Source: a virus
IMG/VR virus record: IMGVR_UViG_3300032288_003288
Reading direction: 5' to 3' (one strand)
DNA length: 64,000 nucleotides
The translations under genes and the position numbers were made by a program. The notes beneath the pieces were generated by a model. It saw only the letters and a program-made list of their open reading frames with translations, was not told the DNA's origin and ran no database searches. This document shows positions 1-64,000 of this stretch, piece by piece. Within the stretch, counting starts at the first letter, position 1, and each line of letters starts with the position of its first letter.

Positions 1-1816
1 CGTCGATCTGCTCAGCTTCTTCACTCATATACTTGCGCTTGATTTCATTGGCTGCGCCCATGGCTGCAGCTGCAAGAGCGTGACTACCATTCTTCTTGAA
101 CATCTTGTGTGTGGTCATGTATGTATCAAGATGACGCTTGACTGCATCTTTTGGCATGTTCTTAAGTTCAGCATGTGCCTGAGGAGTAAGGAACGATTCA
201 TCAAGCTCTTCTGAAACAATACGTGCACTCTTAGTAGAAACTAATCCACGATAGTGATTTAATGCTTTATATGCATTGGTTGGGTGTACAGGTACTTTCT
301 TTTTATGGCCGAGAAGATGGGTTATTTCAATATACTGTTTGTTCTTTGAGAGCTCGTCGATCTGCTCGACTTCTTCATTGGCAATCTTACAAATGGTGTT
401 CTTACGGTTATAGTACTTGCGTGCTGCATCAGCATCTACATTGCTCTTGTGCCAATATTTGTGTACTTGCGGTACTGCCTTCTTGACATATGCATCCTTT
501 GCTACGGCTGAGATCTCGTCTAGCTCTTCAACTTCTTCAGTGGCATTGACTTTTGCTTTTAGCGGTGAATTCTTATATTGATCGGGATAGAGTTTTGCAG
601 AAGCAAGATTTGCAGACTTCATGTGCCTGTCTGCGTCTTTACCGCCTTCTAGTCCTTTACGCAGCATTCTACCGCCAGCATTACGTAAGGTTGTCTTTGA
701 GAGCTCGTCGATCTGCTCGACTTCTTCCATAACATAAAGATGTTTTGTACCTAGCTTTTTAGCTGCCTCGGCATGTGCATCCCTTAAAGTTTTTTCGCCT
801 GAGGAAAAATGCATCTCGTGTTCTTTCGGTGAACCGTAGAGCTTTGTAGTAAAAGCCCATGATCCAGTGCCGCGTGCCTTCTTGCCGTGATTGCGTTCAT
901 ATCTATTATGCATGATGCCTTCGATGATCTCAATGTCTTCATTAGCCTTTTTGGCTTTCCAAGCAGTGGCGTAGGCGATCGATCTTTCTTGATCGGTCAG
1001 TCCGCCCTTCGAGTAACCCTTCTTGATGTGCTTGACCATACGCTCAAACTTTTTACCGGGAGGAGCTACTTCTACCACATCATTGCACTCGCCGCAACAC
1101 TCAGGAGTGCCGCAGTTGTTGTGCTCTACTTCTTCTTTGAAGTTTTCGGACTTATAAGTCTTCTTGAAGTGGGCGAAACGGGACGTGATGTTGCTGTCTG
1201 TCGGCTCGCCAGCAATGTGACGACCGTGAGCTGAGTCGAGGAAGTGCTTGACCATTACGTTGGGCTTCTTGGCATCTTGCAGATGACCTTTTGAACTCAC
1301 AAGCTTCTTAACCTTGGCATGCATGGCAGAGTACTTCTTCTCACGATCTTCATCGCCAGAAGCTTCTACTGAGCCGTGATAACCATATGTAAGATTGCCC
1401 GACTTGATCTTTGATGAAGCTTCGTCAAGATCCACCTCTTCGTTGGCTTTCATAGCCTTTTTGGCAAGGTGCTTGGCAACGTTCTTGATGGTGTTTCCAT
1501 ACTCATCTTTACGCGTGCCGGTTGTACGTGTAGGATTCTTTGGATCTTCTTTCCAAGGTAGATCTTCCTCTTCCTTATAAAGAGTACCGTCCTTCTTATA
1601 CTTCGATGCAACTTTGTTCTTTAGAGTCCCGATCGTCTTTGCTCCATGAATGGTAGCCTGACGCTGACGAGTATCTCCTGCGACCTTGACAGGAGTCTGA
1701 TAGTCTTCGCAGGTATTCAGCGATTCCGCCGCATCCTTTTCTTTCTTTTGCAAAGTTTTCTTGACTTCGTCTAGAAGACCCTTAGAAAACTGATCTGTTA
1801 ATTTCTTGCTGAACAT
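1..1816 (-). CDS. Large modular protein with repeated EEVEQIDE-type linkers, probable internal head polyprotein (3' end outside window)
   Basis: ATG at 1816 (MFSKKLTDQFSKGLLDEVKK...) with a GGAG SD; frame read by hand and stays in register at the linkers down to position 1; absent from ORF track because no stop falls in the window. Confidence 0.8.
   Translation of the reverse strand, partial: MFSKKLTDQFSKGLLDEVKKTLQKKEKDAAESLNTCEDYQTPVKVAGDTRQRQATIHGAKTIGTLKNKVASKYKKDGTLYKEEEDLPWKEDPKNPTRTTGTRKDEYGNTIKNVAKHLAKKAMKANEEVDLDEASSKIKSGNLTYGYHGSVEASGDEDREKKYSAMHAKVKKLVSSKGHLQDAKKPNVMVKHFLDSAHGRHIAGEPTDSNITSRFAHFKKTYKSENFKEEVEHNNCGTPECCGECNDVVEVAPPGKKFERMVKHIKKGYSKGGLTDQERSIAYATAWKAKKANEDIEIIEGIMHNRYERNHGKKARGTGSWAFTTKLYGSPKEHEMHFSSGEKTLRDAHAEAAKKLGTKHLYVMEEVEQIDELSKTTLRNAGGRMLRKGLEGGKDADRHMKSANLASAKLYPDQYKNSPLKAKVNATEEVEELDEISAVAKDAYVKKAVPQVHKYWHKSNVDADAARKYYNRKNTICKIANEEVEQIDELSKNKQYIEITHLLGHKKKVPVHPTNAYKALNHYRGLVSTKSARIVSEELDESFLTPQAHAELKNMPKDAVKRHLDTYMTTHKMFKKNGSHALAAAAMGAANEIKRKYMSEEAEQID
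343..727. repeat. 34-bp exact direct repeat (343-376 and 694-727) encoding EEVEQIDELSK; degenerate copies near 1-22, 511-537 and 1417-1440
   Basis: tctttgagagctcgtcgatctgctcgacttcttc occurs twice. Confidence 0.9.
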
Positions 1817-1827
1817 GTTTTTCTCCG

Positions 1828-2439
1828 TTAGTCCGCATCTATGATTTTAATTTTTCGTTGAGCTTTCTGTGATCTTCTGATCAAGTAACGTTTGATATTA
1901 TCTATGTCCCTGTCTCCTGCACCCTGTACATTCGCAGGATCTGGATGAGACGTCTTGGGAGGGCCACGAAATCTGGGATCGTCTGAAGGATGCAAGTGAT
2001 CCTCAGGATCTATGTGATGATGATGTTGACCCGTGTCAGTAAGCTGAGCACGAATAGCGTCTAGATGGTTCTTAACAAAGCCATGCTTTTCCAACATGCC
2101 TGGACCCATCTGCTCTGCGTTGTGCAAGATGATAGATGCGAGTTGCTCTGCTCTGTTGACGTTGTCCTGAGAAGCCATCTTCGTATTCAGTACTGATCTT
2201 TCTAGATCAAACAGCTTGTCGAGGTTAATGGCAGTAATCTCTGCAGGGACAAAGTCTGTGTCAGGCGGCAAGTCAGCGTACAGCTTCTGTGCCATGGGGC
2301 ACATCTCAAACGACTTGGTGGTGTATGTGCCAACCGTTACTTGGTCGTTCTGATCAGTCTCTTGCTCAGGACGCAGCGTACGCTCGTCGATGCGAGCCAT
2401 AACGCGTCTAATTGAGCTTTCGACCGAGCGATATCCCAT
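1828..2439 (-). CDS. Hypothetical T4-like phage protein
   Basis: ORF coupled to the dps stop (TAATG). Confidence 0.7.
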   Translation of the reverse strand: MGYRSVESSIRRVMARIDERTLRPEQETDQNDQVTVGTYTTKSFEMCPMAQKLYADLPPDTDFVPAEITAINLDKLFDLERSVLNTKMASQDNVNRAEQLASIILHNAEQMGPGMLEKHGFVKNHLDAIRAQLTDTGQHHHHIDPEDHLHPSDDPRFRGPPKTSHPDPANVQGAGDRDIDNIKRYLIRRSQKAQRKIKIIDAD

Positions 2440-2882
2440 TACACGATCTTCCCGTAAGAACGAAGCATCCATGCATGCTTGGCGTGTTGATCCATACGAT
2501 CTTCTAGAAAGTTGACTAGACCGTTTAGACCCATACTGTCAGCAAGGTCGCGTGTCTGCTTAAGAGTGTTGCGCAGCGTATCGTTATCGGCTCTAAGAAT
2601 AGAGACCATCATCAGCGGAGACGGGACAGTGTTTTCACCAGTAATCCCCGACAACTCGCCGAAACGTTCTAATGAACCCGGTGCATAGGCATCTAGCGCA
2701 CGAATCTGTTCAGCCATAGGATCGATGGCGCCGTAAACTTCCTCGTAAAAGTTACCAAAGAAGTCATGAAACTGTTGAAAGTCCGGACCTTCCACGTTCC
2801 AGTGGAAATAGTGCGCCTTCAGATAAAGGGCAAAAGACTCTGCGAGAGTCTTCTTCATCAGTTGAACTAATTCATCCATCAC
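2439..2882 (-). CDS. dps: Dps / ferritin-like DNA protection protein
   Basis: HYFHWNVEGPDF..HDFF, D.MAEQIRAL and KHAWMLRS Dps motifs. Confidence 0.95.
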   Translation of the reverse strand: MMDELVQLMKKTLAESFALYLKAHYFHWNVEGPDFQQFHDFFGNFYEEVYGAIDPMAEQIRALDAYAPGSLERFGELSGITGENTVPSPLMMVSILRADNDTLRNTLKQTRDLADSMGLNGLVNFLEDRMDQHAKHAWMLRSYGKIV

Positions 2883-4432
2883 TCTTCACCCTCATCTTCT
2901 TCGTCTTGAATTTCTAGTTGCTTTCTCTTGTTCATCTCTTTGATTACCGCAGGATGATGTTCGAAAGCCGGCTTAAACTTAATACCGATGTCGTCGGCGG
3001 TCAACGTCGTTCCGATGCCTGCAGCAGCCACGATGTTGAAAGACTCGTTGATGCTTTCAGAAGTGACCTTCTTCTCTATCTCTTGCTGCTTGGTAGGCGA
3101 ACGCTTACCTTTGTCGTTTCTCGGGACGTTATAGATCGTTTGGCGAACTTTGGTTGGTTCTCCAGGAGTGTCGTCTTTATATGTGTTGGTCAGGTCTACT
3201 GTGCCGACTTCACGCTTATACGGATCGAGATTCATCTCTTTCATCGAAGCGTCTTTAAAAGCTTGTTTGGTAGGAGCACCCTTCGAACCTGGCTTACGAG
3301 GCTTTTCTCCACGCGCTCGCTTGGCATGGATGTTTGCCCACAGACCATTCTTTTCGAACAGCTTGTCGACTTCTGACCGATTGTCAGGAAGCGTCTCGAT
3401 CTTGCCTTCTACAATGACCTTCTGCCACTTGCCGTCGATCTTTCTCATCTCGACCATTGGCTTGGCTGAAGGTTGTAGGTCTGCATCTTCTGTGTAGTAA
3501 GTGCGACCTTTATTTAAGAAAGAGTTTACACGAGCAAAAGCTTTCTGTAAAGCGTACGTCTCATTTTCTTCTGTACGATAGCCACGCTCGAACACTTGAA
3601 GGATGGTATCCATGTCGATACCGCTCTTGTCGCTTTTCTTGAGAAGCGAACGATAGGCAGCTTCGCTGATTTGAATCTTGTCGTCTTCTGGCGTCAACAG
3701 GCTTTCTGCGAGTCTGTGAACCGAGAAGTTGTGCTTGAGTGCACGAATCTTGGGATCTACGCTCTCTGCTACCAGATCATGAATGAGAGGTAGGAGCTGA
3801 TCGTTGTTGGTCAGATCTAAATCGTTCAAGAAGTCAAATGACTCTGAAGTTATTGACGTCGATCCGGATTGTGGTCCTGTCATCTTTGTGCCGTGTAAGA
3901 ACGACTGCAGCCTACGTTGCTCTGCTGCCTTGACACGTGGAATCAAGCGCTGAGCGATCTTCTTGATCAGCTTAACGCGCTTGTCGACCTGACGATCTAT
4001 CGCTTCTTTTTCTGTAGGACCAAGAGTAGCATACTCTGCGCCTCGGCGGCCGGCGACTCTCATGCGCACGCGCTGACGGGCTAGTTGAAATGCTCTCTTT
4101 TTGATGATTTGTGGCGGAGCCATTTTTCTTTGAGCTATTTTTTTGGCTCTCTGAATCTTACCTTCCCAACGACGTATGATCATAGCACGCTTCTGTCGTT
4201 GCTGTATATTCAGAGCTTCTACCATGAGGCCTTCTGCCTCTAGCTCTTCATTCATTTGTTTTCTCAGCTCGATGATGTAGGTCAAGACTACGTCATCCAC
4301 GTTCTGCTCTTTTACGTCTAGCTGAGGATTGACGACGACTTTATCGAGCGGTTTGCCTGTGACCGAGTTGCCAGTACGCTTCGGATCAGGTTTTAGTAGT
4401 TTAGGTTTCTTAGTCTTATCATTCTTTTCCAT
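2879..4432 (-). CDS. Large basic/acidic modular late protein, probable internal head protein
   Basis: Late promoter upstream; basic modules (KKSDKSGI...AFARVNSF; GLWANIHAKRARGEK) and several L/I-x-E sites. Confidence 0.7.
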   Translation of the reverse strand: MEKNDKTKKPKLLKPDPKRTGNSVTGKPLDKVVVNPQLDVKEQNVDDVVLTYIIELRKQMNEELEAEGLMVEALNIQQRQKRAMIIRRWEGKIQRAKKIAQRKMAPPQIIKKRAFQLARQRVRMRVAGRRGAEYATLGPTEKEAIDRQVDKRVKLIKKIAQRLIPRVKAAEQRRLQSFLHGTKMTGPQSGSTSITSESFDFLNDLDLTNNDQLLPLIHDLVAESVDPKIRALKHNFSVHRLAESLLTPEDDKIQISEAAYRSLLKKSDKSGIDMDTILQVFERGYRTEENETYALQKAFARVNSFLNKGRTYYTEDADLQPSAKPMVEMRKIDGKWQKVIVEGKIETLPDNRSEVDKLFEKNGLWANIHAKRARGEKPRKPGSKGAPTKQAFKDASMKEMNLDPYKREVGTVDLTNTYKDDTPGEPTKVRQTIYNVPRNDKGKRSPTKQQEIEKKVTSESINESFNIVAAAGIGTTLTADDIGIKFKPAFEHHPAVIKEMNKRKQLEIQDEEDEGEE

Positions 4433-4490
4433 CAGAGTTTCCCTAAGGCTTATCTGTTAAACGGGTTTGCCGTAGCCTTGACCGTATACC

Positions 4491-4498
4491 TATTTATA
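4491..4498 (-). promoter_or_regulatory. T4-type late promoter TATAAATA
   Basis: Exact consensus, intergenic; gp55 is encoded in the window. Confidence 0.8.
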
Positions 4499-4508
4499 AT
4501 AAATCAGT

Positions 4509-4787
4509 TTAGCAGTTCCAACGCTTAAGGGAAGCGGCCTTACGGGTCGGTCTGCCCTTCTCGTCCTTCATAGGACCGGGCATGCCGCTCATGCGAGCGC
4601 AGAAAGACTTACGTCTTTTGGCTGCCTCGCCGTCTGGATCTAGTTTGCTAGGCGGAGTAGTGACTGCCATCTTGACGCCAGCCGCCTTAGCTCCCTTACG
4701 AGTCAAGCCAGCGCCGTCTTCGGTCGGTCTCTTGTGGCCTTTTGTGTCTTCTCCGCGTTCTGTTATGAATTCTTTGAACTTGATCAT
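4509..4787 (-). CDS. Small basic protein with capsid-targeting-like N-terminus
   Basis: MIKFKEFITE resembles the T4 IP capsid-targeting sequence; RRKSFCARMSGM...KRWNC. Confidence 0.75.
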   Translation of the reverse strand: MIKFKEFITERGEDTKGHKRPTEDGAGLTRKGAKAAGVKMAVTTPPSKLDPDGEAAKRRKSFCARMSGMPGPMKDEKGRPTRKAASLKRWNC

Positions 4788-6097
4788 GTGACTTCTTCCC
4801 ATGTCATGGCTCCGACCGCGTCGTTGCCATTGGCTGCACCAGTAGCAGCAAGAGTAATGGTAACACCAATGTTGTTAGCAGCAAAAGGATCTCTTTCAAA
4901 TTGATACGCAAAGAGATCGGATCTAGATAAGTTAACTGCTGCGCCGCCAGAACCTGCAGCCACATTTACATAACCGATCTGTGCATCTCTACCACCGGTG
5001 ATAGCTGTAGCTGTAGTGTCATATTCTATTGCAGAATCATTAGACGTATTAGCAAAGTTAGCTCCAGTTAGAGTTCCACCAATAATGATCTTATACCTGT
5101 AGCTGGTATTGTTTGTAACACCAAAGAACTCGACATCTTTTAAAACAGCAACAGCATCTTTAAAAGAATCTCTTAATCTCAATGAAACGATAGGAGTAAA
5201 TGTTCCAGCCGTGGGAAGATCTTTTGGTGAGGTGATGGGTATACTAACGCTTCTAGCTCTACCGTTTAGTTCATATCCGCCTTCTGATATGACTGTAGAG
5301 CATATCTGCTTAAGCGTAGAGTTGCTGGCAGTGTTGGCGGTATTTTTAATCTCATATCTACAAGGCAACGTGGCAGTGGTCATATATGTCGTGGTGTTTA
5401 CGTTGTCGTTATGAAATATATGAGCAGGTAGCATTATGCCATCTACAACAAATCCACATCTAACGTCACCAACACCGAGCCATTCGACGTCTATCCAGAA
5501 GATATTAGACTTGGTGATGTTTAGTCCGCCTGAATGTTCAGCTGATGTGCTCTGACCAGAAAAACCTGTTCCATCGAAGCTATCGACGTTCCAGTTTGAT
5601 TGAGCTATTCTATTATCTGTAGGAGTTCCTGTGACGTTGCTCCGAAGGACCAGATAGTTTCCGCTACCATCATTTTCTAAAAAGATCCCGTTCTCTGTAT
5701 TGAAGTATCCTACTCGCTGAGTTAATCCAGCTTTAGGAGTATTCATACAGAAAGTATTTAAGATGAGTAGAGATTTGCCAGGCTGATAAGAGAATACACG
5801 CTTGGTTTCTCTATAGACGTGAGAGTTATTGGCAGTATCTACGTTCATATTTATGACCGATTCGTTGGTCATGTGCTCGGTATTAGAAGTGCCAGCAGTA
5901 TTTGTCGACCACTTGTCGTTGTCTTGATAACGATGAGAAGAATCGAAAAGAGTGTACCCTGTAGAGGTGCGAAGTCTACCAAACGCATCTGTTACAGTTC
6001 CTGACGGAGTAAGTCTGTTGTCTAACATGTTTACTTCGTATAGAGTCTTGTTATGAGACCTATGCAGTATCTTTTGATCTGATCTCCACTGCGCCAT
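4784..6097 (-). CDS. Beta-rich putative virion structural protein
   Basis: 437 aa, T/N/G-rich, DAFGRLRTS motif. Confidence 0.6.
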   Translation of the reverse strand: MAQWRSDQKILHRSHNKTLYEVNMLDNRLTPSGTVTDAFGRLRTSTGYTLFDSSHRYQDNDKWSTNTAGTSNTEHMTNESVINMNVDTANNSHVYRETKRVFSYQPGKSLLILNTFCMNTPKAGLTQRVGYFNTENGIFLENDGSGNYLVLRSNVTGTPTDNRIAQSNWNVDSFDGTGFSGQSTSAEHSGGLNITKSNIFWIDVEWLGVGDVRCGFVVDGIMLPAHIFHNDNVNTTTYMTTATLPCRYEIKNTANTASNSTLKQICSTVISEGGYELNGRARSVSIPITSPKDLPTAGTFTPIVSLRLRDSFKDAVAVLKDVEFFGVTNNTSYRYKIIIGGTLTGANFANTSNDSAIEYDTTATAITGGRDAQIGYVNVAAGSGGAAVNLSRSDLFAYQFERDPFAANNIGVTITLAATGAANGNDAVGAMTWEEVT

Positions 6098-6708
6098 TAA
6101 CTAATCCAGTTCTTGAATGTGGCGATGAACATCTCTGAGATACCGATGCCCTTACGAACGTCATGATACAACTCGTCTTTATGAGCTTTGCTCATGCCGC
6201 TCGGAGCCATCTTATGAAACTCTTCTCTATTTCCTGCTGCAGCGTGTCTACGCATCGCAGTGCCAGAGGCTGCAGCTAGACCTTCGCCGCCTTCTGATCT
6301 CTCGGCCCCGACTGACTTGACTTTGATACTCTTGAAGTTGTATCCGCCATGTCTACCTTCTTTGCCGTTGTACTTGTGTAGAAGATCATGGAATTCCTTG
6401 ACACGATCTGAACCGACATGCATAGTCACGTGAGTGTAACCGGCTTTGTGTAGCTTAGACATCTGAGCCAGCAGAGTAGGATGATCTTTACCCATGGCCT
6501 CTACGTTGGCACCAGGAACTGCACGCTTGAGATGTTTGACCTTCTGTTGCGGAGTCAGAGGATTCTTCTTGGCATCGTGTGAGCCAGTCGTCAGGATCTT
6601 GTGATCTGCGCCTTCCTTCTTAGCAGCATCCATAACTTGCTTGACTACCATAGCATGTCCAGCGTGGACTGGATTGAATCTGCCTTGAGTTATATGGATG
6701 GCTTTCAT
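6097..6708 (-). CDS. HIGH-motif nucleotidyltransferase (phage cytidylyltransferase/NMNAT-like)
   Basis: GRFNPVHAGH, KNPL, VGSDR and SGTAMR motifs. Confidence 0.85.
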   Translation of the reverse strand: MKAIHITQGRFNPVHAGHAMVVKQVMDAAKKEGADHKILTTGSHDAKKNPLTPQQKVKHLKRAVPGANVEAMGKDHPTLLAQMSKLHKAGYTHVTMHVGSDRVKEFHDLLHKYNGKEGRHGGYNFKSIKVKSVGAERSEGGEGLAAASGTAMRRHAAAGNREEFHKMAPSGMSKAHKDELYHDVRKGIGISEMFIATFKNWIS

Positions 6709-7853
6709 TTCTTTGTTACTCTTGATGCTCTGAGCATTTCGCTGCGGGCTCTGTTGGCTTTCGAGAAACCTTCGCGATCAACGATCTTGATCGGGCTAGT
6801 TCCTCCTGCCACGTAGCCTTCGCCGCCTGCCTTGTTACCGCCAATATGAGTTTCAAATCCTCCGGCTCCATGACTGTCCAACGCACGAGCCAGATGATTG
6901 GTGGCTTGCTGTACGTGATGATGGATCTGCAGAGATCTGTTGAATGCCGATGCATTCTTCTTGACATGCTGTAGAGCAGCTTCTTTGGTCGCGCGCTTCT
7001 CATCTTTCGCTTTCTGTGTCTTGACAGAATCAATCTTCTTGTCATGATGTGCAGCCAACCATGTCGCATAGCCGCGTGTTGAAGGCTTCTCTCCTGAAGA
7101 GACGGTCGAGTTGATGTACGTTCTCATGGTAATCTCATGACCAGCGAGGTGCTGATACGAGTGGCCTTTCATGAGTTTAGTGGCAGCTCTGAGATGCTGA
7201 TCTACTAGCTTCTTATGTTCAGGCGCAATGTTTCTTTCAGCGCCGCTGACGACGTGCGATACTCTATGTACGTCTGGATGTTCACCGAACTCTGAGTCGT
7301 CTGTGATAGGATGAGGCTTCTTGTCTTTGCCCTTCAATTCAGTATGAATGACGGTGCTGACCTTAGACTTGGCAAGCTTCTTACCTTCTGCAGAGTTGGC
7401 AGGAGTCTTGTACTCGATCGTGTTTGGAGTATGAGATATCTGGCCGTCTTTGGTCTCGCGAGTCTCAGGAGTCGACATGAACCCACCTTGATACTCGCCA
7501 GCTCTGTTAGGCAGCACTTTGCTTAGATGCTTATGTAGAGCTTTTAGCGGACCAGCAAGATATGGCTTATGGCCGTGTTGCTTGTCGATATCCTTTTCAG
7601 AGAAGTTATATGTGGCGCCTGGGCCTTTGTACTTCACTCCGACCTTGCCATCGGCAGTGCGAATGGCCTGATACGACATCTTGTCGTCGATCTTGCGAGT
7701 GATAGGTGCAGCTCCACGCAATGAAGCACGTAGCGTACGAACTGCATGCGCAGTAGCCTTAGGTCCATCAAACGTTCTGTCTGATGGATGCTCGAGATGT
7801 TGAATACCTGCTGCAGCAGTTGCTTCTGTTAGATAGTCTAAGAACGTCTTCAT
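6705..7853 (-). CDS. Conserved T4-like protein with ligase/nucleotidyltransferase-like motifs and capsid-targeting N-terminus
   Basis: MKTFLDYLTE; HLEHPSD; TRKIDD; PNTIEY; GEGYV; KIVDR. Confidence 0.65.
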   Translation of the reverse strand: MKTFLDYLTEATAAAGIQHLEHPSDRTFDGPKATAHAVRTLRASLRGAAPITRKIDDKMSYQAIRTADGKVGVKYKGPGATYNFSEKDIDKQHGHKPYLAGPLKALHKHLSKVLPNRAGEYQGGFMSTPETRETKDGQISHTPNTIEYKTPANSAEGKKLAKSKVSTVIHTELKGKDKKPHPITDDSEFGEHPDVHRVSHVVSGAERNIAPEHKKLVDQHLRAATKLMKGHSYQHLAGHEITMRTYINSTVSSGEKPSTRGYATWLAAHHDKKIDSVKTQKAKDEKRATKEAALQHVKKNASAFNRSLQIHHHVQQATNHLARALDSHGAGGFETHIGGNKAGGEGYVAGGTSPIKIVDREGFSKANRARSEMLRASRVTKK

Positions 7854-7878
7854 TATTTTTCCTTCAGTCTCGGACTAT

Positions 7879-8868
7879 TTATTTCTTTCTGCGAGTCGGA
7901 AACTGGTTAAACATCTTCTGATACTTCGAGAAGTTGAGGATCATCTTGGTGTTCCAGATCTGCTCATCTCCGTCGTCTGTGGTGACGTGAAGAGTGGCAT
8001 TGGTCCAGATATTGCCAGTCATCTTGGCATCGATCACGGGCTTACCGATCTTCTCGATCATCTTCTGCATGAAGTTGCGGTATGCATCTTCTGCACCCTG
8101 AACATTCATCTTGATGTAGCGATCGATCATCTCTTGATTAGGAACACGAATATCGCCTTCACCTGGCCTAGACATGGTATTCTTTGCCTTGGTGATGGAG
8201 CGATACAGCGAGCGCTTCTGCTCCACCATCTTATATTCATTATAGCTCTTGGTCCTAGGTACTGCCTTATCGAGATCCCAGTCATGCTTCTTGAGGAAGT
8301 CGAGACGATCTTCAATAAACTTGGTTGCTTGCTTGCGAGCCATCTCTTTGTACTCGTTCAGGTGGCTTTCGAAGATCTTGATCAGCGAAGAAGAATCTGC
8401 AAACTTACGAGCCATAACTGCATTCGAAGCAGCCTTGACTTCAGCACGCTTCTGACTCACTTTTACGACCTTGCTCTTTAGAGCTTTGAGGTCTTCACCG
8501 ACCGGCTTCCATGCCTTGATATATTCACGAACATCTTTAAGCATGTTAGAGTATGCAGGTACCTTCTTCTTTTCCAACTTACCGAGCAGCTTCTCGATCT
8601 TATTATGACTGGTGAATCCGTCGAAGTTGGTATAGTAGAGCTCAGTAAGATCTTCGTCATCGCGGTGGTTACGAACCAGATCGAGAATAGAGTCTGGCTT
8701 AGCAGACCACTTACCGCTACCCATGACTCGCTTAGCTTGACTGACGAGGTCGATGTACTGAGGGTTCAGGATCTCGCCAGCCTTCTTATAGGCAGCGATA
8801 GCCCTGACAATCTCTTCATGAGTCGTCATGCGAGTCGACTCAGTGATGTATTGATTAAACGTCTTCAT
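7879..8868 (-). CDS. Hypothetical protein with capsid-targeting-like N-terminus
   Basis: MKTFNQYITE at 8868, overlapping the upstream stop. Confidence 0.7.
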   Translation of the reverse strand: MKTFNQYITESTRMTTHEEIVRAIAAYKKAGEILNPQYIDLVSQAKRVMGSGKWSAKPDSILDLVRNHRDDEDLTELYYTNFDGFTSHNKIEKLLGKLEKKKVPAYSNMLKDVREYIKAWKPVGEDLKALKSKVVKVSQKRAEVKAASNAVMARKFADSSSLIKIFESHLNEYKEMARKQATKFIEDRLDFLKKHDWDLDKAVPRTKSYNEYKMVEQKRSLYRSITKAKNTMSRPGEGDIRVPNQEMIDRYIKMNVQGAEDAYRNFMQKMIEKIGKPVIDAKMTGNIWTNATLHVTTDDGDEQIWNTKMILNFSKYQKMFNQFPTRRKK

Positions 8869-9470
8869 CGTATCCTCTTGATAGAACCGTCGCTGTTGAC
8901 GAACCACGCCTCAAAGGTTACATTTGGATATTCTTTCTGAAGATCCAGAAATGCCCTAAGATTGCTCATGGCATCGTCGTAGAGTCGTGTTTTTGTATAG
9001 TTTTTTGTATTTAGGTATCTACGAAAAACTACTTTCTTTGCTTCAGCAGAAGAATCTATGTTCAAATTGCCTGAACGCTCAACGTGCATCTGATCGATAG
9101 GAAGACCGTGGTCACGGAACGTCTGAAGGAACATCTTCTTGTCGTCAAAATCTGATCGAGCCGTTACGATGATCGCTCGACTGTGTGGGTTCTTCTTTGC
9201 CTTGACGATTGCCTTAGCCTTTTCAATCATTCTCACTACTGGCGTAGAAGTCTTACGAAACACCTCTGCCGACTTGAACTCGCGAAAGTCGTATTCCTCA
9301 CCAGGCTTGCGTTGATATGTGTTGAACTCTTGGTTGTCTAGCATTCGAACGACTTTGCCGTCCTTGACAACAGCAACCTTTGCCTTGGTATGGAACAGCG
9401 TCTCATCGATATCGAATATCGTGAGAGTCCCTTTGCCTACAAATTCTTTGAATCGATTAACCTTTACCAT
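8865..9470 (-). CDS. HAD-superfamily phosphatase (PNKP 3'-phosphatase-like)
   Basis: FDIDETLF motif I, IVTARS motif II, LYDDA motif IV. Confidence 0.85.
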   Translation of the reverse strand: MVKVNRFKEFVGKGTLTIFDIDETLFHTKAKVAVVKDGKVVRMLDNQEFNTYQRKPGEEYDFREFKSAEVFRKTSTPVVRMIEKAKAIVKAKKNPHSRAIIVTARSDFDDKKMFLQTFRDHGLPIDQMHVERSGNLNIDSSAEAKKVVFRRYLNTKNYTKTRLYDDAMSNLRAFLDLQKEYPNVTFEAWFVNSDGSIKRIR

Positions 9471-9476
9471 TATAGT

Positions 9477-9505
9477 ATTCTACCAAAGTTTTGAAAAAAT
9501 GTACA
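9477..9505 (-). promoter_or_regulatory. Phage early/middle promoter TGTACA-N17-TAGAAT, probably leaderless
   Basis: Matches a motif repeated at least 14 times; ATG 6 nt after the -10 box. Confidence 0.75.
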
Positions 9506-9514
9506 TAGCCTATT

Positions 9515-10336
9515 TTAGACACTACCCCTAGTTTCTATACGAAAGGCCACGCTAGATATGCCTCCCCTGGACTTGGCCCGGAGATCCATCTTGACCTTGG
9601 ATCTGATCTTGGTGACATAGGAATCATCGATCATATAGAAGCCTGAAGGCGAGATAATAGAGTCTGCGGCAGCTCCCTTGTATCTGGTCAGAGTCTTCTT
9701 CCCCGTCATAGCCTCATAGATCAGAGCATCCATAAAATTGGTATTTTTCTGAGCAAAGTCAAGGATGGCGTTGACCAGAGCTGGCTTATTATTCTTCAGC
9801 CAGAGGTCGTAGCTACGGTCTTGAACTACCTTGCCGTTACTGATAAACTCGTCGATCAGCTTCTTGTTTCCTGAAGCTTGGATTCTGCCGATATTTTTAG
9901 ATGAGAGCAGCCGAGTAGGCATAGTTTTGAGTTCATCGATGATCGACAGCAAGACTTTCTTGGCATTCTGATCTGTGAGTGAACCAGCTGCAGCTTCAAA
10001 CAACTCGGCCGTGCTGGCTCCTTGACCAGATGCCAACTGAATACCACCCGCCATCTTTACAGATACAAAGTATTTTTTTGAAGAAGTGATCAGAACGATG
10101 TCAGTTTTTGGTTCAGGTTTGGCATAGATCGATCCTACACCCGGAATGTTTTCATCAGAGTGCCATGCCTCAATATTTTCACCTAGTTTCTTGATAATGT
10201 GCTCTACACATTTTTCGGCTTGATTGAGAATCTTGCTCGAATATGTCTTCTTAGCTTGAACTGGTGTCGTAGCGTTTCTCGCTCTAATAGACTCAACTAT
10301 CGCCCATTCTAGGTCGACGCCTTCTGATGCTGCCAT
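9515..10336 (-). CDS. PD-(D/E)XK-like nuclease-fold protein
   Basis: E..., PKTD...x9..SVK pattern; late promoter at 10356-10363. Confidence 0.55.
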   Translation of the reverse strand: MAASEGVDLEWAIVESIRARNATTPVQAKKTYSSKILNQAEKCVEHIIKKLGENIEAWHSDENIPGVGSIYAKPEPKTDIVLITSSKKYFVSVKMAGGIQLASGQGASTAELFEAAAGSLTDQNAKKVLLSIIDELKTMPTRLLSSKNIGRIQASGNKKLIDEFISNGKVVQDRSYDLWLKNNKPALVNAILDFAQKNTNFMDALIYEAMTGKKTLTRYKGAAADSIISPSGFYMIDDSYVTKIRSKVKMDLRAKSRGGISSVAFRIETRGSV

Positions 10337-10366
10337 TGAATAAACTCCTTCGTCTTATTTATAGAC

Positions 10367-10402
10367 AAAAGAAAACCGGCCCGCACATCGCTGTGGGGCC
10401 GG
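10367..10402 (-). terminator. Rho-independent terminator
   Basis: GC hairpin ccggccc...gggccgg followed by a U-rich tract on the minus strand. Confidence 0.75.
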
Positions 10403-10431
10403 CTGTGTTAATCTAATACCTATAGATCAGA

Positions 10432-10566
10432 TTATTTTCCTGTACCGGGCACTCGTGGTGCATCAGGCGAATCTTTATCTTTAACAATCTTATTTTCTAC
10501 AAGACCGCGCTGAACTAACGCTTTCTGTTGATTAGAAATGAATTTTGAGTAACGGTCAGTTGACAT
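10432..10566 (-). CDS. 44-aa late small protein (not in ORF track)
   Basis: MSTDRYSKFISNQQKALVQRGLVENKIVKDKDSPDAPRVPGTGK; SD GAGGA; TATAAATA at 10604-10611; own terminator. Confidence 0.7.
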   Translation of the reverse strand: MSTDRYSKFISNQQKALVQRGLVENKIVKDKDSPDAPRVPGTGK

Positions 10567-10614
10567 TTTATTTTCCTCGAATAAGGACAGATATTATCTA
10601 CAGTATTTATAAAA

Positions 10615-11166
10615 CTACAAAATCCAGTCTGGAGGATTGCGATTCTTCCAACTGTGCATTCGTGCTTTGCCGTACTTGTAGTAGTTTCGATAGTTGGTGA
10701 TGGGATCTTGACTGACGATGTATTGAACATCCATGCAACTAGGCATGCGAGTCATGTCCCATTCCTTGAGACCGAATGGAGGAGACTGGATCTGATAGCC
10801 TAGCTTGGTTATGGTCGCGTGAACTTTTCCATAACGAAAAGTATACTCATCCCCAAGAGCAAAAAGATGATCAACCAGCCAATTATAGTTGCTAACAGAT
10901 TGACGAGTCCAAATAGCAGAAGGGTGATTAATGTGAGTAGCACTATAAAGAATATCATTTCTGTCGTCTTTCAGCGTCCAGATTTTCTTACGTCGAGTCT
11001 TACCCGTGGGGTGTGTCTGTGCAATAGTCTCGACCATCTCGCCGTCGAGCAGGCGATGGGCAGTGGACAAGAGTTGCGCAGTCTCGAGAATCATCTTGAC
11101 TACGTGCTTGTCTACCATCCACTCTGCGCACTGTTTTGGGGATTCATCGAGATAAAAGATATTAAT
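10615..11166 (-). CDS. DenV-related pyrimidine dimer DNA glycosylase family protein
   Basis: NIFYLD...DKHVVKMILETAQLLSTAH, THINHPSAIW, YRNYY; start probably ATT at 11166. Confidence 0.75.
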   Translation of the reverse strand: MNIFYLDESPKQCAEWMVDKHVVKMILETAQLLSTAHRLLDGEMVETIAQTHPTGKTRRKKIWTLKDDRNDILYSATHINHPSAIWTRQSVSNYNWLVDHLFALGDEYTFRYGKVHATITKLGYQIQSPPFGLKEWDMTRMPSCMDVQYIVSQDPITNYRNYYKYGKARMHSWKNRNPPDWIL

Positions 11167-11167
11167 T

Positions 11168-11293
11168 TTATGTCTCCGGATCATCGAGCATCTCGTCACG
11201 CTCTTCGTCTGTCGTGTCGTTGGTAATTAGACTATACGCCAAGAGAGCTAAAATTGACATGATAAAACCGAATAAAATTATTTCACTTGTCAT
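11168..11293 (-). CDS. 41-aa single-TM membrane protein (not in ORF track)
   Basis: MTSEIILFGFIMSILALLAYSLITNDTTDEERDEMLDDPET; fills the gap between neighbouring genes. Confidence 0.6.
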   Translation of the reverse strand: MTSEIILFGFIMSILALLAYSLITNDTTDEERDEMLDDPET

Positions 11294-11558
11294 AGTCGAC
11301 CACATTCACAAACTTGAATTTCTGCTGACGATCCCAATCCTTGAGATAGTCGTTGTCTTCATCGAACTGACGAATGTACTCGTCGTCTGTGATCTCTCGA
11401 ACAGACGTGATGACCTCATCTAGGTGCTTCTGAGAAAACTCTGCCAGATTTCCGTCATGGTTCATAACGACTTCATCGGTAGCATGAACTGGATCCTTGG
11501 CTTCGATGACGTATCGCATGCGAAACATCGATATAGCTTCTACGAGATACTTAGCCAT
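11283..11558 (-). CDS. Hypothetical protein
   Basis: ORF in a co-directional array. Confidence 0.7.
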   Translation of the reverse strand: MAKYLVEAISMFRMRYVIEAKDPVHATDEVVMNHDGNLAEFSQKHLDEVITSVREITDDEYIRQFDEDNDYLKDWDRQQKFKFVNVVDYDK

Positions 11559-11796
11559 CTTTCTTTCTCCACTTAAACCCGAACACTAGTTCATGCATCT
11601 TACGATGAAGCCAATTAGGCTCCTTACCTTCGTCTGGCGTAAAGAAGACATTGCCGATCAATTCAACCGTCCATGCAGACTTCTTAGGCATACTAAATGT
11701 GTATGATCCTATAGAAGCTGAGAAACTTTCCGCATCAGTCCCAGAGACTTTCGTAGTATTTAGCGAAGAGTCGAAGTCCGTTTTGCTTTCGTTCAT
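11551..11796 (-). CDS. Hypothetical protein (start uncertain)
   Basis: PNWLHRKMHELVFGFKW C-terminus; fills gap. Confidence 0.5.
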   Translation of the reverse strand: MNESKTDFDSSLNTTKVSGTDAESFSASIGSYTFSMPKKSAWTVELIGNVFFTPDEGKEPNWLHRKMHELVFGFKWRKKDG

Positions 11797-12424
11797 GGTG
11801 CTTCTTCTTTCCTTCATGATCAACCCAATACGGCGGCTTAGATCCATCTTTTTGATGATTGAAACTGATGCTGTTCAGTCCCTTACGATCCTCTATAGGT
11901 GTAGAGATCATCTCGAGCTGGTCGATATTGTGATGGAACTGCGCATCGTCGTCTTGCAAAGCATATTGGTCGAATGCCCAGATCATCTCGTTTAGGACAT
12001 ATTCCCACTTGGCTTCGCCTTTGGCATCGTCTTCGTGCGTCCAAGTGTCTGGAGTCTTACCGATTACACAAAGCTCTTCAGGAACATCTTCGTTGTCGAC
12101 GAACGGAACGCCGTTCTTGATCTCCTTTAGCTTCTTCAGCAGAGGAGCGATGACGATGCCTAGAGTATGATCCATAGACCACACATCGTATCCGTCGATG
12201 TGAACCTTTACACGTCGCTTGCGGCTGTTAGACCAACGATTGATAGGACGAAACAGAGTAGATAGACCAGAGAATATTCCATATACTACCTTATCATACC
12301 AAGTGTAGTCGTCTTCATTAAAACAGTAGTTGTCTGTCTGCGCCATGCGCATATAATCGTAGCGCCGTTCCCAACTGTAGACTGGAATCAAGTCGCTACG
12401 ATATGGCCCGATATTGATACGCAT
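11735..12424 (-). CDS. Conserved hypothetical T4-like protein
   Basis: YDVWSMDHTL...WEYVLNEMIWAF...GLRLFAKYYESLWD. Confidence 0.8.
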   Translation of the reverse strand: MRINIGPYRSDLIPVYSWERRYDYMRMAQTDNYCFNEDDYTWYDKVVYGIFSGLSTLFRPINRWSNSRKRRVKVHIDGYDVWSMDHTLGIVIAPLLKKLKEIKNGVPFVDNEDVPEELCVIGKTPDTWTHEDDAKGEAKWEYVLNEMIWAFDQYALQDDDAQFHHNIDQLEMISTPIEDRKGLNSISFNHQKDGSKPPYWVDHEGKKKHHERKQNGLRLFAKYYESLWD

Positions 12425-12669
12425 TATTCGTAGATCTTCTTCAACTGTTCAGGAGTCGCGAACCAATTGAGCAGTGCATCTGTAGCAGCAACGTGACGCT
12501 GCAGCTCGGCCTTGTCGTACTCTTCGTCTGCCCAATCAAAGATAGCCGGGCGACCGCCATTCTTGATCGACTCAATGTCTTTGAGCCAATTTTCACGACA
12601 CGCCGCCAACTGATCGACCACAATCTGATCGATCATCTCATCATTAAGTTCAATAGTATACTTGTTCAT
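12424..12669 (-). CDS. Hypothetical protein
   Basis: Coupled ORF. Confidence 0.7.
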   Translation of the reverse strand: MNKYTIELNDEMIDQIVVDQLAACRENWLKDIESIKNGGRPAIFDWADEEYDKAELQRHVAATDALLNWFATPEQLKKIYE

Positions 12670-12830
12670 CGCTGAGATTCCTTATACTCATTATAACGCT
12701 CGGCGATGTCTATCCACCGCCGCATTGCCTGATCACCTTCGCCGCGCTTGTTCGTAGCTCTATAAAGACTAGCACCATTATAGGCGATAGCGTACAACTC
12801 CACAGCATCACGTATAATATCTTTGCTCAT
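12666..12830 (-). CDS. 54-aa hypothetical protein (not in ORF track)
   Basis: MSKDIIRDAVELYAIAYNG...; overlaps both neighbours (TGATG and ATGA). Confidence 0.6.
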   Translation of the reverse strand: MSKDIIRDAVELYAIAYNGASLYRATNKRGEGDQAMRRWIDIAERYNEYKESQR

Positions 12831-13216
12831 CATACTACCTTCTTATAACGATTGACTGTGCCGTCGGGTTCTACTACCATCAATTCATCTTGATACGAAG
12901 CCATGACTCGATACTCGTCTTCGGCAATGACTCGATCATGATCGCGAAGAGCACGCATCACAGCATTGGCTATGCCATACTTATTACGATTCGTGTCGAT
13001 AGCTTCCTGTACGGCCTGCGCACACTTCTTATAGACCTCGTCGGGGATAGACCAAGACATGTCTAGCGCGTCTTCAAACTGACCTACGCGGCGCAGATAT
13101 GCCTGACCACCATCGACTGAGATGGCACCACACTGACAAGTTACAAAGTCATGACGATGCTTGGAGACGATGAAGTCGTGGCACTTCTTACAGACTGCTG
13201 CGTTCTGTACAATCAT
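12830..13216 (-). CDS. Zn-ribbon hypothetical protein
   Basis: CKKC...HRHDFVTCQCGAISVDGG. Confidence 0.75.
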   Translation of the reverse strand: MIVQNAAVCKKCHDFIVSKHRHDFVTCQCGAISVDGGQAYLRRVGQFEDALDMSWSIPDEVYKKCAQAVQEAIDTNRNKYGIANAVMRALRDHDRVIAEDEYRVMASYQDELMVVEPDGTVNRYKKVV

Positions 13217-13398
13217 ATGAATTTCCAATCTCTAATGGGACTGAAGCTAAGAGTCGTCTGATCGAATGAGTTGTAGACAGCGGCTTCGAAGCCAGACTTC
13301 TCGGCCTTTTCCATGGCATCGTACAGGCTGTCGCCCTCGTAGATGGCGTATCCATGGTTAACCAGATGGGTGACAATCATAGGTTCGTCCTTCTTCAT
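13213..13398 (-). CDS. Early small hypothetical protein
   Basis: Directly after promoter 13408-13436. Confidence 0.65.
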   Translation of the reverse strand: MKKDEPMIVTHLVNHGYAIYEGDSLYDAMEKAEKSGFEAAVYNSFDQTTLSFSPIRDWKFI

Positions 13399-13448
13399 TA
13401 TAGGTCTATCCTACCATAGTTTTAGAAATAAGTACATGCCTATTTTTT

Positions 13449-13868
13449 CTATGACCTGCGCTTGCCAGTAGAAGGATCTGCAGCGTCTTCTTTAGAGAGT
13501 ACCACCAGTCCGCCTTTGTTATAGGCCTGACCGACGATGTAGTTGCTGCTGACCTCGAGTTTGGCCTGCTCGTAAGCAGTGTTTTTGGTATAGTGAACAC
13601 CGATCTCGTTCTGAGAAGGATATCTTCGACGATGATCGCCTATCTCGTATTTAGGCATGGGAGTGCCACGAAGCTGAGGCTTGTAGTTGCCTTGACGATA
13701 CGCCACGTACTCTTCCAGCGTCTTTGGCTTGATGCCGAGTTTCTTGGCGCGCTTGCAGTCTTCGCGCCAGTCGAAAGCCCACTTTGTGAACTTGCTGTCG
13801 CTGACTTTAGATTTGCGATTACCGCGATTGGTTGTGGTCCAGGCCGGACCAAGGAGATGCATGCTCAT
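13449..13868 (-). CDS. Conserved basic T4-like hypothetical protein
   Basis: MSMHLLGP...QAYNKGGLVVLS. Confidence 0.75.
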   Translation of the reverse strand: MSMHLLGPAWTTTNRGNRKSKVSDSKFTKWAFDWREDCKRAKKLGIKPKTLEEYVAYRQGNYKPQLRGTPMPKYEIGDHRRRYPSQNEIGVHYTKNTAYEQAKLEVSSNYIVGQAYNKGGLVVLSKEDAADPSTGKRRS

Positions 13869-13870
13869 GA

Positions 13871-14122
13871 TTACTTCTTCTTGAAACCGCGGAGGAGGCG
13901 ACCGATGTCTGCGTCATCGAACGAGCCAGTGTTGTACCAGACTCGAGCTGCCACGCATTCGATTTCCTCACGGCCGCACGAGACCTCGTTCTTGCAGCCG
14001 ATGCAAGGGATGTCACGATCGTTTTCGGGGGTGTTAAGAGGGACTTGAGAAGCTTTGCTCCGGCCGTTGACAAAGGCCGTGTCAGTCCAGATCGAAAAAT
14101 ATTCCATGCTCATGTGATTCAC
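13871..14122 (-). CDS. Cys-rich hypothetical protein
   Basis: PCIGC...C...C; promoter 14142-14170. Confidence 0.65.
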   Translation of the reverse strand: MNHMSMEYFSIWTDTAFVNGRSKASQVPLNTPENDRDIPCIGCKNEVSCGREEIECVAARVWYNTGSFDDADIGRLLRGFKKK

Positions 14123-14202
14123 CTTCAGTTGTTATTCTTACATCCTACTATAAACTGAAGAATATGTACATAGCCTATTTTTTCTTTACATTTCAAAGAC
14201 AT

Positions 14203-14345
14203 AAAAAAATGGGGACGGCCGTAGCCGCCCCCAACGGGTGTGTAGCAGGAGGAACCCCACCTTTGATCCTGCCTCTTCCAATCGCTTCTGTTAGAAAGCA
14301 CTTGCCGCTTCATACATCCGTATGAACCACACCACGGACTGCACC
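14203..14345 (-). ncRNA. Putative structured late ncRNA
   Basis: Between TATAAATA (14348-14355) and a terminator (14203-14232); multi-helix fold. Confidence 0.6.
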
Positions 14346-14350
14346 CCTAT

Positions 14351-14596
14351 TTATAACACTTCGTGAGTTTCCGGATAACAATGAATCGTTTTTTGTAAAA
14401 AAAATGCTGGAGTCCAGCCGTCGAAGCCTCCTCCGAAGTTTAGGTGTCGACAAAGATCCTTCGCCTTCTTGTATGGAAGAGCTTCAGCTACGGTGTATCC
14501 TGTAGGAAGTTCGAGGATGTCAGCTCCTCGTTCTACGTATCTATTAGATTCGTTTCCATAACATTGTCTGTCGTTGATAAGCCTATACTTCATCAT
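14351..14596 (-). CDS. Conserved hypothetical protein
   Basis: LNFGGGFDGWTPAFF. Confidence 0.7.
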   Translation of the reverse strand: MMKYRLINDRQCYGNESNRYVERGADILELPTGYTVAEALPYKKAKDLCRHLNFGGGFDGWTPAFFLQKTIHCYPETHEVL

Positions 14597-15000
14597 TTTT
14601 CCTTGATCCTCTTACGTAGTTCAGAAGAAGACAGATGGTGCTGCCTCGAGTTGTAATATACGTAAATCCTTTTGGCTTCACATATATCCTTACCGGTAAA
14701 GTCTTTGTCTCTATAGTCTTCGCCGATAATTCTGACATCGAAGCGGCGTGATTCCAAGATTAGTTTCACTTCCTCTTCGGTGGTGTAAGGGATAATCTCA
14801 TCGACGTACTTACATCCTTTCAACTGGATGTACCGTTCATAGAGAGACTGAATAGGCCGATTCTTTTCTGGACGATCGACCGTGGGATCTGACTGCAGAC
14901 CTACGACTAGATAGTCGCAAACGTCCTTGGCTTCCTCAAGCATGAGGATATGGCCAGCATGTAACAAATCAAACGAGCTAAATGTAATACCTACTGTCAT
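14593..15000 (-). CDS. Glycerol-3-phosphate cytidylyltransferase-like (TagD family)
   Basis: FDLLHAGH, YVDEIIPY, R.HHLSSSELR. Confidence 0.85.
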   Translation of the reverse strand: MTVGITFSSFDLLHAGHILMLEEAKDVCDYLVVGLQSDPTVDRPEKNRPIQSLYERYIQLKGCKYVDEIIPYTTEEEVKLILESRRFDVRIIGEDYRDKDFTGKDICEAKRIYVYYNSRQHHLSSSELRKRIKEK

Positions 15001-15006
15001 AATACC

Positions 15007-15357
15007 TCAACTATAGTGGACGAATGTCATGAGCTTCCATTCTTCGTCCATGTAATGTGCAAATTTAGGAAACAATCGAATGAATTCGTTTTTAGCTTTA
15101 ACTTTATAGCTCTTAAGCCAATCGGGCTCTATTTCTACCCATACATCTCCTTCGTCTCCCCAGCGAAGATTTCCAGAATCGAAAAAGATCTTGCCGAAGA
15201 TCATATAACTGCCACCCATGCCATCCATAATTACATCTAGATCTTCGCTAGCCTTGAGCTCGTCATAGACTTCTTCCTCGGCTTCGGAGAATTCATTGTC
15301 ATATTTGTCGATCTTTACACCGTAGACAGTGTAATAATGAATATTAATTCCCATCAC
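15007..15357 (-). CDS. Hypothetical protein
   Basis: Coupled ORF. Confidence 0.7.
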   Translation of the reverse strand: MMGINIHYYTVYGVKIDKYDNEFSEAEEEVYDELKASEDLDVIMDGMGGSYMIFGKIFFDSGNLRWGDEGDVWVEIEPDWLKSYKVKAKNEFIRLFPKFAHYMDEEWKLMTFVHYS

Positions 15358-16760
15358 TTAAATCCACTAAACTTTGCGCGATCAAACTTACTGACTGGCT
15401 TGCTCTCGTTCTCTAGTCGTTCTCCTACAGGAGTTCTATCCATTACAGAGCCAGTATCTACGAGATCTTCTTGCGCCGAGTCTTCTGCATCGTACAGCTT
15501 CATTCTAGCACGATCGACGCCAACCACAAATCGCTTATACATCGAAGGATCGTTGTAGCGATTCTTGAGCTGCTTGATCATGATCTGACCGAGTTGCTCG
15601 AGCTCTTCGGTAGAGATGAGAGCAAACATAAAGTCGGCGGTAGCGGGCAGACCAAACGATTCTGAGGTGTCAGTCAGGCCGACGTCAGAGTTGTCATAGC
15701 CACTCCGAGTAGTCTGCGTTGCCGAGATGACAGGAACATTGAACTCAACAGCCAGACCACGAAGTTCTTCGGCGATGGCCTTGATTAGAGTATATGAGTT
15801 GACGTTAGAACCCATCTTCATACGAGAAGATGCACAGATGTTGAGATAGTCGATGTAGATAATATCGGGAACGAAGTTCTTCTTGATCTTCAGTTCGTTA
15901 AGAAGATGTCTGAAGTTACCGCTGCCAGCGCTGGCAGTTGGATATTCCTTGACGATCAACTTACCTGTAGTCTTACCACGAACCTTACTCAGCATCTTAT
16001 AATAAGTGTCCTGCGGCAACTCAGCCAACTGATCGATGGTCACATTCAAAAGATTGGCGTCGATACGCTCTGCGATCTTCTCTTCACTCATTTCCAGGGT
16101 GATGTACAGAACATTGTACCCGTCCATGAGATTGGTAGCCGCGCAGTGACACATAAACAGAGACTTACCGACGCCAGTTCCAGCCAAGGCAATATTGAGA
16201 GTCTTACGCGGAACACCTCCTTTGGTGATCTTGTTCATGTAGTCGAGATTGAACGGGATACGGAATTCCTTGGTGTGATAGAACTCATAGCGTTCTTCCA
16301 CATTCTCGAGGAAGTCGTGACCGATGCTGGTATCGAACGACACGGCCAGAGCATCAGACAGTAGCTGAGGAATGCTGCCTTTGCTCAGGTTCTTGGCCTT
16401 GTCGTCGATAATCTTGATCGACTCCATGATGGCATTGTAGATCGCTTTGTCTTGGCAAAACTTTTCGGTCTGATCGACGAGCCACTCGATGTCATTACCA
16501 GTAGGCTCATCGAGCTTGGTAATGATCTCTTTGGCATTGACAAACTGCTCGTCGCTCAGACCTTCGATGTTGTTCACATCGATCAGAAGGGCTTCTTTAG
16601 TAGGTGCACTGTTATACTTCTTGACGTAGTCATCAATCAGGTTATAGACTTTCCTTTCGACGATGTCATGAAAGTATTCACCACGCAAGAACGGAATAGT
16701 CTTGCGAGCATACTCTTCATTATGAATAAGATTGCTAAAGATTGCCTCTTCGATTTTCAC
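15354..16760 (-). CDS. 41: Replicative DNA helicase gp41
   Basis: AGTGVGKS Walker A, IDYLNIC, SATQTTRSG, SESFGLPATAD. Confidence 0.97.
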   Translation of the reverse strand: MKIEEAIFSNLIHNEEYARKTIPFLRGEYFHDIVERKVYNLIDDYVKKYNSAPTKEALLIDVNNIEGLSDEQFVNAKEIITKLDEPTGNDIEWLVDQTEKFCQDKAIYNAIMESIKIIDDKAKNLSKGSIPQLLSDALAVSFDTSIGHDFLENVEERYEFYHTKEFRIPFNLDYMNKITKGGVPRKTLNIALAGTGVGKSLFMCHCAATNLMDGYNVLYITLEMSEEKIAERIDANLLNVTIDQLAELPQDTYYKMLSKVRGKTTGKLIVKEYPTASAGSGNFRHLLNELKIKKNFVPDIIYIDYLNICASSRMKMGSNVNSYTLIKAIAEELRGLAVEFNVPVISATQTTRSGYDNSDVGLTDTSESFGLPATADFMFALISTEELEQLGQIMIKQLKNRYNDPSMYKRFVVGVDRARMKLYDAEDSAQEDLVDTGSVMDRTPVGERLENESKPVSKFDRAKFSGFK

Positions 16761-17014
16761 TCAACTACCTCTTCATATGTCTGTTCAAAGATATCAGGTT
16801 TGCATGGATAGAATTCACCTGCAACACCTTTGATGATGAAGTCTCCAACAGATGCATCCATGATACCTTCCGGCGTATAGATCTGTAAGACATTATACGG
16901 TACCATTCTACGAGCTTTACCAATAAATTGTGAGACCTCTTCTAAGTTTTCTCCGGTCCACAGAATGGCTTCGACCACAACTGGCTTCTTACGAAACTTA
17001 GGCAATGTCTTCAT
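16757..17014 (-). CDS. Conserved phage protein
   Basis: RKKPVVVEA...GDFIIKGVAGEFYPCKPDIF. Confidence 0.8.
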   Translation of the reverse strand: MKTLPKFRKKPVVVEAILWTGENLEEVSQFIGKARRMVPYNVLQIYTPEGIMDASVGDFIIKGVAGEFYPCKPDIFEQTYEEVVE

Positions 17015-18080
17015 CCTCTTCTAGAATGTCGTACACTTCGCTCATGACATCTTCCTTCATGATGTCACCATTTCCGACAGCATACTTTTCTTCGATGTAC
17101 TTCTTGAAGGAAGGAGCCTGTAGAATGGGCAGCCAGAAATCGGCAGTGTAGGTATCAGCATGGCGATAGTTCTTTTCAAAGATTTCGCCAGTCTCGAGGT
17201 CGACCTTCTGATACCAACCGACCTTAGGCTTGATAACGTGGCCAGACTCGAGAGCCATGTCCAACAGACCTGACCACTTGCTGATACCATCTTGCCACGA
17301 CACTTCGATAGGGATCTTGCTCTTTTCCTTGACGAAGCGTGACTTCTCGACGTTGATGATAAAGTTGTAGCCGACTGTGTCCTTGCCATCCTTTTCCTGC
17401 TGACGACCAAGGATATAGATGTTGTCAGCAGAGTAGTAGATACCAGTGCCGCCGCTAACGACTGGCTTCGAGTACATTTCCTGTGTCATGTAAGTATGAT
17501 TGACCACGACCAGAGGAATGTCCTTGAGGTTGAGATGCGGCGTGACCATACGGAACAGAGACTTGATCTGCTTAGCGCGACTCATGTCGGCAGCAGAGTT
17601 TTGCTTGAGAGCATCTTCGACTTCCTTCTTGGAAGCGAGGTTGCCTACAGAGTCGATGACAATGATCACGCGTTCATCGCGAGTAATATTCTCGAGCTGA
17701 GCCATGATGTCGAACTTCAACTGCTCGACGTCAGTGATAGGAGTATGAAGCACTCGCTTGGTGTCGATCTTGAAGGTCTCGAAGTATGACTGCGGGGTGC
17801 CGAACTCAGAGTCATAGAACATGAGGACCGAACCAGGATATTTGTCCATGTAAGCCTTGGCCATAAGCAGGCTGAACGAAGTCTTGAAGTGCTTCGAAGG
17901 ACCAGCCCAGATGGTCAGGCCTGGAGTGAGACCACCGTCGAGCTTGCCTGAGAGGGCGATGTTGATCGCTGGCACCGAAGTGGGGATCATGTCCTTCTTG
18001 GTGAAGAACTTGGATTCTGACAGGATATCAGTATCCTTGATAGTGGTATTCTTACGTAGCTTATTGAGAAGATCAGACAT
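16998..18080 (-). CDS. uvsX: RecA-like recombinase UvsX
   Basis: GPSKHFKT, YDSEFG, IDSVGNLAS, SGGTG. Confidence 0.97.
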   Translation of the reverse strand: MSDLLNKLRKNTTIKDTDILSESKFFTKKDMIPTSVPAINIALSGKLDGGLTPGLTIWAGPSKHFKTSFSLLMAKAYMDKYPGSVLMFYDSEFGTPQSYFETFKIDTKRVLHTPITDVEQLKFDIMAQLENITRDERVIIVIDSVGNLASKKEVEDALKQNSAADMSRAKQIKSLFRMVTPHLNLKDIPLVVVNHTYMTQEMYSKPVVSGGTGIYYSADNIYILGRQQEKDGKDTVGYNFIINVEKSRFVKEKSKIPIEVSWQDGISKWSGLLDMALESGHVIKPKVGWYQKVDLETGEIFEKNYRHADTYTADFWLPILQAPSFKKYIEEKYAVGNGDIMKEDVMSEVYDILEEDEDIA

Positions 18081-18141
18081 AATAACTCCTTTGCAACATT
18101 ATGCAGTATACCTCATTAACGATGTCAAGTACATAGTTTTA

Positions 18142-18390
18142 CTAGCTAGCTATGACAGCTTGCAGCTTCTTCTTGAACTCTTCGATCTTGGCAGCTCGAT
18201 TTGGCCAATGAATGTACGCATTCTTGTCTGCGTCTTTGGCCAAATTATTGAGAAGCGGCAAGACGAGCTTATACATCAGCTCTGCCTTTTGTTGACCTTC
18301 TACTGTGGCAGCCTCTGCCTGCTGAAAGATGTCGTCGCTGACAGTAGTAAAGCCGAAGTCGAACTCTTCGTCTAGATCTAGGATTCCCAT
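18142..18390 (-). CDS. Conserved hypothetical protein
   Basis: FDFGFT...PLLNNL...YIHWPNR. Confidence 0.75.
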   Translation of the reverse strand: MGILDLDEEFDFGFTTVSDDIFQQAEAATVEGQQKAELMYKLVLPLLNNLAKDADKNAYIHWPNRAAKIEEFKKKLQAVIAS

Positions 18391-20879
18391 TAGAAAAATG
18401 CCTCCAGTGTTGCTTTCTTTTCTGACTGCCAGTCGATCTTATCGAGGATCAGGGCCAGCGCGTCCAAGTATGACTTATCGAATTGCTTGTCGTAGTCGAT
18501 GTAGCGTTCCAGATCAAACTCCTTAGGCAACTCGTCGGGACAAGAGATCACGTTGGTCGAGTATGGATTCGGGAACTTCAGATAGCAGAACTTGATCTTG
18601 TCGGCGTCTGCTATGGTCTGATATTTATTCGAGAGGCCTTTCGTCCTCACGAGATGATTAAACAAAAGACTGCCTTTGACATGGATAGGAGTGCCAGACT
18701 TGTACATCTCGGCACCACGACCTTTCCACTTTGAGATCTCAGACACTCCACGAGGGAATGCAATGGCATGGAACGGCATGGTCTTGAACTTGGTTCTAAA
18801 CTCGGTGATGTACTTCTGCAAGTCTGCTTCGGTGCCGTTCATGATGATCTCGAATGATTCCTTCAGACCGTCACGACAGAACGAAGGAGTCGAGGACTTG
18901 ACAGCCTCGATGCCCGACATCTTGAGCTTTGCCTTTTCATAACGAACGCCTTCGAGGTCCCATACATTGAGGATGTACCGCTTCTTGGCAATCCATATGG
19001 CCTTGTCGGCGATGGCTTCACGCTTCATGAACATCTTCTGAGCATAAGAACCCATTCGATCAGCCAACTGCTGATATGCCTTGTCGATGAAAGGCTCGAG
19101 AACCTTGCTGCAGATCTTGTCGACATACTCGACGATCTTTTTCTTGTCAGTCTCGTCGGGCATAGTGGACTTGATCAATGGGCCGAGACACAGATACACA
19201 GAGTCTGTATCAGAAGCCACGACATAGTCCATGTTATCGGACTTAAGTAGCTTGTTCAGATACTCGTTGAGTCTGTCTGCGATCCAACGGATCGATAGCT
19301 GACCAGACATGGTGATGGCTTCGGCGTGGTTGATGTCATACCAACGGAAGTACTTGTTGCCGAGTGCACCGTAAGCTGAGTTCAACTGAATCTTCTTGGC
19401 CATCTGCAGGTTGTTGAGTCGAGCTACTTCTTTGTAGAGCTCGCGATCCTTAGTCTTCTCATATTCCTTCTTGACCTCGATCATCTGGTTCTTGTAGTGA
19501 ACACGATCATCGTACATCTTGGCCATGATGGCACCAAGAAAACCTTGCTTGTCTTTACGATACATGCAACCATTGGCAGCTACAGACATGCCTGTATCTT
19601 CGATGCCGTATCCATTGAGGATCTGATCGATGGTAGGAAAGCTGTTGAGCTTCTCGACAAAGGTTTCAGGCGAGATGTTGTACTGCTGAATGAGGTGCGG
19701 ATAGAGTGAGTTGAGGTCGAACGAGACCACCCACGGATGCATGCCCGCTTGTACCTCCTTCACATATCCACCTACCAGAGGATCTGAAGTGGTGTTACGT
19801 GGCTTCTGCGGAACCACGATGTTCCGATCCATGAGATAGTTGTGAATGATCACGTCCCACGGATTCACAGAAGCCAGTGTGTCGTCGTAGTTGATCTTGG
19901 CGTCATAAGCCAGAGCCATGACCAACTCGATCAGCTTCATCTTGTCTTCGAGCTTCTCGATCAGGACAGTATCCTGAATGTTGTACTCGATGAATCGCTG
20001 TGGATTCCTCTTGAAAAGATCATCGAGCGACGTGTAGCCTTCGTCTCGATAGTCGACCTTCTTCTCTCCGAGCTCGACGCTGGCGATATGATCGAGTCTG
20101 TACGACTCTTGATTTGTGTAGGTAAACTTCTTATAGAGTGCCATGTAATCCATGACAGACACGCCGATGAGGTCGTATGAGGTAGACTTCTGACCGCGGA
20201 TCTCGATCTCGTATGGCTTGATGATGCCCCATGGAGACAGCAGCTTGACATACTCGTCGCCGAGGACACGCTGAATTCGATTGACGAGATATGGAATGTC
20301 GAAGAACTCGATGTTCCAACCAGTCACAATGTCAGGATTGTAGAGGCTGCCAGACCATACCTCGAGGAACGACTTCAGCAGAGCAGCCTCGTCCCAACAC
20401 TTGTAGTAAGTGACAGTAGGATCGTCAGTCTTGAAGTCTACACAGCCGAAGGTCGTCTTCTTTCCATTACGAGAGATGGTGATGGCAGTGATCTCACGAT
20501 TGGCTGTGGCGATGTCTGGAAACCCATCAGACGAGTCAGTCTCGATGTCGAGAGACACAACGGAAACGAGGGACGGATCATACTTGATCTGCCCCTTGAA
20601 ATAGTCGTAGATGAATAGGTAGATGAAGTTGGTCAGGCCGTAGATCGGCATGCCATGAACGTTCTCGTGCTTCTTCAAAAAGTCAGCAGCATCGTACATA
20701 GACGTGAAGTCGACTCGACCGACAGACTTGCCTTCGAGTGTCTTGTACTTCCCGTCGACCCCGCTCTGAACGAAGAGGTAGGGCTTGTAATCTAATGCAC
20801 GCTTGACTTGTTTACCGTTTTGAATGCCACGTACCAGGATCTTGTTGCCTTTGCGATGGACGTTCGTGTAGAATTGCAT
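18390..20879 (-). CDS. 43: Family B DNA polymerase gp43
   Basis: DIET exonuclease motif, SFDLNSLYP, KIQLNSAYG, SDTDS, KKRY. Confidence 0.98.
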   Translation of the reverse strand: MQFYTNVHRKGNKILVRGIQNGKQVKRALDYKPYLFVQSGVDGKYKTLEGKSVGRVDFTSMYDAADFLKKHENVHGMPIYGLTNFIYLFIYDYFKGQIKYDPSLVSVVSLDIETDSSDGFPDIATANREITAITISRNGKKTTFGCVDFKTDDPTVTYYKCWDEAALLKSFLEVWSGSLYNPDIVTGWNIEFFDIPYLVNRIQRVLGDEYVKLLSPWGIIKPYEIEIRGQKSTSYDLIGVSVMDYMALYKKFTYTNQESYRLDHIASVELGEKKVDYRDEGYTSLDDLFKRNPQRFIEYNIQDTVLIEKLEDKMKLIELVMALAYDAKINYDDTLASVNPWDVIIHNYLMDRNIVVPQKPRNTTSDPLVGGYVKEVQAGMHPWVVSFDLNSLYPHLIQQYNISPETFVEKLNSFPTIDQILNGYGIEDTGMSVAANGCMYRKDKQGFLGAIMAKMYDDRVHYKNQMIEVKKEYEKTKDRELYKEVARLNNLQMAKKIQLNSAYGALGNKYFRWYDINHAEAITMSGQLSIRWIADRLNEYLNKLLKSDNMDYVVASDTDSVYLCLGPLIKSTMPDETDKKKIVEYVDKICSKVLEPFIDKAYQQLADRMGSYAQKMFMKREAIADKAIWIAKKRYILNVWDLEGVRYEKAKLKMSGIEAVKSSTPSFCRDGLKESFEIIMNGTEADLQKYITEFRTKFKTMPFHAIAFPRGVSEISKWKGRGAEMYKSGTPIHVKGSLLFNHLVRTKGLSNKYQTIADADKIKFCYLKFPNPYSTNVISCPDELPKEFDLERYIDYDKQFDKSYLDALALILDKIDWQSEKKATLEAFF

Positions 20880-20904
20880 GCATGACTCCGCTAGGTTCAA
20901 GATC

Positions 20905-20912
20905 TATAAATA
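20905..20912 (+). promoter_or_regulatory. Late promoter TATAAATA for the lysis cassette
   Basis: Exact consensus 52 nt upstream of the plus-strand ATG at 20965. Confidence 0.8.
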
Positions 20913-20964
20913 CCACTGTGCGTGCTACAAGTACATAGATTTAGTAAGAATAAGGAAAATAATA

Positions 20965-21414
20965 ATGAGCTTACTATCGTTCTTCTCAGCTCCAGAAGTC
21001 ACGTCCTTTGAACAGTTAGAATTGGAAAAAGGAAAGATTCAATTAACCATCATGAAGATGGCTGCAACCATTCTTGGTGTCATCATGATGGCTGTCGTCT
21101 TTATCTTTCTGATCGGTATGTTTGTACCAAATCACTTGATCGACAACAACGAGATCTTCAAGATCATTGGACCTGCATTCTCAACGATCGTAGGTGCTTT
21201 TGTCGGTGCATTTGCTACCATGATGGGTATGAAAACTGCCGAATTTGATCCGAATGTCAAGACTCAAGAGCTAGGCAAAACAGATCATAAAGCTCTCGCT
21301 GAAGCACACAAGATCAACGCTGAAGCAGAAGGCATCGAAATCGACAACGAGATCAAGATGATGAAGGCTGTCGACGAATATCTCGAATCAGACGAAGATC
21401 ACGGTCCATTCTAA
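20965..21414 (+). CDS. Two-TM membrane protein, candidate holin
   Basis: Two hydrophobic helices; immediately upstream of the endolysin. Confidence 0.6.
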   Translation: MSLLSFFSAPEVTSFEQLELEKGKIQLTIMKMAATILGVIMMAVVFIFLIGMFVPNHLIDNNEIFKIIGPAFSTIVGAFVGAFATMMGMKTAEFDPNVKTQELGKTDHKALAEAHKINAEAEGIEIDNEIKMMKAVDEYLESDEDHGPF

Positions 21415-21424
21415 TAGGTGACAC

Positions 21425-22606
21425 ATGACACAAATAACAGAACACTTCACTTTGGCGGAACTAACGACTTCGCCGACTGCCAAGAAACTTGGCTTATCTA
21501 ATACTCCTACTCCTGAACACATCGCTAATATGAAATACTGTTGCGAGAAGATCCTCGAACCAGTGCGTGCAAAGTTTGGCCCTGTTCAAGTCAACTCCTC
21601 TTATCGAGCTCCAGCCGTCAACAGAGCCGTAGGTGGATCTAAGACTTCTCAACACGTCAATGGTCAAGCTATCGACTTCGAAGTTCCTGGAGTAGACAAT
21701 AAGACGGTCGCAGATTGGGTTGCAGACAACCTAGAGTTCGATCAGGTCATCCTCGAGTTCTACACCAAAGGCGACAAGAATTCTGGATGGGTACACGCTT
21801 CTATTAAAAAGGAAGGCGGTAATCGTCGTCAGCGTCTGATTGCGACGAAGTCGAAGACGGGAGGGACTCAGTATACTCCTGTGGCGGATTTTGACCCTTC
21901 GACTCTTCCTGGTCAATCTGCTGCAGCACGTCCTGCAACATCTGGTCAAGCCACGCCTCAATCTCGGCCAGCTCCATCTTCTTCGGGTCTCGGTCCATTG
22001 GCTGCTCTCCAAGCTAAGTGTGGTGTTACCGCTGACGGTAAATGGGGACCTGGTACTTATAAGGCTGCGCGCGCCTACTTCAAGCTTACAAACAATCAGG
22101 CTGCGCACTTCTTCGGTCAGTGTTCACACGAGTCTGGCGGGTTCAAGGTATTCTCAGAAAACCTTAACTACTCTGCAGACGGTCTGAACAAGATCTTTCC
22201 TAAGTACTTCATCAAGGCTGGCAGAAACGCTGCTCAGTATTCTCGTAAGCCCGAGAAGATCGCCAACGTCGTCTATTCAAATAGAATGGGCAACGGCAAC
22301 GAAGCATCAGGTGACGGCTGGAAGTTCCGCGGACGAGGTCCTATTCAGTTGACTGGAAAGGACAACTATCAAGCGTTTGCCAACCACATCGGTCGTCCTG
22401 ATATCATGACCAATCCTGACGTGGTAGCTTCAGAGTTGGCCTTCGAATCAGCTATCTTCTTTTTCGAAAAGAATGGGTTGTTTGCTATCGCCAACAAAGG
22501 TGTGACAGATGCCATCATTACTCAGATTACACGCAGAGTCAACGGAGGCACACACGGCCTCGATGATAGACTAAAGAAGACTAAGCAATACGCGGCTTGG
22601 GGATAA
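21425..22606 (+). CDS. Endolysin: peptidase M15A + PG-binding segment + GH19 lysozyme
   Basis: SSYR...SQH..GQAID...WVH (M15A); ADGKWGPGT; HESGGF, ENLNYS, GRGPIQLTG, NGGTHGLDDR (GH19). Confidence 0.9.
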   Translation: MTQITEHFTLAELTTSPTAKKLGLSNTPTPEHIANMKYCCEKILEPVRAKFGPVQVNSSYRAPAVNRAVGGSKTSQHVNGQAIDFEVPGVDNKTVADWVADNLEFDQVILEFYTKGDKNSGWVHASIKKEGGNRRQRLIATKSKTGGTQYTPVADFDPSTLPGQSAAARPATSGQATPQSRPAPSSSGLGPLAALQAKCGVTADGKWGPGTYKAARAYFKLTNNQAAHFFGQCSHESGGFKVFSENLNYSADGLNKIFPKYFIKAGRNAAQYSRKPEKIANVVYSNRMGNGNEASGDGWKFRGRGPIQLTGKDNYQAFANHIGRPDIMTNPDVVASELAFESAIFFFEKNGLFAIANKGVTDAIITQITRRVNGGTHGLDDRLKKTKQYAAWG

Positions 22607-22609
22607 ATT

Positions 22610-22640
22610 GAAGGGGAGCTTTCGCTCCCCTTCTTTTTTA
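22610..22640. terminator. Intrinsic terminator between convergent genes
   Basis: gaaggggagc-tttc-gctccccttc followed by a T-run. Confidence 0.85.
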
Positions 22641-22736
22641 TATAGTCAGTAATGCGTAGAAACAAAAGCCTACCATTGCAAGCACAGAAATTGCAGCGGC
22701 CCGAGAAACGGGCACGACATACTTATGATTAAACAT
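22638..22736 (-). CDS. 32-aa membrane peptide (not in ORF track)
   Basis: MFNHKYVVPVSRAAAISVLAMVGFCFYALLTI; starts just after the hsp20 stop. Confidence 0.5.
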   Translation of the reverse strand: MFNHKYVVPVSRAAAISVLAMVGFCFYALLTI

Positions 22737-22737
22737 C

Positions 22738-23250
22738 TTACTTCACTTTCTTCTGGTCTACGAACGAAGCGCCTTCGTCCTTGTCTTCATCGGTGGTGAT
22801 ATCGATCTTCTTGGGCTTGTTTTCCTCAGGGATGATGGCTTCGAGGCCGATCTTGAGGATGCCGTTGAGAAGCTGAGCACCAGCCACCTCGACATTGTCA
22901 GCAAGCGTGAAGTGCCGCGTAAACGGACGCTGAGCTAGACCATGATAGAGATATGCGGGATATGTGCCATCAGGAAGAGCTTCGTCTCCTGACTTGGCAT
23001 TGCCCTTGATAACGAGCTTATCGCCTACAAGTTCGAGTTCGATGTCTTGCTTGCCGAAGCCAGCGACAGCCATCTCGATGACGTAGCGATTCTCGTCTAC
23101 TTTCTTGATGTTGTATGGAGGATACTTGGCTTCTTGAGCCAGCTTGGCAGCCTGTTCGGCTGCGGTAGCGATCTTCTTGACTATTGGATCAAATCCAACG
23201 AAGAAACGATCGAAGTCCTTAAAGGTATGGTTAAAGTTCCATCCAGTCAT
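22738..23250 (-). CDS. Small heat-shock protein Hsp20 (IbpA-like)
   Basis: YPPYNI, IEMAVAGF, F.RHFTLA, NGILKI, P...KPKKIDI. Confidence 0.95.
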   Translation of the reverse strand: MTGWNFNHTFKDFDRFFVGFDPIVKKIATAAEQAAKLAQEAKYPPYNIKKVDENRYVIEMAVAGFGKQDIELELVGDKLVIKGNAKSGDEALPDGTYPAYLYHGLAQRPFTRHFTLADNVEVAGAQLLNGILKIGLEAIIPEENKPKKIDITTDEDKDEGASFVDQKKVK

Positions 23251-23256
23251 ATACAT

Positions 23257-23314
23257 TCTCCTTTTCAGCGAGGTTAATTAAGTCTACCCATTAGGCGTAG
23301 ACATGGTATTTATA
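23257..23314 (-). promoter_or_regulatory. Late promoter plus ROSE/ibpA-like 5'UTR
   Basis: TATAAATA at 23307-23314; hairpin GTCTAC...GTAGAC; CCTCGCT-GAAA-AGGAG pairing over the SD. Confidence 0.6.
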
Positions 23315-23734
23315 TCAAACATATTCATATCGAACGCCAGCCTCACGGAACATGGCGATCGTAATGTCCCAACGAAACTTAGGGACGTCTTCAAAGATTG
23401 GCCGTGAGACCACCCGTTTGATGCCTTTCTGAATGATTGTCTTGGCACACTCGCTGCACGGGAACAGAGGCGAGTAAAGTGTGCACCCATCAGTCATGAT
23501 AGGTGCATTGTCGAGAGCGTTGCGTTCAGCATGAGCGACGAAGAGATACTTCATCTCACGATCATCAAGACGCTCTTCGATATCGAGGACTCCACGAGGA
23601 AATCCGTTAAAACCCACTGAGACGACACGCTTCTTCTCGTCTACCACCACAGCACCCACCTTGGTGCGTGGATCCTTAGACCATGTTGCTACGTGTTCTG
23701 CCAGCTCTAGAAAACGCTGGTCCCAATTAGTCAT
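23315..23734 (-). CDS. cd: dCMP deaminase
   Basis: SKDP..KVGA, GFNGFP, HAERNA, PCSEC. Confidence 0.92.
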   Translation of the reverse strand: MTNWDQRFLELAEHVATWSKDPRTKVGAVVVDEKKRVVSVGFNGFPRGVLDIEERLDDREMKYLFVAHAERNALDNAPIMTDGCTLYSPLFPCSECAKTIIQKGIKRVVSRPIFEDVPKFRWDITIAMFREAGVRYEYV

Positions 23735-23735
23735 A

Positions 23736-23972
23736 TCAATACTCCGGGCCGTGGGTGGTATCAGTCTTTTTGTAGACCTGAAACCAGTCTACACCATAAG
23801 CAGGGCAAATGTAAATGCTTTCCGGAAGATTGTTATCATCCTTCTCGCCACCTTCGCCGCAGATAAAATAGATTTCACCAAGCTTTTCTGCCAGCACCTC
23901 ATGCTTGAGGATCTTACTAAGCTTGCGCAATTGCTTCAGTTCGCCTTCATAGGCTTCAAGTTCGAGGTTCAT
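23736..23972 (-). CDS. Hypothetical protein
   Basis: GEKDDNNLPE.IYICPAYG. Confidence 0.7.
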   Translation of the reverse strand: MNLELEAYEGELKQLRKLSKILKHEVLAEKLGEIYFICGEGGEKDDNNLPESIYICPAYGVDWFQVYKKTDTTHGPEY

Positions 23973-24204
23973 TGTAAGGATCCACTAAAATATCAGAAGG
24001 CACACACCGTGGGCCCATGTCTGTGTACGCGGGAACGAGACCTTCAGCATAACAACTTTCCATGAAACGGAAAGCCTCTTCCTCTTCGCGCGTCTGATCT
24101 TGCATGGTCGCGACCACGAGCCACGTAAACCCGATAATCAGGAGCCAAAAGAACGTACGATAAGTGAAGAATTGATCTCTGATCTTTTTCAATGTATCAA
24201 TCAT
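23956..24204 (-). CDS. Single-TM two-Cys protein
   Basis: TM followed by CYAEG...TDMGPRC. Confidence 0.65.
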   Translation of the reverse strand: MIDTLKKIRDQFFTYRTFFWLLIIGFTWLVVATMQDQTREEEEAFRFMESCYAEGLVPAYTDMGPRCVPSDILVDPYNEPRT

Positions 24205-24397
24205 ATGGAATTCCTGGATCTTGCTTCTTGCCGCTATGATGGTCGTCAGTGACGCAGACAGTCTTGGCATTGGTATGCTTGATAAGGACCTGCTGCTCCA
24301 CCTGACGACACGTCGTATAGCTGGACAGTTGCACTTCTTTCTTGTTCACGAACTCTCCGTGAGTGTCGAAGAAGAATATGATAAGCCAATACTTCAC
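24197..24397 (-). CDS. Small exported two-Cys protein
   Basis: Hydrophobic N-terminus, C...VCV. Confidence 0.6.
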   Translation of the reverse strand: MKYWLIIFFFDTHGEFVNKKEVQLSSYTTCRQVEQQVLIKHTNAKTVCVTDDHHSGKKQDPGIPYD

Positions 24398-24663
24398 TGA
24401 TTGACTACTACGCGCTCAACGATCTTGGCTTCTTTGAGATCGGCAGGTGTCGCGCAGCGCTTGCCAGCATCAGTCTCAACGTCTACCATTCCCATGGAAT
24501 AACAGATAGCCGATGCTGCTTTAGCTTCTGCCCGCTTTTGGTTATCATCTTCAATGATGCCGACCAGCATGTAAAATGTAAGTACGACCATCATAACGAT
24601 GAACATAGGAAAACTAAACAGACGATCGAAGATGGTGTTGATGATTTCCTTGGCATTCTTCAT
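24394..24663 (-). CDS. Single-TM two-Cys protein (paralog of 23956-24204)
   Basis: TM followed by CYSMG...TDAGKRC. Confidence 0.65.
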   Translation of the reverse strand: MKNAKEIINTIFDRLFSFPMFIVMMVVLTFYMLVGIIEDDNQKRAEAKAASAICYSMGMVDVETDAGKRCATPADLKEAKIVERVVVNQ

Positions 24664-24757
24664 GATATAAAAACTCCAATGATATAGGCAATCACTAGCA
24701 TGATTGCGAGGTGCATAAAACAGCCAGGATATTGCATATCTCTCTGACGTGGATGTC

Positions 24758-25048
24758 TCAACGGAAGGCTCCTATCAGGAGGATCCCCACGATGAAGGCA
24801 TTGACCGTAAAGAGTGCATTGTCTTTAGTCTTGGCTGCAACTCCTGCCCATAGCAGACCTCCTGCAATGGACAATGCGATGTCAGCTGCGTGTACATCAA
24901 AGGCTCGGCATGCTGCAGCTGCTACGACACATGCCGTTCCTATCCATTTTATCGCATTAAGCACTTGCTTTGGCCTTTTCTTTGTGAATTGCCCACTTAT
25001 GGTAGAGGCCAATCTCGCGGCCGTAGGCCTCGATTTCCCATGGCGCAT
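24758..25048 (-). CDS. Small multi-TM membrane protein (true start probably near 24970)
   Basis: IKWIGTACVV...ALFTVNAFIVGILLIG. Confidence 0.6.
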   Translation of the reverse strand: MRHGKSRPTAARLASTISGQFTKKRPKQVLNAIKWIGTACVVAAAACRAFDVHAADIALSIAGGLLWAGVAAKTKDNALFTVNAFIVGILLIGAFR

Positions 25049-25445
25049 CGAAGTATTCGTCTTCGTGTGCAGCCGGAGTCCAGTATTCTCCCTTCCAGCG
25101 AGTGGCCATCTTGAAGCCTTTGCCTTTGGCGATGGTCAGTTCCTTGCCAAGCTCGTTGCGAATGTACTGCTTGACATGGACCATTTCATGGGCCAAAGTC
25201 CGAATCAGAGGATCGTCTCCACGCTTGCCGCGGAGGGTGATGGTGAACCAACGGGGGTTCTTGATGCCGTCCTCGTCGGCGCACTCGCCTTCATTGTCGA
25301 GCTTCTTGTCACGCTCAATATCGAGCTGATACCCGATGCGGCCTAAGCCGAGCGCTTTCGAGAAGAACAGCGCTGCTTCCCTGAGCTCGACGACCTGTTC
25401 TTCGGTGAAGCCTGTGACATTGATCTGCATTCTCTTCCTTTCCAA
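24957..25445 (-). CDS. HExxH metallopeptidase-like protein
   Basis: TLAHEMVHVKQY...PWEIEAY; promoter 25456-25484. Confidence 0.8.
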   Translation of the reverse strand: MERKRMQINVTGFTEEQVVELREAALFFSKALGLGRIGYQLDIERDKKLDNEGECADEDGIKNPRWFTITLRGKRGDDPLIRTLAHEMVHVKQYIRNELGKELTIAKGKGFKMATRWKGEYWTPAAHEDEYFDAPWEIEAYGREIGLYHKWAIHKEKAKASA

Positions 25446-25513
25446 TTATAGGTCCATTATACCCCAAAACCAATAATATGTACATAGAAAAGATTTCTTT
25501 TCAAATCAAAGAC

Positions 25514-25714
25514 TTACCGCTTGAACGCAGAATTAAGCAACCATTTCATACAGATGTAAGGCAGAGCCAGAGCTAGTCCCAAGAGCCACAACGAAAAATA
25601 AATCGCTATCATGGCCACTATGGCGCTGACTCCCAGAGCAAACAATATAACTATTGTCAGAATCTGAGCTATCTCAGAAGCCAAGAAGGCTAACTCTTTA
25701 AGCATCTTCATCAC
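25514..25714 (-). CDS. Small membrane protein
   Basis: Hydrophobic ORF. Confidence 0.55.
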   Translation of the reverse strand: MMKMLKELAFLASEIAQILTIVILFALGVSAIVAMIAIYFSLWLLGLALALPYICMKWLLNSAFKR

Positions 25715-25941
25715 TTACTACGCCTACGTGTTTTTGAAAAGAACGTGTTAGATAGCTCTTCATAGTTTGTCCAGGTGAATTCTTTAGACTCACACTTAGG
25801 ACAGCCGGCTGAGCCAGACTCTTCTTCCCATTCGTGACCACACTTTTCATTGTCACAACGAAACTTACCGATCCACTTCATTTCATACTCCTTGTAATTC
25901 TCCACCGATCGACTTAAAGTATAGTGCTGCGTCTTTTTCAA
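25711..25941 (-). CDS. Small Zn-ribbon protein
   Basis: CDNEKC...CPKC. Confidence 0.55.
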   Translation of the reverse strand: MKKTQHYTLSRSVENYKEYEMKWIGKFRCDNEKCGHEWEEESGSAGCPKCESKEFTWTNYEELSNTFFSKTRRRSK

Positions 25942-26578
25942 AGAAGTAAGAGTTGTTTTGCTTCTGAGGCTTGCCAGTGTAGCGCGTCTCAGCGATCTTT
26001 ACAAACTTCTCAGGCACAAGAGGCAACACTTCTGCCTCAAGCTTCTGTCCTTCCCAACAAGACACTGTCTCTAACTCGAGCTTCATGGAAACTACGTTCT
26101 GCAGAAACTTCTGAGCTCCTTGCAGGATCTCATACGCTGCTCCCTCTGCATCCACAATCAGGCTGAACGTCTTTCCTTGCGAGAGCGGGACTTCGAAGTA
26201 GTCGTCCAGAGTACTACATGGCGTTGTATATGTCTCGAACATGGTAGCGTTATCTACCATATGAATTCCAGAAACTCTGTCGTTACCACGAGTATGCTCT
26301 CTTCCAGCATCGTCGATCCTGCTCACAGGTCTATATATCTCTGTAGATCCAGTATGATTGGTGATGGTCATGTAGTTGACCGGTTTGCCTAGACAGCGCT
26401 TAAAATAATTGATCGGGTTACACTCGAACCCGATCAACCTGCTGTATGGACTAAACGTGCCGTAGGTCTTGAGACTCTCTCCGTCAAAACTACCGACTTC
26501 AACGATGAAGTCTGGGACTAACATACTGTTGGTCAGACCAAACAGCTTGTCTAAGACTGGTTCTCTATTGTAGATCAT
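25883..26578 (-). CDS. FkbM-family methyltransferase
   Basis: VEVGSFDG, FECNP, TLDDY, VDAEGAAYEILQGA. Confidence 0.85.
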   Translation of the reverse strand: MIYNREPVLDKLFGLTNSMLVPDFIVEVGSFDGESLKTYGTFSPYSRLIGFECNPINYFKRCLGKPVNYMTITNHTGSTEIYRPVSRIDDAGREHTRGNDRVSGIHMVDNATMFETYTTPCSTLDDYFEVPLSQGKTFSLIVDAEGAAYEILQGAQKFLQNVVSMKLELETVSCWEGQKLEAEVLPLVPEKFVKIAETRYTGKPQKQNNSYFFEKDAALYFKSIGGELQGV

Positions 26579-26764
26579 TATCTGTAGGATACTTTCCTGG
26601 AAACATGGCTTCGTCTAGGTTTCCCCAATCGATGTCATCGAGCTTATCTAGTTCGTCCTTCAGAAGACGGTAGCCGATATAGCCTATAGCAGCCAGAGCT
26701 GCCACTCCTACTAAAAGTGCAGTCGTGTTTTTCTTTGCCATATCGGCTACCTTTCTCTCACATA

Positions 26765-27241
26765 TTAGAAGCGGAGGCCGACGCCGACCAGACCGCCATG
26801 CTTGCCCTGACCACCTTCGAAGTCAGTATAGCGATACTCTGCCTTGGCATAGACCGGGCCAGCGAGGTTCACTTCAAGACCACCGCCGAGACGAAGGCCT
26901 TCGGTGTCAACGCCAGCTGCCTGACGCCAGTTCGAGTAACCTGCCTTGCCATAGACAAGCACGTTCTCGTTCAACACGTAGCCGAGTCGAGCACCAACGC
27001 CGATATCACGACGATCGAACACGTTGTCCACGTTGGCTTCAACGCCAGCTACGATGTTACCGAACTGAAGGTCGTAGCCGACGCCAGCACCGTAGGTCAC
27101 ATCAGTAGGATCAACGCCAGCTGTCACGTCATCAGCTCCGGCTGTAACTTCCACACGAGGACCAGCGAAGTCGCCAGCCAGTGCAGGAGTCGCAAACATT
27201 GCCGCAGCAGCTGCAGCGGTCGTAATCATCAGATTCTTCAT
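26765..27241 (-). CDS. Outer-membrane beta-barrel protein (Omp25/OmpA-TM-like)
   Basis: Signal peptide ATPALA, GVGYD, RLGY, KAEYRY, C-terminal Phe. Confidence 0.9.
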   Translation of the reverse strand: MKNLMITTAAAAAAMFATPALAGDFAGPRVEVTAGADDVTAGVDPTDVTYGAGVGYDLQFGNIVAGVEANVDNVFDRRDIGVGARLGYVLNENVLVYGKAGYSNWRQAAGVDTEGLRLGGGLEVNLAGPVYAKAEYRYTDFEGGQGKHGGLVGVGLRF

Positions 27242-27280
27242 ATTAATTACCTCATTTGTTTCAATAATGATTGATATGGC

Positions 27281-27406
27281 TCAATCATAGGCCTCTGACA
27301 GTCGGTGAATCACAGACTGCCAAAACTCTTTAAACTTGGGATCTTGCGCATTCATCATGGCTCGACGAGCGTTGACGATACGGCGCAGAGTGATAGCGGG
27401 AATCAT
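27281..27406 (-). CDS. 41-aa hypothetical protein (not in ORF track)
   Basis: MIPAITLRRIVNARRAMMNAQDPKFKEFW...; coupled to the prx stop. Confidence 0.55.
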   Translation of the reverse strand: MIPAITLRRIVNARRAMMNAQDPKFKEFWQSVIHRLSEAYD

Positions 27407-27981
27407 TAGCTGTTTTCCTTCAACCAATTCAGGATATTTTCTGGAGAGGTTTCACCATATGGATCAGTCTCACAGTTCCAGGTCTTTCCAGGTTCAACGA
27501 ACCACTTCTCGATCTTGCCGTTGTTGACGACGCAAGCGTAACGCCAAGACCGATATCCGAAGCCAAGATTGAACTTTCCTGTTTCCATACGCATGGCACT
27601 CGTAAACTCACTGTTGCCATCAGGAATAACTTTGACCTTCTTGATCTTCTGATCCTTAGCCCACTTGTTCATGACAAAGGCATCGTTGACGGAGATGCAA
27701 TAGATGTCCTTGATGCCGAGAGCCTTGAACTCAGAAAACTTTTCTTCAAAGCCAGGAAGCTGGTATGTAGAACAGGTGGGTGTGAAGGCGCCAGGAAGTG
27801 AGAAGAGGACTACGCGCTTACCAGCAAAAAGCTCAAACGTGGTCACGTCTTGCCAGCGATATGGATTAGATCCACCAATCGACTCATCCCTGATGCGGGT
27901 TTTAAACACTACAGAAGGAACTACTTCAGGCAGATCAGTATACTCTTCAATTCCCTCTGAAGAAACTAATTTATTATTCAT
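27406..27981 (-). CDS. Peroxiredoxin (Prx5/redoxin family)
   Basis: LPGAFTPTCS, SVNDAFVM, PDGN, RSWRYA. Confidence 0.95.
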   Translation of the reverse strand: MNNKLVSSEGIEEYTDLPEVVPSVVFKTRIRDESIGGSNPYRWQDVTTFELFAGKRVVLFSLPGAFTPTCSTYQLPGFEEKFSEFKALGIKDIYCISVNDAFVMNKWAKDQKIKKVKVIPDGNSEFTSAMRMETGKFNLGFGYRSWRYACVVNNGKIEKWFVEPGKTWNCETDPYGETSPENILNWLKENS

Positions 27982-27988
27982 GATAACC

Positions 27989-28330
27989 TCACTTTTTTTG
28001 TTTAAGCCAGTTATTATATAGTAATTTATGTTCCTCTTTGAGAGGTTTAGATGCATCCACACGAATCATGTTATATCTTCCTTGAGTCTTCATTCTATTG
28101 TGGACTATAAAGTTACAATTACTCGGTTTGAGTTCTTCAGGAAGATCTTCTGTCATCCATGCGCATAGGTATCTTCTACACACTTCAGGGCGTTGATCGT
28201 AGATCGCACAACCATGCACCTCTAGTTTGTTTAGAAAGTGACATGGCTTTCCTCGATGCATTGGAATTCCATGGATATCGGCGCTCAAAGCTCCTGAACA
28301 ACAGGCTGTGCACTCACCACACTCTCTCAT
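27989..28330 (-). CDS. CxxCxxCC (YkgJ-like) Zn/Fe cluster protein
   Basis: CGECTACC...PCHFL...CAIYDQRPEVC. Confidence 0.8.
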   Translation of the reverse strand: MRECGECTACCSGALSADIHGIPMHRGKPCHFLNKLEVHGCAIYDQRPEVCRRYLCAWMTEDLPEELKPSNCNFIVHNRMKTQGRYNMIRVDASKPLKEEHKLLYNNWLKQKK

Positions 28331-28345
28331 ATGAATCCTTTAAAG

Positions 28346-28495
28346 GCGAAGCGGAAGGATTTGGTTATACCTTCAAGACCCAGTCAATTACCTATCGTAA
28401 TCTCGGTCAACGATCCGTTTGCCGGTTGAGCGGGAGACCAATCCCCGGATCTACTTTAGGTCCACTGACAAGGACCTTATTCAGTCACGCTTCTT
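28346..28495 (-). ncRNA. Structured RNA, possibly manA-motif-like
   Basis: Terminal GAAGCG/CGCTTC stem, GTGACTGAATA 5' segment, GGTATAACCAAATCC 3' segment, internal hairpins; family name from recollection only. Confidence 0.5.
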
Positions 28496-28518
28496 ACACC
28501 ACCCGTCGGCAGTGATCT

Positions 28519-28608
28519 TGGATGCCCTGTGGGATCCTCCCCCACGTACCCCTGAATGCAGGGGATCTTAGTCTAACTGCACGACGACCGTGTCCCAGAT
28601 CAAGGGCA
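28519..28608 (-). ncRNA. tRNA-like RNA with a Gln-type acceptor end and encoded CCA
   Basis: TGCCCT/AGGGCA-T-CCA; T-arm GTGGG-GGAGGAT-CCCAC; arm CCCCTG/CAGGGG. Confidence 0.55.
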
Positions 28609-28612
28609 AATT

Positions 28613-28813
28613 TGGCCCGCCCTATGTCCGCCGGGCTCCAGCAGACATTCATCTCGCTCTGACCGACGGGCAATCAGAGTCATATCCTATCATTACTGAG
28701 ACCACGAGGCGATAGGATACCGGCGCGGAATATGCGGGTTAAGCAGTTCAAGTTCAAAGACTCTCATAGTGTGCCTTGTCAAGGCAGTTGCAACTACCTT
28801 TAACTTCCCGCAT
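28613..28813 (-). ncRNA. One or two further structured RNAs downstream of tRNA-Asn
   Basis: Stems ATGCGGG/CCCGCAT, TATCCTATC/GATAGGATA, CTCTGA/TCAGAG and ATGTCTGCTGG/CCGGCGGACAT; ends GCGGG-CCA. Confidence 0.5.
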
Positions 28814-28819
28814 CTAAAA

Positions 28820-28894
28820 TGGCTCCGGCGGTAGGATTCGAACCTACGACCACTCGATTAACAGTCGAGGGCTCTACCGCTGAGCTACACCGGA
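28820..28894 (-). tRNA. tRNA-Asn(GTT)
   Basis: Cloverleaf, CTCGA-CT-GTT-AA-TCGAG, CCA. Confidence 0.95.
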
Positions 28895-28945
28895 ATAACT
28901 TATGTATTCTATATATACTGTGTTTTAGGATATGTACATGTATTT

Positions 28946-29029
28946 TGGTAGGGACGGCGGGACTCGAACCCGCAAGGATTTACCGAGGCATTTTAAGTGC
29001 CTTGCGTTTACCGATTTCGCCACGTCCCC
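28946..29029 (-). tRNA. tRNA-Leu(TAA)
   Basis: AGGCA-CT-TAA-AA-TGCCT, long variable arm, CCA. Confidence 0.95.
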
Positions 29030-29035
29030 AAAAGG

Positions 29036-29221
29036 TTACTTGACGGGCGTAGTCGTCTCCACAAAGTCACAGACCAGCTGGAAAAACTCGTCTTCGTCTT
29101 CTGACTCCATTCGCATGAGCTTGTCACGAACGTTTTCGGTTACACCATGAACATAGAAGTAGTGAGCAATAGCACGCTCCACTGTGGGCATGCCAAAGTA
29201 TTCAATCGTATTGCTCTTCAT
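29036..29221 (-). CDS. Small early hypothetical protein
   Basis: TAATG-coupled ORF. Confidence 0.6.
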   Translation of the reverse strand: MKSNTIEYFGMPTVERAIAHYFYVHGVTENVRDKLMRMESEDEDEFFQLVCDFVETTTPVK

Positions 29222-29424
29222 TACATGTCCTCCAGAAGATCGATGATACGAGAGATGATTTCTTCGAAGTCATCATCAGGATGATAGCCGCAGTCAATGA
29301 CCACGTCGTTATACATTTCCTGAATGTAGTCGCGGATCTCGACGCCATGAACGCCTGTGATGGCCTCATAGACAAATTCAAAAGGATCGTCCTGTGCAAG
29401 GATCATCTCATTCACACCAGTCAT
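29221..29424 (-). CDS. Small acidic hypothetical protein
   Basis: HPDDDFEEI; coupled ORF. Confidence 0.65.
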   Translation of the reverse strand: MTGVNEMILAQDDPFEFVYEAITGVHGVEIRDYIQEMYNDVVIDCGYHPDDDFEEIISRIIDLLEDM

Positions 29425-29636
29425 TATATATACCTCGCTTCCAAATCAGTTTCAGTAAAAGCTGCCACCACGTCTACATAGTGATCGTCTTCGTAGTAGC
29501 GTAGCATCATGCCGCGTTCTTTGGCTTCACGACAGAAGGCTTCGACGCGCTCTAGTGCCAGTTCAGGATTTTCCCTAATCCAGCTCTTGTACATGTGCTT
29601 CTGAGCGCACGAAGCCATGGGAGAAATCTGAGACAT
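29424..29636 (-). CDS. Small hypothetical protein
   Basis: Coupled ORF. Confidence 0.6.
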   Translation of the reverse strand: MSQISPMASCAQKHMYKSWIRENPELALERVEAFCREAKERGMMLRYYEDDHYVDVVAAFTETDLEARYI

Positions 29637-29914
29637 TATGCAACTCTCTTCTGAATAGCAATATCGCGGAACGTCACCACGAACTTCATCATCTCCAGCG
29701 ACGTATCAGCCAGTCGAGCGATCGAGTACTTGGAAGGTGACTTTTCATTGTAGAACTGAACATAGATCCAATCGATCAGGTCGTCAGCTGCGTTGTAGTC
29801 CTTCATGATCTTGACAACTTCGCCACGAATGGTGCCTGCGGCAGACTCATAACGAACGCGGTCGCCGATGAGGATCGTCTTGGGATAAGCCATGTTTTCT
29901 TCCTTCTTCATCAT
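29636..29914 (-). CDS. SH3/KOW-like small early protein
   Basis: IGDRVRY...GEVVKI; promoter 29921-29949. Confidence 0.65.
   Translation of the reverse strand: MMKKEENMAYPKTILIGDRVRYESAAGTIRGEVVKIMKDYNAADDLIDWIYVQFYNEKSPSKYSIARLADTSLEMMKFVVTFRDIAIQKRVA
29856..29911. repeat. 56-bp exact repeat, second copy at 37915-37970
   Basis: acgcggtcgccgatgaggatcgtcttgggataagccatgttttcttccttcttcat. Confidence 0.9.
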
Positions 29915-29973
29915 AGGTCCACCTTACCCCATAATGGAGAATATGTACATGCCCTTTTTTAATTAAAATGAAA

Positions 29974-32019
29974 TTATTTTGAGGAGGCCCTGTAGACCCC
30001 GTCCCAGTTGGCCGGCGGGCTGTCCTGGAGCTCCCTGATGCGAGCTTCCATCATCTTATAGTAGTCTTTTAAGGCCCCTGCCCAAACGTGTTTCATGACA
30101 ACAGCCATGTTTAGAGCTCTGTCCCATTCACCTTGTCTGTAGGCATCAAGGAATCGGAAGTGAGCAATTTCAGAGCTCTTGTCAATCTTTCCTAAAACGG
30201 TATAGATTCGGGCCGGTTCGGTCTTGCCTTTGACAGCTATAAGATCTAGCTCTACGACCTGATACTTTGCTCTTACATACTCGGCGGTTTTTGGCCCAAT
30301 AATGATTTTAACCCCGTAAGGTTTGGATTGTCCTTCCAGTCTCGAGGCGAGATTAACCCCGTCGCCAAGACAAGTATAGTCAAACCGCTGAGTAGAACCC
30401 ATATTGCCAACCACAACGGTGTCAGTATTAATGCCAAGACCCATGCCAAAAGCAGGAATGCCTTCTTGAGATATCTCTTCATTGAATTTCTCCAAGTCTT
30501 TAAGCATCGCCAGACTAGTCTTGACGGCGTTCAGCGCATGCTCCTCGTCGTCAAGCGGAGCATTCCAAAATGCCATCTGAGCGTCGCCTATATACTTATC
30601 TAGCGTGCCGTTATTTTCTATGATTCTAGAGGTCATGGCAGTCATGTAGCGGTTCATGATCTTTGTCAGACCTTGAACGTCCTTGCCATAGTGCTCTGAG
30701 ATTGTGGTAAATCCACGTACGTCTGTGAACATGATAGACAGCTCACGGGACTCTCCGCCGAGCGTCAACAACTCTGGATTTTTTTGTAGCTTCTCTACCA
30801 TTGCTGGTGAAAGATACGTACCAAACTGCTTCTTGATCTGCATCTTCTGCATGTATTCAGAGATGTACTTGGCAGTAAAGATGTGTACGTAGATCAGTAT
30901 AGCTGCAGCAAAATTAAAAGTGACGTCTAGCAGAATATTCTTGCTGCCAAACAGATAGAAAGGTATGTACATATAGGCAGACAGGAGTATAATGATATAT
31001 ATCCAGGAAAACCTAAATCTAGACAACACTATCAGCGCCAGCGCGAGGAATACGAATGAGCCAAGATCCACCAAAGGAATCCAATTTGGAATCGACGCAG
31101 ATTCACCATTCAGAAGAGTCTCTAGAATGCTGGCCTGGAGTTGATGGGGATTCTGCGCACCTGAGGGAGTCGCTACAGGGTTCGCGATACCAGCAGCAGT
31201 TACGCCAACTATCACTATTTTACCACTCAGGTCTGGTAAAGGACCCTCACCAATTTCGATTGACTGAAATCGAAAGTTCGGATTGATAAAGATCCGACCA
31301 TACTCATCCGTCTTAATTGTTTCATATGAAGGAACTCGTAATGCTTCAACACCCGTCACATTCACTTTCGCCTGATACGAGGGATCTCCCGCAGCTACTC
31401 GAAGCATTTCTAAAGCAAACGCTGGATAGTATTCACTGCCTGAAGTCGCAAGAAGAGGAACTCTCCGAACGACTCCATCTGATTCGGGAAGAGTCGAAGT
31501 TACTCCAACACCAACTGCGGCTTGCTGAAGAACTTCAACATTTGATATTACGCAAGGATAATCCGGTAGATAGTCGGTGGCCTGACCATCTCCAATCACC
31601 GCAACGCCAATCGTTCGAGGATTGCGGGTTTCTTTACTTGGACACGATGGCAGAGTCGTCTGTGATAAAACTACCGGAGCGCTTCTGAAACTGCCTGCAA
31701 GTTCTTTGTCACCTCCGAAACGATCGGGATCAGGATAAAGAATAGTAGTGCCGACGAGACCAGCGCCAGCAGAATACAGGTCTGAATGAATCTTGACATA
31801 TGTACCTCGGGGAAATGGATATTGACCGTACGTCTCAATCGCCTTTTCGCCGATGTTTGCCAAGACAATCTGTTCAGACTGCTTAGAATTATCTAACATG
31901 AGGAAGTCATAAAACTTCAGTCTAGTAGCTTCTACTAGATATGGATCAAGCAGCTTCACCGCCAAAAGTAGCGTGAATGTAAGGACTGCCATCCAAGGTG
32001 AAAGTACTATCTTTTTCAT
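29974..32019 (-). CDS. CHASE2-domain class III adenylate/guanylate cyclase
   Basis: GQYPFPR and DGVVRRVP (CHASE2), TM helices, FTDVRGFT, DKYIGDA, GDGVNLASRLE. Confidence 0.93.
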   Translation of the reverse strand: MKKIVLSPWMAVLTFTLLLAVKLLDPYLVEATRLKFYDFLMLDNSKQSEQIVLANIGEKAIETYGQYPFPRGTYVKIHSDLYSAGAGLVGTTILYPDPDRFGGDKELAGSFRSAPVVLSQTTLPSCPSKETRNPRTIGVAVIGDGQATDYLPDYPCVISNVEVLQQAAVGVGVTSTLPESDGVVRRVPLLATSGSEYYPAFALEMLRVAAGDPSYQAKVNVTGVEALRVPSYETIKTDEYGRIFINPNFRFQSIEIGEGPLPDLSGKIVIVGVTAAGIANPVATPSGAQNPHQLQASILETLLNGESASIPNWIPLVDLGSFVFLALALIVLSRFRFSWIYIIILLSAYMYIPFYLFGSKNILLDVTFNFAAAILIYVHIFTAKYISEYMQKMQIKKQFGTYLSPAMVEKLQKNPELLTLGGESRELSIMFTDVRGFTTISEHYGKDVQGLTKIMNRYMTAMTSRIIENNGTLDKYIGDAQMAFWNAPLDDEEHALNAVKTSLAMLKDLEKFNEEISQEGIPAFGMGLGINTDTVVVGNMGSTQRFDYTCLGDGVNLASRLEGQSKPYGVKIIIGPKTAEYVRAKYQVVELDLIAVKGKTEPARIYTVLGKIDKSSEIAHFRFLDAYRQGEWDRALNMAVVMKHVWAGALKDYYKMMEARIRELQDSPPANWDGVYRASSK

Positions 32020-32022
32020 GGC

Positions 32023-33165
32023 CTATTTATTAGATTGCCATATCGTTATGCTGCCCTGTGATCTGCCCATGCCTGAAGTAGGCCACTTATGGTCAGCAAA
32101 GTTGAAGTAGTCTATCAGTCCATTCTGAACAACGATGATCTCTGTGTCTGTAGTCTTTTCTAAAAAGATGGTGGTCAGTTGACCGGCATCTTGTGACAAG
32201 CTAGAGTAGACCCAACCAACTTGCACCTGTTTCTCTAGATACGGTGAAACGTTTGTCTGCAGAGTAGCTACTAATTCTTTTTCAGGATTAAACTCTTTGA
32301 AGATCTGATACAGTTCGTCTTGAGTGGGAGGTTGCTGAATGATTACAGCCACCTGTTCTATAGAAGCTCCTACGTCCGGATCTTGATTGTCGTCTGCCGC
32401 TGCTGCAGCAGGATTGGTGCTCTTTTTGAGATCTCTGCGTGCTCGACCGATGACACTTTCTCCTGAATCACTAGCAGGCGCCGAGATTTGGAGGTTATTG
32501 TCAAGCTGCTTCATGGTCATGTTGACGGTGGTAGGCGGAGACGGAGGGACGAACGAGCTCTCGACGACGGTCGCCTGAAACGGCTGATTCATTGTCACCA
32601 CTCCGCTTGCAGTGATCACCTCGATCTCTCCGACCTCGCAGTCGTTCGTGTCTTTGAACATGTCTGCGTCGTCGAAGCACGCTGGCAACAGAACGACCAT
32701 GGTCCTTCCAGCCTCGTCGACTGACATGACAAAGTCTGTGCCTCTAACTCCGATGGTGGCTGTAGGCGTTCTAATGTTGACACCCTTTGTATTGCCATGA
32801 GCGATGCCTCCAGACGCATAGCGAACTGTGCCTAAAGCTACTTTGAGCCCTAGTCGACCTTTTGCTTTTGCATTTCCGTCGAATACAAAGTCATCGATGA
32901 CGAGTCTAGAGTTCTCAGTGATATTAACGTTGGTAGAATCAACAAACGTAATCCTAAAACGTCCTTGAGAAGTCGTAGAAATTGTATCGTTCTTTTCTAT
33001 CCCAGATCCTCTTGCCGCTGGCATAGTTCTTGCGGCCCGTTTTATGGAGCCAGCGCCTTTAAACTCTGTTATCGACCCGATTGATGCCATCGCAGGAGTC
33101 GATAACGCGAGTAGACTAATTAACAGTAGTAGACTAATTAACAGTAGTAATGTTATACGTGCCAT
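32023..33165 (-). CDS. FecR-domain exported protein
   Basis: Signal peptide; TPTATIGVRGTDF. Confidence 0.85.
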   Translation of the reverse strand: MARITLLLLISLLLLISLLALSTPAMASIGSITEFKGAGSIKRAARTMPAARGSGIEKNDTISTTSQGRFRITFVDSTNVNITENSRLVIDDFVFDGNAKAKGRLGLKVALGTVRYASGGIAHGNTKGVNIRTPTATIGVRGTDFVMSVDEAGRTMVVLLPACFDDADMFKDTNDCEVGEIEVITASGVVTMNQPFQATVVESSFVPPSPPTTVNMTMKQLDNNLQISAPASDSGESVIGRARRDLKKSTNPAAAAADDNQDPDVGASIEQVAVIIQQPPTQDELYQIFKEFNPEKELVATLQTNVSPYLEKQVQVGWVYSSLSQDAGQLTTIFLEKTTDTEIIVVQNGLIDYFNFADHKWPTSGMGRSQGSITIWQSNK

Positions 33166-33919
33166 TGCTACCGACCGCTTGAATATTGATTATAGTCTCT
33201 GTAGCGCCTTGTTGATTCGTATTGACGATGTTACCAGAACCCGTAAAGTTCGTATACAACGAATGTCCAAAAGTACCTCCTAGTCCAGTCTGTGTAACGT
33301 TGAAGATGTTCTGATCTCCTGTCACTAAGACAGTCTGAGTGGCATTAGGACTATCAACGTCCAAGTAGAACTCGTTGTTGTTACCGTTGACATCCATTGA
33401 ATTGCGAATGTTTTCTCCGTTACCAAGAAACTCAAAACGATTGTTGTTTCCTGTAAAACGAACGTTCATATCAAGCTGGTTACAGCTGGTCGTATTGCCA
33501 TCACCACAACGGATGAGGGCATAGTTGATATCACCGATCTGTTGAGTCGTGATTGTTGCTAATCCTGTCTGACCAGTACCTGAAGTCACAGTCAAATAAA
33601 GCTGGTTATTATCGCCGTCCTGAATCGCCGTTACCGTCTGATTGTCTCCGCTCAGTACTATCTTGTCTAGACCAGTACCTACACGGTTACCTGTACCAGA
33701 CTGCTCTATGTTAACTTCGACGTTTTGACCGGTCTGATCGATATAGACCTTGTTGGTCGTTGCTATGGCTGCAGCTTCGTTCTCATTAGGAGAAGAAGTA
33801 ACGATCGCCGGCGGAGTAGGTGCGGTGGGCAATACCACGGCCTGGGGTGTCGCCACCTGTGCTACGGCCGCAGTAGAAGCAAACAACACCGCAAAGAGTG
33901 CTGTTATGTGGAGTCTCAT
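33134..33919 (-). CDS. Curlin-like repeat exported protein
   Basis: Signal peptide; repeated I-x-Q-x-G-x-x-N units. Confidence 0.7.
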   Translation of the reverse strand: MRLHITALFAVLFASTAAVAQVATPQAVVLPTAPTPPAIVTSSPNENEAAAIATTNKVYIDQTGQNVEVNIEQSGTGNRVGTGLDKIVLSGDNQTVTAIQDGDNNQLYLTVTSGTGQTGLATITTQQIGDINYALIRCGDGNTTSCNQLDMNVRFTGNNNRFEFLGNGENIRNSMDVNGNNNEFYLDVDSPNATQTVLVTGDQNIFNVTQTGLGGTFGHSLYTNFTGSGNIVNTNQQGATETIINIQAVGSNGTYNITTVN

Positions 33920-34731
33920 TTGTTTTCTTCCTGTGTTTTAAAGCGCCATAGACCCTTATTTTCACCATTTTTAATGAGCTCAACAACACCGGTCTCTATG
34001 GCTGAACGTATAGCATAATTCCCTGGTTCGTTAGATGTCTGTTGTCCGTCTAGTTCAAATGCGTTAGTTCCCACATTAAAGAATTTGAAGGCTGTCACGC
34101 CTTCTGATGTGGATAGTAGATTCTTTTGAACTGTGACAGACGTTAGTACCTCGCCTGTCTGTACAGACACAAGTCTAAGATGGATGATCACTTGATCTTC
34201 TATGTACTGAGTGTGAGGACCTATGCCAAACACTCTTACACCCAATCCACCAGTCTTGATGTTAGAGTTGTAGTCAATGATTCCGCCTTCGAGGATGATT
34301 CCGGCCACCATCAGCGGAGGTAGAGACGTCACATCTTCACCTTGAACCTGTTCGCGCATCTGTCTGATAAGCTGACGTTCTTTGATCAGGTTATCGATGC
34401 CGACACGTTCGACAGGAATGAACCATTTTCCACCACCGACATCTTGTAGAGTCTTGATGACATAGGCATCTGCGCCCTGAGTCACCGCAGTAGAGAAAGA
34501 GGATAAAGAATGTGACGGTTTTCTTTGACCGGTCCTGTCAGTAAAAGAATACACTGCCACCGGTATAGGAGGCCCGTCCAGTTCCGGGACGGTTTGCATG
34601 ATGTCTGCGTTTGCAAACGTCGCGACTTTGGCATCTCCTCTCAAGACAAAGCTTTGATTAAGAGTAGGATGAACACTGCCTGCGCAGCCAGTCAAGAGTA
34701 CAAATGAGATTAGTCCCAGTAGCTTTTTCAT
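33916..34731 (-). CDS. csgG: Curli secretion channel CsgG lipoprotein
   Basis: Lipobox LLTGC; AVYSFTDRTGQRK, STAVTQG, ERQLIR, EGGIIDY. Confidence 0.92.
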   Translation of the reverse strand: MKKLLGLISFVLLTGCAGSVHPTLNQSFVLRGDAKVATFANADIMQTVPELDGPPIPVAVYSFTDRTGQRKPSHSLSSFSTAVTQGADAYVIKTLQDVGGGKWFIPVERVGIDNLIKERQLIRQMREQVQGEDVTSLPPLMVAGIILEGGIIDYNSNIKTGGLGVRVFGIGPHTQYIEDQVIIHLRLVSVQTGEVLTSVTVQKNLLSTSEGVTAFKFFNVGTNAFELDGQQTSNEPGNYAIRSAIETGVVELIKNGENKGLWRFKTQEENK

Positions 34732-34739
34732 TTGACCTC

Positions 34740-35189
34740 CTAGAAAGCAAATGATGCTATTGGGACACTTATCACTGTGATTTTACCAGAGAGATCGACC
34801 ACCGTCAGGGTGACGTCTGTGCCGGTCTTGACATAGCTTATGGTGTTCCCGTCGAGTTGAAAGGATCCACCGTTGTTCGTGCTACCTTCAGCAAACAAGC
34901 TGTTGGAAAGCTGAGTGGCCAGTTGTGAATAGACTTGCGCCGTGAACAGTTGCATGAACTTAGCCAACGGTGTGTTGGACGCAGCAGCCAGAGCTTTGGC
35001 TTCTTCAGCCGCAGCCTTGTCTTTGATAGCTTGTTCTCGCGATCGCTCTTGCTGTTCTATAGACTGTACATGCGAAGACCATCCGTAACCGTTAAAGGAT
35101 GGGCTCTTAAACTGCTGTACTATATCTCCTGCAAGAGCAGGACTACTTAAGAACATCAAGAACGTTAGGATCAGTATCCTTTTCAGCAT
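34740..35189 (-). CDS. csgF: Curli assembly factor CsgF-like
   Basis: Signal peptide then FKSPSFNG; adjacent to csgG. Confidence 0.8.
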   Translation of the reverse strand: MLKRILILTFLMFLSSPALAGDIVQQFKSPSFNGYGWSSHVQSIEQQERSREQAIKDKAAAEEAKALAAASNTPLAKFMQLFTAQVYSQLATQLSNSLFAEGSTNNGGSFQLDGNTISYVKTGTDVTLTVVDLSGKITVISVPIASFAF

Positions 35190-35251
35190 CTTCTTCTTTC
35201 TCTTTTTTATCAGAAGAGAAGCTAAATTCAATATTAAGTATCTTGAGGAGT

Positions 35252-35521
35252 TCAATCTTTAGACTTATGGTCATCTCGATTTCCTTCCTCTCGCAGCTGT
35301 AATAGTACACTCACCTTCTGTTGTAAGCGGATCAGATCATTGTCAAGCATTCTGATACGATCGATCAACGCAATAAGGGTGGCGTTCGTTTCTTTTATGA
35401 CTGGTATAATTTGAGTGGTTACATGTGAATATATGAACTTGATAAAAAAGCCCATCCCCACAGCAGCGACTATGGGAAATCCGTACTTAGATATCAGTTC
35501 ACTTAATTGTTCAGGGTTCAT
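35252..35521 (-). CDS. TM + coiled-coil protein
   Basis: YGFPIVAAVGMG...LIDRIRMLDNDLIRL. Confidence 0.75.
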   Translation of the reverse strand: MNPEQLSELISKYGFPIVAAVGMGFFIKFIYSHVTTQIIPVIKETNATLIALIDRIRMLDNDLIRLQQKVSVLLQLREEGNRDDHKSKD

Positions 35522-35699
35522 TTTGGACGACGTTCTTTCTTAAAACGATTCGTCCATTATCATTGATCACGAAGGTATATTGATCACCGGACCTACAAAC
35601 CGAGAAATCCTTCGATGTAATGTCACGATCCATAAGGATCGATCCATCGCTTAAAATCTCAAATATGTAGTCAGCATAAGTTGTTCCCATAAGCTCCAA
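35511..35699 (-). CDS. Small hypothetical protein (start uncertain)
   Basis: Fills the gap in the operon. Confidence 0.5.
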   Translation of the reverse strand: MELMGTTYADYIFEILSDGSILMDRDITSKDFSVCRSGDQYTFVINDNGRIVLRKNVVQNEP

Positions 35700-35987
35700 C
35701 TAATCTCTCCTGGCATCGTTCTTACCGTCGGCTCGAGCGATCCTATCAAGATCTGGTCTGAGGCCCAGGGCAGAACTTACGACTGCATCGACTCGTATAA
35801 TGTCATGATTCATAGTTTTGACACGATTGTCTAATGCACCGATTATGCCTTGTAGACCCTTAAGTTGGGAAACTACACCGTCCATGATGTACTTCAGAAT
35901 ATGATAAACAAAGACCCCACCTAGCAAAGCTGCTGCGATAGGGAATCCAACGTCAGCTATAATTTTGAATACGATGTCATAGCTCAT
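35700..35987 (-). CDS. TM + coiled-coil protein (paralog of 35252-35521)
   Basis: VGFPIAAA...LDNRVKTMNHDIIR; TATAAATA at 35993-36000 just upstream. Confidence 0.75.
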   Translation of the reverse strand: MSYDIVFKIIADVGFPIAAALLGGVFVYHILKYIMDGVVSQLKGLQGIIGALDNRVKTMNHDIIRVDAVVSSALGLRPDLDRIARADGKNDARRD

Positions 35988-36023
35988 ACTGATATTTATA
36001 CGAGCCACGAAGCCTGAAGCTAA

Positions 36024-36227
36024 TTAATAGTAACTAGAACCTAAATTCAGGCTACTCTGTGAGACACATACAGCCTGAGCTTGAACTCCGCGATTGAACG
36101 CAGCTGCGTACGCATCCTGAATAGCTTCTTCACAAGCCGTTTCAGATGCAAACGTCTGAGTATAGAACTTAAAAGACTCTTGTGGAGGATTGGTGTTCCA
36201 CAGAGCTAAAATCATAATCCACTTCAT
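36024..36227 (-). CDS. Small exported two-Cys protein
   Basis: MKWIMILAL...ACEEA...AVCV. Confidence 0.65.
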   Translation of the reverse strand: MKWIMILALWNTNPPQESFKFYTQTFASETACEEAIQDAYAAAFNRGVQAQAVCVSQSSLNLGSSYY

Positions 36228-36242
36228 AATATATTCTCCTTA

Positions 36243-36318
<76 letters not shown>

Positions 36319-36326
36319 GATGCTCT

Positions 36327-36500
36327 TTACTCTACGCTAAAAGCAATATTTTTAAGTTTTAGATACTTAACTACGTTAAATGAAAGATCCCAGCTATCAC
36401 CACGTCTATGATTGCCAAAAGTTAAACAACTCTTAACTTTCAATAGGTCGCTTTCGCCTAAAATCGTAGCTATCATCTTGGCAATTTCATCATGTATCAT
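36327..36500 (-). CDS. 57-aa hypothetical protein (not in ORF track)
   Basis: MIHDEIAKMIATILGESDLL...; SD AGGTG; lies between tRNAs. Confidence 0.45.
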   Translation of the reverse strand: MIHDEIAKMIATILGESDLLKVKSCLTFGNHRRGDSWDLSFNVVKYLKLKNIAFSVE

Positions 36501-36528
36501 ACATCACCTACTGATAGTACTATATATC

Positions 36529-36604
36529 TGGCATCCCTCCGAGGACTCGAACCTCGCTATCCGGTTTTGGAGACCGGTGCATCGCCCCTAAATGCTTGAG
36601 GGAC
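36529..36604 (-). tRNA. tRNA-Trp(CCA)
   Basis: CCGGT-CT-CCA-AA-ACCGG, CCA end. Confidence 0.92.
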
Positions 36605-36606
36605 AC

Positions 36607-36683
36607 TGGTCGGGGATGACGGATTCGAACCGCCGACCCTCTGCTCCCAAAGCAGATGCGCTACCAGGCTGCGCTAATCCCCG
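36607..36683 (-). tRNA. tRNA-Pro(TGG)
   Basis: TCTGC-TT-TGG-GA-GCAGA. Confidence 0.95.
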
Positions 36684-36687
36684 TATC

Positions 36688-37034
36688 TGGTGGGCCAGTG
36701 AGGTATCGATCCTCCCCCGCGAACAAAGAAATCTTCGAGACTAGCCATCGACGTACACGTGCCAGACGAGGCCAGATTCCATAAGCTCGGATCCGACATG
36801 AACTGCATTGGGATTAGGAATGCTGTATCCAGTTCCGTACACATTGAAGACAACACTACTTGAAGGATACGACGAATCTTGCTCGACCCACATGGTCAGG
36901 TTTCCGTACTGCTCTGCAATCTTCAGGACCTTATATCCTGCAGGCAGATCGATCGAGTTGTATCCGAGCATCAGCTCATACTTGTAGATAACACGCATAT
37001 CGATTACTCCGAGAGCCACTGGCTTTACCGACCC
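36688..37034 (-). ncRNA. tRNA-like acceptor stem and T-arm enclosing a protein-coding ORF (tmRNA-like architecture)
   Basis: 5' GGGTCGG (37034-37028) pairs with 3' CTGGCCC-A-CCA (36698-36688); T-arm GGAGG-ATCGATA-CCTCA. Confidence 0.65.
36741..36998 (-). CDS. 85-aa conserved small phage protein nested in the tRNA-like RNA
   Basis: MRVIYKYEL...LPAG...VYGTG...VWHVY; SD GGAG 8 nt upstream of the ATG. Confidence 0.8.
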   Translation of the reverse strand: MRVIYKYELMLGYNSIDLPAGYKVLKIAEQYGNLTMWVEQDSSYPSSSVVFNVYGTGYSIPNPNAVHVGSELMESGLVWHVYVDG

Positions 37035-37038
37035 AAAC

Positions 37039-37114
<76 letters not shown>

Positions 37115-37119
37115 TAAAC

Positions 37120-37195
37120 TGGTGGACACTCTGGGGCTCGAACCCAGGACCTACAGGTTAAAAGCCCGTTGCTCTACCTACTGAGCTAAGTGTCC
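37120..37195 (-). tRNA. tRNA-Lys(TTT)
   Basis: ACGGG-CT-TTT-AA-CCTGT. Confidence 0.95.
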
Positions 37196-37196
37196 A

Positions 37197-37272
37197 TGGT
37201 GGAGACTGGGGGGATCGAACCCCCGACCTCAAGCTTGCAAAGCTAGCGCTCTCCCAACTGAGCTAAGTCCCC
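37197..37272 (-). tRNA. tRNA-Ala(TGC)
   Basis: TT-TGC-AA loop, G3:U70, CCA. Confidence 0.95.
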
Positions 37273-37282
37273 ATTAACCTAT

Positions 37283-37546
37283 TTACATCGCTGCCACACG
37301 ATTCATTATGGCAAGAACGTCGTCTGTCGACTGCCAGCCGACAATATCATCGTTATCACCAAGCTTAACCCAGTTACCATCAGCATCCCATGCAGCAACC
37401 TCGACCGAGCTAAAGCCCTGAGTCTGATTACCAGAACAGTACATGCCGTCGCCCATGGCGAGAGAGACGGTGTAGCCGTTCGGAAACTTCATCGAGAAGT
37501 TGCCCTTGGTGCGATTTAAGAACTGATCTACATTAACATGAAACAT
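37283..37546 (-). CDS. Hypothetical protein
   Basis: MFHVN...FPNGYTVS...EVAAW. Confidence 0.7.
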   Translation of the reverse strand: MFHVNVDQFLNRTKGNFSMKFPNGYTVSLAMGDGMYCSGNQTQGFSSVEVAAWDADGNWVKLGDNDDIVGWQSTDDVLAIMNRVAAM

Positions 37547-37547
37547 C

Positions 37548-37778
37548 TTACATCTCCACCATGCGTTCATATTCATAACGTTCGGCGCGCTCTTCGTAGA
37601 TGCGCTCGACGAACTCTGAATAGATTCGACCAAGATCGCTAAAGTCATCCATAATGCCGCGCTCTTCAAGAGCAGTAAAGAACTGCCCAAGAGTCATGTG
37701 CATAAGTTCGTCAGAGATCTCTTCAAAGATCATATCGTTGTTCAGATCAGACATGTCACGAAGTTCAGAAACAGTCAT
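37548..37778 (-). CDS. Small acidic hypothetical protein
   Basis: ORF with SD. Confidence 0.65.
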   Translation of the reverse strand: MTVSELRDMSDLNNDMIFEEISDELMHMTLGQFFTALEERGIMDDFSDLGRIYSEFVERIYEERAERYEYERMVEM

Positions 37779-37796
37779 CTTATCCCACCTAATCCG

Positions 37797-37970
37797 TTAA
37801 ATCTTTTTAAGAGCTTTAACATTATAATGCATTAAGCCACCAGCATCAAGTTCTACTTCGCAGGTGGAACCTAAGATATCTATTACAGTGCCGATAAGAC
37901 CGCTCGGCGTCTTGACGCGGTCGCCGATGAGGATCGTCTTGGGATAAGCCATGTTTTCTTCCTTCTTCAT
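37797..37970 (-). CDS. KOW/SH3-like small early protein (not in ORF track)
   Basis: MKKEENMAYPKTILIGDRVKTPSGLIGTVIDILG...; promoter 37980-38008. Confidence 0.6.
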   Translation of the reverse strand: MKKEENMAYPKTILIGDRVKTPSGLIGTVIDILGSTCEVELDAGGLMHYNVKALKKI

Positions 37971-38029
37971 TATAGGCCTATCCTACCAAAGTTTTGATAA
38001 TAAGTAAACCCTAAAAATGAACAAGGCAT

Positions 38030-38063
38030 AAAAAAACGGGGGCAGCTAGGCCACCCCCGTTTT
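38030..38063 (-). terminator. Intrinsic terminator
   Basis: aaacggggg...cccccgttt hairpin with an A-run on the plus strand. Confidence 0.7.
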
Positions 38064-38083
38064 GGTGGTTTTAAGCTATAAAC

Positions 38084-38350
38084 TTAGGCGTTAGCCATCG
38101 CGCGGTAGCCCGCAGCGATCACCGAGCGCGAAGGCTGACCGAGACGATACTTCGTCTTCAGCTCACCCTTGCTGTTGGTGCGCTTATTGGCATAGATCGG
38201 GAAACCCTTCTGACGCAGGGCAGTGATAGCGCCGCGGACAGAGTTGTCAGACGAGAAGCCGAAGCGGCTGACCATCTGCTTCTGAGTGAGTTCGTCGCCG
38301 TTCTGAAAAGCTTCCAGAAGGTTCTCGATCTTGGTGTTTGCTTTAGTCAT
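38084..38350 (-). CDS. Winged-HTH DNA-binding protein
   Basis: LT..Q..SRFG....VR..I..LR.KGFPIY...YRLG. Confidence 0.75.
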   Translation of the reverse strand: MTKANTKIENLLEAFQNGDELTQKQMVSRFGFSSDNSVRGAITALRQKGFPIYANKRTNSKGELKTKYRLGQPSRSVIAAGYRAMANA

Positions 38351-38508
38351 AGTTACCTCATATCAAAATGTAAGTGGTGGGCACTTACTACCCATAGACA
38401 TAATGAAGGATGTCTGTTTCTTCATTATGATCCTATCCTATCATAAAAATGAGAATATGTACATGTTTAATTTAATTTTTTTTATCTAACCATTTCAAAG
38501 ACTTAAGA

Positions 38509-38582
38509 TGGATGCCCCAGCTGGACTCGAACCAACATTGACGGAATCAAAATCCGCTGTCCTACCTTTAGACGATGGGGCA
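38509..38582 (-). tRNA. tRNA-Gln(TTG)
   Basis: GCGGA-TT-TTG-AT-TCCGT, U1-A72. Confidence 0.93.
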
Positions 38583-38588
38583 GGCAGG

Positions 38589-38828
38589 TCAGTCTAGACC
38601 TAAAGCTGCCTTATAGGTCTCCAGAAGAGCCTCAGCCTCCATACGTGCATCACGCTCCATCTTACGCAGCTTGACGATACTCTTCATAGTCTTGGTGTCG
38701 TAGCCGTTTGACTTGGCTTCAGAGTAGACGTCCTTGATGTCGTCAGAGATGCCCTTCTTCTCTTCTTCAAGTCGCTCGATACGTTCAATGAACAGACGCA
38801 GCTGTTCTGCAGTAACTTCGTATGCCAT
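38589..38828 (-). CDS. gapR: GapR-like (DUF2312) nucleoid-associated protein
   Basis: [37 protein letters not shown]. Confidence 0.93.
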
Positions 38829-38850
38829 AATATCTCCATCATTAAAAAAT

Positions 38851-38940
38851 TGGAGGAAGCGGTGGGATTCGAACCCACGGTACCCGTGAAGGTACGCCAG
38901 TTTTCAAGACTGGATCCTTAAACCACTCGGACACGCTTCC
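38851..38940 (-). tRNA. tRNA-Ser(TGA)
   Basis: CCAGT-CT-TGA-AA-ACTGG, long variable arm. Confidence 0.95.
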
Positions 38941-39015
38941 TGGTACCCGGTGACGGGATTGAACCGCCGACCTTATCCGTGTAAAGGATCTGCTCTACCG
39001 CTGAGCTAACCGGGC
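38941..39015 (-). tRNA. tRNA-Val(TAC)
   Basis: TT-TAC-AC loop. Confidence 0.93.
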
Positions 39016-39022
39016 ATTAACT

Positions 39023-39105
39023 TGGTGCGAGTAGAGGGACTCGAACCCCCACGGTTGCCCGTCTGGACCTAAACCAGGTGCGTCTACCAATTTCGCCATA
39101 CTCGC
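39023..39105 (-). tRNA. tRNA-Leu(TAG)
   Basis: TT-TAG-GT loop, variable arm. Confidence 0.92.
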
Positions 39106-39111
39106 ATTTTT

Positions 39112-39185
39112 TGGAGCGGGGTACGGGAATCGAACCCGTCTCGTCAGCTTGGAAGGCTGTCATAATACCACTATACCAACCCCGC
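39112..39185 (-). tRNA. tRNA-Gly(TCC)
   Basis: CT-TCC-AA loop, U73. Confidence 0.93.
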
Positions 39186-39779
39186 CTACTCTACTTCGTA
39201 GAACTTATCAAACGTATCTAGATCTCCTAGAGACCAGCGTGGTCGTCCTTTAGTCCATGTTAACATAGGCCTATATATGCCGCGCCTAAATATAGTTAAA
39301 TTACTCATGACATTGTTTTTTGCGACAGGGTTGATGTAGAACTCTTCTATCTCATAGAGATGATCTAGATGGAAAGACATGGCCTGTTTTAGATAGTGCC
39401 TTCTGGTAGTATCATGAAAGATAATGATACCATCAGGACATAGGTTTTGCCAAAGTCTGCTGGCGTCGCTGTATCTAGTCGTATTTTTTCCGTCTATAAA
39501 GATCAGATCGAACATTTCCCCAGAATTGAAAGTTTCGGTGGTATAGAAAGAGACGTTAGTACATCCTAAAATGTCTAGTCTCCTTTTTGTGGCGTCCTTC
39601 CAACGTGGATTATCTTCAATAGACACGACTCGCTGAGCAGTCTGAGCAAAGATCATAGTAGATCCTCCAGCTCCTGCTTCTAGAACGTTGTAAGCTTTCT
39701 TGCCATAAGATGCCAAGATGTCGGCGTCTTCGTTAGACAAACTACCTACCCACTTTATACCTCTAATACTGTCTAACAT
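39186..39779 (-). CDS. Class I SAM-dependent methyltransferase
   Basis: VLEAGAGGST, SIED, FDLIFIDG, IIFHD. Confidence 0.8.
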   Translation of the reverse strand: MLDSIRGIKWVGSLSNEDADILASYGKKAYNVLEAGAGGSTMIFAQTAQRVVSIEDNPRWKDATKRRLDILGCTNVSFYTTETFNSGEMFDLIFIDGKNTTRYSDASRLWQNLCPDGIIIFHDTTRRHYLKQAMSFHLDHLYEIEEFYINPVAKNNVMSNLTIFRRGIYRPMLTWTKGRPRWSLGDLDTFDKFYEVE

Positions 39780-39792
39780 TCTTTTTCCGATG

Positions 39793-39868
39793 TGGTACTC
39801 CCGGCAGGACTCGAACCTGCAACCTAACCGTTATGAGCGGTCAGCTCTGACCATTGAGCTACAGGAGT
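39793..39868 (-). tRNA. tRNA(CAT), Met or Ile2
   Basis: GACCG-CT-CAT-AA-CGGTT; lacks initiator features. Confidence 0.9.
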
Positions 39869-39872
39869 GTGA

Positions 39873-39950
39873 TGGCGATCCCGGCAGGATTCGAACCTGC
39901 GACCCCAAGCTTAGAAGGCTCGTGCTCTGATCCAGCTGAGCTACGGGACC
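39873..39950 (-). tRNA. tRNA-Arg(TCT)
   Basis: CGAGC-CT-TCT-AA-GCTTG. Confidence 0.93.
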
Positions 39951-39957
39951 ATTAAGC

Positions 39958-40128
39958 TTAGATCCTGTTGTTCAGCCTGTGCAGCAGATTGACTATCTGT
40001 CTCTCTTCATTCGCCGAGATAGGATCGGTCGTGTTATGCACAAATGCCATGAGAGCGCGCTTGATCAACTCTATATCTGACGTAGCAAATACGCCGCCCT
40101 TAGATTCTTTAGGTGCCTTATATTCCAT
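39958..40128 (-). CDS. 56-aa protein, paralog of the upstream ORF (not in ORF track)
   Basis: MEYKAPKESKGGVFATSDIELIKRAL...NLLHRLN. Confidence 0.65.
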   Translation of the reverse strand: MEYKAPKESKGGVFATSDIELIKRALMAFVHNTTDPISANEERQIVNLLHRLNNRI

Positions 40129-40137
40129 AATACTCTC

Positions 40138-40341
40138 TCAGTTAAGTCGACTTAGAAGATCTGCTATCTTGGTCAGATCGTCATGGTCTGTGTACTCTTG
40201 TTTTATGGCAGCCGCGTAGACTGCCAAGGCTCTCTTGACTACAGGAACGTCAGAAGGCACGAATGTCCCGCTCTTAAGTTCACGCGGGATATCCATACCG
40301 AATGCGTCAGTGTTTCTAGAACGACCTACAGTTTCACCCAT
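40138..40341 (-). CDS. Small hypothetical protein
   Basis: PRELKSGTFVPSDVPVVKRAL...DLLSRLN. Confidence 0.65.
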   Translation of the reverse strand: MGETVGRSRNTDAFGMDIPRELKSGTFVPSDVPVVKRALAVYAAAIKQEYTDHDDLTKIADLLSRLN

Positions 40342-40525
40342 AGTTGCTCGACTTTGCTTCGATGAGCCAGCAGTTAGCTGACTCCATCCAGTTGATCTCA
40401 ACTTCATCAAGCTTTTCTCCACGACGCTGCGCGTTGAGAAGTTGACAAAACGTACGTTCCACGGCCACAGGATTGTCCATGGTAGGAAAGTTATATACTC
40501 TTACTTCAGTCATGATAACCTCCAT
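40334..40525 (-). CDS. Small hypothetical protein
   Basis: ORF with a GGAGG SD before the internal ATG. Confidence 0.6.
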   Translation of the reverse strand: MEVIMTEVRVYNFPTMDNPVAVERTFCQLLNAQRRGEKLDEVEINWMESANCWLIEAKSSNYG

Positions 40526-40553
40526 ATACTATGTATATGCTACAGTAAATGCT

Positions 40554-40850
40554 TTAGCGGCTATACACGGTAAAATGAGTTGCATCGGCAAGCAGACAGT
40601 CCTGCATAGCGCGGATTCTGCAGCGCTTGTAGGTGTGGCCACCGACGCCGGTCATGGTGCGACCGATAGAAACGGCACGAGGACCGCGATAGCGCAGACG
40701 GACAGGAATGCCAGCAGCGCGATAGGCCGCGAGTACAGTCTCACGCATTTCGATCGGCACCCAATAGGCGCGGACGCTGTCATAAAAATCAGCGTTGGCG
40801 GGCACGGTGTAGGTCGATTCAATCTGTTGAACGGTCATAACAATCTCCAT
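40554..40850 (-). CDS. Early hypothetical protein
   Basis: RLRYRGPR; promoter 40862-40890. Confidence 0.65.
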   Translation of the reverse strand: MEIVMTVQQIESTYTVPANADFYDSVRAYWVPIEMRETVLAAYRAAGIPVRLRYRGPRAVSIGRTMTGVGGHTYKRCRIRAMQDCLLADATHFTVYSR

Positions 40851-40948
40851 TTGATAGGTCCACCTTACTATACTTTTCAGAATATGTACATGCTTAAAGC
40901 GCCTTTATAGAGGACCTTCTCAAGTTCTAGCACCGCCTCCCGGTCCTC

Positions 40949-41940
40949 TTACTCGCCCGCCTCGATGGCGCTGCGTATTGCGGCTGACGTGTCAGCGCAA
41001 CCAATGTCGAACCACTCCGCTTGCTCTTCGGTCCATCCAGCGGCGGGTTTCAACGGGTTTTCTTCGTAGCGTTTGACGAGCGCCACCACTGCCGCCCGTT
41101 CCGCCTCCCTGCCGCGCTGTTCGGCGTCTGCGCAGTTCACGCAATGGTCAACGAACTTCTGCATCGCTGCCTCCCAGCTTGGCGAGGAAGTCGCGGGCTA
41201 TTGGCGCGGCACTGTGAGGGCCAAGTGGCGGGGCCTTCGTTATCCGTTCACACGCGGCCTTCGCCTCCTCCACCAGCGCTTTCAGGCGCGCTACGTCCTC
41301 AAGTGCCTCAAGGATTGACGAGTAGCCCAACCGTTGCGCTTCCTCACGCATCATGCGTGCAGTCGTCGCATCAGGCTCAATCCTCGCATTCTCTGCCGCC
41401 ATGGCTGCGAGGGCGTCGGCGGCTTCAGCAAAATACGCAATGTCGGCTTTGTTGCGGAGGTATGGCAATCGCGCCCGCAGCCGCTCAATCAGCCCCTGCA
41501 CATCGGTGTTGTCGTCGCTCATAGTCCCTCCAGTGCCTTGCGGGCGATGTCCATAAGGACCGCCCCGTCTCTGTGCAGAGCCGTGGATTTTACACCCTCC
41601 AACGCCTCCCGCATGGTCTCGTTCTCTGCCCGCAGCCGCCGCAGTTCAGCGATCAGGGCGGGCGTCATCTCCCAGCACACAAGTTCGTCTCTGGCGCCCC
41701 ATGCGCTTTCGAGCGCGTCGAGGTCAGCCTTCATTGCTGCAACTCCCATGACCAGTAGAGGGGCCAGAATGCGGCGGCGGGGAATGCTTCAAAGGCGATT
41801 TGCGCACTTTCGCACTCTCTCCAGACAGTATTTCCGTAGTTTGGACAAACCTTCGGCTGCGATGCCGAATGCCCGAACGTGAACAGCGCCATTGCTACCC
41901 ACAGGCCCAGCGCGATGGCTTTCAGCCTAGCCGCGCTCAT
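40949..41940 (-). other. GC-rich island of four short coupled ORFs (40949-41164, 41148-41522, 41519-41749, 41731-41940)
   Basis: Visibly higher GC than the flanks; Ala/Arg/Glu-rich ORFs of temperate-phage type. Confidence 0.65.
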
Positions 41941-42016
41941 TGTCCGGCCTCCCGATCGATCCATGCGCGGATGGCATCGGCTGCTAAATATGTTTCGGTG
42001 TTGTCGTCATCCTTCA

Positions 42017-42526
42017 TTATGCATCCTCCATCTCGTCAAGGAGAACGCGAAGTTCTCCATCATCCAGAGCAAACTGCCCATTAATAAGCTCCCACGAAGC
42101 GGTGTAGTTCTCACGACCAGCGGCAGGAACCATGACGTAGCTTTCAAACTTCGTCTTGATCTCACGACGCATCGAGCCACCGTATTCACCTGTGTTGTCG
42201 ATCTCACGACGAGCAACCCAGGTGCCATCGGAATAGAACAGGCGGAACGGAGTCTCCCATTCCTCACCCTCAGGAGCATCGTCGCTGACGACCTCGGCCG
42301 AGAGGATGTATTCCCGGAAGGACTCGTTGTTCTCTTCGATGAGAGAGGTGAGGGTAGGAATACCATCACGCTCAATACGAGCCTTCTGCGAGGGGGTGAT
42401 GTTATCGACCACGAAGGTCGAACCACCCTTGAACTTCCAACGCTGCGGGCATGCACCCCGACCGTCCCAATCATGGGCGCCGTAGTTTTCGCAGATCTGA
42501 GTGTTGATAACGAGCTTCATAACCAA
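42017..42526 (-). CDS. Conserved hypothetical protein
   Basis: TQICENYGAHDWDGRGACPQRWKFKGG; promoter 42545-42573. Confidence 0.75.
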   Translation of the reverse strand: MVMKLVINTQICENYGAHDWDGRGACPQRWKFKGGSTFVVDNITPSQKARIERDGIPTLTSLIEENNESFREYILSAEVVSDDAPEGEEWETPFRLFYSDGTWVARREIDNTGEYGGSMRREIKTKFESYVMVPAAGRENYTASWELINGQFALDDGELRVLLDEMEDA

Positions 42527-42583
42527 TCTCCGTGTTTATAATTCAATCTACACCACTTTTGAAAATAAGTACATGCCCTATTT

Positions 42584-42805
42584 TCACCAATCTCGAGCGT
42601 TAAGTCTCTGCTCGTGGAGGAGATTTGCGGTCTCCTTGAAGTGACGGATAGCAGCAGCTCGAGTCTTGACATTGTACTCCGCCAGCTCCTTGGCCATTTC
42701 AGGCACCTCTCGGCACTCGACGATGAAGTCCCAGCCATCCTTGTTATAGTTCTCCAAGGCATGATCATAGACAGCCTGAGCATGAGTAAGGTACATATCC
42801 GACAT
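42584..42805 (-). CDS. Small hypothetical protein
   Basis: HALENYNKDGWDFIVEC. Confidence 0.65.
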   Translation of the reverse strand: MSDMYLTHAQAVYDHALENYNKDGWDFIVECREVPEMAKELAEYNVKTRAAAIRHFKETANLLHEQRLNARDW

Positions 42806-42806
42806 A

Positions 42807-43049
42807 TTAATATCCTTCCGTATGCATTTGAATGCCTTCGATGCGAGGTGAGATCGTCTTGGCAGAGTACTGCACTCCGTCGATCTCGAAGAAGTGTCGA
42901 CCACCGACCGGCCCAACCTTTTCCCAACGAAGCTTGAGAGCTTCACCTTCACGGAAAGGGCTAATGCCGTGAGTCCAAGGGCGACCAGTCCGGAGCTCAA
43001 AGGCTCCGCCGGAGAGGTTGGTGATCATGTTTGCTTCCTTCTTCATCAT
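42807..43049 (-). CDS. Early small hypothetical protein
   Basis: MMKKEANM leader; promoter 43056-43084. Confidence 0.65.
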   Translation of the reverse strand: MMKKEANMITNLSGGAFELRTGRPWTHGISPFREGEALKLRWEKVGPVGGRHFFEIDGVQYSAKTISPRIEGIQMHTEGY

Positions 43050-43143
43050 GGTCCTACCTTACCCTCTTTTTCAGAATAAGTACACAAAAAAACGCGCTCA
43101 GAACCAGCCAAGCGCGTTTTTATTTTGCTTTAGAATCAAAGAC

Positions 43144-43548
43144 TTATTTTTTGGCTCTGCCGATGTTGTACTTGGCTACGAGTTTCCAGTCGTCTTTTTC
43201 CTTAAAAGGAAGGATCTTGATCTGTGAAAGGGGTGACACAGGATCTGAGGCAGCCTCAGGATTTGCAATCTTGACCAGTGCCCAATCTTCAAGCAGCTTG
43301 GCAATGGTATTGCGTCTGCCTTTGTCCTCATCTGAGAAGTTTGTAGGCTTGCCGTCCAGAGCGAACAGCTCCTTAAAATGGACGATGGCGTATCTACCTT
43401 GCTTGTGCAGGATATGACAAGACTGATAGAGAATGTTCTCTTTCCTTGAAGCGACTCCGATTCTGGTCAGTGTTTCGCGTACTTTTAGGAAGTCGTCTTC
43501 GTGGCCGAGAGTGATCTCGACCCCGACCCCGTTAAAAATATCTGTCAT
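43144..43548 (-). CDS. regA: Translational repressor RegA
   Basis: DFLKVRETLTRIGVAS...LYQSCHILHKQG.Y.IVHFKE. Confidence 0.97.
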   Translation of the reverse strand: MTDIFNGVGVEITLGHEDDFLKVRETLTRIGVASRKENILYQSCHILHKQGRYAIVHFKELFALDGKPTNFSDEDKGRRNTIAKLLEDWALVKIANPEAASDPVSPLSQIKILPFKEKDDWKLVAKYNIGRAKK

Positions 43549-43922
43549 TTCTTTGCACTCTCTATCTTTTCTCTCATAACTTTTAGTTGCTCTGATGAAA
43601 GAAGAGTGAGAGCTGACTTTGCTTTGTCAATGCTGTACCCAAAACACTGCATGACCAACGTCAGATCACTGTCTTCTTTCTTCTTCGCCCACTTACTGAA
43701 TCGCTTTCGGGGCCTGACTATATTTATAAGATAGTGATACTGCAGTTTTGAGTCGAGATGATGGTTGAGGTTCATCTCGTTAGCATAGAGAATCGTGTCT
43801 GTAAAGTATGACAGACCACGGTTGACGATATAGGCGTTATACTCCTTCTCAGATTGAGGATCCTGCATCAGATCCTTTTTGTTCTGACTGATAGAGTTGA
43901 TGAAATCAAACGGCGTCGTCAT
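43545..43922 (-). CDS. 62: Clamp loader small subunit gp62
   Basis: PFDFINSI, YNAYIVNRGLS, KRFSKW; synteny. Confidence 0.92.
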   Translation of the reverse strand: MTTPFDFINSISQNKKDLMQDPQSEKEYNAYIVNRGLSYFTDTILYANEMNLNHHLDSKLQYHYLINIVRPRKRFSKWAKKKEDSDLTLVMQCFGYSIDKAKSALTLLSSEQLKVMREKIESAKK

Positions 43923-44121
43923 CGTTCTCGTCCTTCTTACCGTTCAATACCTCAGCGGATTTCTCGAAGAAACGAGTACACTCTTGACATATCAAGACAT
44001 CATGAGTCCCGTCTGCTGTGTTTAGACGCAGCTCATGAAACTTCTCTGCATATGGACGCTTGGCCTGACATATTGGACACTCTTTCTTCTTTTCGCGGAA
44101 TAAGAATGGTATCATTTCCAA
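43906..44121 (-). CDS. Small Zn-finger protein
   Basis: CPIC...CQEC. Confidence 0.6.
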   Translation of the reverse strand: MEMIPFLFREKKKECPICQAKRPYAEKFHELRLNTADGTHDVLICQECTRFFEKSAEVLNGKKDENDDDAV

Positions 44122-45050
44122 GCTGCCTCCATCATGATCTCTGTCAGACAGCAGACCAGATTGATCTCTGCATCAGCGACAAAAGCATGCTGATACTGAT
44201 ACTTGCCGATGATCAAGATGACCAACGGTACGGAGTCCTTTTGTAAGTGCTGGCTGGCCTGATCGTAAAACTTACGATAGATGTCGCTGACATCGCTGTC
44301 TGTGTTCTCTGCAACCCACTTACGCATATTCGTAAAGTCGCGGTTCTTGAGATGATCGACCAGAGTCTTGAGAGACACTTCGCCGATGTTGATCAGGATG
44401 CCAGTGTCGATCTTGCCAGTGGCAGAGTAGCGCTGCAGTTCGTTGATCACTCGACGCCAGTCAGGGAAGTGGCGCTTGATCAGCTCTGCTACCACAGCCT
44501 TGTCAAACTCCACCTTCTCGGTCTGTAGGATGTTGCAGACACGAAGCATGAAAGACTTGGCCAGTTCAGGCAGCTCAGCCTTACGGATCTTGAAGTCTAC
44601 CACAGAACACCGAGAATGGAGAGGCTCGATGATGCGGTTCTTGAAGTTACACGTCAGAATGAAGCCGCAGTTCTTGCTAAACTCTTCCATGAAGTTGCGC
44701 AGAGCTGGCTGAGTAGAGTTGGCATTGAGATAGTCGGCCTCGTCGAGGATGACATACTTTCGACCGCCAGCCAGAGAGACTGACGATGCAAAGTTACGAA
44801 TCTCGTTGCGCAGCGTATCGATGTTGCCGTTCATCGAGCCGTTGATGACGATGTAGTCACATCCAAGCTCTTCGAGCATGGCACGTGCAACTGTGGTCTT
44901 GCCGATACCAGCAGGACCACTGAGCAGGAGATTAGGAATGTTCTTTTGATCTACGAACTGTTGGAATGTCTCCTTCAGTTCAGGCGTAAGGATCGTATCA
45001 GCGATCGTTTTAGGGCGATACTTTTCCACCCACAGGAATTCTTCTAGCAT
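44112..45050 (-). CDS. 44: Clamp loader ATPase gp44
   Basis: LWVEKYRP, GPAGIGKT, DEAD, SRC. Confidence 0.97.
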   Translation of the reverse strand: MLEEFLWVEKYRPKTIADTILTPELKETFQQFVDQKNIPNLLLSGPAGIGKTTVARAMLEELGCDYIVINGSMNGNIDTLRNEIRNFASSVSLAGGRKYVILDEADYLNANSTQPALRNFMEEFSKNCGFILTCNFKNRIIEPLHSRCSVVDFKIRKAELPELAKSFMLRVCNILQTEKVEFDKAVVAELIKRHFPDWRRVINELQRYSATGKIDTGILINIGEVSLKTLVDHLKNRDFTNMRKWVAENTDSDVSDIYRKFYDQASQHLQKDSVPLVILIIGKYQYQHAFVADAEINLVCCLTEIMMEAAWK

Positions 45051-45759
45051 TCTTCACTTCCTCCATAATATCATACTTAGGTTGCCAGCCTAAGCTCAAC
45101 AAAAGACTGGTGTCGGCGTGTGTCACGTCGCGTTCACCAGTAACACTCTTCATAGGCAGCTCTAGGCCATAGGCTTCGGCAACGTCTGCTACCTTTACAG
45201 GATTGCCTGTGCCAATGTCTATTGTACCACAAAGATCATGATTTGAAATGCATAATTCAATGGCATCACAAACATCTTTGACGTGTGTCCAGTCTCTGAG
45301 ATGGTCAGTCACATACTTGACTTTGCCGTTCAGCATCATGTCATAGAACATGTCTGGCCTGCTGTTATGCCCGTATACCGTATGGAATCTCATACCCAAT
45401 GAGTTTTCATTGGCAACTTCTTCCATTGCTTTCTTTGAAGCAGCATACGGGTTCAACCACCACTCGTAGACAGAGGACGAAGAGGCATACAGACACCGTA
45501 TACCTCTATCGTTGCACCAATCAAATATCTTCTTGGAAGCTGAGACGTTGACTTCCCAATAATCGTTGGGCATGTCCCAGCTTCTACGAACACCAGCCAA
45601 AGCAGCAAGATGCAACACCACGTCAGGGTTACCGAGATATTCTTTTCCCCAATCTCGAATGTCACCCTGATACAGTGTTACATCGTGCTTGTCTTTTAGA
45701 TGGCGCAGGACATTACGACCGATAAAGCCTTCGTGTCCAGTGATTAAGATATTCAGCAT
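45010..45759 (-). CDS. NAD-dependent epimerase/dehydratase
   Basis: TGHEGFIG, HLAA, ASSSSVY, YAASK. Confidence 0.9.
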   Translation of the reverse strand: MLNILITGHEGFIGRNVLRHLKDKHDVTLYQGDIRDWGKEYLGNPDVVLHLAALAGVRRSWDMPNDYWEVNVSASKKIFDWCNDRGIRCLYASSSSVYEWWLNPYAASKKAMEEVANENSLGMRFHTVYGHNSRPDMFYDMMLNGKVKYVTDHLRDWTHVKDVCDAIELCISNHDLCGTIDIGTGNPVKVADVAEAYGLELPMKSVTGERDVTHADTSLLLSLGWQPKYDIMEEVKNARRIPVGGKVSP

Positions 45760-46418
45760 CAGCCCTCGAACGTTGAGTTCTGCTCGACCGCAATCCAATA
45801 CTCTACGTCGACGCCCTTGAAGTAGCTCAGTGCCTTGGACGAGATCTCGACTTCATAGTCACCGGGCAGAAGCTTCATGTTCTCTGCACGGATGATCATC
45901 TTAAAGGTAGCAGCGGTAGGTCCAACTTCGACCGAGTAGACGTCGCCGCTCGGGTTCTTGCTGTCGACAGCTTGTAGGCAGATGGTATTGCCATCACCGA
46001 TCACAGCGATCTCAGGCAGACCGAGAGTGGACAGTGCCTTCATCACTTCTTGCAGATCGTCTGCGGTAACCTTGAAGCGAACCTCAGGATCAGGAAGCTT
46101 GATGTCCTTTTCAGGCGGCGCAACCACCAGTGAAGGTTCAGTGAACGTGTAGTTCAGCTTCTTCGAACCCTGTCGAATCTCCATGTACTTTTCCTGAATC
46201 TTGAATTCTGGATCAGAGAACAGCGAGACAGTGCTGAGGAAACGAGAGAGGTCATAGATGGCAAAGGTGCCAGGAAACTCTACAGCTGCCTTGGCCCGAG
46301 CCATGACGCTCTTCGAAGGATTGATAGTTGCCAGAGTGTTGCCTTCCTTGAATACGATGGAAGGATTGATGGAAGAAAAGTTCTTGAGAACCTGAATGGT
46401 GCGAGTGTCAAACTTCAT
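45759..46418 (-). CDS. 45: Sliding clamp gp45
   Basis: LKNFSSINPS, IYDLSRFL, YWIAVE. Confidence 0.95.
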   Translation of the reverse strand: MKFDTRTIQVLKNFSSINPSIVFKEGNTLATINPSKSVMARAKAAVEFPGTFAIYDLSRFLSTVSLFSDPEFKIQEKYMEIRQGSKKLNYTFTEPSLVVAPPEKDIKLPDPEVRFKVTADDLQEVMKALSTLGLPEIAVIGDGNTICLQAVDSKNPSGDVYSVEVGPTAATFKMIIRAENMKLLPGDYEVEISSKALSYFKGVDVEYWIAVEQNSTFEG

Positions 46419-46477
46419 AATATAGCTCCGTTGTTGCAATCTTCATAATATACTCAATATTTACAGCAATGTACATA

Positions 46478-47044
46478 CTATTCCAAAGGAGAATTAGATA
46501 GATGCACGAGAGTAGCGTCTTCTAATTCTTTTCGATAATCAAAGCAGTTGGCTGCCCAGTCATACCACAGTTCGCGACCTTGATAGTCGTGAATAATGAC
46601 ATGAGCTGATTCCTTGACCTTACGAGAAAGGAAGGCAGCGGTTGGACCACGACCGATGCCGTCTACCAAGAACACGTCGGCTGAAGTGATCAAGTCGATA
46701 TCTGGACAGATGTACTCCGACAGACCGCAACCCATCTCTTCTTCAGGCCGAGCATAGTAAGTGTTTCTAATTTCTGGAGGAATAAGCAAAAAGACGTGGC
46801 GATCGATGTTTGGATGGTCCTTGATCTTTTCGCTGATGGTATCATACCAGTCTTCTGTGTGTTCGATAGACACCAAAGTCTGGCCTTCTTTTAGATGATC
46901 TAGAAAATAGATGGTCGAGCCTCCGCATCCCCATTCTACGAGAGTGCCATCGTCTGGCAGTAGATCGAAGATATATCCCGGTTCTACTTCAGTCATCAGA
47001 AGCGTGGTTGGTCCACACGTCTTGGAATCATACTCAATAGCCAT
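46478..47044 (-). CDS. Class I SAM-dependent methyltransferase
   Basis: VEWGCGGST, SIEH...W, VDGIGR, IIHD. Confidence 0.8.
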   Translation of the reverse strand: MAIEYDSKTCGPTTLLMTEVEPGYIFDLLPDDGTLVEWGCGGSTIYFLDHLKEGQTLVSIEHTEDWYDTISEKIKDHPNIDRHVFLLIPPEIRNTYYARPEEEMGCGLSEYICPDIDLITSADVFLVDGIGRGPTAAFLSRKVKESAHVIIHDYQGRELWYDWAANCFDYRKELEDATLVHLSNSPLE

Positions 47045-47049
47045 AACGA

Positions 47050-47967
47050 TTACTTTCTGTTCTTAAGCTTAGCCAACTGTCCCGTGTTCTTCTGTACAGG
47101 TGCACCTACTCTGTTCTTCTTGATGGTCGAAACGTCTGCCGTAGCTGCAGCACCGATCTGTGCAAGATCTACCAGAGAGCCGCCGAATACGTACATCCCG
47201 ACGTGACTGAGTTGCATCCATGGGCAGAACCAGACTTTCATGCCAGCCTTACGTGTCCACTGACAGAACATGTAATCCTCTGACAGGTAGCGCTTGGTGT
47301 CAGGGCAGATAGGTGTGTCAAAGAATGCCATGATCTCCCGACTGCCGTCAAAGTGTTCAGTGCGAACGTGATCAGGCTTGTACATCTGTTCAGGATATGC
47401 TTCTTGAAACTTCTCGAAGGTGTTACGACGGATCATCATGAATCCAGTGCCAGCTTCAAGAACTTCGACAGGACGGTCGAGTGGGATCTGAGTGACGCCA
47501 GCCGCAGGGTTGAACACATAGTCGCCTACATACTTTTCGAGGTTGTTTGCATTTTCGTCAGCAAATCCCTTATCGACAGCATGCTTGATCTTTTCCCAGC
47601 TGATACACTTCTTGGGATAGGGACCAGCAATGATGTCATACTCGTCCTCGGTAGGATCTTGACTCTGCAGAGCAAGAAGAGCGATTACATCCTGGGCGTT
47701 AAAACCGATGTCAGAGTCGATGAACATCAAGTGAGTGTCACCAGACCGCATAAACTCATCTGCGCAGTAGTTGCGAGCTCGAGTAATTAGAGACTCATTG
47801 AACAAGAAGTAGAAGCGAACCTGAATGCCGTAGCTGGTACAGAGCGCCGAGAGGTCGGCGATGGAGCGAGTGAACATGCCGGCACACTGACCGCCATACA
47901 TAGGCGCAGCTAAGAATAGCTTACGCTCACGTAGCTTCTCGATAGGTACAGTAATTTCAATTCCCAT
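47050..47967 (-). CDS. GT-A-fold glycosyltransferase-like protein
   Basis: PMYGG, NESLITRARN, FIDSDI (DxD), GTGFM, YLSEDY. Confidence 0.8.
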   Translation of the reverse strand: MGIEITVPIEKLRERKLFLAAPMYGGQCAGMFTRSIADLSALCTSYGIQVRFYFLFNESLITRARNYCADEFMRSGDTHLMFIDSDIGFNAQDVIALLALQSQDPTEDEYDIIAGPYPKKCISWEKIKHAVDKGFADENANNLEKYVGDYVFNPAAGVTQIPLDRPVEVLEAGTGFMMIRRNTFEKFQEAYPEQMYKPDHVRTEHFDGSREIMAFFDTPICPDTKRYLSEDYMFCQWTRKAGMKVWFCPWMQLSHVGMYVFGGSLVDLAQIGAAATADVSTIKKNRVGAPVQKNTGQLAKLKNRK

Positions 47968-47969
47968 GA

Positions 47970-48317
47970 TTAGTCCTTTTTGTTTTCAAGATCATGAACA
48001 TGTAGTTGGATGATTGCGTAGTGAATGACCTTGAGAAGGTCCTTACGCCAGTCTTTTGGATTCCCTTTGTGCCCGTATCGTTGAGCGTACTTCAATACGT
48101 TTCCGATACAGAAACCAGTGCCGTGACCGCCGTCGATGATAAACTCTGTGGCCTGATACTTGTTTTGGGAGTAGTGCTCACCGTAGGTGGCGTTGATATA
48201 TTCTGTGATTTCGCGAAGGAGCTTGCCTTCATTGTATTTATAATCGATTTCTGAAAGACTGTACAATTCTTTCTCTACGCTTTCAAGATGTTTCGTCAAG
48301 GTTTCACTCCTGATCAT
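47970..48317 (-). CDS. DUF3310-like nucleotide-modification-associated protein
   Basis: GFCIGNVLKYAQRYGHK...DLLKVIHY. Confidence 0.7.
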   Translation of the reverse strand: MIRSETLTKHLESVEKELYSLSEIDYKYNEGKLLREITEYINATYGEHYSQNKYQATEFIIDGGHGTGFCIGNVLKYAQRYGHKGNPKDWRKDLLKVIHYAIIQLHVHDLENKKD

Positions 48318-49354
48318 GAAAAAAAGTCCTCTAAGGTTGCTGGTTTCTGTTCAGATAGACCTGACCACTTACGGCCTTGCCAGTGTGGATACGATGCTCT
48401 AGATAGGTGCACTGACTTCGGCTTTTCCATACACTCAAAGTCAAGTTCTCCCTTATCATTCATCAGATAGTCGACCCACTCGATAAGGTTGACACTGCTT
48501 GTAGCACACAGTTTCTTCATCTCGTCCTTGAAGATGAGGCGCACAGTCTCACGACTTGCCCAGTCTCCATAGAAAGGTGTGCCTTTGTAGTAGCCAGTCT
48601 TCGGGAGTACGCGAGACTCATTCTCGATAGGAAGCAACTCATACACAGATACTTCTTCTGCGTCAAGCTTGACCAGCTGGTCGTGATAGCGATTCACTAG
48701 ATCTCGAGTCGCTTGCTCAGGATTTGATTGTCGCATGAGATGATGGCGTACGTCGATGTTGCCAAAATAGAATTCAACGAGTCTGTGATGCGGTTCGATA
48801 AAGGTACTTAGACCTTCCTTCAATGCGCCATGTAGAGTCTTAAAAGGCACAGAGTTGACATGCCAACCAGGCCGATACATGCAAATAGCGTGACTGTCTC
48901 CAGCCACGGCACGATTGACACACTCGATTTCCTTGATGGTTTGCGACGTATTCTCGATACGCTTTAGATTTTCCCAGTCGACCTTGTGCCAGTCAGGATG
49001 AATGTCGCCCTTCAAACGGGGCTCGAGCATCTCGCTGTACTTAGGATGGTCGATCCACAGAGAGTAGACAGTTTTTGAAGGATCGATCTTTGAGAAACGA
49101 ATTAGATTGTCGATGTTACCATAATTTTTCATACCACCGAAAAGATTCAATGAACCGAACCAATCGTTGCCATGATACACGTAGATAGCATCGAACGAGT
49201 TGATATCAGGATGAATGTCACCTGTCCTATCAAGATGCACATGACCACCGTTTTCTGTAGAAATCTGCTCTGCGTAGATGGCAGCCTGTGCTGCCCTATG
49301 AGAGTGGATGTTAGAGGAAACAGGTGTAAATGGAGATGTAATCAAAGACTTCAT
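48314..49354 (-). CDS. Modification-cluster protein with an SGNH-like C-terminal domain
   Basis: GDSH, FGNIDVRHHL, SVHLS. Confidence 0.55.
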   Translation of the reverse strand: MKSLITSPFTPVSSNIHSHRAAQAAIYAEQISTENGGHVHLDRTGDIHPDINSFDAIYVYHGNDWFGSLNLFGGMKNYGNIDNLIRFSKIDPSKTVYSLWIDHPKYSEMLEPRLKGDIHPDWHKVDWENLKRIENTSQTIKEIECVNRAVAGDSHAICMYRPGWHVNSVPFKTLHGALKEGLSTFIEPHHRLVEFYFGNIDVRHHLMRQSNPEQATRDLVNRYHDQLVKLDAEEVSVYELLPIENESRVLPKTGYYKGTPFYGDWASRETVRLIFKDEMKKLCATSSVNLIEWVDYLMNDKGELDFECMEKPKSVHLSRASYPHWQGRKWSGLSEQKPATLEDFFS

Positions 49355-50229
49355 AGATTTTTATCCCAATCACGATAAGATTCAACACGGTCATAGATCG
49401 TAGGATCTTGAAGGACTGGTTCTTTTCCTACGTTCCAGAACAGTATATCACGTTTTGTGTTTTTTGGAATGTATTTCCAAACTTTTCCGTCGTATGTATC
49501 GATACACGGGAAAGGAGGCATGTTCTCGGGCTTTTCTTGAGAAGTAAACGCCAACGGTTCTGAGATGACTTCTTCGACTCGGCCTGCCTCACCGGCCTTA
49601 AGGTTACGAGCAACAGCCACACTGTGGAACTTGGCGTTTGGCCATGCAATCTGCAATGCCCGGCTCAGGACACCAGTGGAGATGGCTACGTATACCTCTT
49701 CGGGCTCTTTGATCTTGGATGCGGCGTGTACGATGCCTGCTGTGGCCAACTCATGCTTTAGTCCGAGTGGAACGAAGAGAGCATTGTTCTCTTCTGCATA
49801 CTGCTTGGCATACAGATTCAAGTTAGGCATGGCAGCGATACGCTTGAAGATAGGAATGGCACCTTGCTCGATGCAACATGCCTGATGCAGTGATATAGTC
49901 TTACAAGCTGGCATGAAGAGGATGATCTTCTTGTTATGATTACGAGCTACGTCCAACAGAGAAACGCCAGCCAGTCCAGTGCGTGGCTGCGAGTAGACGA
50001 TAGTGCTGTAGTTGGACTTAGATGCCAACAAGTCTCCAGCTCGTGTCTTTGTGCCTACAATAAGATCGTCACGAACAACTCTAACACCATCATGGACAGT
50101 AACCACAGGATCCGGGTTATAGGGGAACCATCCTTCGGCAAGAGACAGATAGTATTCCTTCGCGCCTTCCCATCCATAGATGCCGACATCCTTGTTGTAA
50201 CCATCGAGTACGTGTTTGTTATGTGCCAT
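49351..50229 (-). CDS. PLP-dependent (fold type II-like) enzyme
   Basis: VRDDL..GTKTR (PLP Lys), STGVL, YDGKVW, LFWNVG. Confidence 0.8.
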   Translation of the reverse strand: MAHNKHVLDGYNKDVGIYGWEGAKEYYLSLAEGWFPYNPDPVVTVHDGVRVVRDDLIVGTKTRAGDLLASKSNYSTIVYSQPRTGLAGVSLLDVARNHNKKIILFMPACKTISLHQACCIEQGAIPIFKRIAAMPNLNLYAKQYAEENNALFVPLGLKHELATAGIVHAASKIKEPEEVYVAISTGVLSRALQIAWPNAKFHSVAVARNLKAGEAGRVEEVISEPLAFTSQEKPENMPPFPCIDTYDGKVWKYIPKNTKRDILFWNVGKEPVLQDPTIYDRVESYRDWDKNL

Positions 50230-51227
50230 TAATTCAGCCTGTCATATTGATTGGTGCGAAGCGACCACTCGTTAGGATATACCCAATCATAAGGAATCTG
50301 TGCGGTCTGAGACTTTACACCAAACTTCACAGCCATGTATTTGTAGTGCATGCAAAGCTTGTCTTCGAGGTTCAGGTACTGATGAGTATGAATAGGATTT
50401 GAAGGATGAGACTTGAGGTAGTTCATGTGTTCTACCTGCATCTTGGCTGCATCGTTCAACGGAACATACTCGCCGAACTCGTTGATCTCGTACTTACTCT
50501 TACTCATGAGATTAGGGCAATCAAACACTTGACTGAGACCATCAAAGTAGCCTGTGCCTCCATGAAGGAACGAGTCAGGATCTGCCCATTCCGGATGACT
50601 CATTGCCACATGTCGAGCCGCGTTCTTACAAGGATACATGGCATTCCTAAAGCCATAGTCTCTGACGAAGATCTCGTTCAGCGTCTTGGCTAATTCCATC
50701 ATTGTATACGGCCTGTTCAGAGAAGTAAATACTTTCTCTGAATGTTTTTCAGCAAAATCTTTGGGAACCTCACAAATCCATTCCTTGACATTGGTATCCT
50801 TTGGATAGTATATCTGGAACAAGTCATTACGAGCATGCCGTTCAGTCAAGAAACGCTGTCGCATGGCATCTGCGCTGCCAGCTCGCCATGAACGGAATGT
50901 CTGCCAATGTTCGTTAGTGAAAGAGAATACGAGGCATGCTTCTAGCACCGTCTGAGGATCTGATATCTGAATGACCTCATCCACGAACGGACATTCATGC
51001 CAGTGGAGTCGGTGACTAAACTGCTGATAGTTGTCACGAAGCAACGAGTCTCTGCGCATGTCATACTCACGACAGAACTCGAAGAACTTCTCAGTCCGTT
51101 CTTCCTGAGTCCAATCTTTCATCCATGACCGCTTAGGCTTACCCTTCTCGTCGTACTCTACCTCTGCGATGTTAGGATACTTTATGTCATGCTCGTAATC
51201 GCCGAGCATCTCAGCCAAGTAGTTCAT
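50229..51227 (-). CDS. Amino acid:DNA transferase-like (aGPT-Pplase, HhH-like) protein
   Basis: GGTGYFDGL...LEDKLCMHYKY; similar to the neighbouring ORF. Confidence 0.55.
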   Translation of the reverse strand: MNYLAEMLGDYEHDIKYPNIAEVEYDEKGKPKRSWMKDWTQEERTEKFFEFCREYDMRRDSLLRDNYQQFSHRLHWHECPFVDEVIQISDPQTVLEACLVFSFTNEHWQTFRSWRAGSADAMRQRFLTERHARNDLFQIYYPKDTNVKEWICEVPKDFAEKHSEKVFTSLNRPYTMMELAKTLNEIFVRDYGFRNAMYPCKNAARHVAMSHPEWADPDSFLHGGTGYFDGLSQVFDCPNLMSKSKYEINEFGEYVPLNDAAKMQVEHMNYLKSHPSNPIHTHQYLNLEDKLCMHYKYMAVKFGVKSQTAQIPYDWVYPNEWSLRTNQYDRLN

Positions 51228-52365
51228 TCACTTTTGCCTTATACTCGTCTACGCTCATGCCTACTTGCTTGAGAACAGCGTCGTCTGATGGATGGGCAGT
51301 CATGCCGTTGAAAGTCTTTACGAGACCAAGATCTAGCATCGGCTTCTGACGACCGAACGGATGGTCCTTGATTCGACAACTTGACCAAACAGAGTCGAAG
51401 CAGAGATGGTCGTAGTCGGATCCAGGCTTGACGTAATTTTCTACCCAACGAATGAAGTCACAGCACACATCTTCTGCGTTATAGGGAAATGCACCAGTGT
51501 CTGCATAGATCTGTTCCATAACTGTATCGAGGAACTTTTCCTTCTGCAGCTTCTTGGTATTGATGCCAAGATACGAGATACATTCCACTGCATTCGTTCC
51601 GTAATAGAACGGGCTCTCGAGGTTTACGTACTGTGGATACCAATCGGCGATGTCTGCAACGAATGCTGCATACTGAAAGCGATACACTCTCAGACCATGG
51701 CGTGTATTCCAATCGAATAGCCACTCGCCGATCTCGCGTAGATCCTTTTTGGCGTTACTTTGTTCGAGCCACTCTGCAAGTTCACGACACAGTTTAGGCG
51801 CAAACTCGCTGAGATAGTAGTCTCCGCCTCGCTTATAGTTGGTGCCAGCTGGAATCTTGGGGAAAGATGGGAACTGGTAACCTACAGACGTGTAGAATGG
51901 ATGAGGATAGTGGTTGATAAAACGAACCATCTCCTCGATCGTACGAAAGTTGTACAGATGAGGCAGCACAGTGTTGTGATATCCACTGGGCTTCTGTGAG
52001 TAGTTGATACCTGAACCGGTCACACGATGCAGCAGGAATACATACAGCCATTCAGGCAACTTGAAGTCTGCGTGCTTACCAGTCCAGTCTGTGGCAATCT
52101 GCTTGCGCTGACGAGTGTGGATGCCCTGTTCCATCTTATGGAAGTATGGATGTTCAGGTGTCCAGCCATAGAACACGTCGTTGACGATCTGCGAGAAGCC
52201 AGCAAACTTGCGTTCGACAACGTCATAGAGCTCTACGTTCTCCATAAGGTCGTCGTTCATGTTTGATTCTAGATACGGCACAGTGCCAAGGTTACACTTT
52301 GCCTGTTGATCTTTGGCCAGATGAAAGTAGCGGATGTACTCGTCGTAGTACTTAGTCTGTTCCAT
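51211..52365 (-). CDS. Amino acid:DNA transferase-like (aGPT-Pplase, HhH-like) protein
   Basis: FQYAAFVADIAD...GTNA...AEDVCCDFIRW. Confidence 0.6.
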   Translation of the reverse strand: MEQTKYYDEYIRYFHLAKDQQAKCNLGTVPYLESNMNDDLMENVELYDVVERKFAGFSQIVNDVFYGWTPEHPYFHKMEQGIHTRQRKQIATDWTGKHADFKLPEWLYVFLLHRVTGSGINYSQKPSGYHNTVLPHLYNFRTIEEMVRFINHYPHPFYTSVGYQFPSFPKIPAGTNYKRGGDYYLSEFAPKLCRELAEWLEQSNAKKDLREIGEWLFDWNTRHGLRVYRFQYAAFVADIADWYPQYVNLESPFYYGTNAVECISYLGINTKKLQKEKFLDTVMEQIYADTGAFPYNAEDVCCDFIRWVENYVKPGSDYDHLCFDSVWSSCRIKDHPFGRQKPMLDLGLVKTFNGMTAHPSDDAVLKQVGMSVDEYKAKVNELLG

Positions 52366-52768
52366 GGATATATGCTCTCAATCGTTCTATCAAATCCAGC
52401 TCGTACTGTCGAGAATTCAAATTCCTATTCCGCGGAGAAGGATGATCAATTTTTAGGTGAGGTATATTATACTTATAGCAGATTTTGGAGACTACTCCAC
52501 CGAGTGCAATGATTTTTTTGCGGCTCTTTGTTTTCTCTAAAAGGAGATCTACGTTGACCATACTAGGATGCATGCCATTGACTACGTCTGGTATGACGTT
52601 ATGAAAGTCCCATTCTGTCAGACCAACTTCATCACACCAACTCTTGAGACGAGCAAATGTGCCGTTCTTGAAAGGCACAGTCTTGGAAGACGGCGAAAGT
52701 CCGAGGATGATTATGTCCTCGGACCTCCGATGATTTTCAATAAAGTCAGGTACAGATTTAAGCCGCAT
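52352..52768 (-). CDS. Uracil-DNA-glycosylase-superfamily-like protein
   Basis: LGLSPS, IIALGG, HPSPRN. Confidence 0.7.
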   Translation of the reverse strand: MRLKSVPDFIENHRRSEDIIILGLSPSSKTVPFKNGTFARLKSWCDEVGLTEWDFHNVIPDVVNGMHPSMVNVDLLLEKTKSRKKIIALGGVVSKICYKYNIPHLKIDHPSPRNRNLNSRQYELDLIERLRAYIHGTD

Positions 52769-52949
52769 TGCGAATCTTTTGCAAGACAGAATCTACGCGC
52801 TCTTCTACCCATTGACAGGAACCATCTACCATAGACACACCAGTTCCTAGAACATTACCTAGCGCATCTTTTCTTTCAAAAATCTTGGTAATATGAGCTA
52901 CATTAAAATAGGCAGCTTGGCCTACTACATCGAGATATATAAAATGCAT
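52758..52949 (-). CDS. Small hypothetical protein
   Basis: ORF within the operon. Confidence 0.55.
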   Translation of the reverse strand: MHFIYLDVVGQAAYFNVAHITKIFERKDALGNVLGTGVSMVDGSCQWVEERVDSVLQKIRNAA

Positions 52950-52950
52950 A

Positions 52951-53598
52951 TTACTTCACCTTATCAAAGTGGCGCTCATATACATGGAGAGAGCCAACGT
53001 TCCAAATAATCTTGCGAGAGCCAAGACCTAGAGCAGTTTGCAACAGACTAGCCACATGGTCTTGCCATGCCCAGTCATTGCGATAGCCGAACACTACGTC
53101 ATTGCTACGCATCTGAACGACTGCAATGAGTTGGTCACCACGAATCATGTACTGCACCGCATTGGTACACATGAAGTCAGACATGCCATTGCGATTATAG
53201 TCGAGCCACATCGAAGGACGAGTGTAGATCATGATGGCACGCCGGCTGTTTGGATTTTGAGTCAGTTCGTTGTAGACTTTCCAATACTGAGCACCGTTGT
53301 CGTCAGACCAGATACACCAACCATAGTTTGAGTTGATGAAGCCGTCCTTGTCAGCCACCTGTTTCCAGATCTGAGGAACAGGAGCAGGGATATCATTGAC
53401 GTTGAGAGACTTGGACTTATACCAACTAAGCTCGCGTTCGACGTAGTCTTCGTTGATCTCGCCGAAGATGGTAGGCTCATCTGCTTCGAAGCTCTGACCA
53501 ATCAATTCGATAGTTTTAACGCCAGTCTTGTCAGTTACAAATCGTTCACACCGCAGTTCTTCAATGAAGTATTCGCGGATATGTTCTACCTTAAGCAT
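52951..53598 (-). CDS. 42: Thymidylate-synthase-fold dCMP hydroxymethylase-like (gp42-like)
   Basis: NSNYGW, SRRA, DFMCT, MRSNDVVFGYRNDWAWQ, SLHVYERHF. Confidence 0.85.
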   Translation of the reverse strand: MLKVEHIREYFIEELRCERFVTDKTGVKTIELIGQSFEADEPTIFGEINEDYVERELSWYKSKSLNVNDIPAPVPQIWKQVADKDGFINSNYGWCIWSDDNGAQYWKVYNELTQNPNSRRAIMIYTRPSMWLDYNRNGMSDFMCTNAVQYMIRGDQLIAVVQMRSNDVVFGYRNDWAWQDHVASLLQTALGLGSRKIIWNVGSLHVYERHFDKVK

Positions 53599-53998
53599 TC
53601 AAGTCATCTCCAAACTGATCATCGACTGCAGTAGTCGACTTACCGGCTGCAGAGGTAGTCTTTATCGGTCGATTGAGAAAGTCTCGACTAGGATCTTGAC
53701 CGTCCATCTTGCCACGACAGTATGAGACCACGAACGAGGCGTAGTTGATCAGATCTTTGGCCGAATCTTCGATCGACTCGAAGTTGGGAGTGTAGGTCGG
53801 ATCTTTTTCCATTGCCTCGATCACTGACTGCATGCGCAGAGTCTTGGCATAGATGAGATCAAGGATGGTGGCTACGCCACGCGGATAGTAGTCAGCTTGA
53901 CGAATGCGAGACGCTTCGTTCTGGTAGTCTTTAGACTTCTTGAGCTGGACTTCAGCACATTCTTGCAGGACTTTGATTGATTCACGTTCTTTAGACAT
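53591..53998 (-). CDS. Nucleotide-modification-associated helical protein (DUF1599-like)
   Basis: KKSKDY...ESIEDSAKDLINY. Confidence 0.7.
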   Translation of the reverse strand: MSKERESIKVLQECAEVQLKKSKDYQNEASRIRQADYYPRGVATILDLIYAKTLRMQSVIEAMEKDPTYTPNFESIEDSAKDLINYASFVVSYCRGKMDGQDPSRDFLNRPIKTTSAAGKSTTAVDDQFGDDLNA

Positions 53999-54464
53999 AT
54001 TCTTCTACCTTTTCAATTTTATTGAAATCGAACCGATCATTACCATTACGCTTTATGTGTTCTAAAGCGAGCTTGGCGTCGACAACACCAAGTATAGTAT
54101 ACTCAACTTCGTCATTTAAGTACAACCTTTTATAGCCATTTGTCCATTTCCAGACAACAAGATTTTTGATTCTGCCTGCAGCTATCTGCTTTTGGATCCA
54201 CGGACTAACATGAACTCCTTCTTGCGAATACAACTTATAGTCTAAAGTTTCTAAATCTTCATGCGTTGTGTCGAAAGTGGCACCTTCATGAAGAGTCTGT
54301 TTCGGATCGATCTCACATTGGTGATGTTCTGGAAATTCACATTCTACGCCGAATATTCCACGAGTATAATCTGCCGCCTTACGATTGCAGTGATCTATAA
54401 ACTTTTGATTGACTGTTCCCTTGTATCTTCCTACAAGGAGTTTGGTTCTAGCGATCATAATCAA
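53991..54464 (-). CDS. Hypothetical protein, possible PD-(D/E)XK nuclease
   Basis: E...FD...LDYK pattern; AT-rich. Confidence 0.45.
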   Translation of the reverse strand: MIMIARTKLLVGRYKGTVNQKFIDHCNRKAADYTRGIFGVECEFPEHHQCEIDPKQTLHEGATFDTTHEDLETLDYKLYSQEGVHVSPWIQKQIAAGRIKNLVVWKWTNGYKRLYLNDEVEYTILGVVDAKLALEHIKRNGNDRFDFNKIEKVEEYV

Positions 54465-54724
54465 ATGCTCCGGTAATGTTTATCCCAGGATGAATCAGTC
54501 ACTCGCAGGCCCTGAGAAGCCAAGTAAGGACGCCACATCGACTCGCAGACGTATGCCGATGTGTTGGCATTTTGGATGTCATATGTGAGACGATTGACTG
54601 CAGCCTTTTGACGAACAGTCTTGGTCGGGAATGTGGCAATAATCTCCAGAGCCTTGGATTTGGCTTCCGCTAAGGGAAGCTTGTCCAGGCTCTGGAGCAC
54701 GGCGAGTTGATCGTCTTTGGTCAT
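54461..54724 (-). CDS. Early hypothetical protein
   Basis: Promoter 54753-54781. Confidence 0.65.
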   Translation of the reverse strand: MTKDDQLAVLQSLDKLPLAEAKSKALEIIATFPTKTVRQKAAVNRLTYDIQNANTSAYVCESMWRPYLASQGLRVTDSSWDKHYRSI

Positions 54725-54797
54725 GATGTAGCTTTCTCCAATTGATATACTAACTATACATCAAAAAGAGAAATATGTACATGTCTTATTTTCGTAA

Positions 54798-55199
54798 TTA
54801 AATCAAAGCCTTGAGATTACCATGGTTACCTTCATGGCTGGGAGCTTGCCATCCCTCAGGCTTGATGAGGTCTGGGAGACCGAGGGGATTAGGCCGACTG
54901 GCCTTGACGCCTACCTGCTTGTTCATGTTGGCATCGAGGACTTCGTTCCATGCCCGATGACTGTCGATATCAAAGGCATCGAGGGTGCCGATAGCAACGA
55001 CGCAGAGGTCGATCAGAGCATCTACGATTTCCTCGGGGTTGTTCATGTTTGACTTAAGCTCGTCGAGTTCCTCCTGAAGGAAGTCTACACGAAACTGCAG
55101 GAACTGCTTGAGTTTGTCTGCATCTAGCTTCTTGATTGCCTCATGCACGCCGTAGTGCTTGTGCATGTCATTGATATCTTGAACCCAATTCTGTGACAT
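54798..55199 (-). CDS. All-alpha dNTP pyrophosphatase (MazG/gp56-like dCTPase-dUTPase)
   Basis: EELDE, EIVDALIDL, ANMNK, KPEGW. Confidence 0.8.
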   Translation of the reverse strand: MSQNWVQDINDMHKHYGVHEAIKKLDADKLKQFLQFRVDFLQEELDELKSNMNNPEEIVDALIDLCVVAIGTLDAFDIDSHRAWNEVLDANMNKQVGVKASRPNPLGLPDLIKPEGWQAPSHEGNHGNLKALI

Positions 55200-55256
55200 T
55201 TGCGTCTCCAATGTTGATCATGTTATAGTACGCTGACTTTTTGATAAAGTACATGC

Positions 55257-55811
55257 TTAATCGGTAAACCACTTAAGTAGTTGTTCCTGATCCTTATTTA
55301 GTGGTCCCTGTGTCTTCTTGGCAATGCGAGCGATCTTTTTCTGCTGCTTCTTGGCAGCCTCAAGATGGAAGCGATTGGCCCGAGAAGTAAACGCGATGCC
55401 ATCCAGATGATCTAGCTCATGCTGAAATACTCGCGATGTCATGCCATCCAAGCGACGAGTTACGATGTTGCCGTCCGGAGTGGTATAACGAACACGAATG
55501 ACGCGAGGTCTCTTTACTTTGACAAAGAGATTTGGATAGGAGAGACAACCTTCTTCGAGGTAGATCTGTTCATTTCCATATGCTGTGACGATTGGATTGA
55601 AGCATCCTATGATCTCTTGACTACGAATAGCAAAGGCTCTGTAAGGTAGGCCGATCTGAGGAGCTGCCACTCCCAGAGCATCAGTCTTTTGAATGACTTC
55701 ACCAAGAAGGTTGTATAGTTCCACCGGATTCATTGGTGGATTGTTGAAGTCAAATCTCTCTGTACCTTCCTTGAGAACGGGATCGTTACAGTCTACTAGT
55801 TCTCTAATCAT
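55257..55811 (-). CDS. def: Peptide deformylase
   Basis: GVAAPQIG, EGCLS, QHELDH. Confidence 0.95.
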   Translation of the reverse strand: MIRELVDCNDPVLKEGTERFDFNNPPMNPVELYNLLGEVIQKTDALGVAAPQIGLPYRAFAIRSQEIIGCFNPIVTAYGNEQIYLEEGCLSYPNLFVKVKRPRVIRVRYTTPDGNIVTRRLDGMTSRVFQHELDHLDGIAFTSRANRFHLEAAKKQQKKIARIAKKTQGPLNKDQEQLLKWFTD

Positions 55812-56014
55812 AATCTGTCTTCCTTAATCATCCTACCCAAGTCACGTTGCAGTGTGGTGAAGAATCCATTCTTACCCACAGCAGACACGCGAATCTTTTC
55901 TAGATCTTCTAGGTTGTCGCATCGCTCGATGAGGTGACCATAGACGTCTCTAATCACATCGATCTGATCGACAAGTTGTTTAGGTGTCATGCTGCAATCC
56001 TGCTCTTTAACCAC
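55808..56014 (-). CDS. Small protein resembling the PheRS-alpha N-terminal coiled coil
   Basis: LEDLEKIRVSAVGKNGFFT. Confidence 0.55.
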   Translation of the reverse strand: MVKEQDCSMTPKQLVDQIDVIRDVYGHLIERCDNLEDLEKIRVSAVGKNGFFTTLQRDLGRMIKEDRL

Positions 56015-56268
56015 TTAGTATAATCTTCTGCGAAGTTTGGGCTTCGCATCCACTTATATGTGGCATAGTTGCATGGGCCTTCTGCCCACGATCTCCAACT
56101 ATAATGCCTGCGCTTACCTCGACCCCAAAGAATGAAACCGTACTTAGTTATCTCAAGTCTATATTTGTGTACACCCTTTCCACAAGGTGACACAAACACG
56201 TATGGGTGAAACAATCCTCGGGCCTTGAAGCGTATATAATGGTAAGCATATTTAAGGCGCATAATCAC
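55987..56268 (-). CDS. Hypothetical protein
   Basis: Coupled ORF. Confidence 0.5.
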   Translation of the reverse strand: MIMRLKYAYHYIRFKARGLFHPYVFVSPCGKGVHKYRLEITKYGFILWGRGKRRHYSWRSWAEGPCNYATYKWMRSPNFAEDYTKWLKSRIAA

Positions 56269-57980
56269 GCTGCAATCCTACTGAAGTTAGAGTGCTTCTC
56301 GAACTTGATCACGGAGTGGAACTTGTCATAGAGCTGATCGCCCTTATGAGAGATGATAAAGACGTTGGAGTCTGCAGTCAACCCTTCGAGGATCTTCAGA
56401 AACTCTTCAGTGCCACCGCCGTCGAGCGATGAGTCCATGACCTCGTCCATGATCAGAAGGTTGGTACTGGCCGAGTTGCGTAGCTTAGCAATGGCTCTCC
56501 ACGTAAACATGAGGGCCAAGTCAATACGCATCTTTTCACCTTCAGAGAAGGATGCATAGCTAAACTCGTCTCTGAACCTGGACTTGATAGACTCTTCAAA
56601 CTTCTCGTTGAGCTCAAACTGAACGAAGAAGTCGAGAGCCGCCAGATACTTATTCACCAGTTTGTTGATGATAGGCACATACTGACGAATGATCTTGGTC
56701 TTGATGCCAGTATCCTTGAGTAGCACTGCAGCAACATCCAGCACCTCACGATGCTGTAGTAGCTTTTCTTTCTTGTCGTTCTCGTTCTTCAGGCTCTTCT
56801 TTAACTTCTCGATCTCTGTGTCGTTGACAGTGATCTGATTGGTATTGTTACGAATGCTTTCGATCTCCAACTCCAACGTAGAGATACTCGACCGCCATGA
56901 ACGGATGTCTGAGTTGTATTCTGCACACTTAGTGTTCATGTTGATGATCTTGGAATTGATATTAGAAATCTCATTGATCCGAGCGTCCAATGTCTGAATC
57001 TCTACTTCGATCTTCTTGAGCGCAACATCTACTTCAGCTGCCTTAGTCTTACGATTCTCTACACGCTCATCTTTAAAATGAGCATCTATGCCTTGCTTGC
57101 AAGTTGGGCAATTGTCATTATCATGAAAGAAATTGATTTCTTTCTTCAGCTTCTTGGCCATGGTCTCAAGTTCAGACTCCATATTCAAAAGTTTATGACG
57201 ACGCATAGTGACTTTGGAATGGTCTGAGATTGTATCAGAAAGCTCTTTGATTTGTGCAGTCAACTCAGCGAGCGAGGCCTCTGCGCCATGGATACGATCG
57301 TTTAGTTCAGCGATCATCTCTTGTTTGGCTCGAATCAGCTCGTCGTTGTTGGCGATAAGAGAGTCGACGTGCTTTTCCTGCATCTCTATCTCCTTCTCAA
57401 GAAGAGCGATGCGATGATCGTTCTCGTTGATGTCTGCCTTGTTCGAGTTGACCTTGTCCTTGAGCAGGCTGTTCATGATCGAGAAGATCTGAATGTCCAA
57501 TAGATCTTCTACAACAGGCCGACGTTCCCATGCCTTGAGCTGCATGAACGGAGTATAGTTGGCAGAACCAAGAACGACCACTTGGCCAAAAGACTTGTGA
57601 TTCATCTTCAAGATGTTCTTCTCGAGCATCTCTTGATACTCAGACATCGATGCAGACTGATTGACAAGCTGGCCATTGATGTACACTTCAAAGACGTTAG
57701 GCTTCATGCCTCGCTTGATCATGTATTCTTTGTTGCCTACGCTGAACTCAATCTCGACAACCATGTTCTTTCCAGTCATGGTATTGATCAGCTGCGGCTT
57801 GTTGATGTCGCGGAACGGTTTGCCATACAGTACAAACGACAGCGCGTCAAGGATCGTAGACTTGCCAGCCCCGTTTTCCCCGACGATGAGTGTAGACTTA
57901 GACCTATTGAGATCGATCTCAGTAAACTGGTTACCCGTCGACAGCATGTTCTGCCAACGGAGTTTCTTAAATACAATCAT
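56265..57980 (-). CDS. 46: Recombination endonuclease ATPase gp46 (Rad50-like)
   Basis: GENGAGKST, CPTC hook, FSEGEK, MDEV, ISH. Confidence 0.97.
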   Translation of the reverse strand: MIVFKKLRWQNMLSTGNQFTEIDLNRSKSTLIVGENGAGKSTILDALSFVLYGKPFRDINKPQLINTMTGKNMVVEIEFSVGNKEYMIKRGMKPNVFEVYINGQLVNQSASMSEYQEMLEKNILKMNHKSFGQVVVLGSANYTPFMQLKAWERRPVVEDLLDIQIFSIMNSLLKDKVNSNKADINENDHRIALLEKEIEMQEKHVDSLIANNDELIRAKQEMIAELNDRIHGAEASLAELTAQIKELSDTISDHSKVTMRRHKLLNMESELETMAKKLKKEINFFHDNDNCPTCKQGIDAHFKDERVENRKTKAAEVDVALKKIEVEIQTLDARINEISNINSKIINMNTKCAEYNSDIRSWRSSISTLELEIESIRNNTNQITVNDTEIEKLKKSLKNENDKKEKLLQHREVLDVAAVLLKDTGIKTKIIRQYVPIINKLVNKYLAALDFFVQFELNEKFEESIKSRFRDEFSYASFSEGEKMRIDLALMFTWRAIAKLRNSASTNLLIMDEVMDSSLDGGGTEEFLKILEGLTADSNVFIISHKGDQLYDKFHSVIKFEKHSNFSRIAA

Positions 57981-58211
57981 TTACTTCCCATCATCCCAAT
58001 AAAGCTTCATGGTGTCATAACGAGCTTGTAGATAACCTTCGCGATAAGCTGCCTTCAGCCACTCAAGAATACGATCGGGCCGGCCTCCACTAGTAAGGTG
58101 ATCTAATTCGTCATAAAAACGTTCGCCTCGAAGAGCAAAGCCTTCAATCTCATTGAACCAATCACTAAACTTGGCTTCTATCTGCTTGTCCGGATCTTGA
58201 CTCATAATCAC
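57981..58211 (-). CDS. Conserved hypothetical protein
   Basis: WFNEIEGFALRGERF. Confidence 0.7.
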   Translation of the reverse strand: MIMSQDPDKQIEAKFSDWFNEIEGFALRGERFYDELDHLTSGGRPDRILEWLKAAYREGYLQARYDTMKLYWDDGK

Positions 58212-59272
58212 TCCACCATCAAAGCTTCATTGTACAACGAAGTGAGGAAGTTGTTAATGCTTTTCTTGTCTACTTTAGACTCGATCTGATCTACGACCTT
58301 ATTGAGGATTGTCAGAGTATCCTCAGCGTCGTTGGCAATATTAGTGTCGTCTTCCAGCTGCAGGTTCAGGTTATCTTCTACCACCTGCAAATCAACAACA
58401 CCAAGCTTCTCGATGGCATCGATGAACATGTCGAACCAATAAGGATTGTTCTTGGTGTGGACGATGACCTTGACAAACGTGCCAGTCAGGTTCTCAGTCA
58501 CTGCTGCCATGACAGTATCAAGGTCGTTGCTGCTGTCGTCGTAGTGGACCTTGTTGAACATGGTGATAGGATTCTCGATGAACGTCAGTTCGCGAGTATC
58601 TGTATCAAAGATGTGGAACCCCTTTGGATCGTTCCAGTCCGACCACGTGATCTCGTATGGAGTACCGAGATAGTGGATGTTGCCGCGAGACGACCGATGG
58701 TGGAAATGACCAGAGCAGACCACGTCAAACTTGTTGAAGATCGATGAGTCAAAGCCATGATCATTGACCGAGCCACGATACATCTCAAAGCCCGCGATCT
58801 CAAGGTGACCAAGAAGGATCTGAGCGTCAGTGTCCTTCAGAAACTGCATACTCTCATCGTAATTGCCCGAGCATACCCAAGGTAGTATAGCGATCTTAGT
58901 GCCATCAAAGTCCACTTCAGTAGGACCTTCGTACCATTTCAGACCGCTGTAGATAGTATGATCGTACAGCTCACGCATACAGTTGACGTCGTTAGTGTTC
59001 TTGTATGTGGTGTCGTGGTTGCCGATGATCACATGGATGTTGATGTTCTCTGCAGAACACTTGTCCATGAACTTGCGCAAGTTGCGAGCAGTCATGAAGT
59101 TGATGTACTTGCGCCTATCACAGATGTCACCGAGGTGCACGATAGTGTCGATGTCGTTCTCCTCGAGATAAGGAAAGAACTGCTCGTAGTAGAACCTATT
59201 GAAGTACTCAGCAAATGCAATGCTGTCACCTCGTGCACCCCAGTGGGTGTCTGTGATAAATGCTATCTTCAT
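58208..59272 (-). CDS. 47: Recombination endonuclease gp47 (Mre11-like)
   Basis: DTHWG, GD..D, GNHD, GHFH. Confidence 0.96.
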   Translation of the reverse strand: MKIAFITDTHWGARGDSIAFAEYFNRFYYEQFFPYLEENDIDTIVHLGDICDRRKYINFMTARNLRKFMDKCSAENINIHVIIGNHDTTYKNTNDVNCMRELYDHTIYSGLKWYEGPTEVDFDGTKIAILPWVCSGNYDESMQFLKDTDAQILLGHLEIAGFEMYRGSVNDHGFDSSIFNKFDVVCSGHFHHRSSRGNIHYLGTPYEITWSDWNDPKGFHIFDTDTRELTFIENPITMFNKVHYDDSSNDLDTVMAAVTENLTGTFVKVIVHTKNNPYWFDMFIDAIEKLGVVDLQVVEDNLNLQLEDDTNIANDAEDTLTILNKVVDQIESKVDKKSINNFLTSLYNEALMVE

Positions 59273-59436
59273 ACTCGGACTTTTTTACCTTTGCGTTCGT
59301 ACTCTTTAAGAGCCTTGTCACAGTAGTCACGAATGTTCAACATCGTCTGATAGTAGTTAAATTGAATAGACGGAGTTTCACCACGCATCATGTTTTCTTT
59401 ATACTGTTCGATCAGCGGAGGGATATTGTTCTTCAT
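59269..59436 (-). CDS. 55-aa hypothetical protein (not in ORF track)
   Basis: MKNNIPPLIEQYKENM...; SD GAGG; ATGA overlap with gp47. Confidence 0.6.
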   Translation of the reverse strand: MKNNIPPLIEQYKENMMRGETPSIQFNYYQTMLNIRDYCDKALKEYERKGKKVRV

Positions 59437-59448
59437 TTTTATGTTCCT

Positions 59449-60015
59449 CTACGTCTCATCGCTTTCATCGATGATCTTTTCTAATACTGTCTTTGGCTTC
59501 TCTCTCTTCTGTTTCATGGCGGTCTCGAATCTCTCGATGACGTCGTTAGATCTATCAGTACCGCTGTTTGTCAAGAAAGATTGAAAGTGAGATACATCAT
59601 CAGGCGCCATGCCAACTAGTTCGTTCATGATCGCCGCATTATGCATACTCTTGTGCTTTATATATTGCTGTTTCTGTTCTTTTTGAATTCTGCGAACAAA
59701 TGCAAAGTATATGATCTGAGTAAAGTATGCAAACGGATTGTTAGATTTTTCTGGATTAAAGTTATGCAGATACATCAAACAATTCTCGATGCCGTCTCCG
59801 ATCATCTCTTCTCTGTACGAATATCCTATGAAATTGGGACGCAGAGATAATTTGTTGGCGATTAGATAGATCGCTGTGCCAATTGAGTCAGGGATTCGAG
59901 GCAGAGGCAAGTCCTTTGCCTTGGCGTCGTTTAGCTCGTTTAGATAGTGTATCATGTCTCCGTACAATTTCTTGTTGTCGACGTAGTGTACACCTTTACC
60001 TCTGGTTGATTTCAT
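59449..60015 (-). CDS. 55: Late sigma factor gp55
   Basis: HYVDNK, EMIGDGIENC, NPFAYFTQI. Confidence 0.96.
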   Translation of the reverse strand: MKSTRGKGVHYVDNKKLYGDMIHYLNELNDAKAKDLPLPRIPDSIGTAIYLIANKLSLRPNFIGYSYREEMIGDGIENCLMYLHNFNPEKSNNPFAYFTQIIYFAFVRRIQKEQKQQYIKHKSMHNAAIMNELVGMAPDDVSHFQSFLTNSGTDRSNDVIERFETAMKQKREKPKTVLEKIIDESDET

Positions 60016-60022
60016 GTGGTTC

Positions 60023-60367
60023 TCAGTTTATGCTATGTGGTTTCATATTTTTTAGAAAATCTACTACGGCAGATTCGGCGTCTGATATCTTGTTCTTGAC
60101 AAAACTAGACTTATAGTTGTCTATCAGTTCTTTAGTAACCTTAGTAGTATAAGTTATAACATGATTTTCATTGATTGTAAACGTTTTTTCTTCAGAATAC
60201 ATCATAAAAGGAAACAAACGGGCCGTGACTCGATTACTTTCCATGCCCCAATAGATCTGTTTGGGCTCAGTGATAACAATTTTACCGTCGATCATACCAA
60301 TTGAGGAGTCAACTGACTCCCCGATGATCTCTTCGCCAGTAATTAACTTGATTAAAACATGTGTCAT
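60023..60367 (-). CDS. Sm-like conserved T4-like protein
   Basis: IKLITGEEIIG. Confidence 0.7.
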   Translation of the reverse strand: MTHVLIKLITGEEIIGESVDSSIGMIDGKIVITEPKQIYWGMESNRVTARLFPFMMYSEEKTFTINENHVITYTTKVTKELIDNYKSSFVKNKISDAESAVVDFLKNMKPHSIN

Positions 60368-61866
60368 TGTAACCTCACGTTGTGTATCTCGAACTCAAAC
60401 TTTTCAGCATCATAGATCTGACAACGCTCTAAGAAATGTCTGAGTGTAAAGTTTTGTTTACCTTTGTAGGAAAGATCATCTACGACGTCGTACAGCACAG
60501 CCTCTTCTTTGTCTTTGTGCATGCGTAACATACGACCGATAGACTGAAGCACCTTGATCTTTGACTTAGACGGGCTTGCAGCTATCATGTGGTGTAACTT
60601 ATTTATGCTGACACCAGTAGACGTAGTACCCAACGAAGCGATCAGCGTGGCGTTGTGTTCTTCCTCGATAGCTTTACGAATGTCTTCGCGCGAAGTTCCA
60701 TCTACGCTGCCGTCGATATAGAACACGTTGTGCTGGCTGGCTCCAGTAATAAGATCATACATCTTCTTGCCGTGATCGATGATTCTAAAGAAAAGCAATT
60801 TGTTACCCTTCAAAGACAACGTCAACTTCTTCAGAAACTCGTTGCGGGCTTCATAGTCTACGAGGAAATCGATCTCCTCTTGATAAGTCTTGTACTTTTT
60901 CTTTGTAGATCCAATGATGGGGATGCCGCGATGAAACTCTTTGCACACCTCTTCAGGATACTTGAGGACGATGCACTTGATCTTGAGCTTCGAGACGTGG
61001 CCGCTCTCCATCAAGTCTTTTGTTGTGACCGATTTATAGCGAGGTCCGAAGAGCCCTTCGATCGTCGTCTCGTTGAGCGGGTCTCCATCGAGGGTGCCTG
61101 TAGTACCGAACCGATATTTGCATCCTTCGAGGCTAGATAAGATTTGTATGAGACTCGTTGCCTTTGCGCCGTGAGCTTCATCTCCAAACACGCACCCGAA
61201 TTGGGAGTACCAGGACTTGTGCATCTTGGTTTTTCCGTTGTTGAGCGACTGCCATGTCGTGATAACCGCTGCAGCGGGTATATCATCGCCACGATCGATA
61301 CCATTAGTACTGAGGCTGACATTATCGACATATCCATAATCCCTAAAATCGCTTTCCATCTGGTTGACCAGCCCAATAGTCGGGACGATGATCAGACACT
61401 TATGGCCAAACTGTTGATACCATCTCATGATGACATAGATCATGAAAGACTTGCCTGAGGAAGTAGGACTAATTAGTGTCCTTCTGCCTGAGGTTATGCA
61501 CTTGACGATCGAATCGACCTGATAGTCACGGCTCTCAAACTTTTCAGGGATATTGAGAGTCTTGATAAAGTCTTTGACTTGGTCTGCAGTGATGTCTGTG
61601 TACTGTAACTCTTTGTCAAAGCTAAACGTGTATCCTCGAGTGTCGCAGAATCTTTTGATCCTCTTTGCCAGACCAGCGTATACGTAGCCAGACATACCAT
61701 TGACTAGTCGAATCTTGCCGTCCCACACTCGAGCTTTATACTTTGGATTGAAGCGATAGTTAGGCGCCATGAAGGTCAGAGCTTCTGACAACTCCATGAT
61801 AGTAGAAGCGTCTGCCTCCACCTTGACGTGTACTGCGTTGATGTATTTGAGATGGACGTCAGTCAA
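60364..61866 (-). CDS. uvsW: RNA-DNA/DNA helicase UvsW
   Basis: RDYQ, PTSSGKS, DEAH, QSIGR. Confidence 0.96.
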   Translation of the reverse strand: MTDVHLKYINAVHVKVEADASTIMELSEALTFMAPNYRFNPKYKARVWDGKIRLVNGMSGYVYAGLAKRIKRFCDTRGYTFSFDKELQYTDITADQVKDFIKTLNIPEKFESRDYQVDSIVKCITSGRRTLISPTSSGKSFMIYVIMRWYQQFGHKCLIIVPTIGLVNQMESDFRDYGYVDNVSLSTNGIDRGDDIPAAAVITTWQSLNNGKTKMHKSWYSQFGCVFGDEAHGAKATSLIQILSSLEGCKYRFGTTGTLDGDPLNETTIEGLFGPRYKSVTTKDLMESGHVSKLKIKCIVLKYPEEVCKEFHRGIPIIGSTKKKYKTYQEEIDFLVDYEARNEFLKKLTLSLKGNKLLFFRIIDHGKKMYDLITGASQHNVFYIDGSVDGTSREDIRKAIEEEHNATLIASLGTTSTGVSINKLHHMIAASPSKSKIKVLQSIGRMLRMHKDKEEAVLYDVVDDLSYKGKQNFTLRHFLERCQIYDAEKFEFEIHNVRLQ

Positions 61867-62301
61867 TTATGCACCTACTTTGAAACGCTCCCACTCGATC
61901 GCTGCCTTGACATTGAAACTTCTCTGGGCAATGGTCTTGAGTATGGAAGATAGGAGATCTACCTTCTCGCTCTGCATACCGATCTTCAGAGAAAGTTCGA
62001 TGATGTCTTTGTCTGCTTCGATGTAAGTGGGAATGTCGGACTTAAGAGGCCGTCCTACCGCTGGAAGTTCCCAGCCAGCATCACGCGTCTCTTCGGTCGG
62101 ACCTAGAAGAAAGAACTCATGTTTTGCCAGACGCAGCTGCTTCATCTCGGATTCATACTTCCGAAGGACGAGCCGTTCGTTGACAAAGATACGATAGTAC
62201 TTGTTATGTAGTTGGGAAATGTTGAGAGCTGCGTCGCCTAGCTCTGCCTTGTTGACCTTACTGTCTTGTTCCCACAACGAAAAAATATCATCAAGCTTCA
62301 T
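61867..62301 (-). CDS. uvsY: Recombination mediator UvsY
   Basis: LHNKY, YIEAD, RSFNVKAAIEW..F; synteny. Confidence 0.9.
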   Translation of the reverse strand: MKLDDIFSLWEQDSKVNKAELGDAALNISQLHNKYYRIFVNERLVLRKYESEMKQLRLAKHEFFLLGPTEETRDAGWELPAVGRPLKSDIPTYIEADKDIIELSLKIGMQSEKVDLLSSILKTIAQRSFNVKAAIEWERFKVGA

Positions 62302-62320
62302 AATAACTCCATATTATAAT

Positions 62321-62836
62321 TTATACGACTACGATTTCAGGCCTCAAGAATCTAAAGGTTACAGTGGCAGTCACGTAGTCTACGTCGCTCAGCGTGGCGT
62401 CCATTGTCATCTCGCTGAGATCGATAGGGAACGCGTCATAGAACTTGTATCTGACGTTTGGCTTCATCGCACTATTCAGTATACTAACAGTCACGTCAGA
62501 TTTAAACCCATAATCCGCTTCACCGTAAGATTTATTTGCCAGAGCTTTAGCTCCGTCAAAATTAACAGCTGCCCCGATATCTGTAATCCAGTTAAAGATC
62601 TCGAGATAGTTGGTCAAATCTTCGGCAACCTTAAAGGTGACAGTTAAGTCACCATATGACATGCTAGTAGGATGAGAGATAGGTGTAAAGGGAGTAAGCT
62701 GTGTACCGAAGGCCAGATTAACCCCTGGAATAGACACAGATTGAACAAAGTACTCCGTATTAGGAGTCCTCTTCATAGACATTCTGAAGCCAAATGGGCT
62801 TAGAAAGTTCTTATTGGGCGGTTGATATGCAGACAT
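62321..62836 (-). CDS. 3: Tail completion/sheath stabilizer gp3
   Basis: NFLSP.GF, YFVQSVSIPG, EDLTNYLEIFNW, DAFP. Confidence 0.88.
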   Translation of the reverse strand: MSAYQPPNKNFLSPFGFRMSMKRTPNTEYFVQSVSIPGVNLAFGTQLTPFTPISHPTSMSYGDLTVTFKVAEDLTNYLEIFNWITDIGAAVNFDGAKALANKSYGEADYGFKSDVTVSILNSAMKPNVRYKFYDAFPIDLSEMTMDATLSDVDYVTATVTFRFLRPEIVVV

Positions 62837-62886
62837 TATATTAGGCTCTTAATAGCTATTATACCATAACCTATTTATATGTACAT

Positions 62887-62920
62887 GAAAAAAGAGGGAG
62901 GATCTTTCGATCCCCCCTCC
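62887..62920 (-). terminator. Intrinsic terminator of the capsid/endonuclease transcript
   Basis: gagggaggatc-tttc-gatcccccctc with an A-run on the plus strand. Confidence 0.75.
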
Positions 62921-62958
62921 TAGTCCTAATACTAAGTCCGATTAACTCGGATCTGGTT

Positions 62959-63531
62959 CTAATCTATATATGCTTTTTTGAGCTTCCATGTTTGTTTTAA
63001 TGATTCTGAAGTTTTTTTCTTGGCTTCAGAGCTTCTAGATGTTCCCAATTTAGCTTCTCGTAATTTTTGTCTATGTTCGTCTGAAAAGCCTCCACGAGCA
63101 ATTAGCGCTTTCTTTTTAGCTTCGCTGATATTGCGACGGCGTTCTTCAGACATTGGCCCATTCTTTACGCCCTTTTTAGCTTCAGATATTTTTTGCCCGA
63201 TAGTTTTGACATGCTTATCATATTGATGCCACAGATTACCAACATGTGTATTAAGATTATAATATCTAGGTTTGGCATTAAGTGGTTTTATTTCTTCCTT
63301 CTTAATCATGTTAAGCCATCGCTGTTCTTCAATATACATGTCTGGTCTATGTCGAATATTCGTTTTCAATATTCTTCTCTTAAAATCTTTCATTCTATTT
63401 TTATAAGCCTTCTTCATCCATGAAGAGCTACAAATATACCCATCATTTTCATTTCCCCAGTGGCAGCCTATATAATATCTCTTGTGTTTGCGATCATACC
63501 AGAGATATACAAATCCATATTTTTCTTGCAT
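62959..63531 (-). mobile_element. Free-standing GIY-YIG homing endonuclease (Seg-like, NUMOD3 repeats)
   Basis: GFVY...YYIG.H, YYNL, MSEERRRNISEAKK / SDEHRQKLREAK; AT-rich. Confidence 0.85.
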
Positions 63532-63533
63532 AA

Positions 63534-63568
63534 AAATACTCCCAGAGTTTCCCCTGGGAGTATTTATT
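63534..63568 (-). promoter_or_regulatory. SD-sequestering hairpin overlapped by a late-type promoter
   Basis: 12-bp stem AAATACTCCCAG/CTGGGAGTATTT covers GGGAG; AATAAATA at 63561-63568. Confidence 0.8.
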
Positions 63569-63592
63569 AAATTCGAACTTTAAAAGTTCAAA

Positions 63593-64000
63593 TCACATCA
63601 GGTTGTTAACCAGAACGCGACGATAGTAGACGTTCGAGTCCTGCTCAAGGACAGCATTGGCATCAGCCGCTGTGGTACCCTTGGCGAACGGATTCGGCGC
63701 CATGCCGTAGCGTGTCTTGAAACCGATCTTCGGCTGGAAGGTGTTCTGATCAACCGCGCGAACCATCTGAAGCGGAACGTACGGGCAATAGAACAGGCCA
63801 GCGTCGTACGGATTCGAACCCTTGTAACCGACAACCATGTAGTTTGTCAGAGCATAAGGATCGATGTATACGCGCATACGACCATTGAGAACGCCGGCGA
63901 ACGTGTTGCCAGTGTCATCGATGTTCAGGTTGTTGCTGTTAAGAGCCGGAGCGTAGTCAAGAACACCAGCCATCTGAAGAGCCGAAGCAACGTCCGACGA
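63593..64000 (-). CDS. 23: Major capsid protein gp23 (C-terminal part)
   Basis: YIDPY, GYKG...DAGLFYCPYVPL, FQPKIGFKTRYG, NVYYRR. Confidence 0.97.
   Translation of the reverse strand, partial: SSDVASALQMAGVLDYAPALNSNNLNIDDTGNTFAGVLNGRMRVYIDPYALTNYMVVGYKGSNPYDAGLFYCPYVPLQMVRAVDQNTFQPKIGFKTRYGMAPNPFAKGTTAADANAVLEQDSNVYYRRVLVNNLM

What the first reader, a model, noticed from the sequence alone, without database searches (positions are those of the whole stretch)
1..1816. Hidden cassette polyprotein: basic mini-modules joined by repeated prohead-protease-type linkers
Seen: a >605-aa ORF missed by the ORF track consists of about 45-100-aa K/H/R-rich modules that look unrelated to one another. They are separated by acidic linkers NEEVDLDEA, KEEVEH, NEDIEIIEG, MEEVEQIDELS, TEEVEELDEIS, NEEVEQIDELS, SEELDES and SEEAEQIDE. 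Two linkers are an exact 34-bp DNA repeat. Known: T4 gp21 cleaves after E in (I/L)-x-E, and processed internal proteins are ejected into the host (IPI inhibits the GmrSD nuclease). Inference: one gene packages an array of peptide effectors released during head maturation, and the linker repeats let modules be shuffled by recombination. This would be an expandable anti-defence or DNA-condensing array.
Basis: partly seen in the sequence, partly recalled or inferred. Interest (0 to 1): 0.8.

Follow-up and report, generated by a model that had tools for sequence, protein, structure and literature searches.

The report
Shuffled head-cargo polyprotein of T4-like phage
An uncultured T4-like phage encodes one 874-residue late protein made of about a dozen small basic modules joined by acidic linkers that end in the cutting motif of T4-type head proteases, so one gene probably loads a swappable set of mini-proteins into the capsid, although neither cutting nor packaging has been measured.

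Summary
Window 2-1816 (minus strand) is the first 605 codons of a real 874-residue gene that runs off the window's start. About 12 basic modules (net +5 to +8) are joined by acidic linkers, and two linkers share an exact 34-nt repeat.

- **Junction motif:** across 84 module-anchored junctions in relatives, the residue before each module is Glu in 94% and the residue two before it is Ile or Leu in 85%. This is the L/I-x-E motif cut by T4 gp21.
- **Context:** the gene closes a late operon, downstream of proteins with T4-type capsid-targeting leaders.
- **Variation:** in 15 syntenic loci the two ends of the protein are kept while the middle cassettes vary. Similarity breakpoints pile up at the linkers.
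- **Second site:** sister polyproteins lie between the portal and prohead-protease genes in two relatives.
- **Protease link:** all 7 related records that could be checked encode a Peptidase_S77 protease.
- **Cultured relatives:** none carries this protein, so cleavage, packaging and module function are inferred.
- **Against:** bare L/I-x-E is not depleted inside modules, and one multi-module cyanophage protein was absent from a virion proteome.

This scan has reported the same class at least seven times on other genomes. I found no published description. Verdict: a new variant of the T4 internal-protein system, with confidence 0.6 in the packaged-and-cleaved reading.

The parts
1..1816 (-). 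Polyprotein gene, first 605 of 874 codons. It continues beyond the window's start.
   Evidence: 996 clusters of relatives at E<=1e-3 among 1.84 billion representatives.
1823..1826 (-). GGAG ribosome-binding site, 7 nt before the ATG at 1816-1814
1766..1816 (-). 17-residue N-terminal leader ending in L-D-E. It is a lineage-specific leader shared by 64 family proteins, not the canonical T4 capsid targeting sequence (CTS).
1445..1765 (-). Conserved N-terminal block (modules 1a and 1b). Module 1b is found in 52 of 120 relatives.
1421..1444 (-). Linker 1, acidic, ends L-D-E before module 2
1139..1420 (-). Module 2, a His-rich helical bundle (AF2 pLDDT 83-95; weak match to phrog_8020), present in 53 of 120 relatives. 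In other phages it sits directly behind a CTS-like leader.
1070..1138 (-). Linker 2 plus a Cys-rich mini-module (H-x2-C-x4-C-C-x2-C), predicted disordered, present in 49 of 120 relatives
947..1069 (-). Module 4, a two-helix unit 61-73% identical to small cyanomyovirus proteins, one of them annotated DUF6321
   Evidence: The Pfam model itself did not match.
920..943 (-). Linker 3, ends I-I-E before module 5
731..919 (-). Module 5, a small alpha/beta unit (pLDDT 85-90), present in 31 of 120 relatives
704..730 (-). Linker 4, ends I-D-E; contains one copy of the exact 34-nt repeat (694-727)
542..703 (-). Module 6
515..541 (-). Linker 5, ends L-D-E
380..514 (-). Module 7
353..379 (-). Linker 6, ends I-D-E; contains the second copy of the 34-nt repeat (343-376). 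The copies are 351 nt apart, in frame.
218..352 (-). Module 8
197..214 (-). Linker 7, ends L-D-E
26..196 (-). Module 9
2..25 (-). Linker 8, cut by the window edge
4491..4498 (-). T4-type late promoter TATAAATA, heading the operon 517-aa protein, Dps-like protein, 214-aa protein, polyprotein
   Evidence: 10 copies in the window against 1.27 expected.
2879..4432 (-). 517-aa second modular basic protein of the same operon. It shares module types with family members and has hydrophobic-x-E at likely joints.
2439..2882 (-). Dps/ferritin-like gene inside the operon, syntenic in all 15 related loci
1828..2472 (-). 214-aa protein of unknown function directly upstream; conserved in 4 of the related loci
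4509..4787 (-). 92-aa basic protein with a T4-CTS-like leader ending I-T-E; conserved in 14 of the 15 related loci
4784..8868 (-). Upstream cargo block: a virion structural protein (phrog_1645), a cytidylyltransferase, a DUF6267 protein and a 329-aa protein. The last two start with T4-CTS-like leaders ending L-T-E and I-T-E.

Best explanation
The gene encodes a capsid-cargo polyprotein of a T4-like phage.

Proposed mechanism:
1. It is made late from a T4-type late promoter.
2. It enters the prohead core with the other leader-bearing cargo proteins of the block.
3. The phage's gp21-type (Peptidase_S77) prohead protease cuts it after the Glu of each (I/L)-D-E at the end of every acidic linker.
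4. This releases about a dozen basic proteins of 5-12 kDa, each keeping a short acidic tail. They stay with the packaged DNA, like T4 internal proteins, and probably leave with it at infection.

The protein has a fixed N-terminal leader and block and a fixed C-terminal module, with a variable cassette array between them. The stereotyped linker, conserved even at the DNA level, doubles as an in-frame recombination joint, so cassettes are gained, lost and reordered among related phages.

Shown: the anatomy, the motif at the joints, late-operon and capsid-block context, hypervariability with breakpoints at linkers, and co-occurrence with S77 proteases.

Inferred: packaging, cleavage, ejection and what the modules do.
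For: 1. **Junction motif.** In 84 distinct junction contexts anchored on the module start (not on the motif), P1 is Glu in 94%, P3 is Ile/Leu in 85% (Val 8%) and P2 is Asp in 63%. P1' is specific to the module. 197 of 274 mapped module copies have [IL]xE at the module start, against 24% at random positions. This is the published gp21 motif L/I-X-E (PMC9026906). The same motif is seen at the T4 gp23 and gp24 maturation sites in the T4 record.
2. **The phage is T4-like.** It has gp41, UvsX, gp43, gp44, gp46/47 and a helicase. TATAAATA occurs 10 times against 1.27 expected, one copy heading this operon. Three proteins just upstream start with T4-CTS-like leaders ending (I/L)-T-E.
3. **Interchangeable joints.** The same modules occur behind a CTS-like leader at the N-terminus of other proteins and behind an acidic linker inside polyproteins, with the joint at the same place. 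The DUF6321-annotated module is a stand-alone gene with a CTS-like start in cyanophage S-RSM4, at a syntenic place.
4. **Leaders in the family.** 71 of 326 family proteins start with a T4-CTS-like leader, against 0.25% at internal Met positions.
5. **Sister polyproteins in the head-gene cluster.** They lie between portal gp20 and protease gp21, the slot of T4 genes 67/68, in L016 and G001. L016 shares the exact 34-nt linker DNA.
6. **Hypervariable middle.** 15 of 15 related loci keep the synteny, yet at that slot the proteins range from 476 to 874 aa, with conserved ends and different middle cassettes. Module order differs among 120 relatives. 10.8% of high-identity alignment ends fall exactly at the cut position, against 0.9% by chance.
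7. **Co-occurrence with T4-type head genes.** More than 120 IMG/VR contigs carry the linker-coding pattern. 68 of 80 loci have T4 head or cargo-block markers within 15 kb. All 7 records that could be checked encode Peptidase_S77.
8. **Independent folding.** AF2 gives confident, separate folds for modules 2 and 5 and low confidence in the linkers.
9. **Published virion proteome.** In cyanophage S-SZBM1 the virion contains a CTS-bearing cytidylyltransferase and the multi-module protein S-SZBM1_139 at the syntenic place (PMC9146016 Table 1).
Against: - No virion or cleavage data exist for this protein or any close relative. No cultured phage carries it.
- This protein's own leader is not the canonical CTS.
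- Outside the acidic linkers, [IL]xE is not depleted in the family (observed/expected 1.07). There is thus no sign of selection against internal sites, and specificity would have to come from context or exposure.
- Some joints lack Ile/Leu at P3 (A/V-x-E before the Cys-rich unit and module 4) or lack the motif altogether (before module 1b).
- Linker 3 is modelled as the end of a helix, not as a loop.
- The module annotated DUF6321 also exists as a 49-residue protein without a leader.
- The 707-residue multi-module protein S-SZBM1_194 was not among the 30 virion proteins detected.
- The window's own genome could not be searched, so its protease was not seen.
Confidence: 0.6

Rival explanations
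1. The protein is packaged or DNA-associated but stays whole or nearly whole. On this reading it is a long beads-on-a-string basic protein. Its acidic linkers are flexible spacers that balance the charge of the basic modules, and the hydrophobic-x-Glu pattern reflects helix capping or linker structure, not a protease site.
For: - Bare [IL]xE is not depleted inside modules.
- One linker is modelled as helical.
- The conserved upstream Glu-rich stretch (P4-P8) is not part of the published gp21 motif.
- The linker plus the first helix of many cassettes forms one conserved unit: 56 of 87 downstream contexts cluster together.
Against: - The two most conserved linker positions are exactly P1 Glu and P3 Ile/Leu.
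- The same joint is used after removable CTS-like leaders.
- A charge spacer would not need an invariant Glu placed immediately before each module's first residue.
Confidence: 0.17
2. The protein is a prohead core or scaffold component like T4 gp22, gp67 and gp68. It would be built into the core and cut at many sites, with the fragments expelled before DNA packaging instead of being kept as cargo.
For: - Sister genes sit in the gene 67/68 slot between portal and protease.
- T4 gp22 and gp68 carry many L/I-x-E sites in acidic surroundings.
Against: - The modules are strongly basic (pI about 10), whereas relatives keep a normal acidic gp22-like scaffold.
- A structural scaffold would not be expected to swap its modules freely.
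- No homology to T4 gp68 was found (hhalign probability 2.4%).
Confidence: 0.1
3. It is a late intracellular protein that is never packaged, for example a hub of small nucleic-acid-binding domains acting in the infected cell. Any processing would be done by another protease.
For: - Direct evidence for packaging is lacking.
- This protein's leader is not the canonical CTS.
- One module also exists without any leader.
- S-SZBM1_194 was not detected in virions.
Against: - It is co-transcribed with, and syntenic to, leader-bearing cargo genes whose cyanophage homologues are in virions.
- The family sits in head-gene clusters in relatives.
- It is tightly linked to S77-encoding phages.
Confidence: 0.1

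Closest known systems
Phage T4 internal proteins IPI, IPII, IPIII and Alt: capsid targeting sequence plus gp21 processing (PMC9026906; PMC12373910)
   Same: - Small basic proteins made late in a T4-type phage.
- A removable leader ending in L/I-x-E.
- Predicted cutting by an S77 prohead protease.
- The locus is hypervariable among relatives.
- Neighbouring genes in this window carry near-canonical leaders.
   Different: - In T4 each internal protein is a separate gene with one leader and one cut. Here about 12 units are fused in one reading frame with about 12 internal sites.
- This protein's own leader is a different, lineage-specific one.
- There is no sequence similarity to IPI-III (no Pfam match).
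- T4 Ip1-3 are shown GmrSD inhibitors, whereas no function is known here.
T4 prohead core proteins gp22, gp67, gp68 (multi-site gp21 substrates)
   Same: - Cut at many L/I-x-E sites in acidic surroundings.
- Sister polyproteins occupy the gene 67/68 slot between portal and protease.
   Different: - The core proteins are acidic, their content is conserved, and their fragments mostly leave the head.
- This protein is basic and modular, and its cassettes are swapped.
- No homology to gp68 was detected.
Polyvalent proteins of phages and conjugative elements (Iyer, Burroughs, Anand, de Souza, Aravind 2017; PMC5512222)
   Same: - Many unrelated domains in one polypeptide.
- Predicted delivery with the DNA.
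- Extensive mosaicism.
- Release of the parts by proteolysis is proposed, and the authors draw the analogy to RNA-virus polyproteins.
   Different: - Polyvalent proteins are built of enzymatic and anti-restriction domains and often carry their own embedded peptidase.
- Here the units are tiny basic domains without known families, there is no embedded peptidase, and the joints carry the site of the separate capsid protease.
Polymorphic internal-protein loci of T-even phages (Repoila et al. 1994, as cited in PMC12373910)
   Same: Unrelated cargo proteins are exchanged at one locus, and only the short leader is shared between them.
   Different: In T-even phages whole genes are exchanged. Here cassettes are exchanged within one open reading frame, at a repeated linker that is conserved at the DNA level. 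I could not read the 1994 paper itself.
Ejection and inner-body proteins of giant phages phiKZ and SPN3US, cut by their prohead proteases (PMC5694885, PMC10052503)
   Same: Many head-internal proteins are processed after Glu at a short motif by a gp21 relative.
   Different: Those are separate genes, mostly with a single propeptide cut and a different motif. I did not find a cassette polyprotein described in these papers' abstracts or in the passages I read.

Membership tests
T4-type internal (capsid-targeted, gp21-processed) proteins | N-terminal capsid targeting sequence of the T4 type (M-K-T-x-x-x-F-I/L-x-E) | tested here: not met
   This protein's first 17 residues end in L-D-E but do not fit the CTS pattern. 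64 family proteins share this other leader. 71 of 326 family proteins, and three neighbouring proteins in the window, do fit the pattern.
T4-type internal (capsid-targeted, gp21-processed) proteins | L/I-x-E site at the boundary of the mature protein | tested here: met
   10 of the protein's 12 [IL]xE sites lie in the linkers. In the junction logo, P1 is Glu in 94% and P3 is Ile/Leu in 85%.
T4-type internal (capsid-targeted, gp21-processed) proteins | Peptidase_S77 (gp21) prohead protease in the same genome | not testable with these tools
All 7 related records that could be checked have the protease.
T4-type internal (capsid-targeted, gp21-processed) proteins | Late expression | tested here: met
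   A T4 late-promoter consensus at 4491-4498 heads the operon, and the motif is enriched about 8-fold in the window. This is sequence evidence only.
T4-type internal (capsid-targeted, gp21-processed) proteins | Small basic mature products | tested here: met
   The predicted pieces are 45-120 residues long, with core pI 9.5-10.4.
T4-type internal (capsid-targeted, gp21-processed) proteins | Presence in the virion, actual cleavage, and ejection with the DNA | not testable with these tools
   No cultured phage carries the protein. The only indirect support is S-SZBM1_139 and the leader-bearing cytidylyltransferase in a cyanophage virion proteome.
T4-type internal (capsid-targeted, gp21-processed) proteins | Sequence homology to IPI, IPII, IPIII or Alt | tested here: not met
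   There is no Pfam family for the whole protein or for any single module.
Polyvalent proteins (Iyer et al. 2017) | Several unrelated domains in one polypeptide of a phage or plasmid, with a mosaic architecture | tested here: met
Polyvalent proteins (Iyer et al. 2017) | Known conflict domains (methylase, helicase, ART, ArdA, DarA, MuF, lysozyme and others) | tested here: not met
   No Pfam match at E<=0.1 for the protein or at E<=1 for single modules, apart from chance-level rows.
Polyvalent proteins (Iyer et al. 2017) | Embedded peptidase domain for self-processing | tested here: not met
   No peptidase family was found by Pfam or PHROGs.
Pfam DUF6321 (PF19846), module 4 only | Match to the family model | tested here: inconclusive
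   hmmscan of the module alone lists no PF19846 match at E<=1. Yet the module is 61-73% identical to cyanophage proteins, one of which is annotated DUF6321 in its record, and a structure-based Atlas neighbour cluster carries PF19846.

The most novel reading that the evidence does not exclude
Aquatic T4-like phages may use a true polyprotein strategy for injected cargo. One late gene would string together a changeable set of mini-proteins that act on the host at the moment of DNA entry, as counter-defence or take-over factors. The capsid protease's recognition site would serve at the same time as the in-frame recombination joint through which phage populations trade cassettes. That would be a combinatorial, expandable arsenal with about a thousand sequence clusters in public data, and a ready-made natural scheme for loading arbitrary small proteins into capsids.
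Probability: 0.3. Interest if true: 0.85.

Novelty: new variant of a known kind. Interest (0 to 1): 0.62.

Why it matters
T4 internal proteins are the textbook case of proteins injected with phage DNA, and all three T4 examples are now known to block specific host nucleases (PMC12373910). If this reading is right, uncultured aquatic T4-like phages deliver not three but a dozen or more such proteins per gene, and exchange them as cassettes.

This would matter in three ways:
- It would give a large, unexplored pool of candidate host-directed mini-proteins: 996 clusters share at least one module with this protein.
- It would be a natural example of polyprotein processing in a tailed DNA phage.
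- It would be a simple rule (leader, cassette, acidic linker ending I/L-D-E) that can be tested directly and reused for packaging foreign proteins.

It would also explain part of the 'hypothetical protein' mass in marine and freshwater viromes.

Tried and rejected
- **Selection against internal protease sites.** Outside the acidic linkers, [IL]xE is not depleted in the 229 family proteins then held (observed/expected 1.07; control motifs range 0.77-1.50). This supporting argument fails. The segmentation is imperfect, so the test is blunt.
- **Homology of the common N-terminal module of sister polyproteins to T4 gp68.** BLAST E was 0.55 and hhalign probability 2.4%. Rejected.
- **Homology of this lineage's leader to the N-termini of cyanophage S-CREM1_219 and S-SZBM1_139.** A leader HMM did not find them. 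Rejected.
- **Function from fold.** Foldseek against PDB and BFVD for modules 2-5 gave nothing at E<=0.001 except cyanophage homologues of module 4. The VIA wide search on the C-terminal model gave only long-helix matches with Z<5, so the C-terminal module itself was barely tested. The ESM Atlas gave only unnamed viral clusters.
- **Pfam on the whole protein and on each module.** No family was found. PHROGs gave only weak matches to families of unknown function.
- **Cultured carriers.** tblastn of three family members against 50,697 phage records finds only the module annotated DUF6321, in cyanomyoviruses.
- **S-CREM1 virion proteome.** The held text does not say whether ORF219 was detected; that is shown only in a figure.
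- **Access problems.** The Repoila 1994 paper is not held.
- **Uninformative call.** One megablast against E. coli genomes was uninformative.
Full report
**What is there.** Window 2-1816 on the minus strand is an open frame of 605 codons that runs off the window's start. The protein database holds the complete product, P0001, 874 residues, from a 158.6-kb contig. The gene starts 11 nt after the stop of the previous gene and has a GGAG 7 nt before its ATG. The exact 34-nt repeat lies at 343-376 and 694-727. With the window's codon usage, two independent copies of those 11 codons would be identical with probability about 6e-5. The two copies are 351 nt apart, so they are in frame.

Module cores have net charge +5 to +8 and pI near 10, while the last nine residues before each joint carry -3 to -6. 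The modules are mostly unrelated to each other. No Pfam family matches the protein or any single module. An AlphaFold2 model of residues 133-371 gives confident separate folds for module 2 (helical, pLDDT 83-95) and module 5 (alpha/beta, 85-90) and low confidence between them.

**The phage and the operon.** No genome is held for the window. The window itself carries T4-type replication genes: gp41 helicase, UvsX, gp43 polymerase, gp44 clamp loader, gp46/47 and a helicase. The T4 late-promoter word TATAAATA occurs 10 times against 1.27 expected. One copy at 4491-4498 heads the run of a 517-aa modular protein, a Dps-like protein, a 214-aa protein and the polyprotein.

Just upstream lies a block with a virion structural protein (phrog_1645), a cytidylyltransferase and a DUF6267 protein. 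Three proteins there begin with ten-residue leaders of the T4 capsid-targeting type that end in I/L-T-E. I took this lead from earlier notes on this genome and checked it.

**The joints.** P0001 has 12 [IL]xE sites. This is not more than a shuffle gives (8.9 +/- 2.7), but 10 of them sit in the acidic linkers and one ends the 17-residue leader. To avoid circularity I mapped this protein's module cores onto 120 relatives and read what lies before each module start. 197 of 274 copies have [IL]xE there, against 24% at random positions.

In 84 distinct junction contexts where the alignment reaches the module's first residues, P1 is Glu in 94%, P3 is Ile or Leu in 85% (Val 8%) and P2 is Asp in 63%. 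P4-P8 are mostly Glu, Gln or Val, and P1' depends on the module. The two best-kept positions are thus those of the published gp21 motif L/I-X-E (PMC9026906). I also read that motif in the T4 record at the gp23 (L-T-E, then Ala66) and gp24 (L-R-E) maturation sites. The 456-residue mature gp23 chains in the PDB agree with the gp23 site.

The same modules also occur at the N-terminus of other proteins, directly behind a T4-CTS-like leader or behind a bare Met-plus-linker stub, with the joint at the same place. This holds for module 2 in P0304 and P0308 and for module 5 in P0200, P0232 and P0235. The module annotated DUF6321 is a separate small gene with a CTS-like start in cyanophage S-RSM4, in a syntenic block. 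Leader end and linker end therefore look interchangeable, as expected if both are removed at the same bond.

**Variation.** The family is large. There are 1055 hits among near-length proteins and 996 clusters at E<=1e-3 among 1.84 billion representatives, nearly all sharing only some modules. Module order differs freely. For example, 1b-2-3-8, 2-8-1b-3, 1b-3-2-12, 5-1b and 1b-5 all occur, and modules 9 and 10 are swapped between P0001 and P0002.

All 15 related IMG/VR loci keep the neighbourhood: phosphatase-like gene, DUF6267, cytidylyltransferase, 517-aa protein, small leader-bearing protein, Dps, polyprotein. The cytidylyltransferase is up to 84% identical. At that orthologous slot the polyproteins keep an N-terminal block and, in this lineage, the C-terminal module. 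That module is always C-terminal in the 22 relatives that carry it. Between the two ends, the number and identity of cassettes differ, giving lengths of 476 to 874 residues.

Ends of alignments with at least 60% identity between family members fall exactly on the predicted cut in 10.8% of cases, against 0.9% by chance. They fall within -3 to +6 residues in 33%, against 8.6%. These counts are not independent events, but the pile-up is sharp.

**Linker DNA and distribution.** The 34-mer also occurs, exactly, in one IMG/VR contig (L016), inside a different 525-residue polyprotein with otherwise unrelated DNA. My rough estimate of the chance expectation is well below one. All 88 copies in the 80 loci examined are in open frames, with 67 clusters of upstream context against 26 downstream. 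The pattern forces Leu at P1', which favours one common helical cassette type.

68 of these 80 loci carry, within 15 kb, a T4 head-module marker (16 loci) or a cargo-block marker (54 loci). All five long records among them encode Peptidase_S77, as do G001 and L016.

**A second slot.** In L016 the polyprotein lies between the T4-type portal (Portal_T4, E 3e-180) and the prohead protease (Peptidase_S77, E 3.5e-38). In the 150-kb record G001 the order is terminase, sheath, tube, portal, a 512-codon polyprotein-like ORF with a near-canonical T4-type leader, a 125-aa ORF, protease, acidic scaffold and a gp23 homologue (E 1.9e-78 to T4 gp23). In T4 that slot holds genes 67 and 68. This places the family physically inside the head-assembly gene cluster.

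**Experimental hints from the literature.** No cultured phage carries this protein. The closest cultured cases are multi-module cyanophage proteins that follow a leader-bearing nucleotidyltransferase. S-CREM1_219 (783 aa) shares module 4 at 67% identity. S-SZBM1_139 shares two modules with S-CREM1_219. The S-SZBM1 virion proteome lists S-SZBM1_139 (4 peptides) and the leader-bearing cytidylyltransferase S-SZBM1_140, but not the 707-aa multi-module S-SZBM1_194 (PMC9146016 Table 1). This is indirect and mixed support.

**What argues against.**
- Outside the acidic linkers, [IL]xE is not depleted in the family (ratio 1.07).
- Some joints use Val or Ala at P3, or lack the motif.
- One linker is modelled as a helix end.
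- This protein's leader is not the canonical one.
- One module also exists without a leader.
- Cleavage, packaging, ejection and function are all inferred.

**Comparison with what is known.** The system works like T4 internal proteins (leader, L/I-x-E, gp21, small basic products, polymorphic locus) but fuses about a dozen units into one frame. It resembles the multi-cut core proteins gp22, gp67 and gp68 in site density and, for the sister genes, in position. It is basic and mosaic, however, and no gp68 homology was found.

It fits the concept of polyvalent proteins (PMC5512222) but lacks their enzyme domains and embedded peptidases. My literature searches found no description of such cassette polyproteins. 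This scan has reported the same class on at least seven other genomes, with the same reading and no experimental test. I list those notes under earlier findings and did not count them as evidence.

**Verdict.** The feature is real and its anatomy is clear. The most likely mechanism is a capsid-loaded polyprotein cut by the prohead protease into internal proteins, with linker-mediated cassette exchange. My confidence in that reading is 0.6. I rate it a new variant of a known kind.

Noticed in passing
window 2439-2882 (-): A Dps/ferritin-like gene (Pfam Ferritin, E 8.7e-23) sits inside the late cargo operon between modular basic proteins. It keeps that place in all 15 related loci. A DNA-protecting or DNA-compacting protein at this spot may itself be capsid cargo.
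   Followed up: partly
window 2879-4432 (-): The 517-aa protein directly behind the late promoter is a second modular basic protein. It contains a short motif (G-L-W-A-N-I-H-A-K-R) that recurs in many phage proteins (several PHROGs), has hydrophobic-x-E at likely joints, and ends in an acidic tail.
   Followed up: partly
window 1070-1120 (-): A Cys-rich mini-module (H-x2-C-x4-C-C-x2-C) is conserved in 49 of 120 relatives and always follows an E-E-[VA]-E-H joint. It may be a tiny metal-binding knuckle. It is predicted disordered when modelled without metal.
   Followed up: no
window 4509-4787 (-): A 92-aa basic protein with a T4-CTS-like leader and a conserved Cys-containing C-terminus is found in 14 of the 15 related loci, and as S-SZBM1_192 in a cultured cyanophage.
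   Followed up: partly
L016:2429-4003 and L020:8923-10461: Sister polyproteins lie between the portal (gp20) and prohead protease (gp21) genes, the slot of T4 genes 67/68. The one in G001 begins with a near-canonical T4-type leader.
   Followed up: yes
L025-L104 (IMG/VR loci with the linker pattern): After the common linker, 56 of 87 downstream contexts start with the same helix (L-S-K-x-T-L-x-S-Y-x-K-K-A). This loosely resembles the CTS-like leaders (M-S-K-T-L-K-Q-F-L-E) found at the N-termini of 71 family proteins. The cassettes may descend from fused leader-bearing genes.
   Followed up: no
L023:4679-5767 (cyanophage S-SZBM1_140): The cytidylyltransferase detected in the published S-SZBM1 virion proteome starts with a T4-CTS-like leader ending I-I-E. 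This supports packaging of the homologous enzyme block in this window (6097-7853).
   Followed up: partly
window 1828-2472 / 2439-2882 (-): The 214-aa ORF as listed overlaps the end of the Dps gene by 34 nt. A later start is possible. The protein is conserved in 4 related loci and has no family.
   Followed up: no

What the first reader, a model, noticed from the sequence alone, without database searches (positions are those of the whole stretch)
28346..28813. 470-nt ORF-free array of three to four tandem structured RNAs downstream of tRNA-Asn
Seen: no credible sense ORF, but dense helices arranged as separate units with short spacers. The units are 28813-28732 (closed by ATGCGGG/CCCGCAT), 28730-28613 (three hairpins including an 11-bp stem, ending CCA), 28608-28519 (tRNA-like) and 28495-28346 (closed by GAAGCG/CGCTTC). 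Inference: these are co-transcribed with tRNA-Asn from the TGTACA promoter near 28910-28938 and processed like tRNAs. The last unit resembles my recollection of the phage-associated manA motif; I cannot name the others.
Basis: partly seen in the sequence, partly recalled or inferred. Interest (0 to 1): 0.7.

Follow-up and report, generated by a model that had tools for sequence, protein, structure and literature searches.

The report
Four tandem RNA modules beside phage tRNAs
The gene-free 470 bases behind a phage tRNA gene hold four separately folded RNAs: one is the known manA RNA, and the other three belong to conserved RNA families absent from Rfam that recur, in shuffled order, in the tRNA gene clusters of uncultured phages; what they do is unknown.

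Summary
On the minus strand, tRNA-Asn (28820-28894) is followed at spacers of 1-8 nt by four units. The last unit (28344-28514) is a manA RNA: Rfam RF01745, 55.3 bits against a cut-off of 55.2. Closer relatives score 59-61 bits and its closing helix covaries.

The other three match nothing in Rfam 15 at E<=10, but each has homologs in uncultured viral contigs (IMG/VR) with compensatory base changes.
- U1 (28732-28813) is a three-way junction with two invariant joiners. It has 20 sequences, and a model built without the window scores it at 58 bits.
- U2 (28613-28730) is a four-way junction with long arms. It has 5 sequences.
- U3 (28519-28609) is a tRNA-shaped cloverleaf without an anticodon loop. 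It has 18 distinct sequences.

The modules occur alone, in other orders (U3-U1-U2) and between tRNA genes. One divergent U3-like copy lies in the excised spacer of a two-piece tmRNA gene. They are therefore independent RNA genes, not one ornate RNA, not decayed tRNAs and not obligate leaders.

Co-transcription with the tRNAs and tRNA-type processing are likely but untested; function is unknown. This scan has noted similar uncatalogued RNA modules in other phage tRNA arrays.

The parts
28946..29029 (-). tRNA-Leu(UAA), first gene of the small RNA cluster
   Evidence: ARAGORN; Rfam tRNA 61.9 bits
28908..28916 (-). ATATATAGA box between the two tRNAs, a candidate -10-type promoter element. A related GATATATAGT box lies at the same distance upstream of tRNA-Asn in L192, L194 and L195, and TATAAATA lies there in L127.
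   Evidence: Sequence comparison. There are 4 matches in the window, all on the coding strand, against 1.5 expected. The sigma-70 scan finds no site. This is inference only.
28820..28894 (-). tRNA-Asn(GUU) with encoded CCA. It heads the module array here and in L127, L194, L210, L224 and L229.
28732..28813 (-). U1, a member of an uncatalogued phage RNA family. It is a three-way junction: covarying closing helix P1, variable hairpin P2, an invariant 16-nt joiner (CAAGGCACACUAUGAG), hairpin P3, and an invariant 11-nt joiner (GAACUGCUGAA; GAACUGCUUAA in the window).
   Evidence: Model R3, built from 9 other phages without the window, hits it at 58.1 bits, E 1e-12, full length. Covariation on 20 sequences. 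A pattern scan gave 30 IMG/VR loci. No Rfam hit.
28613..28730 (-). U2, a member of a small uncatalogued family. It is a four-way junction with three long arms (10, 9 and 11 bp), a conserved CGAGAUGA linker and a conserved 3' AUAGGGCGG(G/A)CC.
   Evidence: Model R1 hits L233 (85.5 bits), L196 and L197 (64-66 bits) and L182 (37.4 bits, E 2e-7). Covariation: 17 of 40 pairs with double changes. blastn gives 73-77% identity. No Rfam hit.
28519..28609 (-). U3, a member of an uncatalogued cloverleaf family. P1 is 7 bp (6 bp in the window). P2 is AUCUGG / CU-AGAU with a covarying inner hairpin. P3 is a 6-bp variable hairpin. P4 is 5-6 bp with loop GGNGGAU and abuts the 3' strand of P1.
   Evidence: Pattern scans gave 23 IMG/VR loci. 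Model R2 and alignment A5. RNAalifold and pair counts. No Rfam hit.
28344..28514 (-). manA RNA (RF01745), a short variant lacking part of the central domain. Its closing helix is GAAGCG / CGCUUC (3' strand 28348-28353).
   Evidence: Rfam 55.3 bits (cut-off 55.2), E 2e-11, model 1-192. Orthologous copies score 55-61 bits in L127, L192, L194 and L195. The closing helix covaries with GAAGUG/CACUUC and GGAAUG/CAUUCC.
27989..28330 (-). Downstream ORF (113 aa), a CxxCxxCC-type putative metal-binding protein. Its SD AAGGA lies at 28336-28340, 7 nt after the manA closing helix.
   Evidence: Pfam PF03692 weak hit (19.5 bits, below its cut-off of 23). phrog_9155 E 2e-25. Homologs at 28-46% identity in cyanophages.
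27406..27981 (-). Peroxiredoxin gene (191 aa). It is the conserved neighbour that anchors the synteny with L125-L129.
   Evidence: Pfam Redoxin 1.6e-25. Homologs up to 91% identity in the protein collection. Loci L125-L178.

Best explanation
The stretch is the tail of a small phage 'RNA island'. tRNA-Leu and tRNA-Asn are followed by four independent, separately folding non-coding RNA modules, U1, U2, U3 and manA. All lie on the same strand with tRNA-like spacing.

manA is the known RF01745 family. U1, U2 and U3 are members of three conserved RNA families that no catalogue searched here holds. They behave as stand-alone RNA genes that shuffle among the tRNA, tmRNA, GOLLD and manA clusters of uncultured T4-like phages.

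Most likely mechanism (inferred, not shown):
1. The array is transcribed together with tRNA-Asn.
2. It is cut in the short U-rich spacers by the host enzymes that mature tRNA operons (RNase P at tRNA 5' ends, RNase E or RNase Z and exonucleases elsewhere).
3. Each module survives because its own closing helix ties its two ends together, as with the small stable RNAs C and D behind tRNA-Arg in phage T4.
4. The released RNAs then act in trans, or by self-assembly in the case of manA. U3, a tRNA-shaped cloverleaf without anticodon loop or conserved CCA, probably engages a tRNA-binding or tRNA-processing protein. U1's 27 invariant joiner nucleotides look like a specific binding pocket.
For: Shown:
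- manA meets Rfam's gathering score.
- Each of U1, U2 and U3 has homologs with compensatory changes well beyond the shuffled and slid controls.
- A model built without the window recognises U1.
- G-U pairs are conserved on this strand only, for example the invariant G-U in P4 of U3.

The modules are independent:
- The order is U3-U1-U2 in L196, L197 and L233, against U1-U2-U3 here.
- U1 sits alone between two tRNA-Leu genes, 8 nt after one and 3-6 nt before the next (L211, L214; in L230 1 nt after).
- U3 follows tRNA-Thr by 1 nt in L190.
- A divergent U3-like cloverleaf fills the excised spacer of a two-piece tmRNA gene in L137, between the acceptor piece's CCA and the coding piece's 5' end.
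- U2 sits alone in L182.
- manA is followed 12 nt later by tRNA-Gly, not an ORF, in L194.

Other support:
- No terminator-like site lies inside the window array.
- T4 has the same layout: rnaD and rnaC lie directly behind tRNA-Arg and are annotated as small stable RNAs.
- Other manA RNAs form RNA-only decamers and a 60-mer cage in vitro (preprint 10.64898/2026.07.01.735769).
Against: - There are no expression or end-mapping data. Co-transcription, cleavage and stability are all inferred.
- In the window and its nearest relatives (L125-L129, L206, L210 and others) the array always ends in manA or a 'mini-manA' just before an ORF and the peroxiredoxin gene. This could mean a cis role. These phages are related, so the synteny may simply be inherited.
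- U2 rests on 5 sequences and on an alignment fitted to a structure derived from the window copy.
- The T-like loop of U3 (GGNGGAU) is not a canonical T-loop, and Rfam's tRNA model does not see U3, so recognition by RNase P is a guess.
- The manA score is borderline and part of the central domain is missing.
Confidence: 0.6

Rival explanations
1. The four units form a composite cis-acting leader. U1-U2-U3-manA stay attached to the mRNA of the CxxCxxCC-peroxiredoxin operon and control its stability or translation, as a tandem riboswitch-like or 5'-end-protecting array.
For: - manA ends 14 nt before the ATG, and its closing helix ends 7 nt before the SD.
- manA was described as a 5'-UTR element and riboswitch candidate (PMC2864571).
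- In relatives, U3+manA or U1+mini-manA again precede a small ORF and the peroxiredoxin gene.
Against: - U1 lies between tRNA genes with no ORF downstream in L207, L211, L212, L214, L215, L218, L228 and L230.
- U3 lies beside tmRNA genes, and a divergent copy lies inside one.
- manA is followed by a tRNA in L194.
- The SD is not paired by any conserved helix.
- The loci that share this synteny are close relatives, so they are not independent.
Confidence: 0.2
2. The units are decayed or diverged tRNA genes (pseudo-tRNAs) left in a tRNA cluster.
For: - U3 is a cloverleaf.
- In the window, the ends of U3 resemble the phage's tRNA-Gln, and U2 and U3 end in CCA.
- ARAGORN at 80% threshold calls U1 tRNA-Val(GAC).
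Against: - At that ARAGORN threshold there are about 43 false calls in the window and 24-40 in shuffles.
- Rfam's tRNA model gives no hit at E<=10.
- The families keep their own invariant non-tRNA cores over many phages while the stems covary. That indicates selection for these folds, not decay.
- The CCA and the tRNA-Gln-like ends are not conserved.
- U2's arms are 9-11 bp.
Confidence: 0.03
3. The whole 470 nt is one large ornate RNA, GOLLD-like, folding as a single unit.
For: - Dense helices lie next to tRNAs.
- GOLLD is common in related tRNA islands: L182, L184 and L194.
Against: - There is no GOLLD or other large-RNA hit, even at E<=10.
- Every unit closes on itself.
- The units occur singly and in permuted order in other phages.
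Confidence: 0.03
4. The modules are selfish mobile DNA insertions (MITE-like, or spread by homing endonucleases) that target spacers in tRNA arrays. Their 'closing helices' would then be terminal inverted repeats without an RNA function.
For: - The contexts are shuffled.
- ORFs with homing-endonuclease-like C-termini lie beside some arrays.
- T4 SegB promotes inheritance of its tRNA region (PMC2330249, title and abstract as listed).
Against: - The closing helices differ in sequence between copies yet stay complementary, with G-U pairs that work only on the transcribed strand. This fits selection on RNA, not DNA repeats.
- The internal helices covary too.
- There are no target-site duplications and no multiple copies within one genome.
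Confidence: 0.05

Closest known systems
manA RNA motif (Rfam RF01745; Weinberg et al. 2010, PMC2864571; Ren et al. 2026 preprint 10.64898/2026.07.01.735769)
   Same: The fourth unit matches the full model at the gathering score. It keeps the GUGACUGAAUAA element, the closing helix and the 3' GGUAUA...AAUCC hairpin. It sits in a T4-like marine phage just upstream of an ORF.
   Different: - The score is borderline, and about 25 model positions of the central domain are missing.
- Here and in relatives it is the last member of an RNA array behind tRNAs, and in L194 it is followed by a tRNA.
- Whether this short variant oligomerises is untested.
- U1, U2 and U3 are not part of the manA model.
Phage T4 small stable RNAs C and D (species 1 and 2 RNA; rnaC, rnaD in NC_000866)
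   Same: They are two non-tRNA structured RNAs of 139 and 119 nt lying head to tail directly behind the last tRNA of a cluster, on the same strand, with spacers of 1-6 nt and unknown function. This is the best analogue for how U1 to U3 are probably made.
   Different: - There is no sequence or structure similarity: model R2 finds nothing in the T4 region.
- T4 rnaC carries a canonical T-arm sequence; U1, U2 and U3 do not.
- The T4 RNAs are not known to shuffle as modules.
GOLLD and ROOL large RNAs of phage tRNA islands (RF02032, RF03087; Kretsch et al. 2025, PMC12286853)
   Same: They are phage-encoded, of unknown function, 'often near tRNA islands', and found in the same contigs as U2 and U3: L182, L184 and L194.
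   Different: They are 400-800 nt single RNAs. The units here are 80-170 nt, independent, and give no match to those models.
tRNA-like processing elements (mascRNA at the MALAT1 3' end; intervening segment of two-piece tmRNA precursors)
   Same: U3 has a tRNA-like cloverleaf with a 7-bp closing helix stacked on a 5-6-bp arm with a 7-nt loop. In L137 a divergent copy occupies the excised spacer of a permuted tmRNA gene.
   Different: - There is no canonical T-loop or D-loop sequence and no conserved CCA.
- Cleavage by RNase P or RNase Z is not shown.
- Rfam's mascRNA model gives no meaningful hit.

Membership tests
manA RNA (RF01745) | Score at or above Rfam's gathering threshold over the whole model | tested here: met
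   55.3 bits against 55.2, E 2e-11, model 1-192 of 192. This is borderline, but orthologous copies in L127, L194 and L195 score 59-61 bits.
manA RNA (RF01745) | Conserved GUGACUGAAUAA element, and a closing (pseudoknot) helix that covaries | tested here: met
   The element is present. The helix is GAAGCG/CGCUUC here, GAAGUG/CACUUC in L127, L194 and L195, and GGAAUG/CAUUCC in L192.
manA RNA (RF01745) | Complete central multi-hairpin domain | tested here: inconclusive
   Model positions about 88-115 are mostly deleted, and posterior probabilities there are low. This is a short variant.
manA RNA (RF01745) | Formation of RNA-only oligomers or cages (Ren et al. 2026 preprint) | not testable with these tools
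   Only read in the preprint, for other members of the family.
tRNA (RF00005), considered for U1, U2 and U3 | Match to the tRNA covariance model or to ARAGORN at default settings; 7-nt anticodon loop; canonical T-loop | tested here: not met
   - No RF00005 hit at E<=10.
- ARAGORN at default and at 90% threshold finds nothing.
- The 80%-threshold call for U1 is at the noise level.
- U3's P3 loops are 3-8 nt and its P4 loop is GGNGGAU.
tRNA-like RNA with encoded 3' CCA, considered for U2 and U3 | CCA directly after the closing helix, conserved across the family | tested here: not met
   - U3: only the window copy has UCCA, out of 18 distinct sequences.
- U2: CCA in the window and L182, CCG in L196, L197 and L233.
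GOLLD RNA (RF02032) | Match to the GOLLD model | tested here: not met
   No hit in the window at gathering, nor at E<=10 in 28200-29100. The same search finds GOLLD at 179-209 bits in L182, L184 and L194.
U1 family (defined here) | Closing helix, GAAG, variable hairpin, the 16-nt joiner, GGGU/ACCC hairpin, the 11-nt joiner; detected by a model built from other phages | tested here: met
   R3 gives 58.1 bits, E 1e-12, full length. In the window, P3 carries a compensatory A-U in place of G-C.
U3 family (defined here) | Cloverleaf with four covarying helices and a conserved core (GAUCUGGGA..AGACUAAGAUC..UACG..GGNGGAUC) | tested here: met
   R2 gives 98.8 bits, but the window was in the seed. Independent members came from pattern scans.
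U2 family (defined here) | Four-way junction with three long arms, conserved linker and 3' AUAGGGCGG | tested here: met
   The window is the seed. Four further members score 37-86 bits, and arms B and C covary. The sample is small.

The most novel reading that the evidence does not exclude
The modules are not cut away from manA. They stay covalently joined to it, so that a manA oligomer or cage would carry 10-60 copies of the tRNA-shaped U3, and of U1 and U2, on its surface or inside. This would be a phage-made RNA particle that presents tRNA mimics, for example as decoys for host tRNA-targeting defence nucleases or as a sink for tRNA-binding enzymes. A second unexcluded novel reading is that U1's invariant 27-nt core is a new self-cleaving or ligand-binding centre that cuts the array itself.
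Probability: 0.07. Interest if true: 0.85.

Novelty: new member of a known kind. Interest (0 to 1): 0.58.

Why it matters
Phage tRNA islands are turning out to be reservoirs of elaborate RNAs whose functions are unknown. GOLLD and ROOL form nanocages, and manA has very recently been reported to do so as well.

This window adds three further conserved, covarying small RNA families that no catalogue searched here holds. They are mixed and matched as modules with tRNAs, tmRNA, GOLLD and manA.

This gives:
- clean, short targets of 80-120 nt for structure determination and for processing assays;
- a tRNA-shaped RNA with no decoding features, which may report on how phages exploit or evade host tRNA enzymes;
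- evidence that manA can be a stand-alone RNA gene rather than only a 5'-UTR switch.

Tried and rejected
Searches for close relatives that led nowhere:
- blastn of the region against GenBank phages found nothing. The same holds for U3 and U1 alone at lax E-values.
- An exact 23-mer of U3 has no match in IMG/VR.
- The CxxCxxCC ORF used as anchor in IMG/VR and in metagenomes gave only 31-44% relatives without the array.
- The word-indexed protein collection holds only the window's own copy of the ORF.
- DNA polymerase used as anchor gave relatives of at most 68% identity. Rfam was run on ten of the closest and found tRNAs only downstream of the polymerase gene and no manA.
- The single-sequence model of U2 found nothing in those sets.
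- A strict manA pattern found one unrelated locus.
The peroxiredoxin anchor in IMG/VR is what opened the case.

Readings rejected:
- tRNA pseudogenes, because ARAGORN's relaxed calls are noise.
- A tRNA-Gln acceptor mimic, because the closing helix covaries freely and CCA is not kept.
- A GOLLD-like single RNA.
- A hammerhead-like reading of U1's CUAUGAG...CGAAC. The essential G5 and one A are missing, and no ribozyme model hits.
- A Y-RNA-like hit, which lies on the two tRNAs.
- MAFFT plus RNAalifold failed on U1's 5' half, so a model-guided alignment was used instead.
- The two MAG hits to the U1 pattern are chance; R3 does not score them.

Full report
WHAT IS THERE

All genes in this part of the window run on the minus strand. 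ARAGORN and Rfam find tRNA-Leu(UAA) at 28946-29029 and tRNA-Asn(GUU) at 28820-28894. The next protein gene starts at 28330. It is a 113-aa CxxCxxCC-type ORF, followed by a peroxiredoxin gene.

The 475 nt in between have no ATG-started sense ORF of 30 aa or more. They are richer in G+C (0.56-0.57) than the flanks (about 0.46). The phage is a divergent T4-like virus. Its DNA polymerase is about 52% identical to those of cyanomyoviruses, and at most 68% to any IMG/VR contig.

THE FOURTH UNIT IS manA

Rfam's manA model (RF01745) matches 28344-28514 over its whole length at 55.3 bits, against a gathering score of 55.2 (E 2e-11). The score is borderline because part of the central domain is deleted. 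The hallmark GUGACUGAAUAA element, the closing helix and the 3' hairpin are present.

Orthologous copies next to the same peroxiredoxin gene, or in related arrays, score 55-61 bits. The closing helix covaries between them: GAAGCG/CGCUUC, GAAGUG/CACUUC and GGAAUG/CAUUCC. Its unit should be extended by the 5' hairpin at 28497-28514.

THE OTHER THREE UNITS

Alone, each folds into a closed multi-branch structure. The energy z-scores are unimpressive, and the whole region scores alike on both strands. Rfam gives nothing for them at E<=10.

Using the well-conserved peroxiredoxin as anchor in IMG/VR gave three contigs, L125-L127, with the following layout:
- tRNA-Asn;
- a structured unit;
- an outer-membrane-protein ORF;
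- an evident homolog of U3;
- manA;
- a small ORF;
- the peroxiredoxin gene.

U3

Two degenerate patterns taken from the window/L127 comparison found 23 IMG/VR loci and none in 185,579 prokaryote genomes. A covariance model (R2) aligned 21 copies, 18 of them distinct.

The consensus is a cloverleaf:
- a 7-bp closing helix;
- a second arm, AUCUGG paired with CU-AGAU around a bulged A, whose inner hairpin covaries (CACG/CGUG, GUGG/CUAC, CCAA/UUGG);
- a 6-bp hairpin of free sequence and loop size, with a 20-nt insertion in one phage;
- UAC;
- a 5-6-bp arm with loop GGNGGAU that abuts the 3' strand of the closing helix.

Of all cells, 97-98% pair. 21-22 of 29-30 pairs show double changes. No shuffle in 500 reaches the observed values, and the slid controls give 0.07-0.14 against 0.63.

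The helix lengths and junctions resemble a tRNA, but several tRNA features are missing:
- there is no anticodon loop;
- the T-like loop is not canonical;
- Rfam's tRNA model does not see it;
- the UCCA tail and the tRNA-Gln-like ends of the window copy are unique to it.

U1 and U2

A sensitive blastn against all loci fetched showed both units in L196, L197 and L233. There they follow U3 directly, in the order U3-U1-U2. U1 is also in L129, and U2 in L182.

A pattern from U1's conserved core found 30 IMG/VR loci. Two MAG hits are chance. A model (R3) built from nine phages, without the window, scores the window's U1 at 58.1 bits, E 1e-12, full length.

U1 is a three-way junction. Its closing helix and first hairpin change completely between phages while staying paired. 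Two joiners of 16 and 11 nt are invariant, apart from one G-to-U change in the window's 11-nt joiner. On 20 sequences 93.9% of cells pair, 13 of 17 pairs show double changes, and 0 of 500 shuffles reach this.

U2's model (R1) finds four further copies at 37-86 bits. Arms B and C covary, with 17 of 40 pairs showing double changes. With five sequences and a structure taken from the window copy, this family is the least secure.

INDEPENDENCE AND CONTEXT

The module map shows all copies on the strand of the neighbouring tRNAs.
- U1 lies 8 nt behind one tRNA-Leu and 3-6 nt ahead of the next in several phages, or 3-9 nt behind tRNA-Asn.
- U3 lies 1 nt behind tRNA-Thr in L190.
- U3 lies beside permuted tmRNA genes in seven contigs.
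- In L137, a divergent U3-like copy (32.5 bits) lies exactly in the excised segment between the tmRNA acceptor piece's CCA and the 5' end of the coding piece.
- manA is followed by tRNA-Gly after 12 nt in L194.

Module order is permuted between phages. Other recurring small modules join them, as do GOLLD RNAs. None of these small modules matches Rfam even at E<=5.

This pattern excludes one large ornate RNA and decayed tRNAs. It also argues against U1 to U3 being obligate leaders of the downstream operon.

HOW IT PROBABLY WORKS

No terminator-like site lies within the array. An ATATATAG box 20-30 nt upstream of tRNA-Asn is shared with three related arrays. The proposed TGTACA -35 is not supported by the consensus scan.

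By analogy with T4, I infer the following. In T4, rnaD and rnaC lie directly behind tRNA-Arg and are annotated as small stable RNAs. From my own knowledge, not checked here, they are cut from the tRNA-cluster transcript by host nucleases. I therefore expect co-transcription with the tRNAs, cleavage in the U-rich spacers, and survival of each module through its closing helix.

What the RNAs then do is unknown. A 2026 preprint reports that other manA RNAs assemble into RNA-only decamers and a 60-mer cage in vitro. GOLLD and ROOL, also found near tRNA islands, form nanocages.

A cis role for manA on the CxxCxxCC-peroxiredoxin operon remains possible in this clade (rival explanation, 0.2).

NOVELTY

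The manA part is known. U1, U2 and U3 are absent from Rfam 15. U1 and U3 are absent from GenBank phages by blastn at lax E-values, and U2 only as part of the whole region at E<=1e-5. The few full-text searches run here were not aimed at these motifs and turned up no description of them. They are new families of a known kind, namely small structured RNAs of phage tRNA clusters.

Earlier notes of this scan describe similar uncatalogued modules in other phage tRNA arrays. One note from another genome appears to hold a U3-like unit followed by the ACACC/GGUGU pseudoknot module.

Noticed in passing
L129:2705-2775 (also L206, L210, L220, L224, L225, L229): A 'mini-manA' of about 60 nt. It keeps the manA closing helix (GAAGCG/CGCUUC) but encloses only the central GGAGUGGU..CAACCAGCAA domain. 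It lies directly after U1 and before a small ORF (MWRIWAKALGEK...) and the peroxiredoxin gene. It looks like a natural deletion variant of manA.
   Followed up: partly
L137:2200-2575; also L193, L196, L198, L200, L204, L205, L183: Phage-encoded two-piece (permuted) tmRNA genes. In L137 the excised intervening segment is a divergent U3-like cloverleaf. In L204 and L197 it is another helix-closed structure.
   Followed up: partly
L182:2214-2659, L184:844-1304, L194:3611-4082: GOLLD RNAs (179-209 bits) lie in the same tRNA islands as U2, U3 and manA. In L184 and L194 a tRNA gene lies inside the GOLLD match.
   Followed up: no
L194:5446-5627 and 5720-5763; L183, L184, L189, L192, L195, L207, L218, L228: Further recurrent small modules without an Rfam match:
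- one of about 104 nt (L192, L194);
- one of about 78 nt ending CUGCCG(A/G)CC just before U3;
- a 44-nt hairpin whose loop GCCCG can pair with a downstream CGGGC (a likely H-type pseudoknot), following U3 or U1.
   Followed up: partly
L127:1853-1951, L192:3431-3535; remnant at L129:2052-2068: Another helix-closed module of about 100 nt lies directly behind tRNA-Asn. In L129 only its closing hairpin is left, so its interior has been deleted.
   Followed up: no
L182:829-903, L183:119-196, L194:4636-4710: tRNA genes with anticodon CUA, possible amber suppressors, which ARAGORN labels 'Pyl', lie in these phage tRNA arrays.
   Followed up: no
window 36519-36527 and 28908-28916 (-): An ATATATAG(A/T) box recurs on the coding strand next to tRNA genes. 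There are 4 matches, all on the minus strand, against 1.5 expected. It is a possible promoter element of this phage group.
   Followed up: partly
window 27989-28330 (-): The public gene call for the CxxCxxCC ORF is only 76 aa (P0001). The ATG at 28330 has a good SD and gives 113 aa, including the CxxCxxCC motif at the N-terminus. The deposited call probably starts too late.
   Followed up: no

Follow-up and report, generated by a model that had tools for sequence, protein, structure and literature searches.

In tmRNA (SsrA), including the two-piece form of alphaproteobacteria, an acceptor stem, a T-arm and CCA surround a few hundred nucleotides that hold an open reading frame (ORF), and pre-tmRNA is processed by RNase P in the geometry that the element described here shares (PMC11143913; PMC11221534). 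The acceptor and T-arm hairpin is in itself a minimal and efficient substrate of bacterial RNase P, an enzyme that acts not only on pre-tmRNA but on some mRNAs as well (PMC11143913; PMC11221534). In tRNA punctuation, found in mitochondria and with ORFs in phage tRNA arrays, an ORF lies within a few nucleotides of tRNAs and would be freed by RNase P and 3' enzymes. Non-canonical (8/4) tRNAs for serine and histidine have been described from alpha-proteobacterial phage clusters, a description from which a tyrosine species is absent (Mukai et al. 2016; PMC5389517).

A further likeness is to the disrupted tRNA genes and pseudogenes of mosaic phages, where very short identities serve to join a gene segment, along with scraps of what used to flank it, to a target gene that is inactivated in a lineage-specific event. 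Scars of illegitimate (microhomology-mediated) recombination are well documented in mosaic phage genomes. Here we describe a locus in a 64-kb stretch of viral DNA (the window) that is very probably such a scar, namely a tRNA-Tyr(GUA) gene that no longer works and that holds a functioning protein gene between its two ends. It differs from other disrupted tRNA genes in that both tRNA ends are retained perfectly and a whole working gene stands exactly at the place of the anticodon arm, by which the locus comes to mimic the topology of tmRNA.

The tRNA-like element and its parent gene

The minus strand of the window carries a dense tRNA array, in which ARAGORN finds the order Ala, Lys(UUU), Lys(CUU), a gap, Pro, Trp and Thr. 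The gap is filled by a tRNA-like element of 347 nt with an enclosed ORF (37034-36688, minus strand). As a preliminary description of the locus had it, the slot lies at a distance of 4 nt from both tRNA-Lys and tRNA-Pro: GTTT separates the element from the CCA of tRNA-Lys(CUU) (37039..37114, minus strand), and GATA from tRNA-Pro(UGG) (36607..36683, minus strand), the latter called by both ARAGORN and Rfam. The 5' GGGTCGG faces the 3' CTGGCCC in five Watson-Crick and two G-U pairs; the 7-bp acceptor-like helix first described thus holds, or 8 bp if U8-A is counted as the eighth pair, and it is followed by discriminator A and an encoded CCA. The T-arm is likewise present as GAGG-ATCGATA-CCTC, but not in the five-pair version initially drawn, the fifth, outer pair being a G-A mismatch. 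The third acceptor pair is G3-C and not the G3:U70 of tmRNA, also in agreement with the first reading. ARAGORN and the Rfam tRNA and tmRNA models, which that description had suggested running, called neither a tRNA nor a tmRNA at the element even at E <= 10, with no match to the Rfam tRNA model. When the 347-nt RNA is folded in isolation, the centroid retains the terminal helix and the T hairpin, and the total folding energy is no better than that of shuffled sequences (z = 0.66).

The origin of these ends became apparent from a search of IMG/VR for the two acceptor strands placed 40-70 nt apart. It yielded 35 loci, 32 of which are an 85-nt gene with the anticodon loop CU-GUA-AA, that is, a tyrosine anticodon. 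Searches with the 3' and 5' halves contributed 10 more intact copies, for a total of 42 viral contigs, and among these viral contigs returned only intact tRNAs and no further hollowed copy. The intact tRNA-Tyr(GUA) loci (IMG/VR, L006-L057; L010:6300-6384, L038:2515-2599 and 40 others) lie in tRNA arrays and directly follow tRNA-Lys(CUU) in ten contigs, while the closest relative contig, which also holds the locus L002, has the order Lys(CUU)-Lys(UUU)-Tyr. The homologous slot of the relatives, a comparison that had been proposed from the outset, is therefore occupied by an intact 85-nt tRNA-Tyr after tRNA-Lys, with no cargo.

The cloverleaf of this parent gene has an 8-bp acceptor stem, a D stem of 5 bp with a loop of 5 nt, a 5-bp anticodon stem, a 3-bp variable hairpin, a 4-bp T stem with the T-loop AUCGAUA, and A73. 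In the alignment of intact copies pairing is kept in 100% of cells, and compensatory changes are seen at five pairs within the D and anticodon stems, compared with 0 in all slid controls. All 12 pairs of the acceptor and T stems are found in all copies (variants U-G/U-A and C-G/U-G) with no double-sided covariation, an invariance that is partly a product of the search, given that the copies were found by those very sequences. As judged by this sequence comparison, the cloverleaf of the parent tRNA-Tyr(GUA) is real, and the features of our element are not due to chance, since they match without a difference the ends of a genuine tRNA gene that is intact in 42 viral contigs.

None of the intact 85-nt genes was detected by ARAGORN. 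One intact copy submitted to Rfam had tRNA-Sec as its best match, at 32 bits and below threshold, and missed the tRNA threshold as well. The (8/4) tRNAs (PMC5389517) resemble the parent gene in that its D stem is long and closed by a short loop, it has a variable-arm hairpin and tRNA-Sec as best Rfam match, and it is set in phage tRNA clusters; the 8-bp acceptor and 4-bp T stem would be a further likeness. However, the reported ones are serine and histidine species, whereas the parent has a GUA (Tyr) anticodon, A73 and a short variable arm of 3 bp. With an 85-nt gene missed by ARAGORN in at least 42 viral contigs, tRNA-Tyr is under-annotated in this phage group, and this unannotated non-canonical family may be of more practical use than the chimera itself.

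Unusual tRNA genes are also found elsewhere in the closest relative. Right behind its tRNA-Tyr lies a 98-nt tRNA-like gene (L038:2604-2701), at which the Rfam tRNA model scores 38.8 bits and ARAGORN is blank; it seemingly has some 25 extra nt between the D and anticodon arms and has no encoded CCA. At L038:4636-4710 and L038:3680-3755 ARAGORN reports, respectively, a tRNA whose anticodon is CUA, of the amber-suppressor type and given the label Pyl, and a tRNA-His bearing the unusual anticodon AUG.

Segments, junctions and the enclosed gene

Comparison with intact copies resolves the element into segments of different origin. Its 5' end (37012..37034, minus strand) is a remnant of tRNA-Tyr(GUA) comprising tRNA nt 1-23, identical at 23/23 positions to L010, L013, L015, L035 and L040; it contains the 5' strand of the acceptor, the AAA linker and, from the D arm, the 5' stem strand, the loop and 2 nt of the 3' stem strand. 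The 3' end (36688..36723, minus strand) corresponds to tRNA nt 50-85, 36/36 identical to L007 and L010, with the variable-arm loop and the 3' strand of its stem, the T-arm, the acceptor 3' strand, the discriminator A and CCA. Aligned to the intact copy L010, the window shows a common prefix of 23 nt and a common suffix of 37 nt. What is absent is tRNA nt 24-48: 3 nt from the 3' strand of the D stem, the complete anticodon stem-loop, and 2 nt at the start of the variable stem. One of the readings offered in the preliminary description, a tRNA interrupted by a cargo gene, is thus right in that the ends are those of an intact tRNA-Tyr, but the event was a replacement and not an interruption, 25 nt including the anticodon arm being gone. 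A covariance model of intact tRNA-Tyr (R1) has its best match in the 64 kb at the 3' remnant (33.4 bits) and finds no second tRNA-Tyr in the window, although one may lie elsewhere in the genome.

In place of the lost part stands an insert of about 288 nt, made up of the tail of an upstream gene, the DUF7352 gene and an eight-codon head of an Nlig-Ia gene. The tail, CGGAGTAA (last codons and stop), together with the spacer TCGAT (36999..37011, minus strand), is identical to L001 2988-3000. It includes the Shine-Dalgarno GGAG of the cargo ORF (37010-37007), 8 nt before the ATG, and hence the Shine-Dalgarno region, like a part of the supposed D-like hairpin, is the leftover coding end of another gene. 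The intact 85-codon ORF with its GGAG noted at the outset is borne out at 36998-36741. On the far side, the first eight codons of the donor Nlig-Ia gene, MASLEDFF (36724..36748, minus strand), are 24/25 identical to L001, their ATG overlapping the DUF7352 stop. From this start a residual frame of 24 codons (36674..36748, minus strand) runs through the T-arm, the acceptor 3' strand, CCA and the spacer into tRNA-Pro; should coupled translation of the kind expected in the donor operon take place here, the 3' shell would be unwound by the passing ribosomes.

The left junction falls in an exact 9-nt microhomology, AGTGGCTCT (37012..37020, minus strand), in which tRNA nt 15-23 equal the 3' end of the donor upstream gene. 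Over the whole donor locus this is one of only four 9-mers shared with L001, and of two shared with L002, and it lies exactly at the junction. Further upstream of the microhomology, a likeness of GGGTCGGTAAA to the donor GGTTCCATC was considered and rejected as being at chance level (3/11 matches). The right junction has an identity of only 1-2 nt, with a similarity, GAGGATC(C)GAT, 9 nt further downstream. The Nlig-Ia and upstream-gene scraps are ~98% identical to L001 and the ORF 83%; the high identity of the scraps fits either a recent event or constraint on them.

The enclosed gene (36741..36998, minus strand; 85 aa and stop) encodes a protein that matches Pfam DUF7352 (PF24043) over its full length (residues 1-83; E 2.7e-20, 72.8 bits, cut-off 27) as well as PHROG 3848 (E 3.8e-16). 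Many unrelated phages have a free-standing gene of this family, and the copy in the element is the sole one in the 64-kb window. Relative to its closest relatives (dS ~0.65) the ORF has a dN/dS of 0.14-0.23; it is therefore under purifying selection and, by this codon-level comparison, a working protein gene. AlphaFold predicts a confident seven-strand all-beta fold (pLDDT 94). A Foldseek search of the PDB with this model gave nothing convincing (best E 0.38, TM <= 0.27), nor did a wide VIA-align search retrieve a convincing solved relative (best Z 3.2), and the literature is without any mention of DUF7352.

The donor operon in relatives

Six relatives carry DUF7352, with amino acid identities of 93% (L043), 86% (L044), 84% (L001), 81% (L046), 76% (L002) and 75% (L048). 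In all six the gene stands in a row of protein genes of the T4-type replication module (clamp, clamp loader, regA), and in the four loci with tRNAs in view (L001, L002, L044 and L048) it lies 0.6-1.3 kb upstream of the tRNA array. No tRNA pieces surround it in any of the six. The gene upstream is about 130 aa long, with a conserved ...GCCAAGTGGCTCTCG near its 3' end. In L001, L002 and L044 it ends ...GCCAAGTGGCTCTCGGAGTAA, with the stop context GAGTAA and an IAKWLSE terminus, and in L043 it carries ...GCCAAGTGGCTCTCG and then continues before its stop. Downstream, the ATG of an Nlig-Ia domain protein overlaps the DUF7352 stop in L001, L002 and L046 (ATGGCTAG...), the full L001 gene matching Pfam Nlig-Ia with E 2.5e-25. 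In the alignment the window is homologous to these loci over a stretch that starts at GTGGCTCTCGGAGTAATCGATATG, takes in the ORF and extends to ...GATTTCTTTG.

The window is syntenic with the relatives on either side of the donor site (46043-43150 and 40844-39950) and is without the 64aa-137aa-DUF7352-NligIa block at the syntenic site. A tblastn search of the window with the donor upstream and downstream genes found them absent except for the eight-codon scrap. About 2.3 kb of different small ORFs stand there instead (40844-43150, minus strand), a second mosaic replacement beside the tRNA array. A search of GenBank phage DNA gave generic tRNA matches only and no close relative.

The reverse direction of change, with the tRNA-embedded gene ancestral and the operon derived, was also considered. 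It is rejected, given that six relatives keep upstream coding sequence at the junction, three have a complete Nlig-Ia gene, and 42 tRNAs are intact.

Origin of the chimera and alternative readings

These observations lead us to propose the following scenario. An ancestral T4-type phage would have had the 85-nt non-canonical tRNA-Tyr, with its 8-bp acceptor and 4-bp T stem, directly after tRNA-Lys. A double crossover with DNA holding the tail of the upstream gene, DUF7352 and the head of Nlig-Ia, either from the phage's own operon some 4 kb upstream or from a co-infecting relative, would then have swapped tRNA nt 24-48 for the ~288 nt, the left crossover falling in the 9-nt microhomology and the right one at 1-2 nt. 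Decoding would have been lost with the anticodon arm and the broken D stem; the tRNA is dead, for splicing could not bring back an anticodon arm that the locus no longer contains. DUF7352 retains the Shine-Dalgarno and start codon of the donor. Neither a promoter-like nor a terminator-like site was seen between the array and the ORF, the closest promoter-like one on the same strand being at 37849-37821, and therefore the ORF is probably co-transcribed with the tRNAs and released on their processing. Its RNA would be freed from the precursor as the neighbouring tRNAs are processed, a cut by RNase P at the 5' end of tRNA-Pro setting its 3' end. Under this scenario the perfect tRNA ends would be the scar of the event and not an evolved cap. 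Patterns specific to the junctions have zero matches in metagenome contigs, and thus the chimera is so far known from one lineage only. If the scenario is correct, the chimera represents an unusually clean natural case of microhomology-mediated gene replacement in a T4-type phage, with donor, recipient and both junctions identifiable.

The preliminary description had put forward an evolved, possibly aminoacylatable tRNA-capped mRNA, and this deserves the closest consideration among the alternatives. The minihelix would be in use, RNase P would cut at G1, and the paired 5' end and the CCA would protect the messenger, giving a discrete, stabilised 347-nt mRNA that is perhaps bound by the CCA-adding enzyme or other tRNA-binding factors. 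The tRNA ends carry no mutation relative to the intact copies, the isolated 347-nt RNA has a pairing probability of 0.88 in the terminal helix and 0.6 in the T stem, and the acceptor and T-arm minihelix would by analogy be of the type cleaved by RNase P (PMC11143913; PMC11221534). Nevertheless, the arrangement exists in one lineage only, and six relatives have the same gene with no shell. With tRNA-Pro attached, the precursor fold gives the helix a probability of 0.00, compared with 0.13-0.96 for real tRNAs under the same model, and a local competitor helix is available between GGCUAGU, at the stop codon, and ACUGGCC. The residual coupled reading frame, moreover, traverses the 3' shell. Charging with an amino acid is unlikely, because TyrRS would no longer find its identity elements in the anticodon and AlaRS would lack the G3:U70 that it needs. 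We therefore consider it improbable, at about one chance in ten, that the element functions as a tRNA-capped mRNA. Where the shell does occur in relatives it is an ordinary-sized 85-nt tRNA-Tyr with no gene, never a cap around DUF7352; and a failure of the flanking pairing to be conserved around the gene was what the preliminary description itself had named as the mark of a tRNA disrupted by a gene.

Against reading the ends purely as a scar, it may be said that they have stayed 100% intact and that an acceptor/T-arm minihelix with ACCA can still fold from them, which makes a functional role possible. An accident may have been kept as useful, the minihelix leading RNase P and 3' processing enzymes to excise a 347-nt mRNA, a variant to which we likewise give a low probability. 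If true, this would be a recently born natural tRNA-capped mRNA of tmRNA-like topology, with the expression of DUF7352 stabilised or timed by its ends. A tRNA-capped and possibly chargeable mRNA would have constituted a new class of RNA; on the evidence the element comes down to a recombination scar. The scar shares with tRNA punctuation an ORF within a few nucleotides of tRNAs, from which it would be released, and differs from it in that the ORF also bears tRNA half-molecules at both of its own ends. Having recreated a tmRNA-like topology by accident, the chimera offers a natural substrate for studying the extent of tRNA structure that RNase P and other enzymes require in vivo.

It is very unlikely that the junctions are artefacts of a chimeric metagenome assembly, a reading favoured by there being no diverged second example of the chimera. 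An independent Logan assembly of ERR2848532, which may derive from the same sample, has an identical Ala-Lys-Lys-chimera-Pro order, base for base. Furthermore, the microhomologies (9 nt and 1-2 nt) are much shorter than the k-mers that assemblers use, and with no donor operon in the window there is no second copy to mis-join.

Still less credible, and in effect refuted, is a tmRNA-like molecule, or a decoy for SmpB or anticodon nucleases, as had also been raised. The topology alone speaks for it, a tRNA-like acceptor/T domain around ~290 nt with an ORF. In contrast to tmRNA, the element lacks G3:U70 (the pair is G3-C), a resume codon and pseudoknots, and it matches none of the models, with zero ARAGORN calls and zero Rfam matches at E <= 10, whereas the same models give 113 bits (RF04321 and RF01849) on the true two-piece tmRNA of L046, which is entirely different. 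Equipped with a Shine-Dalgarno and an ATG, the ORF encodes a DUF7352 protein under purifying selection, as befits a normal gene and not a tag ORF at a resume codon. As bait for an anticodon nuclease the element would need the anticodon loop that it does not have.

Group I introns occur in bacterial and phage tRNA genes, and the insert does sit between intact tRNA ends; an intron or mobile element spliced out to restore a functional tRNA-Tyr is nonetheless refuted by the sequence, for splicing cannot restore a tRNA from which nt 24-48, including the whole anticodon stem-loop, are missing, no Rfam intron family matches at the element, and the inserted DNA is that of an ordinary operon, scraps of the genes on either side included.

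No tmRNA was found in the 64-kb window. The tmRNA of L046 (L046:4286-4637, on a 96 kb contig from Logan SRR14271354) is of the two-piece alpha type, with the ARAGORN tag ANDNDVAFALAA, and lies immediately downstream of the DUF7352-NligIa pair. Among the other RNA genes of the window, the ARAGORN tRNA-Trp(CCA) at 36529-36604 (minus strand) is unusual in its D arm, pairs G1 with U72 and is the only one of the 15 window tRNAs missed by Rfam at the gathering threshold. A manA RNA (RF01745) at 28344-28514 (minus strand), downstream of tRNA-Asn, scores 55.3 bits against a gathering threshold of 55.2.
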